From the IMG/VR virus record IMGVR_UViG_3300008255_000224, positions 1 to 40,528 of that record: a DNA stretch of 40,528 nt, one strand, 5' to 3'. A program made the translations under genes and the position numbers. Positions 1-40,528 of this stretch are shown here, one piece after another. Under the pieces are notes generated by a model. It was not told the origin of the DNA. It saw nothing but the letters and a program-made list of their open reading frames with translations, and did not search any database. This DNA comes from a virus. Taxonomy: Duplodnaviria; Caudoviricetes. The number at the start of each line of letters is the position of its first letter. Position 1 is the first letter of the stretch.

Positions 1-2
1 CG

Positions 3-215
3 TATGAGGATGATAATGGTGGATATGTCCTCTACTCCGATGTGGAGGAATACGCCAATGCGAGAGTGAGGGAGGCGGTGGAGGAGATTAGTGTTACCGT
101 AACGGTATTGTTAATGTCATCTTCGGTGGACGATGAAGAATATCAGCAGTTTCGAGATAGATATGAGGAAGTCAAAGCCAAGGTACTCGAGGCATATCCA
201 GTGGGGAATAAATGA
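3..215 (+). CDS. Hypothetical protein, 5' truncated (...YEDDNGGYVLYSDVEEYANARVREAVEE...YPVGNK)
   Basis: Frame open from the window edge to TGA 213-215, which overlaps the next ATG (ATGA). Confidence 0.65.
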   Translation, partial: YEDDNGGYVLYSDVEEYANARVREAVEEISVTVTVLLMSSSVDDEEYQQFRDRYEEVKAKVLEAYPVGNK

Positions 216-335
216 TACTACGATTATGGCTAACTGCTTTATTCTGTTTCATTTTTTTTTGTAGGAAGTGTATATGGGATATTGGTATCGGCAGATTTCC
301 TATCAGATGACGATGATGAGGAGGTGGGGGAATGA
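212..335 (+). pseudogene. Small membrane peptide gene apparently frameshifted at a T9 tract
   Basis: With one fewer T at 252-260 it reads MILRLWLTALFCFIFFVGSVYGILVSADFLSDDDDEEVGE and is ATGA-coupled to both neighbours. Confidence 0.45.
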
Positions 336-742
336 TATTCATACCAGTGAATGTGCCATCCTCCAAAAACTCTAGGAGGAACATCAGAACGAAGTCAGGC
401 CGGAGCCTGTCGCTCCAATCAAAGCTCTGTGAGAGCTACGAGATGTGCACCTGGGCTCACTGGATCGCCGCAAAGACCGAGTTCTTCCGACAGATCAGAG
501 ATCTCAAGCCTCCCTACATAGTGTCCTTCTTCTTCATCAGGGACACCAAGAGAGTGTTCGACTACATCAATGCCGCTCAGGAGGTTCAGGATCTCATGGT
601 CAAGTACGGATGGATCGCGGATGACAACTGCGACTACTTGATCCCAGTGTTCACTGGACATAGTGTGTCAAAGAAGAATGCCGGAGTGGAGATCCAAGTG
701 CTCAGAGGACTGAAAACCTATGATGTAGGAGAGAGACTATGA
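332..742 (+). CDS. rusA: RusA-like Holliday junction resolvase
   Basis: N-terminal IPVNVPSSKN and acidic pattern D-x-x-N...D...DD (FDYINAAQEVQDLMVKYGWIADDN); SD GGAGGT upstream. Confidence 0.7.
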   Translation: MIFIPVNVPSSKNSRRNIRTKSGRSLSLQSKLCESYEMCTWAHWIAAKTEFFRQIRDLKPPYIVSFFFIRDTKRVFDYINAAQEVQDLMVKYGWIADDNCDYLIPVFTGHSVSKKNAGVEIQVLRGLKTYDVGERL

Positions 743-1266
743 AAAACTGTGCACAGTGCGGAAAGGAGATCGCAGACGGCCAGCACTTTTGTGATGCCCA
801 GTGCCGAGACAAATACTATCCACCTGGTACCAGGAAGAAAAAGCTGGGAGGATCGGCACTGGATCTGAACTACATCAAGCAGCGATCCGCTGAGATCATC
901 CAGGAGATGAGAGACAATGCCAGGACTGTCCATATCAAGAACGGCAATTCAGGGTATGATGTCACCTTCGACTGTAAAGGTGGCATGAAGTGTACGGAGT
1001 GCGGTACGGAGATCTTCGTTGCCACTACAGAGGTCAAGAAGGCCGCTGTTCAGATCAGTGTTGAGCTGGACGGATCCTATGCCCTGCACTTCCTTGTCTG
1101 CGCTGATAAGCTCCTGGCCAGGATGAAGAAGGCAGAAGGGCTCATGGCAGATGAGGCAAACAAGAACCATCCTCAGATCGAGGTCTGGGCGACAGCGTAT
1201 CAGAACATGGTGACGAAGTGGGAACGGCTGACCGGCCAACAGTATATACATCCATCAGTGTTTTAG
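739..1266 (+). CDS. Hypothetical protein with zinc-ribbon motifs
   Basis: CAQCG...FCDAQC at the N-terminus plus CTECG; ATGA overlap with the upstream gene. Confidence 0.75.
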   Translation: MKNCAQCGKEIADGQHFCDAQCRDKYYPPGTRKKKLGGSALDLNYIKQRSAEIIQEMRDNARTVHIKNGNSGYDVTFDCKGGMKCTECGTEIFVATTEVKKAAVQISVELDGSYALHFLVCADKLLARMKKAEGLMADEANKNHPQIEVWATAYQNMVTKWERLTGQQYIHPSVF

Positions 1267-1304
1267 ACTATACTTTCATTGACAATACTATCGAAGGAGA
1301 TTCG

Positions 1305-1853
1305 ATGAACAAAATTGAGGCATACCCTACTCTTGAGGATCTGACGGCGTCAAAGTTTGCATTGACGAACAAGGAGTACAGCATCCTGGTCTACCGGATC
1401 AGGGGAGAAACAAAAGTCCAGATCGCATCCAAGTACGGAGTGTCAGCCACCAGGATCGGTCAGATCGAAAAGAAGGCATTGAGGAAGATAGGGCTGACCG
1501 GTGAGGTCGCCAGTCCTGTCGTAGAGCCTGCCCCAGTGGCACCAAATTATGTCGGGACGCTGGAACCACCAGTACCAGCACCAAAACCAGAAACACGGTT
1601 GACCTATAAAGAGATCTCTGACTTTACTCATTACATTGATAGTTCTGTGGTAGTAGGAAAGCATCTGGATGCCTCCGCTCGTAGTGTGATCAGGGCGGCC
1701 TCTAGGGTAGGGACGAATGGTAAGCCTGGATCTGTGGCGTTTGAGGTGAGCGGTTTTGCTACCGATGAGGAGGCCTTAGCTCTGAGAGATATGCTCTGGT
1801 ATGCCAGCTCCTATGGCGTAGAGGTGATTTTTAATCCGTCCCATCGCAAATAA
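1305..1853 (+). CDS. Sigma-70 region 4-like HTH protein, putative transcription regulator
   Basis: LTNKEYSILVYRIRGETKVQIASKYGVSATRIGQIEKKALRKI; start moved to ATG 1305, which follows SD AAGGAG. Confidence 0.75.
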   Translation: MNKIEAYPTLEDLTASKFALTNKEYSILVYRIRGETKVQIASKYGVSATRIGQIEKKALRKIGLTGEVASPVVEPAPVAPNYVGTLEPPVPAPKPETRLTYKEISDFTHYIDSSVVVGKHLDASARSVIRAASRVGTNGKPGSVAFEVSGFATDEEALALRDMLWYASSYGVEVIFNPSHRK

Positions 1854-1900
1854 TTTATGTATCGAAGGAGATTCGATGCCAAAGCGTGAGGTGATGACCT

Positions 1901-2098
1901 GTGCGGATGGTTGACGATACGATCCATGGTCACTGCCTGGGATCGCTTAAAAAGAGAGTGGGTGCGAACATCGTGCGTGTTGTGGAAGCCAAGGAAGTAC
2001 CGGAGATCTCCCATGATCAAGCAGAAGTCACTCCCATCACCGAAGGCGAAGAGCCGGAAGCCCAGGAAGCCACTGCCATCGATCCTGCAATCTTCTGA
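1901..2098 (+). CDS. Small hypothetical protein with acidic tail
   Basis: GAGGTG 7 nt before GTG 1901; stop lies 1 nt before the probable terS ATG. Confidence 0.5.
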   Translation: MRMVDDTIHGHCLGSLKKRVGANIVRVVEAKEVPEISHDQAEVTPITEGEEPEAQEATAIDPAIF

Positions 2099-2099
2099 C

Positions 2100-2543
2100 A
2101 TGGCTGATCTCAAGAAGTATGGTCTCACCCTCAAACAGAAGATGTGGGTGGACTACTATCTGGGCGACGAGCTGATGGGTAATGCTACTCAGGCCTACAT
2201 CCAAGCGTATGGCCTGGACGCTAAGAAGCCGGAAGATTATGCGTTGGCTAAATCGTGCGGTCATGAGAACCTTGCAAAACCTGACATTATTGCCTATATG
2301 AACGATAAGATACTGGAGCTGGGGATTACACCTCAGCTCATTGATGCCAATCTATCCTTCATCATGCGGCAGAAGAAAGACCTTGGTAGTTCCCTCGGTG
2401 CGTCCAGGGAATTGAACAAGGTTCTCGGCCGGATCATCGACAAATCAGAACAGGTGGTGCACATAGACGAGACGGCACAGAAGCCACTGACGCCGGACGA
2501 GATAGCAAAACGAGACAAAATTCTGGCCATTCTGAAAGGCTAA
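2100..2543 (+). CDS. terS: Terminase small subunit
   Basis: LTLKQKMWVDYYL...GNATQAYIQAYG...HENLAKPDIIAYM is the typical TerS pattern; directly upstream of terL. Start 2100 preferred, 2013 possible. Confidence 0.85.
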   Translation: MADLKKYGLTLKQKMWVDYYLGDELMGNATQAYIQAYGLDAKKPEDYALAKSCGHENLAKPDIIAYMNDKILELGITPQLIDANLSFIMRQKKDLGSSLGASRELNKVLGRIIDKSEQVVHIDETAQKPLTPDEIAKRDKILAILKG

Positions 2544-2544
2544 C

Positions 2545-4176
2545 ATGGATTTTCCATTGGAAGCACAGCGGTATACAGCGAGACCATGGATCTATGCGAA
2601 CAACATCAAAAACGAGTTCGGTAATCCAATCGAGTTCCGGAGCCATCGGTTCCTAGAGGATCTGTACGATGACGACTATCCCCAGAAGGCCGTGTTGAAG
2701 GCCTCCCAGGTGGGACTGAGCACGATGATGAACCTCAAGCTCCTACATCGTGCTCGGTTCTGGGGAATCAATCAGATCTACACCCTGCCCACAGACGGCG
2801 ATGTGAGCGATTTTGTGCGTTCAAAGACCAATCGGCTGATCCGTGTTAATCCCTGCATCACGCAGGATCTGGACAAGCGATCAGTGGACAGCATCGAGCA
2901 GAAGCAGATCGGCAAGGCGTTTGTGTTCTTTCGTGGCACCTTCGGGAAGCAGAAGGCGATCATGTTGACCTCCGACTGGAACTACCATGACGAGCTGGAT
3001 ACCTCAGATCCTATCGTGGTGGAGACCTACGAGAGCCGGCTATCAGCGTCTCAGCTCCGTGGCCTGGAGTATTTCAGCACTCCATCGATCCCCAACTTTG
3101 GCATCGACATGAAGTGGCAACAGTCCGATCAGAAGTTCTGGCGGATCACCTGCCCATACTGCGGCAAGGTCTACCATCAGGAGTGGGAAGAGCGTGACGG
3201 CTACCCTCCGACCATCGACATCGAGCACAACTGCTACTTCTGCCCTCACTGCCGGAAGGTGGTGTCAGTCCAGCAGATCTCAGACAATGGCAGATGGGAA
3301 GCCAAGTACCCAGGGCGTGACATATCCGGCTACTGGATCCCTCAGATGATCTGTCCCTGGATCTCACCAAAGCGTCTCATTCAGACTTTTCGAGATAGTG
3401 AGGACATCAGCCAGTTCTACAACTTCAACCTGGGACTGCCGTACATCAGTGTGGATCAGCGTGTCCAGGAACAGCTCTTCATCAAGAACCTGGTCACAAA
3501 TGTCCGAGCCGATCAGGCCGGTGGGAATGTGGCAGGGATCGATACCGGCGGAGAGAAGGGACTGCATCTGACCGTGGGTAACGCCAAGGGGATCTTCTGG
3601 ATGCAGGTACTCAAGGATCAGCTCACTCCAGGAGAAGGACGAGGCCACTGCCAGTTCTGTGGGCGATCCAAAGCGTCTGGCCGGTGCGGATGTCGGTTTG
3701 AACAGCTGGCCGATGTGATGACCTTCTACGACATCAGGACAGCGGTGATCGATGGTATGCCATACACCGAGGAAGCCTACGCATTGGCCAAAGCATTCCC
3801 ATACAAGGTGTTCCTCAACTGGTTCAATGACGATCCCAAGCTGATTGAGATCGTCCGCTACCTGGACGAGGGTGGCCAGAAGGGCATGGAGTTCGAGGAA
3901 GAGGTGAAGGTGCTGTCAGCCAGGACTAGGATCATCGATCACGCAGTCAGTGAGCTCCGGCGTGGATCCATACGGTTCGACATGGACAGGGACTCGGTTC
4001 ATTTCCAGATGCTCCTGAAACACGCAGGCACCATGTATGCCAGGGACACACCGCTTTCCAACCTGCTTGGTACCAGGCGTGAGTGGGTCAACACTGGTGC
4101 GAATGATATGTTCCTCTCGTTCATCTATTGGCTAGTCGCTTATATGAAAGGATCCAAGAGTGAACCTAATCGATGA
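2545..4176 (+). CDS. terL: Terminase large subunit, lambda GpA-like
   Basis: KASQVGLST (Walker A variant), HDELD (Walker B), STP coupling motif, CPYC...CPHC, FYNFNLGLPY, nuclease AGIDTG. Confidence 0.92.
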   Translation: MDFPLEAQRYTARPWIYANNIKNEFGNPIEFRSHRFLEDLYDDDYPQKAVLKASQVGLSTMMNLKLLHRARFWGINQIYTLPTDGDVSDFVRSKTNRLIRVNPCITQDLDKRSVDSIEQKQIGKAFVFFRGTFGKQKAIMLTSDWNYHDELDTSDPIVVETYESRLSASQLRGLEYFSTPSIPNFGIDMKWQQSDQKFWRITCPYCGKVYHQEWEERDGYPPTIDIEHNCYFCPHCRKVVSVQQISDNGRWEAKYPGRDISGYWIPQMICPWISPKRLIQTFRDSEDISQFYNFNLGLPYISVDQRVQEQLFIKNLVTNVRADQAGGNVAGIDTGGEKGLHLTVGNAKGIFWMQVLKDQLTPGEGRGHCQFCGRSKASGRCGCRFEQLADVMTFYDIRTAVIDGMPYTEEAYALAKAFPYKVFLNWFNDDPKLIEIVRYLDEGGQKGMEFEEEVKVLSARTRIIDHAVSELRRGSIRFDMDRDSVHFQMLLKHAGTMYARDTPLSNLLGTRREWVNTGANDMFLSFIYWLVAYMKGSKSEPNR

Positions 4177-4474
4177 TTTGTTAGCTCCTGTAGCGTGTAC
4201 CACGAGCACTCATGTCGAAGATCCACTGACGATGGAGGATCTGGACAGGATGATCAATCTGGTCAAAGCAGAGAAAAAGGACAAAGAACTAGCCCTGTAC
4301 GAGAGCTTGGTGATGCTGATACATCACCTGGGAGCCAAGTATGTTGTGAGTGATTGGATTCCGGCGAATGAGATCCAGATGATCGTTGGTAAAAATGTGG
4401 AAGTTATGATCAACAATGCCATAGCATCTATGAGTAAAGGAGGATCCAATGGGAAGCAGACAGGCCAAGCGTGA
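4160..4474 (+). CDS. Hypothetical protein
   Basis: 104-aa ORF overlapping the terL end, with protein-like composition. Confidence 0.6.
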   Translation: MNLIDDLLAPVACTTSTHVEDPLTMEDLDRMINLVKAEKKDKELALYESLVMLIHHLGAKYVVSDWIPANEIQMIVGKNVEVMINNAIASMSKGGSNGKQTGQA

Positions 4475-4531
4475 ACGGTTTGTCTAGGATCGCATACTCA
4501 GGTTGGTTATGAGATTAGATCAGGAGAACGT

Positions 4532-4723
4532 ATGAACGACTACCCAGACTGTCCAGCCAAGGTGTCGATCACCCATACTGAATGGCTCCTGATCCAGGTG
4601 TGTCGGAAGAACCAGTATGGAAGCGTGGAGGCATTTATGAAGAGTGGGAAGGTGTGCCGGATCCAGACGAAGGAATCTGTTCTGACCGATAAGCCTGGCC
4701 ATGTAGAGGTGGAGGTGTCCTGA
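4532..4723 (+). CDS. Small protein resembling YezD/DUF2292
   Basis: YGSVEAFMKSGKVCRIQTKES resembles the YezD pattern; SD AGGAG. Confidence 0.5.
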   Translation: MNDYPDCPAKVSITHTEWLLIQVCRKNQYGSVEAFMKSGKVCRIQTKESVLTDKPGHVEVEVS

Positions 4724-4857
4724 TGGACGGAGAATACCAGTACCGGTGCCGATGCGGTGCGACCTTTGAAGAGAGCCTGGGGAAGTATGGGTGCCCTGAG
4801 TGTGAGGCATCAGAAGGTGCCGCACTCCTGATCCAGGCAGAGGAGGAAGAAGAATGA
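4723..4857 (+). CDS. 44-aa zinc-ribbon protein (not in the ORF track)
   Basis: MDGEYQYRCRCGATFEESLGKYGCPECEASEG...; SD GGAGGTG; TGATG coupling. Confidence 0.7.
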   Translation: MDGEYQYRCRCGATFEESLGKYGCPECEASEGAALLIQAEEEEE

Positions 4858-4942
4858 ACATCGTAGCTCCTGCGATCGCTGGCGGACGATCTAGAAGCAG
4901 ACAAGAAACTGGAGCGACTTTTCAGTGGTATTGCCCAGCATA

Positions 4943-4971
4943 TTGCAACCGTTTCGTAGTTCCTCTATACT
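4943..4971 (+). promoter_or_regulatory. Sigma70-type promoter for the structural operon
   Basis: TTGCAA-N17-TATACT in the intergenic region before the portal gene. Confidence 0.65.
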
Positions 4972-5023
4972 ATTGCCGATGGAGCGATCCATAAGGGCTT
5001 TTACCAGCCACGCAGTTTATCGG

Positions 5024-5066
5024 AAAAACCGAAAGCTGAGATTCATTTCTCACTTTCGGTTTTTTT
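5024..5066 (+). terminator. Intrinsic terminator-like hairpin abutting the portal start codon
   Basis: AAAAACCGAAAG-c-TGAGA ttcatt TCTCA-CTTTCGGTTTTTTT then ATG. Confidence 0.7.
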
Positions 5067-7013
5067 ATGGCAACAAACGACATTGATCCGGTTGTAGCAA
5101 AGTGGCAAAAGCGGTTCAAGCTGGCCTACGACTTCAAAAAGCCGATCACGGACAAGTTTGTGAGAATGTATCAGCTGTTCAGAGGCTACGACTATCGGAC
5201 TGATTACGCATATCAGATCCAGCGTATGCCTCCTATTGCGTTTAAGCTCATAGAGACTTTCGTTTCCAGATTAGCACCTGCCAAAAGGGAAGTACAAATC
5301 ATCCCACGGATGTCCGATGATACCGAATCTCCATCATTGGCTCGGTGGGATGATTTGCTTCAATACATTTTCGATGTCAGTGACTTCGAGGCTTCAATCA
5401 AGACCGATCTCGTCCAGGACAGCGGTATGTTTGGCAAAGGCCTGGCCAAGGTAGTCTGGGCTGGGAAGCTCCCTGGCATCATTCTCTGCGATCCGATGGA
5501 CATCCTACCGGCTCCGGAGACCAAACGGATGAGACGGTGCCCCTGGCTGATCCATCGCATCGTGAAGAACTACGACACCCTCAAGCGTGAAGAGGATGCT
5601 CGTGGTGCTGATCACCTGTACGACAACCTTGATCAGGTCTCACCCTCAAAGGTGGATGACTGGAAGAAGCCCATGTACGAGCTCGATAGTCTCAAGATGG
5701 GGCAGATCGAGACCATGAAGAATAAGACCCAGAAGCCAGCTACCTACCAAGGCTATCGCCTGAGCGATATGTACGAGGGTAACGAGGTGGAGATCTGGGA
5801 GTGCTATGACTGGGAGACTGATCCTCAGCAACTGGTCGTGATCATGCAACAGAAGGTTAAAGCCAGGGAAGAGACCAATCCTTTTGATTTCCTCAAGTCC
5901 AGCGGTGGCCGGAACTTCATCGAGATGGATGATCACCGGATCGCCAGGCATTTTTGGTCGGTCGGCCATATTGAGCCGGTCGAGAACCTGATCCTGGATG
6001 TGGCTGATTTCCAGAACCATCGTTCCGAGGTCGCATCCTACATGACAGATCCTGTGGTGAAGATCCGCAAGGATACCGGCATCACCAAGAGAGACATCGT
6101 GTTCGCTCCTATGGCGATCTGGGAACTTCGCAAGCTGGATGATGTCGAAGTGGTACCGCCTCCATCCCCGAACCTGGCCTCCAAAGAGATCGAGATGTCG
6201 ATCCGTGACGAGATCGAGCAGACCCTGGCCATGACCGAGTATATGTCCGGCCAGCCTCAGTCCAGCAACGAGGCCATGGGCAAGGTGGAGATGCTGATCT
6301 CCCAGAGCAATCAGCGGCTGTCGATCAACACCGAGAACATTGAAGCGTTCTATACCGATCTCTCCAATATCCTGATCGAGATGTGCCAGGAGCTCCTGGA
6401 CGAGGATGTGTACTACCGGATCATGGGCAAGGATGGAGCGTCCTTCGGTCAATTCACCTCAGCCGATGCCAAGGTGGCCGTGGATGCCATCGTGAAGATC
6501 GAGCCGATCATACCGCCCTCAAAGAAGGATCGCATCAGTGCAGTCATGTTCCTCCTGGACAACATGGTGGGCAAAGACCAGCCGGATCCCCAGGATCCAG
6601 AGGCTATGCAACAGTGGAAGATGAGGAAGCGGATCCTGTTCGAGATGCTTTTGAAAGAATTAGACAAAGAACAATACATAGATCAGTTCCTGGGTACTAT
6701 GCCGGCGGACAAGGCTGTCCCTATATCACCGCCTCTGGCGGTATCTGGGGCTCCTGTGGCGACCCCGAACACGGTTCCTGGGAACATTCCTCCTCAGCAG
6801 GCTCCGATGCCTCAGCCAACGCCACAACCGCAGGGACAGCCTATGCAGGCTCCCCAGGGACAACGGCCAGTGCCGCCTAACCAGCAGATGATACCGATCA
6901 TTCCCAAGCCGATAGCAGGCCAGGCTCCCCAGGGTGCAGGCACCAAACAGGCCAAGATCAGTAAATTGAGACAGATGATGCAGAAGATACCCCTGATTCA
7001 AAACCTAGCATAA
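5067..7013 (+). CDS. Portal protein, P22-like, with Pro/Gln-rich C-terminal tail
   Basis: 648 aa after the terminase; DSGMFGKGLAKVVW, EIWEC and FWSVGHIE motifs typical of P22-like portals. Confidence 0.85.
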   Translation: MATNDIDPVVAKWQKRFKLAYDFKKPITDKFVRMYQLFRGYDYRTDYAYQIQRMPPIAFKLIETFVSRLAPAKREVQIIPRMSDDTESPSLARWDDLLQYIFDVSDFEASIKTDLVQDSGMFGKGLAKVVWAGKLPGIILCDPMDILPAPETKRMRRCPWLIHRIVKNYDTLKREEDARGADHLYDNLDQVSPSKVDDWKKPMYELDSLKMGQIETMKNKTQKPATYQGYRLSDMYEGNEVEIWECYDWETDPQQLVVIMQQKVKAREETNPFDFLKSSGGRNFIEMDDHRIARHFWSVGHIEPVENLILDVADFQNHRSEVASYMTDPVVKIRKDTGITKRDIVFAPMAIWELRKLDDVEVVPPPSPNLASKEIEMSIRDEIEQTLAMTEYMSGQPQSSNEAMGKVEMLISQSNQRLSINTENIEAFYTDLSNILIEMCQELLDEDVYYRIMGKDGASFGQFTSADAKVAVDAIVKIEPIIPPSKKDRISAVMFLLDNMVGKDQPDPQDPEAMQQWKMRKRILFEMLLKELDKEQYIDQFLGTMPADKAVPISPPLAVSGAPVATPNTVPGNIPPQQAPMPQPTPQPQGQPMQAPQGQRPVPPNQQMIPIIPKPIAGQAPQGAGTKQAKISKLRQMMQKIPLIQNLA

Positions 7014-7022
7014 GGAGCCAGT

Positions 7023-7268
7023 ATGGCAATGTCACTTCCGTCCCTCATGGAGAGTATGAATACCGCTGAAACGAGCGGAGAGTTTGAGTTTGCACCAGTC
7101 CAGGAAGCCATGGATCAGGCCAAGGTCAACTATGAACAGACCGGCGATCTCAAGACTACCCTGGATGAGCTGATCGACAAGCTGGACAGCATCAAGGCCG
7201 GATCAAAGGATCTCGGTGGGCTGGCCGCCATGGATGAACCAATGATCCCAGGTAACGGAGAGGAATAA
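7023..7268 (+). CDS. Hypothetical protein in the head module
   Basis: SD TAAGGAG; TAATG coupling to the next gene. Confidence 0.75.
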   Translation: MAMSLPSLMESMNTAETSGEFEFAPVQEAMDQAKVNYEQTGDLKTTLDELIDKLDSIKAGSKDLGGLAAMDEPMIPGNGEE

Positions 7269-7552
7269 TGTCAGATCAGACGATGGAAGAACAAAAGATA
7301 ATTGAGCGTGGAGTAGCCTTTCGGGAAATGGTCGATACCGAAGGCTGGCGGATCCTGAGAGCTGAACTGGAACAGGAGATCCGCATGGATCAATCTGAAC
7401 TGGTCAGCCTCGTGCTTACTGAGGAAACGCTTGGATGCCCGAAGGCTAGATCACTCGCCGCTCACATTGAAGTTCTTCACAATGTTCTGTTTTCCGTGGA
7501 TAACACTTTAGAAAATTTCAGAAAACTATCAAATCAATTATCAAAGGAGTAG
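7268..7552 (+). CDS. Small portal-associated protein, Bbp19-like
   Basis: FREMVDTEGWRILRAEL pattern and position after the portal. Confidence 0.55.
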   Translation: MSDQTMEEQKIIERGVAFREMVDTEGWRILRAELEQEIRMDQSELVSLVLTEETLGCPKARSLAAHIEVLHNVLFSVDNTLENFRKLSNQLSKE

Positions 7553-7558
7553 AGACCC

Positions 7559-8338
7559 ATGAATCTTCAACCGTTCGAGATCCTGACTGCGTTCAAGAAC
7601 CAGCTCGTCACAGCGACCGCCAATGGGTATTCGCTCGATTCTCGTGATGGTGCTGGCGTTCCCAAGTACGAGACCGCCCTGGTCAACTGGGAAGTCGGAG
7701 ACATCTCCGGCTATGTCCAGTCCTACATCGAGAGCAACCTGACCAACGCCACCGACAACGATATGCGGTTCACCGCCACTGACGCCGCCGGCCTGGGTAC
7801 CGCTGGGGATGGGATTACTATCACCTATGTGGATCCGGGAGAGGAAACAGCAACGGAGACGGTTACTGTGGTGGGGAGAGCCATTACGGTGACTCTTCGC
7901 AGTGTGAGTTTAACTCTGTCCACCGCCGCTCAGGTCAAGACTGCCATCGAAGCATCAGCCGCCGCCACCGCACTCGTGACTGTCACTGCCAAAGGTTCCG
8001 ATACCCTAACTGGTGTCGTTGCCGCTATGTCAGCGATCACCACGGCTTCCGGTGCAGACCGCAAGGCGATCACTCTGACCGTTCAAGAAAGCGACGTAGC
8101 CGCCAATGCGTCTGCCAATACCACCTGCGCCACGGTAGGGGGCGGAACGGCCTCTCAGGTGGTTGTGGCGAGTACCAGCTACAAAATGCACATCAAACGT
8201 ACCAAAAGATACGTTCGGTGCGTAGCGACTGTCGCTGAAACCGGGGAAGCAGTCTCCGGTGCGTTCTGTGCTCAGATGATCACCATCGACAATGCTGAGC
8301 TTCCTCTCATCACCGCATCATCAGTGTTGAATAGTTAA
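7559..8338 (+). CDS. Probable capsid decoration protein with an inserted ~110-aa domain
   Basis: Flanks TATANGYSLD...ITLTVQESD...TKRYVRCVATV resemble beta-sandwich decoration proteins; the insert is shared with gene 12659. Confidence 0.6.
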   Translation: MNLQPFEILTAFKNQLVTATANGYSLDSRDGAGVPKYETALVNWEVGDISGYVQSYIESNLTNATDNDMRFTATDAAGLGTAGDGITITYVDPGEETATETVTVVGRAITVTLRSVSLTLSTAAQVKTAIEASAAATALVTVTAKGSDTLTGVVAAMSAITTASGADRKAITLTVQESDVAANASANTTCATVGGGTASQVVVASTSYKMHIKRTKRYVRCVATVAETGEAVSGAFCAQMITIDNAELPLITASSVLNS

Positions 8339-8359
8339 TTTTCAGTTCAGGAGATTCAA

Positions 8360-9136
8360 ATGACAGATGACATGGATCAGGTGTTCTCAAATCTGGAGAA
8401 TGAGATCGAGGAAGTGCCGGCACCAGGCACTCAGCTCCCCCAGGCCAATCAGCCGGTGCAGGATCCTACCCAGGACGACCAGGACGACAATCAGCCAAAG
8501 GATGAGTATCACGGTGTCAGCCGTGAGCAGGTGATTGATCAGCTCAAGTCAACCAAGTCGGAGATCGCCAAGCTCAGGGAGGACTTCTCCAAACAGTTCG
8601 AGGCCTTGAAGATCCCTCCAACCGACAAGCAGGTGGTTGAAGCTGTGGACTATCTCAAAGAGATCGGCCTCACCCAGGATCAGATCGATCAGATGAGCGG
8701 TACGGACATCGTGAAGATGATGTTCGAGAAGATGGAAGATCGCACCAGCCGGAAGATCAGTGATGCACTCAAACAGAGGGATGAGGTCTCCAAGTCAGCT
8801 CAGAAGCAGATCGATGATGCCTACGGCAAGTATCCAGCACTCAAGCCCAAGGGCACCTACAAGGACACGGTGAAGATGGTGCTGGAGAACGCCAAGCTCA
8901 AGAAACAGTACCTTACGCTAGATCAGGCCTGCCAACAGGCCAATCGAATACTCAATACGGATGGTCAGTCTGACGGATCGGGATCTGCTGGCACACAAAC
9001 CCAGATCAAACGATCCAGAATAGCCGTCGAAACTGGGGAGGGTTCGCCCATTTCACCTAATCAGATGGATACTGAGGAGATGCGTATCCACAAACTGCTT
9101 AACGGTGGAGAAACTGGGATCCTGGGCGGTCTTTAA
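8360..9136 (+). CDS. Capsid scaffolding protein
   Basis: Acidic disordered N-terminus, helical core, directly upstream of the capsid gene. Confidence 0.7.
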   Translation: MTDDMDQVFSNLENEIEEVPAPGTQLPQANQPVQDPTQDDQDDNQPKDEYHGVSREQVIDQLKSTKSEIAKLREDFSKQFEALKIPPTDKQVVEAVDYLKEIGLTQDQIDQMSGTDIVKMMFEKMEDRTSRKISDALKQRDEVSKSAQKQIDDAYGKYPALKPKGTYKDTVKMVLENAKLKKQYLTLDQACQQANRILNTDGQSDGSGSAGTQTQIKRSRIAVETGEGSPISPNQMDTEEMRIHKLLNGGETGILGGL

Positions 9137-9179
9137 TACACATTATTGCCCAAATTCCTAAAGAAAGGAGGAAAAAACT

Positions 9180-10346
9180 ATGACAGCAACAGCAACTGGT
9201 ATTCGTGGAAATGCGAATCTAGTCCCAATCAAGTACGACATCGCCAATGTCATCAATCTTCGTGATCGTAACAGGTTCCCCCTGCTCTCTCTCCTGACCA
9301 TCCCTTCCGCAAAGGATAGCCGTGGACAGAGCAAATCGATCAAGAAGAGAGTGACGACCGATCCCAAGTTCTACTGGTTTGAAGATACCTTCGGTCTCGA
9401 AAGATTCACCGGAGCTTCAACCGTGGATGCTACAGGTGGTACCCTCACCCTGGCTTCTGGTGGCAACAGCCTCCAGGCCGGTGATGTGCTCCTTGTCGCC
9501 GCCCAGAAATGGGTATTTGAGGTCTCATCGATCACTTCCGACACCGCAGTAGTCGTGCTTGCAGAGAAAGGTGGAGCAACCGCTACGGCCTCAGCCGTGG
9601 GTGATGTTCTCCTGATCGGCAACGCCAACGAAGAGGGTGCTCGTGCTCGTAACATCAAGTCTACGACCATGACCGAGCCCTACGGCTATTGCCAGCTTTT
9701 CCGTACCCCCATCGGTATCACGAACACTGCAAAGAATACTGATACCTGGGTGAAGGAAAACGATCTGGACTACCAGAGAATGAAGAAACATACCGAGCAC
9801 CTCAGAGAGATTGAAAAATCTTTCCTGTTCGGCAAACTTGCCCTGTCCACAGGCGGTACCCATTCCAAACGCTTCACCGATGGCGTAATCAACAAGATCA
9901 CCACCAACGCAACGGCGAATGTTGACACCGAAGCTGAGTTCCTCACCTTCTTGTCGTCCCAGGTATTTGCCCATGGCAACAGTGAAAAGTATCTCTTCTG
10001 TTCTTCTCCGTTCCTGAATCTGATCGAGGGTTGGTTCAAAAACCGTATCCAGATCCGCCAGGACGAAAAGACCTTTGGCATCAAAGTGATGACCTATGAA
10101 AGCTCATACGGCACCCTGCACCTGATCCGTCACGAATTGCTCACAGGCACGACCTATGGCAATTACGGTGTGGCTCTGGACATGGAGAACCTGACCTATC
10201 GATTCCTTCAGAATCGTGACACTCAGCTCCTGCCCAATCGCCAGGCCAATGACGAGGATAGTGTGGTGGAAGAGTACCTTTCAGAAGTTGGACTCCAGGT
10301 CGAACAGGAGACGACTCACGCAGTAGCGTCCGTCAGCTCTCTGTAA
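9180..10346 (+). CDS. Major capsid protein, SU10/DUF5309-like
   Basis: KFYWFED, NANEEG, YCQLFRTPIGITNT, HLREIEKSFLFG, RFTDGV, YESSYGTL motifs; strong SD AAAGGAGG. Confidence 0.9.
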   Translation: MTATATGIRGNANLVPIKYDIANVINLRDRNRFPLLSLLTIPSAKDSRGQSKSIKKRVTTDPKFYWFEDTFGLERFTGASTVDATGGTLTLASGGNSLQAGDVLLVAAQKWVFEVSSITSDTAVVVLAEKGGATATASAVGDVLLIGNANEEGARARNIKSTTMTEPYGYCQLFRTPIGITNTAKNTDTWVKENDLDYQRMKKHTEHLREIEKSFLFGKLALSTGGTHSKRFTDGVINKITTNATANVDTEAEFLTFLSSQVFAHGNSEKYLFCSSPFLNLIEGWFKNRIQIRQDEKTFGIKVMTYESSYGTLHLIRHELLTGTTYGNYGVALDMENLTYRFLQNRDTQLLPNRQANDEDSVVEEYLSEVGLQVEQETTHAVASVSSL

Positions 10347-10350
10347 CCGA

Positions 10351-10408
10351 TTAGCCACAGACGGTTGCTGAGCATATCTCCCACCGCTCAGCGACAATGT
10401 GCGGCTAA
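10351..10408 (+). promoter_or_regulatory. Long intergenic hairpin after the capsid gene
   Basis: TTAGCC/GGCTAA outer stem and GTTGCTGAGC/GCTCAGCGAC inner stem; no U tract. Confidence 0.55.
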
Positions 10409-10430
10409 ACCATATCAAGGAGGTTTGAGA

Positions 10431-11063
10431 ATGTCAGAAGAAAAAGATCACGCAGAAATGTCCTATAGGGAACTACAGGAAGAAGCAGGGATCAGAGGCA
10501 TCAAGAGCTTTGGCCTCAAAAAGGATCAGCTCATTGAAAAGCTCTCAGGCAAGGCTCAGGGGACAGGCGATCTGCCAGCCGGTTCAGTGAAAAGCGATCC
10601 TGGGGCATCTGGTGAGGCCACCAAACGGCCTACGATGCGTCAGTATGTGTCTTTGAAGTATTCCAGCCTCCGGCTCCCGATCAAGTCAGCTTACTTCAAA
10701 TACTACGAGGGTGGTAATGCCCAGCTCGTCAACGGCGAAGCGATCCAGTTCACCGATGGAAGCTACCAGACCGACAATCCGGCCGAGATCGAGTTCCTGG
10801 ACAATCATCCCAACAACAAGGCAGTGGGCAAAGGCAGTGCGGAGTTCGTTTCCCTGGTCAAGCAGGCCAGCATGGACGAGCTCAAGACTGAGTTCGCCAA
10901 AGCCACAAAGACGCTGGAGCAGACCAGGATCGAGAATGAACGCCTGGCACAGGAGAACGCCGAGCTTCGCATGAGAGCGGCCGGACAGGTGCTACCAGTG
11001 GCCAAGGCTGAAACTCAGACTGGGATCCGTGGTACAGCGGACATCGTCCAAGCAAAGTTCTAA
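10431..11063 (+). CDS. Rho-N/SAP-like domain protein with coiled coil and a C-terminal copy of the capsid N-arm
   Basis: MSYRELQEEAGIRGIKSFGLKKDQLIEKL; SD AAGGAGG before ATG 10431; ends TGIRGTADIVQAKF. Confidence 0.75.
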   Translation: MSEEKDHAEMSYRELQEEAGIRGIKSFGLKKDQLIEKLSGKAQGTGDLPAGSVKSDPGASGEATKRPTMRQYVSLKYSSLRLPIKSAYFKYYEGGNAQLVNGEAIQFTDGSYQTDNPAEIEFLDNHPNNKAVGKGSAEFVSLVKQASMDELKTEFAKATKTLEQTRIENERLAQENAELRMRAAGQVLPVAKAETQTGIRGTADIVQAKF

Positions 11064-11085
11064 ACACGAGGATCTGATGAGGAAT

Positions 11086-11130
11086 ATGGACGGTGCCTAT
11101 GTTGCGATTCGTAGTGTGGGCATCGTCCGT
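11086..11130 (+). promoter_or_regulatory. 21-bp intergenic RNA hairpin rich in G-U pairs
   Basis: 11086-11106 pairs continuously with 11110-11130; 7 of 21 pairs are G-U and none is a true mismatch. Confidence 0.65.
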
Positions 11131-11168
11131 TCTGTGAAAGAGTATAGATTATTTTCTAGGAGACAGAG

Positions 11169-11474
11169 ATGAAAGACGCTTACGGCAATCCGATCTACGG
11201 CAGACCTCTCGGAACCAGCGGCCAGAAGGCAGTGACAACCGCCGGTACCCAGCTCCAGGTCAGCGAGGCATCAGTGAAGTGTGCAGGTGTTCTGGTCAGA
11301 GCAATCCCAGGCAACACCGGTGTCGTCTATATCGGCGGAGCGGATGTATCGGCTTCCACCGGCCTGGCTCTCAAGAACACCGATCCGGCCGTGTTCATCC
11401 CAGTGGCGGATCTGAACCTGCTCTGGGTGGATTCTGCGTCCAATGGTGATGGTATCAGCTACCTTACTTACTAA
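11169..11474 (+). CDS. Small beta-rich virion protein
   Basis: TAGTQLQVS...VRAIPGNTGVVYIGG pattern typical of small phage jelly-roll proteins; SD AGGAG. Confidence 0.65.
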   Translation: MKDAYGNPIYGRPLGTSGQKAVTTAGTQLQVSEASVKCAGVLVRAIPGNTGVVYIGGADVSASTGLALKNTDPAVFIPVADLNLLWVDSASNGDGISYLTY

Positions 11475-11492
11475 TTTTTCAGGGAGATTCAA

Positions 11493-11741
11493 ATGGATGA
11501 TGAAACGCCAGTAGTGCCAGCTCAGCCAGTCGAGGCCGTACCGCCGATGCCAGATCACATGGATATGGTACCGCCACCGGCCAAGCCAGCCAATCCGTCC
11601 CAGGAGTTCCTCAATGAGTACAAGACGCTCTGTGACAAATATGGGCTGTTGTTCAGTGCAAGTCCGGTCTATGTGGAGACGAACCATCAGACCTTCGAGC
11701 TATCGATCCAGATCAAGGTAGTCAAGAAACAGCAACAGTAG
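11493..11741 (+). CDS. Hypothetical protein with Pro-rich N-terminus
   Basis: GGAGATTCAAATG start context; fills the gap between neighbours. Confidence 0.7.
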   Translation: MDDETPVVPAQPVEAVPPMPDHMDMVPPPAKPANPSQEFLNEYKTLCDKYGLLFSASPVYVETNHQTFELSIQIKVVKKQQQ

Positions 11742-11749
11742 GAGCACCT

Positions 11750-12652
11750 ATGTACTTCGCACAACTTCTTCGAGATCTCAATGCCAGGATGGTCTCAGTC
11801 GAGACCACCGGCTTCCATAAAGAGAACGATAAGATCCTCTGGCTCCAGAATGCCATAGAGGAAGTAGGCAACATGACCTACCAGGATCCGGAGAGCGGAA
11901 AGATGAAGCGGATAGACTGGGACTGGCTTAAGGATGAAGAGATCGTCCCGACCGTGGCCAGCCAGGAAGCCTACGATCTGCCCACTGACATGAAGTTCGG
12001 CGGCCTGAGATCTGTGGTGATCGAGGATGCAGAGGGTACCAGGGCTGAGTTCCATATCGTCACAGTGGACGAGTACGAGAACCAGACCTCCGGCTACCGG
12101 AATGTGGCGACCATCAAGAATGGCCACCTGTATCTCAGGGTGTTCAGTGCGGACAACATCGACTACACCGCCTATGAGATCGCAGGAGACGACCTGATCA
12201 TCTCCTACATCCGGAAGCCAGTCATGCCAGTGATCACGAGCAGAGGGGCTATCACAGCCTTTGCGGCGGCCGGTACGAGCACAACGGTCTCCAGTGCCAG
12301 CCATGGGCTTGCAGATGCCAATGTCGTGACGATCATCGGGACACCAAACTATGACGGCATCTACTCCATCGGGACGATTGCCACTGGATCATTCGTGATT
12401 CCAGCTCAGTTCCTGGCGGACGATGCCTGCGGTACCTGGTACAAGAGCGGTCTCCTGGAGTTCAATGACGAGTTCGCAGTGCCGGTTGTCCGGCTGGCCT
12501 TTGCTACCTGCCTGGAGAAGGAAGGAAAGGGCGAGCAGTCAATGAAAGAGCAGGGTGACGCAAGGAATACCCTGATCGCTCTCAGTGAATCCCAGGCCAA
12601 GCAGATCACCAGGGCATACAAAGGCCAGGCCAGCTCAACCTTTTTTGGGTAA
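11750..12652 (+). CDS. Head-tail adaptor protein with inserted FCCH-like beta domain
   Basis: WLQNAIEE...DWDWL...SQEAYDLPTD adaptor pattern; insert ITAFAAAG...HGLADANVVTIIGTPNYDG. Confidence 0.65.
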   Translation: MYFAQLLRDLNARMVSVETTGFHKENDKILWLQNAIEEVGNMTYQDPESGKMKRIDWDWLKDEEIVPTVASQEAYDLPTDMKFGGLRSVVIEDAEGTRAEFHIVTVDEYENQTSGYRNVATIKNGHLYLRVFSADNIDYTAYEIAGDDLIISYIRKPVMPVITSRGAITAFAAAGTSTTVSSASHGLADANVVTIIGTPNYDGIYSIGTIATGSFVIPAQFLADDACGTWYKSGLLEFNDEFAVPVVRLAFATCLEKEGKGEQSMKEQGDARNTLIALSESQAKQITRAYKGQASSTFFG

Positions 12653-12658
12653 TCAGAT

Positions 12659-14392
12659 ATGCTCTATGTCGTAGATTCATTCGAGGGCGGGCTTTCAGAG
12701 GATGCGTACCGTGGGCTCAAAGGAGCCTTCCGCTACGGATACGGCCTGGACATCAGACAGACCAAGGACACGCTCACCTGCAATCAGAAGCTCAAAAAGG
12801 ACAGCGGTACCACGATCACCGAGCTGATCCTGTTCCAGGTGTCTGCTTCTGATGGCAATCTCTACCTGTTCGGGGATGCCGGCGGTATCTACAAGATGAC
12901 GACCAGCACTGGAGCCTATACCAAGATCGCTACCTACTCAGGTACGGCCGGAGCCGGTGCCAGGATCTGCGGTGCAGGAGAGTTCACGAACAATGATCCG
13001 ACCACAGCGACACTCAGCACAAATCTGACCGGTGCAAACAATGATCTGGTGTTCACAGCGATCACGCCAGGCGTGGAAGCGAACGATATATCCATCGAAT
13101 ACATCAATCCAGGGGTGGAAACGCCACTGGAGACCGTCACAGTGACCGGAAACGCTATCCAGGTGACGCTCAGGAGCGTATCTACGGTGCTGTCGACTGC
13201 CACTCAGGTGATAAATGCCATCAATGCCAATGCTTCTGCTTCGATCCTGGTCAGCGTGGCCAATAAGAGCGGAAATGACGGATCCGGAGCGGTGATTGCC
13301 ATGGCACACACGCACCTGGCCGGTGGAACATCGACCTATAAGGCCTACATCTACTTCGCAACCAAGACTACGCTCAACCGGATGCTGGTATCCACCAATG
13401 TGATCACCCAGGACTGGAAAGCCCTCAGTGATGTCGGTACTACTGGCTGGCACAGCATGGCCGAGGCAGTGGGTACCCTCCAGATCGCCAATTTGAACGA
13501 TTTGGCCTTCGTGGACTATGAGGGTGGCTTTACGATGTCCGGACTGGACTTCCCAGCCGGTGATGTCGTCTCCACAGTGGTAGGCCAGGACAACTCCGTG
13601 ATCGCCGGCACCACCAACAAGCTCTACAACTGGGATCGCTTGCAGGTATCCTGGCTGAACCGGCGTGAAGTGCCGGACATGAGCATAGATGCCATGATAT
13701 TCAGCAACTACCTCCTGATCCATTCAGGATCCACGCTCTACAGCTGGGACACTTCCGCCCTGGTACCGATCCGCCAGATGCTCAGATCCGATCATTCCGT
13801 GAAGCCTGGTGCAATCGCCAACTACAAGGGCGTTCCCTATATGGGTGTGAACGGTGCGGCGGATGTCGGCGTCTACTCCTACGGCACCAGGAGCATGATC
13901 AAGAACCGCACACTCAACTTCGAGTATGTGCTGTCCCATGGCAAGACGGCATCTGTCTCCATCGGATCAGTGCAGGCACACAACAACAACCTGTATGTGG
14001 CCTGGAAGGATGGCACCACCTACGGTGTGGACATCATCGACACTGCCAACAAGGCCGTGGCCAGGTATGAGGGACTGCGGTTTAGGACAAAGACGCTGGA
14101 ACAGCAGAAGTTCTCGTTCATCCAGCTCTTAATGGAGCCCTTGCCTACCGGTTGCTCGATCCAGGTGCAGTACAAGGTCAACGGCCAGGCCTCCTGGATC
14201 ACTGCCAAGGTGGCCAATGGATCTCCGACCTTCACGATTGCCAACTCCACCAAGGCGATCTTCAAGATCGATCCGGATCCCAAGTACGGAGGGGAAGAGA
14301 TCGAGATCGCACTGACGCTCACTCCCAGTGGCAACACCGCTCCGGACATCAAGGCTATTGTGACTACCTTTGACGCAGTAGGGAACAAATAA
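12659..14392 (+). CDS. Tail nozzle or head-closure protein, predicted beta-propeller
   Basis: N-terminal SFEGGLSE, all-beta composition and position after the adaptor. Confidence 0.6.
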   Translation: MLYVVDSFEGGLSEDAYRGLKGAFRYGYGLDIRQTKDTLTCNQKLKKDSGTTITELILFQVSASDGNLYLFGDAGGIYKMTTSTGAYTKIATYSGTAGAGARICGAGEFTNNDPTTATLSTNLTGANNDLVFTAITPGVEANDISIEYINPGVETPLETVTVTGNAIQVTLRSVSTVLSTATQVINAINANASASILVSVANKSGNDGSGAVIAMAHTHLAGGTSTYKAYIYFATKTTLNRMLVSTNVITQDWKALSDVGTTGWHSMAEAVGTLQIANLNDLAFVDYEGGFTMSGLDFPAGDVVSTVVGQDNSVIAGTTNKLYNWDRLQVSWLNRREVPDMSIDAMIFSNYLLIHSGSTLYSWDTSALVPIRQMLRSDHSVKPGAIANYKGVPYMGVNGAADVGVYSYGTRSMIKNRTLNFEYVLSHGKTASVSIGSVQAHNNNLYVAWKDGTTYGVDIIDTANKAVARYEGLRFRTKTLEQQKFSFIQLLMEPLPTGCSIQVQYKVNGQASWITAKVANGSPTFTIANSTKAIFKIDPDPKYGGEEIEIALTLTPSGNTAPDIKAIVTTFDAVGNK

Positions 14393-15033
14393 TGGAGATC
14401 AAGGTATACCACAACGAATACTACGATCAGCCGTACCTCCAGGGTGACAATCCTGCGAGTGCGGTTCTCGGTACTCCAATGGTCATACCGGCCGGATCTG
14501 TTGGGTTCAAGGAGCTGGCCTCCAATGCAGTCAGGGGCGTGAACATCCATGATGGATCGATCACGGCCGAGAAGCTCAGCGTTGAATCCCTTTCTGCGAT
14601 CTCAGCCGTCATGGGTACGCTGGTGGCCGGAGAGATGCACATACCGGATATGACCTCACCTGAGAGCTACCATGTGGACGGCTTTGGCAATGTTTGGTGG
14701 GGATGCTCGAAAGATGCCTTCGCTCTGGATCGCAACAATGCGGTCTCATTCATCCTGAAAAGCGGAGAAGCCAGGTTTTCCAATGTGGAACTCACCTCAT
14801 CTGTCGCTCTAGCCTATACCAATGCCAATCACTTCACCGCCAACTACCTCGGAGACGATGTAGATGCTTCATTCATTCTCAACCGGACGACTGGCGGAGC
14901 TATGCACCTAGTATGGAATGGTGTCACCGCTACTCTTAACCGGCCGTTTGATCCGCTCGAATTGATTATCCACAATATTTCTGACACAGAACCTGTCTCG
15001 CCGGTGGCTGGCCAGGTCTGGTTAGATCCATAG
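14392..15033 (+). CDS. Tail needle or fibre-base protein
   Basis: IHDGSITAEKLSVESLSAISAVMGTL repeat type; ends EPVSPVAGQVWLDP. Confidence 0.55.
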   Translation: MEIKVYHNEYYDQPYLQGDNPASAVLGTPMVIPAGSVGFKELASNAVRGVNIHDGSITAEKLSVESLSAISAVMGTLVAGEMHIPDMTSPESYHVDGFGNVWWGCSKDAFALDRNNAVSFILKSGEARFSNVELTSSVALAYTNANHFTANYLGDDVDASFILNRTTGGAMHLVWNGVTATLNRPFDPLELIIHNISDTEPVSPVAGQVWLDP

Positions 15034-15043
15034 GAGATTCACC

Positions 15044-16306
15044 ATGATTTCAGTATTCACGCCAGTACATAAGACCTCAGCACCATTTCTTCTCGATGCC
15101 TACAAAGGCATGATGTCCCAGACCTACACGGACTGGGAATGGGTGATCTGCCTCAATAACGGCGGATACATCGATGAAGCGATCAAGGATCCCAGGATCA
15201 AAGTGATCAGCATAGAGGATGTCGAGCATTACAGCATCGGCCGTCTCAAGAAGTTCTGTTGTGACAATGCCAAGGGAGAGATCCTGGTGGAGCTGGATGC
15301 TGACGATATTTTAACGCCTGACGCACTGGGATCGATCCTGGCGGCGTTTCAGGATGAAAAGGTGCAGATGGTGTATTCCAACTCAGCGGCCTTTGACGAT
15401 GGTACCTGGAAAGCCTCTACCTTCTCTGAATACTGGGGCTGGAGATCTCGGCCGTTCATCTTCGAGGGACATCCTCTGCTTGAGACGATTGCCTGGGAAC
15501 CGAGCGTTCAGATGATGAGACGGATCGAATGGGCTCCTGATCATGTGCGGTGCTGGCGGACATCGGCGTACAAAGAGCTCGGCGGCCATGATCCAGAGAT
15601 CAAAGCCGGAGACGATCACGATCTCTGTTGTCGGACATATCTGACATACGGCCAGGCTGGCTTCAAGCATATCGATCAGTGCCTGTATCTCTATCGCCTG
15701 CATCCATTCAATTCCAGCAAGACCTACAACGCTGATGTCCAGGCTCAGACTGACAAGAACTACTGCAAATACTCTCGTGATATGGCGACCAAGTGGGCGT
15801 TCGACAATGGCCTGCGGTGCCTGGATCTCGGTGGACAGTTCAACAAATGGGATCACTACGAGACCGTGGATCTGATGAACGCTGACATCATCATGGATCT
15901 GGACGAAGAGCACTGGAACCTGCCGGACAATTCCGTGGGTGTGATCAAGGCGTACCACATCTTCGAGCACCTCAAGGATCCTATCAATGCCATGAACGAG
16001 GCCTTCCGTGTGCTGGCTCCTGGTGGCTTCCTGTTCATTGAGGTGCCGTCAGCGGATGGCCGTGGTGCCTTTCAGGATCCCACGCACAAGAGCTTCTGGA
16101 ACCAGAACAGCATCTGGTATTACACCGATCAGAACTTCGCTCGGTTCATTCAGCCACGCTATAAAGGGAAGTTCCAGAAGGCCAGGGTGGCGACCTTCTA
16201 CCCAGGACAGTTTGAAAAAGACAATGAGATCCCATATCTCCAGGCGGATCTGATCTGCCTCAAGGCTCCCTATACCAATAGACCAGTAGGAGAGGTGCTC
16301 ATCTGA
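15044..16306 (+). CDS. GT2 glycosyltransferase fused to a class I SAM-dependent methyltransferase
   Basis: [30 protein letters not shown]; then [25 protein letters not shown]. Confidence 0.9.
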
Positions 16307-19300
16307 TGGCGATTCTGAAGATCCGGAACGAAACGAATACAGGCTGGTATGAACTTGGTGCGGCCGGAGCTCAAGGAGCTCAGGGTGCCCAGGGTTCAGT
16401 CGGTGCCCAGGGATCGGTCGGGGCACAGGGAGACCAGGGCGTTGCCGGATCTACAGGTGCTCAAGGTGCCCAGGGACAGGCTGGAGCCCAGGGAAGCGTA
16501 GGAGCTCAGGGGGCAGACGGAGCTCAGGGCAATCAGGGCGTTGCCGGTGCGACAGGTGCTCAAGGGACACAGGGCGATGCCGGTGCCCAGGGATCAGTCG
16601 GGGCTCAAGGTGCGAACGGTGCCCAGGGGAATGACGGTGCGGCTGGAGCGACCGGTGCTCAAGGGACGCAGGGAGAAGCCGGTGCCCAGGGATCAGCCGG
16701 TGTTCAGGGGGCAGACGGAGCTCAGGGCAATCAGGGCGTGGCCGGATCGGCCGGAGCTCAGGGGACGCAAGGCTTGACTGGATCCCAGGGATCAGCCGGA
16801 GCCCAGGGTGCGAATGGTGCCCAGGGAGCAGTCGGTTCCCAGGGAAACCAGGGATACCAAGGCCAAACCGGAGCTCAGGGAGCGGCCGGATCGCAAGGAT
16901 CGGTCGGTGCCCAAGGTGCCCAGGGAGCGGCCGGTGCAGTCGGGGCGACCGGCATCACATGGAGAGGAACATGGGGCAGTGGAACAGCGTATGCCGTCAA
17001 TGATTGCGTAGCTCTCACTGGAACCTCATATATCTGCATACAGGCTCATACAAATCACACGCCGCCAAACGCTACTTATTGGAATGTTCTCTCTCTCGTT
17101 GGTACGCAGGGTAGCCAAGGTGCCCAGGGAAGCGTAGGAGCCCAAGGTGCGACCGGTGCGGCCGGAGCCCAGGGGGCATCGGGAGCTCAAGGTTCTCAGG
17201 GTGCGGCCGGAGCTCAGGGATCGGCCGGAGCCCAGGGAACGCAAGGCAGACAAGGTTATCAGGGACAGACCGGAACGACAGGTTCACAGGGAGCTACAGG
17301 AGCGGCCGGAGCTCAGGGAAACCAGGGAGCGGCAGGTGCCCAGGGAGCGGCAGGTGCCCAGGGAGCGGCAGGTGCCCAGGGAAGTCAGGGTGCGACCGGT
17401 AATGTCGGTGCCCAGGGATCCGTGGGAGCTCAAGGAAACCAGGGTTTGACCGGAGCACAAGGAGCGACCGGTGCCGTGGGTAGTCAAGGTGCCGCAGGTG
17501 CGGCAGGTGCCCAGGGAGCGGCCGGAGCTCAGGGAAACCAGGGAGCGGCAGGTGCCCAGGGAGCGGCAGGTGCCCAGGGAAGTCAGGGTGCGACCGGTAA
17601 TGTCGGTGCCCAGGGATCTGTTGGTGCCCAGGGCGATGATGGTGCGGTCGGTGCCCAGGGAAGCCAAGGTAGTCAAGGAAGTCAGGGTGCTCAGGGAGCA
17701 CAAGGGTTGCTCGGATCAGTGCTGGCGTCCGCCGTGGCTATTAGTGCCGGTGGATATTTCAAGATCGGATCAGGCACGAAGGACAGCACTCTGAACGGGA
17801 TACAGATCGACAGTATAGAAATTGTTTGCCAGACGAGCGGAGCCGATACGGTGGCGATTGGATCCGCAGGAATAGTCGTCTCAGGGGCTAGTGGAATAGT
17901 CGTAGCGAAAGCCGCAGACGTATCACTGCTTGGAGACAGTATGGATGACTGGGGCAGGATCATCTGGAAGCGAACTGGAACTTCTACCCCCAATATTGAC
18001 ATTGCTGGATATGTCGATGCGAGCGGATATACAACATTAGCAATATCAACAAACAGCGTCGCCGCCGGCAAGGCATCTCTGTACTTCGGAGATACGCCTG
18101 AATCAGAGAATTGGTACGATATCTATATGTACGCAGGACACAATATAGAGGCACGCATAGGTACATACTTCTATTTGAAAAGTGCAGATTTTTCACCCAC
18201 TACATTTCTGACCGTCCAAAACACAATAGGCGAAGCTGTCTTCACATTTAACAATCAGATTATTGTGGGTGCCAACACAGATGTTGTGAATATACTTGGC
18301 AGAGCGAAGATCGGATATAACGGCACTAACTCAGATGTTGCTTGTTTTTCTCATTATGACCAAATGTCTAATGTAGCTTTTAATGTGGCAAGTGTTTCCA
18401 ATGGTGATCTAATTCTTAATGCAAAAACAGGACGAACAGTTTATATCCGCAACAACGCATCGACCACGAAACAGACTTATTTTAACTCAAGCGGCATGTG
18501 GACTATTGCCGCTTCGATTTACGGACTGAGTCTCAGCACATCGGACAATGCAAATGTCGGGATATTGGGTGTTTATAGTGATGATTTTATCTGGGATGGT
18601 CTACGGTCGGTCAACTATTATGTCCCATCCTATGGGGTAGGATTTATGCCGGTCAATACTGGATACAATGGAGCAAAAGGGCTCGTCCTGTCCAGCTGGG
18701 GGGGAGTTGTAATATTCGGCGGAAATGGGCTAGGTTGGCAGGTGCGAAACGATGGAAGAAACCGGTCATGGTCAATTGATCCCAAAACTACAGGAACGTA
18801 TGATCTGGGTTCGTCTGCCCTCCATTGGAACAAGCTCTGGGGCTACCATTGGGGATCAACCGGTGACATCGTAGGAGATCAGAGTTTTATATGTGTGAGT
18901 GCCGCCGGTAAAAATATAGGATCATCCTCTGCTTACTGGAATGCAATAAATTACAAGACGCTGATCGACAGAGGATGCTTGGGGTGGTTTGATGAGGGCG
19001 TCTATATGCCTGACGGCAATAAATATGACGACCTCACTGCACTCACTAAGATTAAAAAGCATCCAACGGAGAAAACGGTGTATGGTATACCAAAATTGGA
19101 TTATGACACTTTCCCAATAGTATCTCAAAGGAAAACATTCGTTGCGAAAAAGGACATTAAGAAATACGAAATAATGGAAGATGGATCAATGGCCGTGCAG
19201 GATTTCCCAAAGGGAGAGAAGGTCGGAGTAGATGGAGTAGAGATGACATCGATGTTCTCCATTATGATAGGAGCACTTAAGCAAGCAAAACTCGAACTGG

Positions 19301-19347
19301 ACACTCTGAAAGCTAAAATCGCAAAATTAGAAAACAAGGCCGTATAA
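16306..19347 (+). CDS. Collagen-like tail fibre with CBM5/12-like module, beta-rich tip and chaperone-like C-terminus
   Basis: Two G-X-Y blocks flanking [17 protein letters not shown]...YW; C-terminal [18 protein letters not shown] coiled coil as in S74-type chaperone tails. Confidence 0.85.
16357..17721 (+). repeat. Gly-X-Y repeats (about 67 + 69 triplets) with 99-bp and 18-bp higher-order units
   Basis: GS[VA] triplets recur at 16492, 16591, 16690, 16789; GCGGCAGGTGCCCAGGGA is present x3 versus x2 in duplicated blocks near 17300 and 17516. Confidence 0.95.
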
Positions 19348-19367
19348 TTATCACAAGGAGCATAGCA

Positions 19368-20897
19368 ATGGCAGTCACCAACCTCAACCAATACTACACC
19401 GACAAGGGACAGAAGCTCCCTACCCTCCAGGATCGCAGCCTGCTGTACGAGCAGTACGGCCTCGGGACTGCACGATCATACGAGGGGACAGCCCAGCAGA
19501 ACACGGCACTCCTGGGTGCTCTGTACCAGGCTGACAGTGCACCGCCGGCACCGGCCGCTCAGCCGGAACCAGTGGCACCGGCACCGGTAGCCGCCGCTCT
19601 AGTAGACACGACCACCCTGGCCACGCCCACGCAGGCACCGGTGACCGCTCCAGCTACACCTGTCTCCAACATTCCGGAGAACGCTACCTTCTTCACCAGG
19701 TACGGCCAGGGTGCCCATCTGGTGAAGTTCAACAACGATCCGACCGTCTTTGTCCAGGATGCATCAGGCAAGATCCTGGCTCGGTATGGAACGCCGGCCG
19801 AGGCTGTAGCTGACTATGGCTCCAACTGGCAGTCCAGCATCCAACAGGGTATGCCGATCACCAACAATGTGCTCCGTCAGTTCGATCCTAGATCTGGCGT
19901 AGCGGCGTATGGCTTCGACATTGGTGGCAATCCCTACTATTTCGGCAATCCTGATACCGCCTATGAGGCCTACGGTACAAACGACTGGAACACCATCAAC
20001 AGCCGTGTCTCGAATACCATGGATCAATCAGATCCTACCGGCATGGAGATCGGAGCGGAGAACCTTCTTACCCAGCTGGACACTCAGAACGATGAGCTGG
20101 TGAATTACCTGACCACTGGATACGACACTGAGTATGTGAGCCTTGGCCTGGGTGAGATCAAGACCAATATCACGAACCTGGATAGCCAGATCGCAACCGT
20201 CACAGCACAGCGTGATGCGGCGATTGCTACCACAAAGGCCAATCCTGGCATGAGTGCGGCGGCGATCACCGGCGATGTTGGTGCCCTGGTGGATAAATAC
20301 AATGCCCAGCTCGGTGCCCTGGTCGGTCAGCGGAACAGTATGGCGGAATCCTACAACACTGGGATCTCCCAGCTCCAGACCAAGATGGGTCTCAATGTCC
20401 AGGGACAACAGCAGGGGATCACTGGCACCCAGACGCAGTACAACGCAGTCACCGGCCGGATGGATGCACAGAGCGAAGCGGCTACCACCGCTCTCCAGAT
20501 GCAACTTGATCAGGCCAACAATGATCGTGGCTTTGAGATCCAGGAGTTCAACGCCGAGACCAGCCGATATACCGCCACGAAGCCAAGGAGCACAACGACA
20601 TCCACACCAAAAGAAGAAAAACCAACCTATACTAGAACACTGTCGAATGGCGAGACCATTGAGATCTCCGCTACAGCATATGCCAAAGAAGTCGAGAAAG
20701 ATGCCAAGAACCAGGCCGAGATCGACATCCAGGCCGACATCGACTATGTGCTGCCGTTCTTCGAGAGCTGGTCAGATGGCAAGGCTGGCTACTCCTATGA
20801 CTACATCTTCCAGAAGCTGAAATCTACCTATGGTACATGGTACAGTGATGAAAAACTGAGAGAAGCCTTGTATGAGCGTGGTATAGAAGCAGAATAA
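19368..20897 (+). CDS. Probable internal virion/DNA ejection protein with DUF3597-like N-terminus
   Basis: RSLLYEQYGLG...YEGTAQQNTALLGAL; Pro/Ala/Thr linker; long Gln/Ala/Thr-rich helical region. Confidence 0.55.
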   Translation: MAVTNLNQYYTDKGQKLPTLQDRSLLYEQYGLGTARSYEGTAQQNTALLGALYQADSAPPAPAAQPEPVAPAPVAAALVDTTTLATPTQAPVTAPATPVSNIPENATFFTRYGQGAHLVKFNNDPTVFVQDASGKILARYGTPAEAVADYGSNWQSSIQQGMPITNNVLRQFDPRSGVAAYGFDIGGNPYYFGNPDTAYEAYGTNDWNTINSRVSNTMDQSDPTGMEIGAENLLTQLDTQNDELVNYLTTGYDTEYVSLGLGEIKTNITNLDSQIATVTAQRDAAIATTKANPGMSAAAITGDVGALVDKYNAQLGALVGQRNSMAESYNTGISQLQTKMGLNVQGQQQGITGTQTQYNAVTGRMDAQSEAATTALQMQLDQANNDRGFEIQEFNAETSRYTATKPRSTTTSTPKEEKPTYTRTLSNGETIEISATAYAKEVEKDAKNQAEIDIQADIDYVLPFFESWSDGKAGYSYDYIFQKLKSTYGTWYSDEKLREALYERGIEAE

Positions 20898-20909
20898 TAG
20901 GGAGCATTC

Positions 20910-23900
20910 ATGCCGATACGAGCCTTTGTAAAACGATCAGAACAGGCCAACACGCCAACGCCGGCGGCCGCCGCTCCAGCTCCTGCACCTACCAGGAGAG
21001 CGTTTGGTTACAACCTCCGGCCAGCTCCTGCACCGGTGGATACCACGATCAGATCCGCACTCCCTGGCCAGCCATTGCAGACCACGACACCGATGCAGTC
21101 CATGATGTTCCAGCCTCTCGGTGCCACTGCTAGCACTCCTGGGCTGTCAGTGCCATTTACCAACAATGCCGGCAGGATCAACCTTGGCGGAGATCTCACT
21201 GTGAACGGAGCCAGGCCGTCCGGCCTTGGTGTCCTTGATAGCAGCGGTCTCGATGTCAAAGGTGCCTTGTCTCGTCTCACGCAGATGGAAATGATGCCAG
21301 CTCCCCAGGCTCAGGCTGGTCTCCCTGGTATGTCCGGATCCGGATCAGGTATGCAGATCTCCAGGACTGACAATCTCACGGTCGGTGAGACCGGCGGTAC
21401 TGGATCTAATGCCCTGTTCCCTGAACAGGCGGACGAGCAGTACCGAAAGTCGGCGACAGATCTCAGTGACTTGGACAAGTTCACACTGGGACTGGCTCGT
21501 GCATCTGATCCAACAATTATGAGCTTTCTATCATCAGATTCTGATGTCCAGTTTGACAATAACGACTTCTTCACCGGACTTGGTGCTGGAGTAGGGATAC
21601 TGATCAATGCCCCAATCCAAATGATCAAGGCCCCTGGATCCTACGGAACAGAGGGTATCAGGAAATCTATCGAACAGAATGATGCTCCGATTCCCCTAGC
21701 GATCCTGCGTGGACTTGGATATGGTGCGGCTGATATGGCGTATGACACCGGTGCTTTTGCTATAGGAGAAGCTAAATCCCTCATCGATGGAACACTTTGG
21801 AAACAATTTCAGACATCACCTATTGAAGCTCTCGCCAGGGTGGCCGTGGATGTCTACGCCGCAAGAGCCGCATACCTGGGTGTAAAAGCTACCGTGAAGC
21901 CATACCTCACCGAGCCAATGATGAAGGCCACCGGCTTTGGCAACTGGGAGCTGATCACGAGGGATGTAGTCTACAAGATCCAGAACGCCAAGCCTGGCGA
22001 GGTGGTAGGCTTCACGCCGGCCGAGGCTCAGGTATACAAACTCCTGGACAATAGGATCAAACGCAAGATCGCCAATGTGAATAATCCTACGCCCATGGAA
22101 GCCAGGACAGTCACCAGCTCCATGTTCAATGGTGTGAAGGACAATCCTATCGCCAAGGGTGTCGCTCGTGTGTTCGGTATTAAGGATCAAATCGTAAAGG
22201 GCACCGAGGTGATGAGTGCTCAGACCAGGGGAACATCGATCCCAGTGCCGGCCGTACCAGAAGCTCCGAGATCTCTCGGCACTGGTGCTGTAACAAATCC
22301 TGATGCTGCACCTGGAGTGCCCAGCGAGATTTTGAAAAATGTGATCAATGATACGAAGGCAACTCCTGCACAGAAATTGCAGGAACTGATAGACAGAGAA
22401 AAGGTCTATGATCTATCTCCTGATCAGATCGTCCAGGTCAATCAATACAAATCGCTCCTGCAAGATCTGATCAAAAAGGAAGAGGAAATCAAACGCATAT
22501 CGAACGCAAAGCCCTCCACAAAAGCTGATCAATCACTGATCGACTCTGTTGTTGGGAAGCTGGACAAAGATGAGGCACTGGCAAAGACCTTCACAGTGGA
22601 GAAGTTCATCGATCAGACGACCAAAACATACAAAATGGCTGAGGATCCAGATGATATGCCTGGACTCGGCAAGCGTGTCATTGAAGATGTCTCCATGAAG
22701 GTGAGTGATATTCTCAAAGATATGGAATGGGAGCAGGCGTTCAAGAGATCTGTGGAAGGGAATACGGCAATCGAGAACAGCCTGGCAAAAGCTGAGGAAT
22801 ACAGCCGAGAGTTCGCAAAATTGAATCCGACTATCTATTTTGGTGGTGCGAGATCCTTTACGATCCCTGTCCTACCTGTCCAGACACAGCCAGATAGCAA
22901 AAATCAGGCACCTACAAGCCCCCAGGAGGCCGTTTCGGCTCCAAGTGGTACATCCGGTCATCCGGAGGTTCAATCTGCCCAGCCTGCCCCTACCATTAAG
23001 GAAGAAACAACCTTCTATCGTGGTGGTGGACACGGATCAATGCCGAAAGGAATGACGGCAGCCGACATCATAAATTACGAGAGAGACGAACTAGGCAACG
23101 CAGACATAACAGTAGAGCCTGGAATCGAAATTGAGTGGTTGAAAGCAGACAGCCTCATATGGCTCACAGAGAGCAAGGATGCTGCGGCAGAATACGGAGA
23201 TGTAGAGCCGGTCAAGATCTCGAACTATAAGATTGTTGCCAGAGACGGACAGGGTGGTGTATTGGTATGGCCTGTCAAAACTCCAGCCACGGGAACGAAC
23301 CAGAGAACAGCAGACCAGATCGCCGCCGATCAGAAACAGAAGGATGCCGTAGAGAAACTGGAACAGGAGAATGGTCAGATCCTATCGAAGGCCAGGCTGT
23401 ACGATACGGCGGCCAGTCGTGTAAGGCAGGGACGATCTACCCAGGCGGAGTTCAATGATCTCCAGGCCAAGGGTATGCTTTCCACCGAAGAGGAATACCA
23501 GCAAGCCCAGGAGATCAGGAAGCAGATCCAAGCGATCAAGGACACTCCAGTGGGATCACTAGTGCAGTCTGGTGAAAAATCACCGGTGCCTAGCGAAAAA
23601 TCACCGGCGAAGCCCTACGATCCGGCCAAGGAGATCCTAGCGGCTACGCAGGAACCAACTACCTCACCAACGACCAAACCAACTACCTCAGATCCTGAAA
23701 AGACCATGACTATTGGTGAGCTCCCTTTCCTGGATCCAGTGGAATACGCCGATGTGGCGGACATCCCAGTGGAGTTCAACGCAGAGACACCATCCGCTCA
23801 GATCGTTCTCGCAAAGTATGAGGATGAGAATGGTATCGTGGTTTCCCAGGAGGTTGTGAAGATCTGGCTCAATCCGATGCTGGATGATAAAGAAGCCAAG

Positions 23901-26900
23901 ATCTCCATGATCCATGAGATCCAACACGCTCGTGATGTAAGAGCTGGGATAATCCTGGAGCCGGAGTTCACGCCGGAGCAGAAAGACTGGCTACTGACAC
24001 CGGAAGGCCGGACGGCAGTAAATATGGAAAAAGCAAAGATGCCAGCTGGCACTCCTATAGAGGATGTCGCCATGAAGGTTCTCCATGATCGCTACGAAGC
24101 GACACCGCAGGAAGTCAGGGCGAGACAGGCCGTAGAGGATGCAAAAGCAAAAGATGAGGTACTATACAAAAGCCACAAGGTCGGAGATCTCCACTCCATC
24201 GGAGGGATCCCTAGTGAGCTGGTCAGGCTCGAGAGCTACGATGGCGTGGACTACGAGCTGTGGGACTCGGCCGGTCTCGATTCAACTGTGGCTACTATCC
24301 GTGTGTACGACACTGGAGCTGGCGAGTTCGTCACGATCCAGAAGTACAAAGATTTTGACAAAGCAGAGGAGGTCTACAACACCGAGACCAAGATCCTCAA
24401 GAAGATGGATGCTCCGGCCAAAAAGCCAGAATGGGGCAATCCGGAGGACATAAAGAAAGCCCAGGTGTCGGCGAAGGCCGGCGAGATCCTGGATGCGAAG
24501 AAGGCAAAGGAAAACGCCGCAAGTGCTCAAGACATGGCCACCAGGACTTCACTACCTGGCTTTGGTGCCGAGATCCGTACCGGCCAGCAATCGATCTTCG
24601 ATGTGAAGCCGGATCTGGAAGTGGTCGCCACGGCCGTAGAAAAAGACGGTAAAAGTCTGACGACAGAAGAACAGTCTGACTATCTCAGGTTCACCTTGCA
24701 GGACATGGTAAACAAAGAGATCACCGCCATGATCCCCGAACTGGAAAACGCCACAGTGGGAGAACGGATCATCGCCGGAGAACAGGATGGATATGTGAAG
24801 AACGGAACCTGGATCGGTGTTAAAGCGGTATTCCCTAGCTGGTACTATCAGCTTCCCTACACGCCGGCCAGAGCGGACATCATCAATATCATGCAGAACG
24901 AGGATTCGGATTCAATGATCAGAGATAAATTAAAGGAGATTGCCCATGACCGCCTTCTCAACGGCTCAGAAGAAAAGACAGGCTTTGGAAAGATCCCAGC
25001 AGACGAAAACTACAAAGCAGTATTTGAAGAGTTTTCCAAAACGAACGCACCGGACACCGCTCAGCGAACAGCAGATCAGGATAGTGAACAACATAATCAG
25101 AAGCCGGAGCTAGTCAACGCTCCCCCAGTAAAAACTCCGAGCTTCACTGAAAAGGTGAAAGCAGGAGACAGAAGTGCCGTGATCCCGAAGGTCTCTGAGG
25201 TAACTGTAGATGGTGTTACTCTGGAAAAGTTCGAGAACAGCACAGTTAAGATCATGGATGAAACTCTAATGACAACGAGTGCTGGCATCAGAGTGGCAGG
25301 GCGTTTCGTAGATCTCGGTTTAGGTGTCGGATCCAGGATAGGATTTGTACATAAATCCAATACTGGTGCATGGATGGTAGCTGATTATGAGACTGGGATA
25401 GCCTATGGAGGCAATAAGACACGCACTGAGGCATTAGAGACAGCCAGGAAATTGATCATCAACGGATGGCAGAACTTCCCTATCATCATCCAGGGTAGCA
25501 GGAAAGTGAACGAACTACCTGCCAGCATGATGATTGAAAAGCCACAAGGGAGTATAATACAGCCAAAGGCAGAGACTATTAAACCGGAGGTGCTAGATGG
25601 CCAATCAGCCGATGCAGGTGCTGGGAGTAGCGATAACGCCGGAGAAGTACCCGATGCTCAGCGACTGGGATCCGCAGACACTGGAAAAGCAGATACTGTC
25701 AACGGTGAACCGACTGTACGAGGGGAACCTCAAGGCAGTGCCGTCAGCATTATCGATGCTGGAGATGGATCTGGCGGCCGAAAGAGCGGTACAGCTGTCA
25801 TACATCCCACCAGACGAACCGTAAAGAAAACAGCGACCTCTCGCCTGGCACTCAACCAGCAGGTCGAAGAGATCATCCATAGCAAAGGCAACGAAGAACG
25901 CTTCGATCCAGCCGCATACGATGAGGCAGAGAAACGGATTCTCTCTCAGTATAGCGGCTACGGTGGTATCCGTGAGCGTGAGGATGGCCAGGTGGACGGT
26001 GCCCTGGATGAGTTCTTCACGCCTTCCAAGCTGGTACGGTTCACCTACAAAAAGCTGATCGACATCATGGGTGCTGATGCCCTGGCCAAGGTGGAGTATG
26101 TGGTGGAGCCTGCCATCGGCACCGGTAACTTTGTCGCTTTCAGCCCACTGGCCGACACCAAGTTCCATGGCTACGAGATCAACACCTACTCGGCAGTGGT
26201 ATCAAAAGTGCTCAATCCTGGCATGGTCATGGAGACCAAGGAGAAGCAGAAAAAGACGGATTATTATTCCTACCATCCAATCTACGAGACGATCCCTCAG
26301 GGATTCCAGGAACAATTCATACAGGACAATACCGGCGGACATCTGCCGGAGCCCTATGCGGATCTGGTCGTGGGCAATCCTCCCTATGGCAAATACATCG
26401 GGGAGGCAAAAGGAATGGGCGAGGGTACCGAGTTTGGCACCTTCATCGAATACTTCATTGGCCGTGGCCTGGCGATCCTCAAGGATGGCGGACACCTGGC
26501 CTATGTCGTGGACAGCCGGTTCCTGCGTGGAGCAAGTAGCAAAGGCAAGGAAGCGATTGCTCGGCTCGGTGAGTTTGTCGGTTCCTATCGGTTCCCCAAT
26601 GGAGCCTTTGGCGAGACCGGCACCGATGTCGGAACAGATCTGGTGATCTTCAAACGGATCCCCACTGAGGACAGCCTGGTGATCAGTGGCCGTGTCGCTC
26701 GGATGTCCAATATCTCTGACGAAGTGATGATGCAGAAAACGCCAGAGAATATCTTTGGTGAGCCTGGTGTGCGTTCTGGTCGCTTCGGAGAGGAACCATT
26801 CGTTAAAGGCTCCATGGCGGACATCCCCACGGTGGACAACGAGGACTTTGTTGAGGTCAGATCTCATCCGTCCAATGTGACCAGCAAGGCCAAGATTATC

Positions 26901-29900
26901 ATTCAGAAGCCCATGGAACCAGCACCGATGCTGGACGATGATTCTTTTAAGAAGATCGAGACCAAGCTCAAGCTCAACCACAAAGTCAAATACAAGATGA
27001 TGGATATTGGCAACTCCATCGATGAGGATCCCACTGTGATGTCAGCATACAGAGAGATCCAGTATGACGGCACCCTGCCGCAGTCATTCATAAAAGGCCT
27101 GGCACCAGAAGAACAGGTAAAGAGCTTCAGCTTCCACCAGGGAAAATGGAAGCTGGACGATTTCTACCTGGAGAACCAGAACCTCTACACGCTGCTTGAG
27201 GATCTGGAGACTGATCACGATTTCATATCAGATGAGCAGTACGAGAAGCAGGCCAAGTACATCGAGGATCATCTGCCCAGGTGGATCGAGGCAAAGAACA
27301 TCAATGTCCATCCTACCTCTGAGCTGTGGAAGAACATCCAGACGGCCAATGGCGTGTCTGTTCGTGATGAGTTCCTGTCGAGACTGAGATCCTATCCGGC
27401 TGATATGTTCGAGGGAATAGGGATCGGCACTACCATCAGCTATGTCAGCGGAGAGAACCTGACCCAGGGGAAGATGACCGACGAAGAGCGGCACTTCATC
27501 CGCAACAATGCCTCCAGGATCGCCGTGAAGCTGTTTCGGTACTATCTGTCCCAGATCGATACCGATCCAGCCACCAAGAAGATCATCGAGGACGATTTCA
27601 ACAAACAGAAGAACGCCTATGTCTTTGTCTCCCATAAAGATATGCCGATGGAGACAAAGGTGAATAAGGATTTCGCCAAGAACTTCGAGCTCAATTCCGC
27701 ACAGCATGAGGCAATCGGCTTCCTACTGGCCAGGGGAAAAGGGATCGCTGCCCTGGATGTCGGTGTAGGAAAGACGCTCACCGCCGTGATCGCTACCCAG
27801 GAGCTGTTCAATCGTGGCTGGGCGAAACGAGCCGCACTGATCGCACCCAATCCAACCGTGGGTGCCCAGTGGATCAATACGATCAAACGGATCTTCCCAG
27901 AGGCTACGATCTACGATTTCAGGGATTCAAAGAATATCGCCAGCTTCGCCGGTCGGAAGCTGGATGAGCGGTCATTCACGGTAATGACCCAGAAAGGCAT
28001 GGACAAACTCTCGCTGACTGACGATTCATACTTTGAGCTGATCGACGAGCTGACCGAGGCCATGGGAGGTGAAGAGCTCACGCCCAGGGAACGAGACCAA
28101 TTCATCGAGAAGGTCAAGGAGCTGATCGGCCAGGCCAAGATGGGCACCAGTCCTGTCACCCTGGAAGAGCTCGGCATTGATCACCTGGTCATGGACGAGG
28201 CTCACAACTACAACCATGTGATCGAGGGTGTGCCAAAGAAGCTGGACAAAAAGACCGGTAAACCGATCCGCAATCCCTACACTGAGCTGCAAATGAACCG
28301 CAGCAAGCGTGGGCTCAAGATGTTCATCATGGCCAAGCACATCCTGAAACACAACAACAACCGTAATGTGTTCCTGATGACGGCTACTCCGTTTGCCAAC
28401 AATCCGCTCGAGCAATACACCCTGTTCTCCATGGTCGCTGCCCAGGAGATGAAGGATCGTGGTGTCTACAATGTGCGTGAGTTCACGGACACCTTCTTCG
28501 AGATGGAGATGCTCAGAGTGGTCAAGCCGTCCGGCAATATCGACTTCGCATCCGTGGTCACGAAGTTCAAAAACTTCGATGTGTACCGCCAGATGGTGGG
28601 ATCCTCCATGCTCAAGATCGACGGAGAGGATGCCGGCGTGATCCGGCCGGAGAAGCACAACAATGAAGTGTACCTCAATCCGAGTGAGCTACAGCTCAAC
28701 CAGGGGCTCCAGCTGTCCGCTCGGTACAATGAGCTGACGAAAGAATTGAAGAAGCTGAATAGGTACGATGCGGAAGCAGCCGCCAGAGCCAAGAAGCTGA
28801 ATGGTGAGAGACTATCCTGTTCTCAGGCCATGATCGCCAATTCGTTCTCGCAGTATGCCGGTACCGCCTACACAGGAGACAAACCAACGCCAAAGGAGTT
28901 TGGAGACAATACCCCAGTGGTCAGGGCTACCGCTCTGGCGATCAAGGAACGCCACAAACAGAATCCCCAGGCCAGGGTGATCATCTACATTGGCAACCTG
29001 CAAAATAAATCGCTAGGCCTGAACTTCCACCATGCGACCAGGGACTACCTGATCCAGGAGTTCGGCTACAAAGCAGAGGAGATCGGACTGATCAATGGAT
29101 CCGTGTCGCAGGCCAAGAGAGTGCAGATGCAGGACGCCTTCAACAAAGGCAAGGTCAAGATCATGATCGGCACCTACGCTATGGCCGAGGGTGTGGATCT
29201 CCAGAAACGCACCACTGACATCTTCGTCCTCACGCCTATGTGGAACTACACCAACTACAAACAGCTCGCAGGACGAGCCTGGAGGCAGGGAAACGAGAAT
29301 AAGCACCTCATGTACAACCTGATGCTCACCAAGAACACCGGAGCCGTCTTTGTGGCTCAGAAGAACGCACAGAAGGAACGGCGTGAGAAAGAACTGAATA
29401 AAGCGGTCAAGCGTGGTGAACAGGTCATGGAGGTTGAGGGAGATGAGGTATCGTTTGATGAGGTACTGGCTTCGCTGATGACCGATCCAGTGCAGAGGGT
29501 GGAGATCGAACGCAAGATGGAAGAGGAATCGATCAAGATCGATCTGGCTGGCCTGTCCGGCCGGCTGGCTACCCTAGAGGATCTCTGGCAGGGTATCTCG
29601 GTGAAGAACCTGGAATACCTGATCAGGGAGGATGAGGCTCAGATCGAGAGCAACCAACGCCGGATCGCTGAGGCAAAGCAGTTTATGAAGGACTGGCCGG
29701 ATGATGCCAAAAAGCAGGAACAGTACACCAAGCAGATAGCGGCCAACCATAAGAATATCGCCAGCAAACGAGTGTCGATCACGAATATCAAAAGCCGGAT
29801 CGAGACCCTGGCCAGGCAGAAGGAGCAGGAGGGTGTCACCCAGGAGATGATCGATGCCCTCAAGGCTAAGATCGAAGAGAAGCGGAAGGCGAAAGATAAC

Positions 29901-32900
29901 ATCAGTGCTAAGTTCGCAGAGAAAGAAAAGCAGGCCATCGAAGATCGCAAGAACATGAAGTATGAGGAGAACGACTACAAAGCCATCACCCAGGAATACC
30001 TGGAGCGATCCGCAGGCCTGTTCCCCAGAGTGTCCGTGTTCCCGAAGATAGCGGCCGGCACCTCTGCTTCCTTTGGCGGCAGCCGTATGGCCTCATACGA
30101 GCCCAGGGAAAAACAGCTGGAGAATAAAAAGTTCCTCATGCGTGACAAGGTGGTAGGCCTGATCGACAAGTATGCACAGAGCATCGGTGAAGGCTTCCTG
30201 CCCTATAGAGCGGCCGGTATCTACAATCAGAGAACCAAGAACATCAGGGTACAGTCAGTCAATAACCTGAGTGTCGCCGCTCACGAGATCACGCATTTCC
30301 TGGATCACGCCTACGACATCAGCAAGCCCATGCTGGCCACAATCGGAGAGAATGCCAAGGGAAACCCCATCTATGCCCCTGAGACCGCTCCTTTCCGCAA
30401 GGAAATGACCAGCCTGTACGAAACCTACTACCCAGGCGGAAGCAAAAAACACTCCTTAAAGAAGAGAATGGTAGAGGGATTCGCCACTTTGCTACAGAAA
30501 TATGTAGAAACTCCCTCAAACATAGAGCTTTTGTACCCAACACTGGTGAAGGAGTTTTTGCAGGAGGGTGGGAAATACTACAAGCCGATCATGGGCGAAA
30601 TCCTCAAGGATCTGAATGACATCGTTGCGGAGTATCAGGCACTGGACGAGATGGCCGAGCTGGCCGCAGTCATGGTGTCGAACGAGAAAGAGGATGTGGT
30701 AGACAAAGAGAGCTTCCTGTCACTACATGAGAAACTCCGGACAGAGCTGGCTGATGGCCTGTTCCCCCTGGAGGTTGTAGATCAGGATCTCAACATCTTC
30801 AATACGAAGAAATCCAGCTATCTCGCTATGACGCAGGCCAGGAACTACAAAGCCATCGTCGCCAACAATCTGTTCAGCGACCGTGGGTACTACGCCTGGC
30901 GGAACGGTGAGTTCGTCAAGGTGCACAAGTTCAACTGGAAAACCCTGATCGACAACTTGAGAGAAGACAAGACACTGGACACCTTCGGCTATTACCTTGT
31001 GGCAAGGAGACAGCATTTCGACTACCTGGAGCTGGACGAGCTGGCACAGAAGATCATCGACATCCAGGCGGCGTATGACAACATGGCGACCAGCCTGGTG
31101 AAGAATGACGGTGTGGCTGAGGCCGATGTGGCCAAGGAGATTCGGAAGCTCAAGAACGCAGACGGTCTATCCCTGGATGAGGAGCTGGAGCAGGCGATCA
31201 ATGACCGAGCCGAGCTGGCACAAGTCCTGGAGCAGGATGGCTTCGTTCGTGAGAAAATGACCAATGTGTACGAGCACAACAAAGCTCAGTACGCCCAAGA
31301 CGAGAAGATGTACGACACCCTGGTGGCTGAGGATCTGGACTTTCTCGCCGCTCCGGAGATCCAGCTGGTGAAGAAGAAGAAGAGAGACGAGCTCAAGAAA
31401 AAACAGGGCTATGCTACCTACAAGCGTGAGGTGGAGGATCAGATCGTTGGTGAGGCCAATGGATCCTCGGCAATCAAGGTGGGCAAGACCAAGGTATCGT
31501 CCATGATGAGACGCACTGGATCCGAGAAGAGCATCTATAACCCGATCTATGGGGCGATCCTCAATCACTCCGAGATCATCAAGAAGGGGCTCCAGCAGGC
31601 GGTCTACAACCGGATCGGGGACATCGCCATGACCGGCGGACTGCCGCTCCTGTTCGAGAACGGCACCCTGGAAGTACACAGGGATGAGAAGTCCGGCCGG
31701 CTCTCCTATCCTCAGGAGAGGGATCCTCATATCATTATGGCCAGGATCAAGGAAAAGCGTGTGCCTATCCTGGTAGACGCTCAGATCAAGTTCATCATCG
31801 ACAATGCCCTGACCTACAAGCATATGCACATATTCGAGCAGCTCCTGGTAACGGCCGCCAAGATGTTCACCCTGGGCACCACTGGCTTCTACTGGATCTT
31901 TCCAGTGACCAATGTTCCCCAGGATCAGATCACTGCGGCAGTCAATTCGAGCCACAAGTTCATACCTCTGATCTCTCCGCTCAAGACACTATGGGACATG
32001 GTGTGGAAAAAGGATCCGGTAACACAGAAGTATTGGACGGAGTACATAGAGCTGGCCGGCATGAGGCAGACCATGGTGGGATCCGTGGCTATGTCGCCGG
32101 TCAGGCTGTTCTCTGCGATCAATCAGGAGAAGAACGCAATCGAGAAGGTCATCGATCTGGTATCGAAAGGCCTGGATCTCATGGCTATGCCCTCATCCGC
32201 CAGCGAGATCATCACCAGGATCACGGAGTATATCAATTCCAGGAAGGCCGGCGACACCCAGGCCGCAGCACTGGAAAAGGCCGCTCGTGTATCTGGCTCG
32301 TTCTCTCACATCGGCCTCTTGTCTAACCGGATGTTCAATAAGAAGAGCCAACGGCTGTCTGGTGAGGCATGGTGGAAGATGAACGCATTTTCCAATACAG
32401 GCTTCCAGATCCTCGACGGAACACTCCGAGCCCTGGAGGGAGCCGATGGCGGATCCGGCAAGCCACCTGGAAACATTCTGGGCTGGCAGTCGTCCGGCTT
32501 CGGGAAGAACCGACGATTCAAGCTCACCCCTGGCGGCCGGCGTGTCTACTTCGCTGTCCTGGCGACGATGGCGGTCATGATCGCTTCGATAGCCTATCTC
32601 AAGCAGTATGCCAGTGAGGAACAGAAACAACAGTGGCTGGATCTCTACCCAGAGGATCTGACCAAGTTCGTCTACTTCCCCAATTTCGGAGGTAGTGGGC
32701 TCACCAGGATCCGTGTCAGTGAGACCTTCAGTTCCCTGGCGGCCGTGGTCAATATGCTGATCGGTGAGCAGATCCTCGGAGCTGACTACACGACCAATGA
32801 CTACATCACCGCCGGTACCTCCTGGCTGCCGCAACAGTTCAATCCGCTCCTGCCTATGAAGTGGTTCCTCAGTATCTGGCCTACCACTGTCATGAATGTC

Positions 32901-33521
32901 CTGACACCTATGCTGGGAGTAAAGACCTATCCGGAAGTGCGTGCTCTGGAAAGCATTGGACAGTCCAGGCTCCCACCTAGTGACCGTATGAACGAGGACA
33001 CATCCTGGATGGCGAAGCAGATCAGCAAAATCCCTCTCATGGATGGAAAGAACCTGGGCGACACGCTGAATATGTCGCCGCTCAAGATCGATGCCCTGAT
33101 CACCGGCACCCTGGGACGAGCCTCAGGATACGCGACCGGCAAGCCCTCCATGTGGAAGGCCAGCAATCCGTTTGAACGAGAATACTATTTCACCATGGGG
33201 CGGCGTGTCGGTGTGATGTATGATGTTGTCAGTGCAGTGGATCAGCAGTACAACCGGTACCAGCATGGAAAGATCACGCTGTCATCTGACCAGGTGAGAG
33301 ATCTGTACCGCAAAAAGCAGATCGGTGATGCGTTCTCGGAAAGTATGTCCGATTTCAGGAAGCTGGATATCGAGCAGACACCTGAGAAAAAGGTAGTGAA
33401 ACAGAGAGAGGACATCATCAAACTGATCGATATGATGGAATCGGACAAAGTTCTGCCAGGCTTCAGCGATAAGAGGACGACCTACTGGAAGAACCGCCGG
33501 AAGAATTTGCAGGAGCTATAA
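20910..33521 (+). CDS. 4203-aa polyvalent virion/ejection protein with DarB-like MTase-helicase core
   Basis: FYRG...WLT...AAEYG (ART-like); HEIQH; EPAIGTG and NPPY (N6-adenine MTase); DVGVGKT, DEAH, TATP, GRAWRQGN (SF2/SNF2); HEITH...EGFA; SPLKIDALITGTLG (LPD38-like). Confidence 0.9.
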   Translation: MPIRAFVKRSEQANTPTPAAAAPAPAPTRRAFGYNLRPAPAPVDTTIRSALPGQPLQTTTPMQSMMFQPLGATASTPGLSVPFTNNAGRINLGGDLTVNGARPSGLGVLDSSGLDVKGALSRLTQMEMMPAPQAQAGLPGMSGSGSGMQISRTDNLTVGETGGTGSNALFPEQADEQYRKSATDLSDLDKFTLGLARASDPTIMSFLSSDSDVQFDNNDFFTGLGAGVGILINAPIQMIKAPGSYGTEGIRKSIEQNDAPIPLAILRGLGYGAADMAYDTGAFAIGEAKSLIDGTLWKQFQTSPIEALARVAVDVYAARAAYLGVKATVKPYLTEPMMKATGFGNWELITRDVVYKIQNAKPGEVVGFTPAEAQVYKLLDNRIKRKIANVNNPTPMEARTVTSSMFNGVKDNPIAKGVARVFGIKDQIVKGTEVMSAQTRGTSIPVPAVPEAPRSLGTGAVTNPDAAPGVPSEILKNVINDTKATPAQKLQELIDREKVYDLSPDQIVQVNQYKSLLQDLIKKEEEIKRISNAKPSTKADQSLIDSVVGKLDKDEALAKTFTVEKFIDQTTKTYKMAEDPDDMPGLGKRVIEDVSMKVSDILKDMEWEQAFKRSVEGNTAIENSLAKAEEYSREFAKLNPTIYFGGARSFTIPVLPVQTQPDSKNQAPTSPQEAVSAPSGTSGHPEVQSAQPAPTIKEETTFYRGGGHGSMPKGMTAADIINYERDELGNADITVEPGIEIEWLKADSLIWLTESKDAAAEYGDVEPVKISNYKIVARDGQGGVLVWPVKTPATGTNQRTADQIAADQKQKDAVEKLEQENGQILSKARLYDTAASRVRQGRSTQAEFNDLQAKGMLSTEEEYQQAQEIRKQIQAIKDTPVGSLVQSGEKSPVPSEKSPAKPYDPAKEILAATQEPTTSPTTKPTTSDPEKTMTIGELPFLDPVEYADVADIPVEFNAETPSAQIVLAKYEDENGIVVSQEVVKIWLNPMLDDKEAKISMIHEIQHARDVRAGIILEPEFTPEQKDWLLTPEGRTAVNMEKAKMPAGTPIEDVAMKVLHDRYEATPQEVRARQAVEDAKAKDEVLYKSHKVGDLHSIGGIPSELVRLESYDGVDYELWDSAGLDSTVATIRVYDTGAGEFVTIQKYKDFDKAEEVYNTETKILKKMDAPAKKPEWGNPEDIKKAQVSAKAGEILDAKKAKENAASAQDMATRTSLPGFGAEIRTGQQSIFDVKPDLEVVATAVEKDGKSLTTEEQSDYLRFTLQDMVNKEITAMIPELENATVGERIIAGEQDGYVKNGTWIGVKAVFPSWYYQLPYTPARADIINIMQNEDSDSMIRDKLKEIAHDRLLNGSEEKTGFGKIPADENYKAVFEEFSKTNAPDTAQRTADQDSEQHNQKPELVNAPPVKTPSFTEKVKAGDRSAVIPKVSEVTVDGVTLEKFENSTVKIMDETLMTTSAGIRVAGRFVDLGLGVGSRIGFVHKSNTGAWMVADYETGIAYGGNKTRTEALETARKLIINGWQNFPIIIQGSRKVNELPASMMIEKPQGSIIQPKAETIKPEVLDGQSADAGAGSSDNAGEVPDAQRLGSADTGKADTVNGEPTVRGEPQGSAVSIIDAGDGSGGRKSGTAVIHPTRRTVKKTATSRLALNQQVEEIIHSKGNEERFDPAAYDEAEKRILSQYSGYGGIREREDGQVDGALDEFFTPSKLVRFTYKKLIDIMGADALAKVEYVVEPAIGTGNFVAFSPLADTKFHGYEINTYSAVVSKVLNPGMVMETKEKQKKTDYYSYHPIYETIPQGFQEQFIQDNTGGHLPEPYADLVVGNPPYGKYIGEAKGMGEGTEFGTFIEYFIGRGLAILKDGGHLAYVVDSRFLRGASSKGKEAIARLGEFVGSYRFPNGAFGETGTDVGTDLVIFKRIPTEDSLVISGRVARMSNISDEVMMQKTPENIFGEPGVRSGRFGEEPFVKGSMADIPTVDNEDFVEVRSHPSNVTSKAKIIIQKPMEPAPMLDDDSFKKIETKLKLNHKVKYKMMDIGNSIDEDPTVMSAYREIQYDGTLPQSFIKGLAPEEQVKSFSFHQGKWKLDDFYLENQNLYTLLEDLETDHDFISDEQYEKQAKYIEDHLPRWIEAKNINVHPTSELWKNIQTANGVSVRDEFLSRLRSYPADMFEGIGIGTTISYVSGENLTQGKMTDEERHFIRNNASRIAVKLFRYYLSQIDTDPATKKIIEDDFNKQKNAYVFVSHKDMPMETKVNKDFAKNFELNSAQHEAIGFLLARGKGIAALDVGVGKTLTAVIATQELFNRGWAKRAALIAPNPTVGAQWINTIKRIFPEATIYDFRDSKNIASFAGRKLDERSFTVMTQKGMDKLSLTDDSYFELIDELTEAMGGEELTPRERDQFIEKVKELIGQAKMGTSPVTLEELGIDHLVMDEAHNYNHVIEGVPKKLDKKTGKPIRNPYTELQMNRSKRGLKMFIMAKHILKHNNNRNVFLMTATPFANNPLEQYTLFSMVAAQEMKDRGVYNVREFTDTFFEMEMLRVVKPSGNIDFASVVTKFKNFDVYRQMVGSSMLKIDGEDAGVIRPEKHNNEVYLNPSELQLNQGLQLSARYNELTKELKKLNRYDAEAAARAKKLNGERLSCSQAMIANSFSQYAGTAYTGDKPTPKEFGDNTPVVRATALAIKERHKQNPQARVIIYIGNLQNKSLGLNFHHATRDYLIQEFGYKAEEIGLINGSVSQAKRVQMQDAFNKGKVKIMIGTYAMAEGVDLQKRTTDIFVLTPMWNYTNYKQLAGRAWRQGNENKHLMYNLMLTKNTGAVFVAQKNAQKERREKELNKAVKRGEQVMEVEGDEVSFDEVLASLMTDPVQRVEIERKMEEESIKIDLAGLSGRLATLEDLWQGISVKNLEYLIREDEAQIESNQRRIAEAKQFMKDWPDDAKKQEQYTKQIAANHKNIASKRVSITNIKSRIETLARQKEQEGVTQEMIDALKAKIEEKRKAKDNISAKFAEKEKQAIEDRKNMKYEENDYKAITQEYLERSAGLFPRVSVFPKIAAGTSASFGGSRMASYEPREKQLENKKFLMRDKVVGLIDKYAQSIGEGFLPYRAAGIYNQRTKNIRVQSVNNLSVAAHEITHFLDHAYDISKPMLATIGENAKGNPIYAPETAPFRKEMTSLYETYYPGGSKKHSLKKRMVEGFATLLQKYVETPSNIELLYPTLVKEFLQEGGKYYKPIMGEILKDLNDIVAEYQALDEMAELAAVMVSNEKEDVVDKESFLSLHEKLRTELADGLFPLEVVDQDLNIFNTKKSSYLAMTQARNYKAIVANNLFSDRGYYAWRNGEFVKVHKFNWKTLIDNLREDKTLDTFGYYLVARRQHFDYLELDELAQKIIDIQAAYDNMATSLVKNDGVAEADVAKEIRKLKNADGLSLDEELEQAINDRAELAQVLEQDGFVREKMTNVYEHNKAQYAQDEKMYDTLVAEDLDFLAAPEIQLVKKKKRDELKKKQGYATYKREVEDQIVGEANGSSAIKVGKTKVSSMMRRTGSEKSIYNPIYGAILNHSEIIKKGLQQAVYNRIGDIAMTGGLPLLFENGTLEVHRDEKSGRLSYPQERDPHIIMARIKEKRVPILVDAQIKFIIDNALTYKHMHIFEQLLVTAAKMFTLGTTGFYWIFPVTNVPQDQITAAVNSSHKFIPLISPLKTLWDMVWKKDPVTQKYWTEYIELAGMRQTMVGSVAMSPVRLFSAINQEKNAIEKVIDLVSKGLDLMAMPSSASEIITRITEYINSRKAGDTQAAALEKAARVSGSFSHIGLLSNRMFNKKSQRLSGEAWWKMNAFSNTGFQILDGTLRALEGADGGSGKPPGNILGWQSSGFGKNRRFKLTPGGRRVYFAVLATMAVMIASIAYLKQYASEEQKQQWLDLYPEDLTKFVYFPNFGGSGLTRIRVSETFSSLAAVVNMLIGEQILGADYTTNDYITAGTSWLPQQFNPLLPMKWFLSIWPTTVMNVLTPMLGVKTYPEVRALESIGQSRLPPSDRMNEDTSWMAKQISKIPLMDGKNLGDTLNMSPLKIDALITGTLGRASGYATGKPSMWKASNPFEREYYFTMGRRVGVMYDVVSAVDQQYNRYQHGKITLSSDQVRDLYRKKQIGDAFSESMSDFRKLDIEQTPEKKVVKQREDIIKLIDMMESDKVLPGFSDKRTTYWKNRRKNLQEL
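25597..25824 (+). CDS. 75-aa protein nested in the +1 frame of the giant gene
   Basis: GGAGGTG 4 nt before the ATG; TATAAT at 25553-25558; helical protein-like sequence while the host frame is a disordered linker. Confidence 0.65.
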   Translation: MANQPMQVLGVAITPEKYPMLSDWDPQTLEKQILSTVNRLYEGNLKAVPSALSMLEMDLAAERAVQLSYIPPDEP

Positions 33522-33531
33522 AGGAGATTCG

Positions 33532-33798
33532 ATGCCAGATGTCACGATGGAAGTGCTGATCACAGCGATTGCCCAAATAGGAATAGGAGGGATATTCGTA
33601 TGGCTGTACATCAATAAGGACAGACAGCATCAGTACTTGCAAGACAAGGTGTTGCGAGTGTTCGAGAAACAAACAGAGATGAATGGAGAGCTCAAATCTG
33701 TGATCCAGAAGAACACTGAGGTATCAGAGAAAACCCTGACTCTCACGGAGCAGGTGTACAAAGAGCTACTTATTGGAAAAGGAAGGGATAGAACATGA
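33532..33798 (+). CDS. Holin-like protein, BhlA/UviB-like
   Basis: One N-terminal TM (QIGIGGIFVWLYI) followed by a coiled coil; start of the lysis cassette. Confidence 0.6.
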   Translation: MPDVTMEVLITAIAQIGIGGIFVWLYINKDRQHQYLQDKVLRVFEKQTEMNGELKSVIQKNTEVSEKTLTLTEQVYKELLIGKGRDRT

Positions 33799-34115
33799 GC
33801 GTTGATACCTTGAGATGGGTGAATCTGGTGGTGTGCGTGTTGTCGCTTGTTCCATCATTCTCTCTGATGATGATGTTGTGGAATGAGCGAAGCTGGGCCA
33901 AGAAGAGGCTCCTGTTGAATGGCCTCCTGGTCTCCCTAGTCGGTGTCCTGGGGATCCGATCAATCATACAAATCACTATCTACATTTTTTTACTGGCCAG
34001 CGTAGCAGTACCAGCTCTGGTGATCAATACGAGCAACCTGGTCGCCAATCTTATCTCTACCATATCTGTCTGGTTCCTCTGGCTGTACATCAATCATGTG
34101 AGAAAGGGGTGCTGA
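33795..34115 (+). CDS. Three-TM membrane protein in the lysis cassette
   Basis: Three hydrophobic segments; ATGA coupling. Confidence 0.7.
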   Translation: MSVDTLRWVNLVVCVLSLVPSFSLMMMLWNERSWAKKRLLLNGLLVSLVGVLGIRSIIQITIYIFLLASVAVPALVINTSNLVANLISTISVWFLWLYINHVRKGC

Positions 34116-34116
34116 C

Positions 34117-35184
34117 ATGGAGATCCTGTCTCAGCGTGATCCACGCTGGAAGTCTATTGTGCTTGGAAAATCCAATACCAAAATCGGAGGCTACGGCTGC
34201 ACGATCACCTGTGTGGCCATGCTGGCCGGCCTGACGCCGGATGTGGTCAATGCTCGCCTGAACGAGGTGGGAGGCTACGCTGCACCAGATAACGCTCCCA
34301 CGCAGAAGAACCTGATCAACTGGTACAAGGTGAACGCAGCGATCCCTGAGCTCCAGTTTCAGAGCAGGGTGCGGAGCATGGACTATGATGCCGTGAATGG
34401 TGCGGTCAACAACTTTGGTGCCTGCCTGGTGGAGGTGGACTTCGATGGAGCCAGGGGAAATCTCCGGCACTGGGTACTGTGGGTAGGCGGTGGCCGGATG
34501 TACGATCCCTGGACTGGTACAGAAGAGGACCTCGGGAAATATGAGCCAATCGGTTTCGCCATTATTGCCAAGGAGCCAGAGATGTCAGAACGCCAAAAGC
34601 AGATCCTCTCCAGGATCGGGGACGAAAACAACTTCTTCCTGGACGGAGATCCTATCACCCCTACCCAGCTACTCACGCTCTCCAGGGAAGAGGTGGATGT
34701 CTTCATTGTCGCTCAGTCCCAGAGAGACGCACTGTACGCCTCCCTCAAGGATCAGGAGCAGGCCAGGATCAAAGCGGAGAACGCCGAGACGGCCGCCAAG
34801 GATCAGCTGGCCACGACCAAGACCGAGCTCACCGCCAGCCGGCAGAAGGAAGCGGAAGTGGTGGGTAAGCTGTCCGTGATCCAGCAGCAGATCGACACGC
34901 TCACCAGGAAGCAGGAGATCTCGGACGCCAACTACAAAACACTCCAGGACAAATACCAGACAGACATGGCAAACAAGGACGAGCAGACCAACGCCGCACT
35001 CAAGGCCTGCCAAAGTCACGCTCAGGAGTATGAGGATCGACTGGAAGCAGCGCAGCAGGCATTCGCTCTGCATCTGTCCCAGAAGGATCAGGAGATCAAG
35101 GATCTCAGAGCGGCGATCATGGGAGAGCAGACCCCGGGAGATCTGTGGTCAGCGTTCTGGCGGAAGATCATGCGGATCAAATAG
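34117..35184 (+). CDS. C39-like cysteine peptidase (putative endolysin) with long coiled coil
   Basis: LSQRDPRW...GGYGCTITCVAM, HWVL, MYDPW give the Q/C/H/D pattern. Confidence 0.8.
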   Translation: MEILSQRDPRWKSIVLGKSNTKIGGYGCTITCVAMLAGLTPDVVNARLNEVGGYAAPDNAPTQKNLINWYKVNAAIPELQFQSRVRSMDYDAVNGAVNNFGACLVEVDFDGARGNLRHWVLWVGGGRMYDPWTGTEEDLGKYEPIGFAIIAKEPEMSERQKQILSRIGDENNFFLDGDPITPTQLLTLSREEVDVFIVAQSQRDALYASLKDQEQARIKAENAETAAKDQLATTKTELTASRQKEAEVVGKLSVIQQQIDTLTRKQEISDANYKTLQDKYQTDMANKDEQTNAALKACQSHAQEYEDRLEAAQQAFALHLSQKDQEIKDLRAAIMGEQTPGDLWSAFWRKIMRIK

Positions 35185-35316
35185 TCAAAGACATTAAGCT
35201 CGATGCTTGGTGTCCTCTACGGCAGGACGCCATTGTGGGCGATTTCGCACTACAAGGCCTCTTCCTGGTCATATAAGGTGTAGGGCTGGATAATCTATCA
35301 TTTGAAAGGGCAGTTT

Positions 35317-35556
35317 ATGGACAAGAAGGCACTGCTTGAGGCAACAAAGGAGTTTGGACGGTATGCGGTGATCGCTGTTGGATCCCTGGCGATCACGATT
35401 GCTGTGGATTTCGTGGCCGGTATGAACCTGAGCCCTGAGATGAAGGTGGCGATCACGGCGATCCTCACCCAGGTCGGCCGGTTTTTGGACAAATATAGGT
35501 TCGTCTCCACGAAAAACAATCCGGCAGTCGAGACGAAAGGCCTGGTCGATTTCTAG
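35317..35556 (+). CDS. Small two-TM holin-like protein
   Basis: Two hydrophobic stretches; ATG 35317 follows AAAGGG; lies after the peptidase. Confidence 0.6.
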   Translation: MDKKALLEATKEFGRYAVIAVGSLAITIAVDFVAGMNLSPEMKVAITAILTQVGRFLDKYRFVSTKNNPAVETKGLVDF

Positions 35557-35574
35557 AGGGATCCTCTGAGACCC

Positions 35575-35603
35575 TTGACGTAGGATCGGCGGCGTGGTAC
35601 AAT
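35575..35603 (+). promoter_or_regulatory. Strong sigma70-type promoter with extended -10
   Basis: TTGACG-N17-TACAAT with TGG immediately before the -10. Confidence 0.8.
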
Positions 35604-35609
35604 CTTCGT

Positions 35610-35754
35610 GTAATCTCTATGAGGCAGAGGAATGTTGAAAAATTGGCACCAAATCCGTCTTTTCGTTCATCAAATACAGTGCTGGTCTGCTCGGTATGCC
35701 AATACCTTCAACGCCAGCCCCTCACAAGAGGCACTACTTCGGTAGTGTCTTTTG
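35610..35754 (+). ncRNA. Candidate ~145-nt small RNA or attenuator leader
   Basis: Lies between promoter and terminator; rod of TGAGG/CCTCA, TGTTGAA/TTCAACG, ATTGGCA/TGCCAAT. Confidence 0.5.
35726..35753 (+). terminator. Intrinsic terminator-like hairpin with UUCG loop
   Basis: AAGAGGCACTAC-TTCG-GTAGTGTCTTTT followed by GTTGT. Confidence 0.7.
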
Positions 35755-35847
35755 TTGTGTCCAGAGGAGTAGTCATCCGTTTGCATGGTAGCTGTCAGCA
35801 AGAGCTATCGAGCCTGATAGACTTCTCAGCCCCCTGGACACAACAAA
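35751..35847 (+). ncRNA. Structured RNA element closed by a perfect 14-bp stem, possible pseudoknot
   Basis: TTTGTTGTGTCCAG/CTGGACACAACAAA; inner GGTAGC/GCTATC crossed by TGTCAG/CTGATA. Confidence 0.5.
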
Positions 35848-35869
35848 GGATTTATCTCTAGGAGGTCTC

Positions 35870-36205
35870 ATGGATAATGTAGTGCGGTTCATCGTGGCCG
35901 TGGTGCTCTTCCTCTCCCAAGCTCAGGCTATTGTACCGGCCGATCAGGTAGAGAATGTAGTGCGTACCGCTCCTGTAGAGAGCGTATCCTATGAGGATGT
36001 CTACGCTGTTCCGTCCGTGGGAGCCTCCCCGATCTCCACGCCTATCATGGTACCGATCAGCTCCGCTCTACTCACGCCGAGTAGGGAAGTGGATCTGGAC
36101 GAGACCGGCCAGCTCACCGACAAGGGCATGGAGCAGGTAACGCAGAATTGGGCTGTGTTCTGGGCAATCAATCCGGAGCTGGAAGCTCACATCAACGGTC
36201 AGTGA
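35870..36205 (+). CDS. Small exported protein with signal peptide
   Basis: SD AGGAGGT; MDNVVRFIVAVVLFLSQAQA ends in an AxA cleavage motif. Confidence 0.75.
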   Translation: MDNVVRFIVAVVLFLSQAQAIVPADQVENVVRTAPVESVSYEDVYAVPSVGASPISTPIMVPISSALLTPSREVDLDETGQLTDKGMEQVTQNWAVFWAINPELEAHINGQ

Positions 36206-36692
36206 TTGTATCCGGATCCCTGGGCTCAGCGATGAGCTCAGATCTCTGAACACAATCGAACATCCTGCCGATGCGGCATCCGAGGGAAGCCGCTTTATCA
36301 AAACCTCGCAAGCCTGGATCCAAAACCTGCAACGCCGACCCCTGCGACAGGTGCCACAGATGACATGATTCCAGGAGAGAACCGGAACAGTACCTCAAAG
36401 GGCAATCCCCAGGAGCACCACGGTGGAGATACTTTCGGACGCAGTGATGGACAGAGCCCACAGGAAGATAAGATACTGTGGCGAATGGGGGAGGACAATG
36501 GAAATTGCGGTTTGAGAGGTGGATGTGGCGGTCGGGAGATTTAACTCATTCTCCAAAGCCGTAGGAGATCCTGTCCAAGAGAGCAGACTCACAGATCGTC
36601 AGGCATCTTTTTTCGTAGGCTCACCGAGAGAAAAACATACTCTCATTTGAAGCCTCGCCATATAAGCCTGATGAGCATCCACCTCTCAGATC
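36204..36692 (+). ncRNA. Candidate large (~490 nt) structured non-coding RNA region
   Basis: No credible ORF; many stems, GNRA tetraloops, a 13-17-bp closing helix and an 8-bp pseudoknot. Confidence 0.6.
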
Positions 36693-36720
36693 ATAATTTA
36701 CCCACCAGGAAAGGATCAGT

Positions 36721-36921
36721 ATGGAAAAGCTCAGTCTCGATGAGAAGTGTACCAAGTGCGGATCGCAGAATGTCGATGTGAAGTATCACCTCTCCACTGG
36801 CGTCTCATTCTATGAGGGTGAGCCCATCGGTGTACCTGTAATGCGTGTCACCTGTGCAAGGTGCCTTTTCTCCTGGATCCGGCTACCCATGGACGCAACG
36901 ATAGGAGGGGAGCATGGCTAG
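36721..36921 (+). CDS. Zinc-ribbon protein
   Basis: CTKCG...CARC; SD AAAGGA. Confidence 0.7.
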   Translation: MEKLSLDEKCTKCGSQNVDVKYHLSTGVSFYEGEPIGVPVMRVTCARCLFSWIRLPMDATIGGEHG

Positions 36922-37180
36922 GCTCGACTGGCAGGACTATGAGGAACAGGCGTTCCAGCATTTCTATGATCGTGTCATGGTGGATCTCGCAGGGAAGTGT
37001 GCCAGCAAACGAGCCGCCGGCCGAGCGGAGCGTGGTATGTCAGCCTATCAGGCCACTATAGAGCAGATGCTAGGGCATGATCTGATCGATGAGATAGAGC
37101 AGGAACTGTTAGACGCTCGCAATTATATAGATGACTACTTCATCCAGAAGGCACTAAGGAAGCTCACAGTGAGGGCATAA
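36914..37180 (+). CDS. Hypothetical helical protein
   Basis: SD GGAGG; DEIEQELLDARNY acidic pattern. Confidence 0.7.
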   Translation: MARLDWQDYEEQAFQHFYDRVMVDLAGKCASKRAAGRAERGMSAYQATIEQMLGHDLIDEIEQELLDARNYIDDYFIQKALRKLTVRA

Positions 37181-37201
37181 GGCAAGTGCTAAACAAAATG
37201 T

Positions 37202-37231
37202 TTGACAAACGCTATAGATCTTTTGTATACT
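37202..37231 (+). promoter_or_regulatory. Sigma70-type early promoter
   Basis: TTGACA-N18-TATACT in an AT-rich intergenic region. Confidence 0.8.
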
Positions 37232-37308
37232 CTGGGTGAGGTCGAAATACCAATCACGGAGAAAAATAGACGACAAAATGAATATCGAACTCAAGAAAGG
37301 AGAAAAGC

Positions 37309-37518
37309 ATGAGCCTACTGCAACGGATGGCAAAGCGTAAACAAGTGAGGGAGGTATCCATCGGACTCCGGATTCCAGCCAGCATGGAGCGAGACCTCAA
37401 GACAATCATGGACTTTGTGGCCAACAAGGAAGATCGGGCAGTGACACAATCAGAGGTGATCAGAGACATGATCGACATCGGTATCCAATCTATCAAGCGT
37501 GGGGCGGCACTCAAATGA
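37309..37518 (+). CDS. Ribbon-helix-helix DNA-binding protein
   Basis: SIGLRIPASMERDL...TQSEVIRDMI; SD AAAGGAG. Confidence 0.7.
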   Translation: MSLLQRMAKRKQVREVSIGLRIPASMERDLKTIMDFVANKEDRAVTQSEVIRDMIDIGIQSIKRGAALK

Positions 37519-38348
37519 AAACGACAATGACCGGTATGGAGAACTTCAGGGATGACGGTATGCAGGGTATAACTTCTATGCTCCCGACCTGGAGAGTAGC
37601 ACATACAGCCGAGAAGGTGACAACTAATCCACGCTGGGGCGAAGGAGCCCTGATCAAGATCGAGGATGGCAAGGTTACTCAGTGGGTGGACTCGCTTGAG
37701 ATCGTGATCGTGACCTCAGTGGTTTCCAGGCTCAAGAAGGATAGTGCGAATAACACGGTCTGCTATTCAGAAGAAGGAAAAATCCCGATCAACAAATACA
37801 TCAATGTCTTTTCCTCTGAGTGTGCATCGTGCAAATGGTGCTTCACGGCCAAAAATGACAAGGACGAGGTACTACCCAACCAGTGCAAGAACCTCTACAA
37901 ATACCTGTTCTACCAGGTCGCTACTCCCGACAATCTGGAACAGATGATCCTCACCCACGGCAACTACGCATCATGTAAAGGTTTGAAGCACAGGCTCTTC
38001 GCAGGGATGCTTCACCCTGATCAGGGTGATACCATGGCGATCTTCGGATTTAAGCTGAAAGTGACCACGGAAATTATCGGTGACAACTACAAGTATCCGG
38101 CCGCAAAGTTCGATTGCATTGGCATCAATGATGACGCTCGGATCCTGGAGATCGATCAGTACCTCAAGGGAAAAAAGAATCCTCTCCTGATGGGCGGATC
38201 GTCAGATATTCCACAGCTCTCAGCGGTCAGTGCAGTGCAGGAAGATGCACCGGAGACCGAGCCAGCCGTACAGACCATGGATCAGATCATCAAGGATGTC
38301 GTCAAGACCGAGCCAGCGCCAGCCAAACAAGATGAAATCCCTTTTTAA
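37515..38348 (+). CDS. Putative single-stranded DNA-binding protein
   Basis: C-terminal DEIPF (SSB-Ct-like) after an acidic linker; CYSEEG...CASC...C cysteine pattern. Confidence 0.6.
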   Translation: MKTTMTGMENFRDDGMQGITSMLPTWRVAHTAEKVTTNPRWGEGALIKIEDGKVTQWVDSLEIVIVTSVVSRLKKDSANNTVCYSEEGKIPINKYINVFSSECASCKWCFTAKNDKDEVLPNQCKNLYKYLFYQVATPDNLEQMILTHGNYASCKGLKHRLFAGMLHPDQGDTMAIFGFKLKVTTEIIGDNYKYPAAKFDCIGINDDARILEIDQYLKGKKNPLLMGGSSDIPQLSAVSAVQEDAPETEPAVQTMDQIIKDVVKTEPAPAKQDEIPF

Positions 38349-38357
38349 GGAACATCG

Positions 38358-38600
38358 ATGTCTGATATTCAGCTCTTGGTTGATATGGATCTCTCTCAGC
38401 AAAAACGCATTAAGATCCTACTGGAATGGCGTGGAGAGGCTGGAGCCTTTGTCTACGAGCTAAACGCTCCACGCCCAGGCGGACTAGGGATCGCACAGTA
38501 CAATGCCAGGATCTTCGAGCTACGGAAAGAAGGCCTGGACATCACGGACGACAACGGCCACTTCGTTCTACACAAAAAAGGTCAATCCACAATGTTCTAG
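38358..38600 (+). CDS. Winged HTH protein
   Basis: QQKRIKILL...GIAQYNARIFELRKEGLDI. Confidence 0.7.
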   Translation: MSDIQLLVDMDLSQQKRIKILLEWRGEAGAFVYELNAPRPGGLGIAQYNARIFELRKEGLDITDDNGHFVLHKKGQSTMF

Positions 38601-38608
38601 GAGGAACA

Positions 38609-38845
38609 ATGTCCAGGGATGTGCGTGTCATCGGCTACTTCAACTGGAAAGGGTACAAGTGCCGGATTGTATGGAACTGTCAGACGGATAGATACCATGG
38701 GATGTACGGCGAAGGGAACGACCTAGTGGATCTCGGATCAGATGAGACCGTCAAAGAGGCGGAGCAGAACATGAAAGCCTATTTAGACTATATCATCAAG
38801 GAAAAAAGAAATGACAAAAACAAAAAGCACAGACTGGATCAGTGA
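38609..38845 (+). CDS. HicB-like protein
   Basis: WKGYKCRIVW...YHG...DLV...ETVKEAEQNMKAYLDY; ATG 38609 follows AGGAGG. Confidence 0.5.
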   Translation: MSRDVRVIGYFNWKGYKCRIVWNCQTDRYHGMYGEGNDLVDLGSDETVKEAEQNMKAYLDYIIKEKRNDKNKKHRLDQ

Positions 38846-39005
38846 AGTGCACCTGACGCTCAAGGCTGAGAAGCTGAATATGCCCAGGGCGGCGAGAGTG
38901 CACAGGGAGAAGGCCAGGACATTTATCCTGGGCGAGAGCAAAGGCCAGATCCATCGTGACTGCGTTCGTATCTTCACCAAGCTGAACAATGAGGTGACGA
39001 AATGA
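38811..39005 (+). CDS. Small basic hypothetical protein
   Basis: SD AAGGA; ATGA coupling to the next gene. Confidence 0.55.
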   Translation: MTKTKSTDWISEVHLTLKAEKLNMPRAARVHREKARTFILGESKGQIHRDCVRIFTKLNNEVTK

Positions 39006-39943
39006 AGAACAACATCGAGCTAGAGAAACAGAAGTCAATCAATGCCGAGCTCTACGCCGAGATGGCGGATGTCGAGAGCCAGCTGGCACTTCGTAACCAC
39101 GAACGGTTCCAGCTCCTGACCAGTCTCACAGATCACCGCACCATGATCAGCATGGGCAACGCCAGGCTCAAGAAGATCCTGGCCGACCAGGAAGGCGACA
39201 CGGACGCTATCGATCCCAGGGACGACTACAAGAAGCATCAGAGAAACCAGAAGGCAGGGGCTGTAGTGGTCTTGGTGGTTATCCTGATCATCGGATGGAT
39301 GATCGGATCGAAACTCAACAATCCTAAGTCTCAGACCATCCAGGACGCTTCTGCGTCCACGCCAACAGCGGAGGTAGTCCAGTCCCTCCCAGACCATTTT
39401 GTTGACGCCGCCGAAATGGTATTCGAACTTCCACCTCAAGAGATATCTGATCGCCCTGACTGGACACTGATCCGGCCGGAAGTGGTATGCCACGGTGAGG
39501 ATCCTACACAGCGGTACCCGATCCGGCAGTACAGTCTCCAGGGCAAACGACAGAACTGGACTTGTATCCCTCAGTACCTGGTGGACGATCTGGAGCAGGC
39601 CAGCCTGGACTACAGCATCAATGTGAATATGCTGGCCGGCCTTTTCAATACCGAAAGTGCCTTTGATCCAAACGCCGTATCAGATGCCGGTGCCCAGGGC
39701 TGTGCTCAGTTTATGCCCTCTACCTGGAATTGGCTCTACTCCATCGGAGTGTTCACCGGCGACATGGATGTCTGGTCATGTGAGGACAGTGTGCGTATGG
39801 CGGCGATCAAGCTCAGCCGTGACGGTTGGTCAGACAGTGGTGGATGGAAGCAGGCACTCTACGCCTACCTGGGAGCCGGAGCGGACTGGTATGTAGAGCG
39901 TGTGCAGTTCTGGGGCAACCTATACCAGAATGAGGTGGTGTAG
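39002..39943 (+). CDS. Membrane-anchored lytic transglycosylase (SLT domain)
   Basis: TESAFDPNAVSDAGAQGCAQFMPSTW and ALYAY motifs; internal TM AVVVLVVILIIGWMIG. Confidence 0.85.
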   Translation: MKNNIELEKQKSINAELYAEMADVESQLALRNHERFQLLTSLTDHRTMISMGNARLKKILADQEGDTDAIDPRDDYKKHQRNQKAGAVVVLVVILIIGWMIGSKLNNPKSQTIQDASASTPTAEVVQSLPDHFVDAAEMVFELPPQEISDRPDWTLIRPEVVCHGEDPTQRYPIRQYSLQGKRQNWTCIPQYLVDDLEQASLDYSINVNMLAGLFNTESAFDPNAVSDAGAQGCAQFMPSTWNWLYSIGVFTGDMDVWSCEDSVRMAAIKLSRDGWSDSGGWKQALYAYLGAGADWYVERVQFWGNLYQNEVV

Positions 39944-39945
39944 CC

Positions 39946-40209
39946 ATGATCGCCAGAAAGCACTTCTCCTGCGATCTGTGTCCCAGTATGAGCACTGGAG
40001 CTGGCGACTTGAACGACTGGGAGCAGGACTATTGGGCAGATCTCCAGTGCAACGATCCGGCAGATCTGAACATGAAGGATCTAGCCAGAGAGAAGAGGGA
40101 TGCAGAGAGAGACGATGCAATCAGGCAGGAAAGATGGGAACGGACAAGAATTATCAAAGAACATCGTAAAAATGAAAGGTACGAGGCATGGCTACTAAAA
40201 CAGTTTTAG
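39946..40209 (+). CDS. Hypothetical protein
   Basis: SD GAGGTG; CDLC plus a charged helix. Confidence 0.55.
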   Translation: MIARKHFSCDLCPSMSTGAGDLNDWEQDYWADLQCNDPADLNMKDLAREKRDAERDDAIRQERWERTRIIKEHRKNERYEAWLLKQF

Positions 40210-40412
40210 AGTTCCTGACCGCCCTGGATGAGATATACAGGGCCTATGTGATACCGTCTAGCTGGACAGAGAACATTAGAGAAAAGACAGTCCTGATCAG
40301 CAATATCCTAATCCAGAAATCCAAGATGTATCCAAATGACGATCCACGCAACCTGGCAGCGCACCTGGATGATCCAGTGCCGGACTTCTTAATCCGAAAG
40401 GACACCAAATGA
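40188..40412 (+). CDS. Hypothetical protein
   Basis: Overlaps both neighbours; ATGA coupling downstream. Confidence 0.6.
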   Translation: MATKTVLEFLTALDEIYRAYVIPSSWTENIREKTVLISNILIQKSKMYPNDDPRNLAAHLDDPVPDFLIRKDTK

Positions 40413-40528
40413 ACACCGCCCTAGAGCCAAACATAGACGATATGCGAGAGGCAGTGATTGACCACTACTTCTGGAGTCCTAACGAACTAGATGGTGACTT
40501 CTGGGGCAATGGTGAAGAAGATCCCGAC
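40409..40528 (+). CDS. Hypothetical protein, 3' truncated (MNTALEPNIDDMREAVIDHYFW...)
   Basis: SD AAAGGA, ATGA overlap, open to the window end. Confidence 0.55.
   Translation, partial: MNTALEPNIDDMREAVIDHYFWSPNELDGDFWGNGEEDPD

Follow-up and report, generated by a model that had tools for sequence, protein, structure and literature searches.

A conserved small gene nested in the +1 frame of phage DarB-like polyvalent protein genes, with a possible role in superinfection exclusion

Is a 75-codon reading frame inside a 12.6-kb phage gene a gene in its own right, and what might its product do? The question is raised by a virus record of 40,528 bases, analysed over its whole length and referred to here as the window. 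It encodes a terminase, an SU10-type capsid and adaptor, a collagen-like tail fibre and then, downstream of the capsid and tail genes, a giant + strand gene (20910..33521) for a polyvalent DarB-like protein of 4203 aa. The giant protein matches the DarB-like family phrog_10089 in PHROGs (E 3e-36) and, among Pfam-type domains, Eco57I, ResIII and Helicase_C, with LPD38 below the cut-off. An LPD36-like helical domain (25830..26009, from about aa 1641, with GYGG at aa 1683) is followed by an adenine-N6 methyltransferase core (26010..26699) with TP, EPxxGxG and NPPY motifs (FTP at aa 1703, EPAIGTG at aa 1733, NPPY at aa 1823), the bounds of both being approximate, and further downstream by an SNF2-type SF2 helicase/translocase (27684..29291) with GVGKT and DEAH. 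The protein carries the LPD36 GXGU, TP and NPP(Y/F) motifs and the C-terminal SWI2/SNF2-type SF2 ATPase of the DarB-type LPD36-methyltransferase-SNF2 dyad of polyvalent proteins, which is defined, together with the LPD36 domain, by Iyer et al. 2017 (PMC5512222). DarB is described there as riding in the P1 head and shielding, in cis, the DNA of the phage from type I restriction. Judging from the place of its gene after the structural genes, the giant protein of the window would be packaged in the virion. An ART-like domain that had been assigned to it in the initial annotation is absent from its Pfam and PHROGs matches, and HExxH at aa 1002 and 3125 is the sole basis of the zincin proposed alongside.

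Within the giant gene, a complete ORF (25597..25824) lies on the same strand in the +1 frame while the host frame stays open, which is the arrangement of an embedded gene. It encodes an acidic 75-aa protein (pI 4.3) with a predicted beta-hairpin plus helices. The ATG at 25597 is preceded by a Shine-Dalgarno (SD) sequence, GGAGGTG (25586..25592), AGGAG-type sites being found at most genes of this phage, and by TATAAT (25553..25558), the predicted -10 box of an internal promoter, which is read as S-I-I in the giant frame. All of these elements had been picked out in the initial annotation and are present in the sequence. The + strand of the window has just one other TATAAT (19343-19348), located upstream of a 509-aa gene at 19368. 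A -35-like TTGAAA (25534..25539) is only 13 nt from the -10 box and probably not a canonical -35; in agreement with the lack of a well-spaced -35 noted initially, no canonical -35/-10 pair was detected on the + strand between 24500 and 27000. Elsewhere in the window, a well-spaced TTGACG-17-TACAAT (35575-35603) precedes a small ORF at 35619.

The reported preference for G/C-ending codons holds for 53 of the 75 codons. The codon log-odds of the nested frame is +0.20 per codon vs -0.48 +/- 0.17 in other +1-frame windows of the giant gene, and none of 397 such windows reaches its score. Over the nested span (aa 1563-1639), the giant frame is rich in G, A, D and S, as had been described (52% vs 28% overall), to a degree unmatched by any equal-length, non-overlapping window of the giant protein, and large hydrophobic residues make up 5% vs 24% overall. 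The earlier statement that the ORF ends just before the methyltransferase domain can be refined: its end is 5 nt ahead of the LPD36 domain, which itself precedes the methyltransferase core.

The idea that the ORF is a real gene was checked by a search for homologues. A phmmer search of 1.84 billion proteins with the window protein gave four matches, two of which are independently called small proteins of 78 aa (46%, E 8e-6) and 67 aa (42%, E 6e-5). The other two, P0044 and P0045, are long repeat proteins and were discarded as spurious. Loci were fetched by methyltransferase and helicase patterns without use of the small ORF (80, 79 and 69 loci), a procedure that inflates the link between the family and the module. 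A first profile, made from the window ORF and the two small called proteins and thus built without any locus, was scanned against all six-frame ORFs of 233 loci and matched 27 of them at E<1e-3, among these the ORF of the window itself. The iterated profile gave 70 matches, 69 of them outside the window (232 other loci). Taking the methyltransferase as reference, all but one of these 69 (68/69) are in the +1 frame, and 65 are enclosed by a giant ORF under translation table 11, or 67 if TGA is read as sense in L023 and L094; near-duplicate loci such as L020/L021, L025/L027 and L038/L039 are part of the set. In L170, the member stands as a gene of its own behind the giant gene; the L181 match is doubtful. 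Reading TGA as sense is required to open the giant frames of L023 and L094 (3134 and 3224 aa); TAG terminates the nested genes of both loci, which are probably phages of TGA-recoding hosts.

The usual site of the family is just before the LPD36-methyltransferase, and this place at the LPD36 start is common to prophages of at least five host phyla. Named hosts of the loci include Candidatus Staskawiczbacteria, Treponema, Chryseobacterium, Bergeyella, Acutalibacteraceae and Gastranaerophilaceae. Diverged members were seen by eye in L048, L065 and L180 and left out of the counts. The 'putative methylase' of the cultured Leptospira phage LE1, a temperate phage whose host is the saprophyte L. biflexa (PMC6078989), encloses an unannotated member (L001 3024-3233; HHalign probability 88, E 3e-6), and an ORF of similar kind, likewise unannotated, is seen within the 'SNF2-related protein' of a Leptospira plasmid (by eye; tblastn E 0.4). 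No family member was found in P1 darB (L004). A word-indexed protein search with the single window ORF returned nothing, tblastn of this ORF against cultured phages gave only weak Mycobacterium matches (E>=0.02), and scans of viral contigs with the single ORF, a single methyltransferase region, a 3-row alignment or P0047 yielded nothing that was confirmed. In genome samples besides the centre genomes, the family was seen in 1 of 400 Patescibacteria-group genomes (L238, apparently frameshifted) and in none of 400 Bacteroidota-group and 400 Bacillota-group genomes.

The comparison of substitutions in both frames, proposed in the initial annotation, was run on a codon alignment of 60 DNA rows from the 62-row family alignment. 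For 24 pairs at 75-99% nucleotide identity, amino-acid identity is 0.80 in the nested vs 0.61 in the giant frame, pN/pS is 0.23 vs 1.55, and the nested frame is better kept in every pair. At 60-75% nucleotide identity, it is better kept in 70/70 pairs; the compared pairs are not independent, and alignment on the nested protein favours the nested frame at low identity. The cleanest control is the pair of loci L282 and L015. Outside the ORF, position 3 of the giant frame takes 86/126 and 70/133 differences; inside it, 13 of 16 differences are at giant position 1, i.e., nested position 3, with 3 nested vs 14 giant residue changes. In strain contigs of this phage from other runs, 12 sites of the nested ORF vary, 8 of them at nested codon position 3, with 3 nested vs 11 giant residue changes; two of these contigs have a depth under 5. 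The substitution patterns indicate that purifying selection acts at the protein level on the nested frame, which bears out the earlier view of the giant frame as the passenger over this span. The nested ORF is almost certainly a real gene.

Two further observations concern the strain contigs. All 12 listed strain differences across 24000-27600 sit within the nested ORF (25687-25804), and the five differences of a 2652-nt contig from run X1 all fall within 27 nt, which may reflect a recombined patch.

Expression signals of the relatives were scanned in 125-nt windows anchored on an invariant proline, with windows of the same giant genes as controls. A strict sigma-70 pattern, TTGA(C/A)N-16/18-(T/G)AN(A/T)A(T/A), occurs in 16/60 upstream windows vs 61/3047 controls, SD plus ATG in 16/60 vs 119/3047, and the consensus -7 box of the Bacteroidota type in 22/60 vs 472/3047; these patterns were picked after viewing the sequences, which come from related loci. 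The signal type tracks the host group, with TAnnTT(T/A)G in Bacteroidota (Flavobacteriales) and GGAGG in Treponema. Many loci around L165 (a clade with the Staskawiczbacteria prophage), as well as the nearest relative L006, carry TTGACA-17-TAnAAT with the ATG 8 nt behind, a spacing that suggests a leaderless message. The signals of the window itself are a -10 box and an SD sequence with a poor -35. Since the relatives keep their own expression signals, the separate expression claimed for the nested gene is likely, with an internal host-type promoter as the likely source of its message.

Two conserved motifs, FP and LExDL, characterize the family. No variation is seen at P19 and L59 and almost none at L55, E56 and D58; in 62 rows, the LExDL residues are kept in 60 (L), 61 (E), 60 (D) and 62 (L) cases, and in the window the motif is encoded at 25759..25773. 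The median pI is 4.8, with 49 of 62 members below 6. AlphaFold2 models the window protein as a hairpin plus helices (pLDDT 84) and a member of the spirochaete clade as three helices with no strand (pLDDT 89). Measured against a ribbon-helix-helix (RHH) fold, a dimer with an N-terminal DNA-reading strand and two helices, the first model has a hairpin and the second is strandless; Z to any compared structure is at most 4.5. The window protein has no family in Pfam, PHROGs, NCBIfam or PADLOC (0 PADLOC families), no match below E 0.34 in a PDB sequence search, no Foldseek match at E<=0.001 and no usable match in the Atlas (nothing at 0.9); the best Z in the VIA structure comparison is 4.2 and 4.5. 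These blank searches do not show a new fold. Co-folding residues 1-68 of the nested product with 300 aa of the LPD36-methyltransferase gave no verdict (score 0.00).

How closely the gene is tied to the methyltransferase-helicase module was assessed at loci with at least 500 nt upstream. Of the 120 loci whose methyltransferase is close (score >=150), 68 have a family member, L170 and L181 included, and 52 have no match; at more distant methyltransferases the counts are 0/33 (score 100-150), 1/2 (60-100) and 0/20 (below 60). The pairwise identities of nested protein and methyltransferase correlate (Spearman 0.64, 58 loci), as physical linkage alone predicts. The partner methyltransferases are 29-58% identical to that of the window, and LExDL is nearly invariant.

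A DNA-pattern search for the C-terminal motif returned six viral loci, five already in the set and one new. The latter (L282/G1506) is a 29.3-kb phage record with direct terminal repeats and no methyltransferase match. It is 93-96% identical to L015 on both flanks and lacks about 3.8 kb (L015 5034-8857; L282 junction 3058-3060). The loss is in frame and extends from just inside LPD36 through the helicase, leaving the nested gene and a TTGACA/TAAAAT site intact. The methyltransferase-helicase block thus appears to behave as a removable cassette in L282, a single undated case that may be recent or misassembled. In addition, a 242-nt contig of depth 2 from run X3 tracks the nested gene and departs from the window 10 nt past its stop (25834), possibly a module swap at an L282-like boundary or a chimera.

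The 301 spirochaete-phylum genomes searched include 11 with members of the family, 13 copies in all: five nested before a methyltransferase, six free-standing, one at a contig end and one, next to a T4SS coupling gene, that is fused behind a NikA/RHH-like domain. Stops interrupt the would-be giant frame in 6 of 7 non-nested short copies. The free-standing copies have their own TATAAT-like or SD sites and no giant gene nearby. Four of the six are located among ordinary genes, with no defence gene in the annotated neighbours (39 of 102 neighbouring ORFs scanned). The other two, in related and hence not independent elements, have a type I restriction-modification (R-M) locus on one side and, on the other, the tyrosine integrase of an element that bears a terminase; type I R-M next to an integrase is common. 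These elements (L265 9252-17932, L266 8954-14891) are small, integrated and satellite-like, with terminase and tyrosine integrase, L266 also with DnaB/primase, and in both the free small gene and the type I R-M locus come next. In a quick tree (76 columns, many open forks, weak support), the free copies fall among the nested spirochaete copies. The initial annotation had the gene genetically locked to an enzymatic domain; its survival without the methyltransferase-helicase block in L282 and the existence of free-standing copies speak against this. An immunity function, also proposed there, may be exerted in trans.

Tentatively, the nested product is read as an exclusion factor predicted to neutralise the DarB-like methyltransferase-helicase that a related phage injects on superinfection. 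The giant gene would be a late virion gene, and the nested gene would be read early or in the lysogen by the host housekeeping sigma factor. Its small, acidic, helical product would act in trans, in the cytoplasm, on a protein partner, with the invariant LExDL helix as the putative binding surface. The incoming module would be the target, and with its function lost the competitor DNA would be exposed to host restriction. The exclusion reading is put first since it accounts for the fixed place of the gene, its separate promoter, its retention after module loss and its capture by chromosomes and small elements. Unrelated small genes also occupy the same spot in other giant genes, and it is conceivable, if doubtful, that DarB-like giants carry a cognate antidote in their own linker, under a host-type promoter, that disarms the DNA-protecting enzyme of superinfecting kin. 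If so, module-less phages, satellites and host chromosomes would adopt the gene for defence, and a widespread, unannotated effector-antidote layer would exist, with several unrelated small folds in the same slot. Another possible, though not probable, role, only slightly less likely than exclusion, is that of an independent early host-directed factor (anti-defence or takeover), which would bind a conserved host protein via LExDL and use the module boundary as tolerant coding space. This would agree with the gene being kept without the methyltransferase-helicase in L282, with free copies among ordinary chromosomal genes, with the fusion to a NikA/RHH-like N-terminus beside the T4SS coupling gene and with a nearly invariant LExDL next to such divergent partner methyltransferases. 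The LPD36-start position, however, is kept across at least five host phyla, which, like the unrelated small genes at the same spot, hints at a functional tie.

Such a tie, seen in the adjacency to and co-divergence with the methyltransferase, could also reflect a cis regulator or chaperone, in line with the initial annotation, that keeps the newly made methyltransferase-helicase of its own phage inactive or soluble until packaging or shuts it off after injection. A chaperone or self-inhibitor of the phage's own enzyme is weakened because L282 keeps the gene in the absence of the block and the free copies stand away from any giant gene; 52 of 120 close methyltransferase loci are without a family match, and a host-type promoter would fit early more than late timing, so that this role is unlikely. 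Very unlikely is a small RHH DNA-binding regulator, towards which the nearest named Atlas clusters (RHH or antitoxin, score 0.81), some RHH chains at Z 3.2-3.6 and RHH-like neighbours or fusions in L170 and L249 are weak leads; the low pI of most members, the acidic or hydrophobic nature of the conserved residues and the strandless three-helix model speak against it. The nested stop, often within about 20 nt of the LPD36 start, would suit an alternative N-terminus or leader from which frameshifting or re-initiation into the methyltransferase-helicase gives a short intracellular form. However, a giant-frame ATG near the stop and a slippery heptamer are each found at 2 of 68 loci, neither of them in this window, several nested stops lie 170-1290 nt upstream, and free copies exist, which makes a leader very improbable. 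The possibility that the frame is open by chance within a low-complexity linker is negligible, being refuted by frame-specific selection together with the homologues and codon use.

A second family is found in the same place. TnpV-like (PF14198) ORFs, unannotated in the records, are nested in the +1 frame before the methyltransferase in seven cultured phages: Klebsiella phage LASTA, Mwe-JY07, Atu_ph08, VvAW1, PEp14, Itty13 and POI1126 (L002 3561-3884, L253 632-1027, L254 230-535, L255 653-979, L256 722-1036, L257 713-1033 and L258 671-985). The LASTA ORF matches TnpV weakly (E 0.003, below the cut-off). These genes resemble the window family in place, frame, size, helical character and lack of annotation, but differ in their conserved residues and show no profile-profile similarity to it: PF14198 matched 0 of 62 members at E<=0.1, and kinship was not detected by HHalign (probability 0.2%, with a shallow set of seven sequences), so that a very remote kinship is conceivable.

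Other giant genes hold further frames of interest. Pseudomonas phage 8P (L262 527-796) has a third, different +1 ORF of 90 aa before the methyltransferase, with no Pfam match. Orf33 of Sinorhizobium phage PBC5 (L003 3-3365) runs into TnpV-like sequence and stops, with the methyltransferase in another frame; the nested gene is joined to the upstream part here by a frameshift, either natural or due to sequencing. A protein-like 87-aa +1 ORF further upstream in the giant gene of Vibrio phage VvAW1 (L255 74-334) is possibly a second nested gene, and L106 has a helical-looking 399-aa +1 ORF before the methyltransferase that is far longer than the other nested genes.

Gene callers miss the gene at all its nested sites, as in the records of phage LE1 and the Leptospira plasmid, which list only the large gene. 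The 'low-complexity linker' before many DarB-like methyltransferases can be understood as the shadow of a second gene, and the preceding xII motif as a -10 box. A protein family is added that has no match in Pfam, PHROGs, NCBIfam, PADLOC or the PDB and is found in two TGA-recoded loci as well as in prophages of several phyla. The family gives a point of entry to the question of how antirestriction enzymes delivered by virions are countered.

In the open-access literature consulted, subscription journals being outside its scope, no description of nested genes in DarB-like genes was found. The giant gene of the window bears the same dyad and motifs as the DarB-type proteins of PMC5512222; in the main text of that paper the words 'overlap' and 'linker' have 0 occurrences, and the parts examined mention no nested gene. 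The known embedded +1 gene for comparison is Rz1 within Rz of phage lambda (PMC6139136). Both cases consist of a whole +1-frame gene in a phage gene on the same strand, and a disorder-prone composition is linked to the overlap. In contrast, Rz and Rz1 are co-acting lysis proteins encoded in a short gene, and the nested protein described here is without spanin features. Unlike Rz1, it is encoded by 75 codons in a 12.6-kb gene for a virion enzyme, has its own promoter-like signals, occupies the selected frame and also exists as a free-standing gene.
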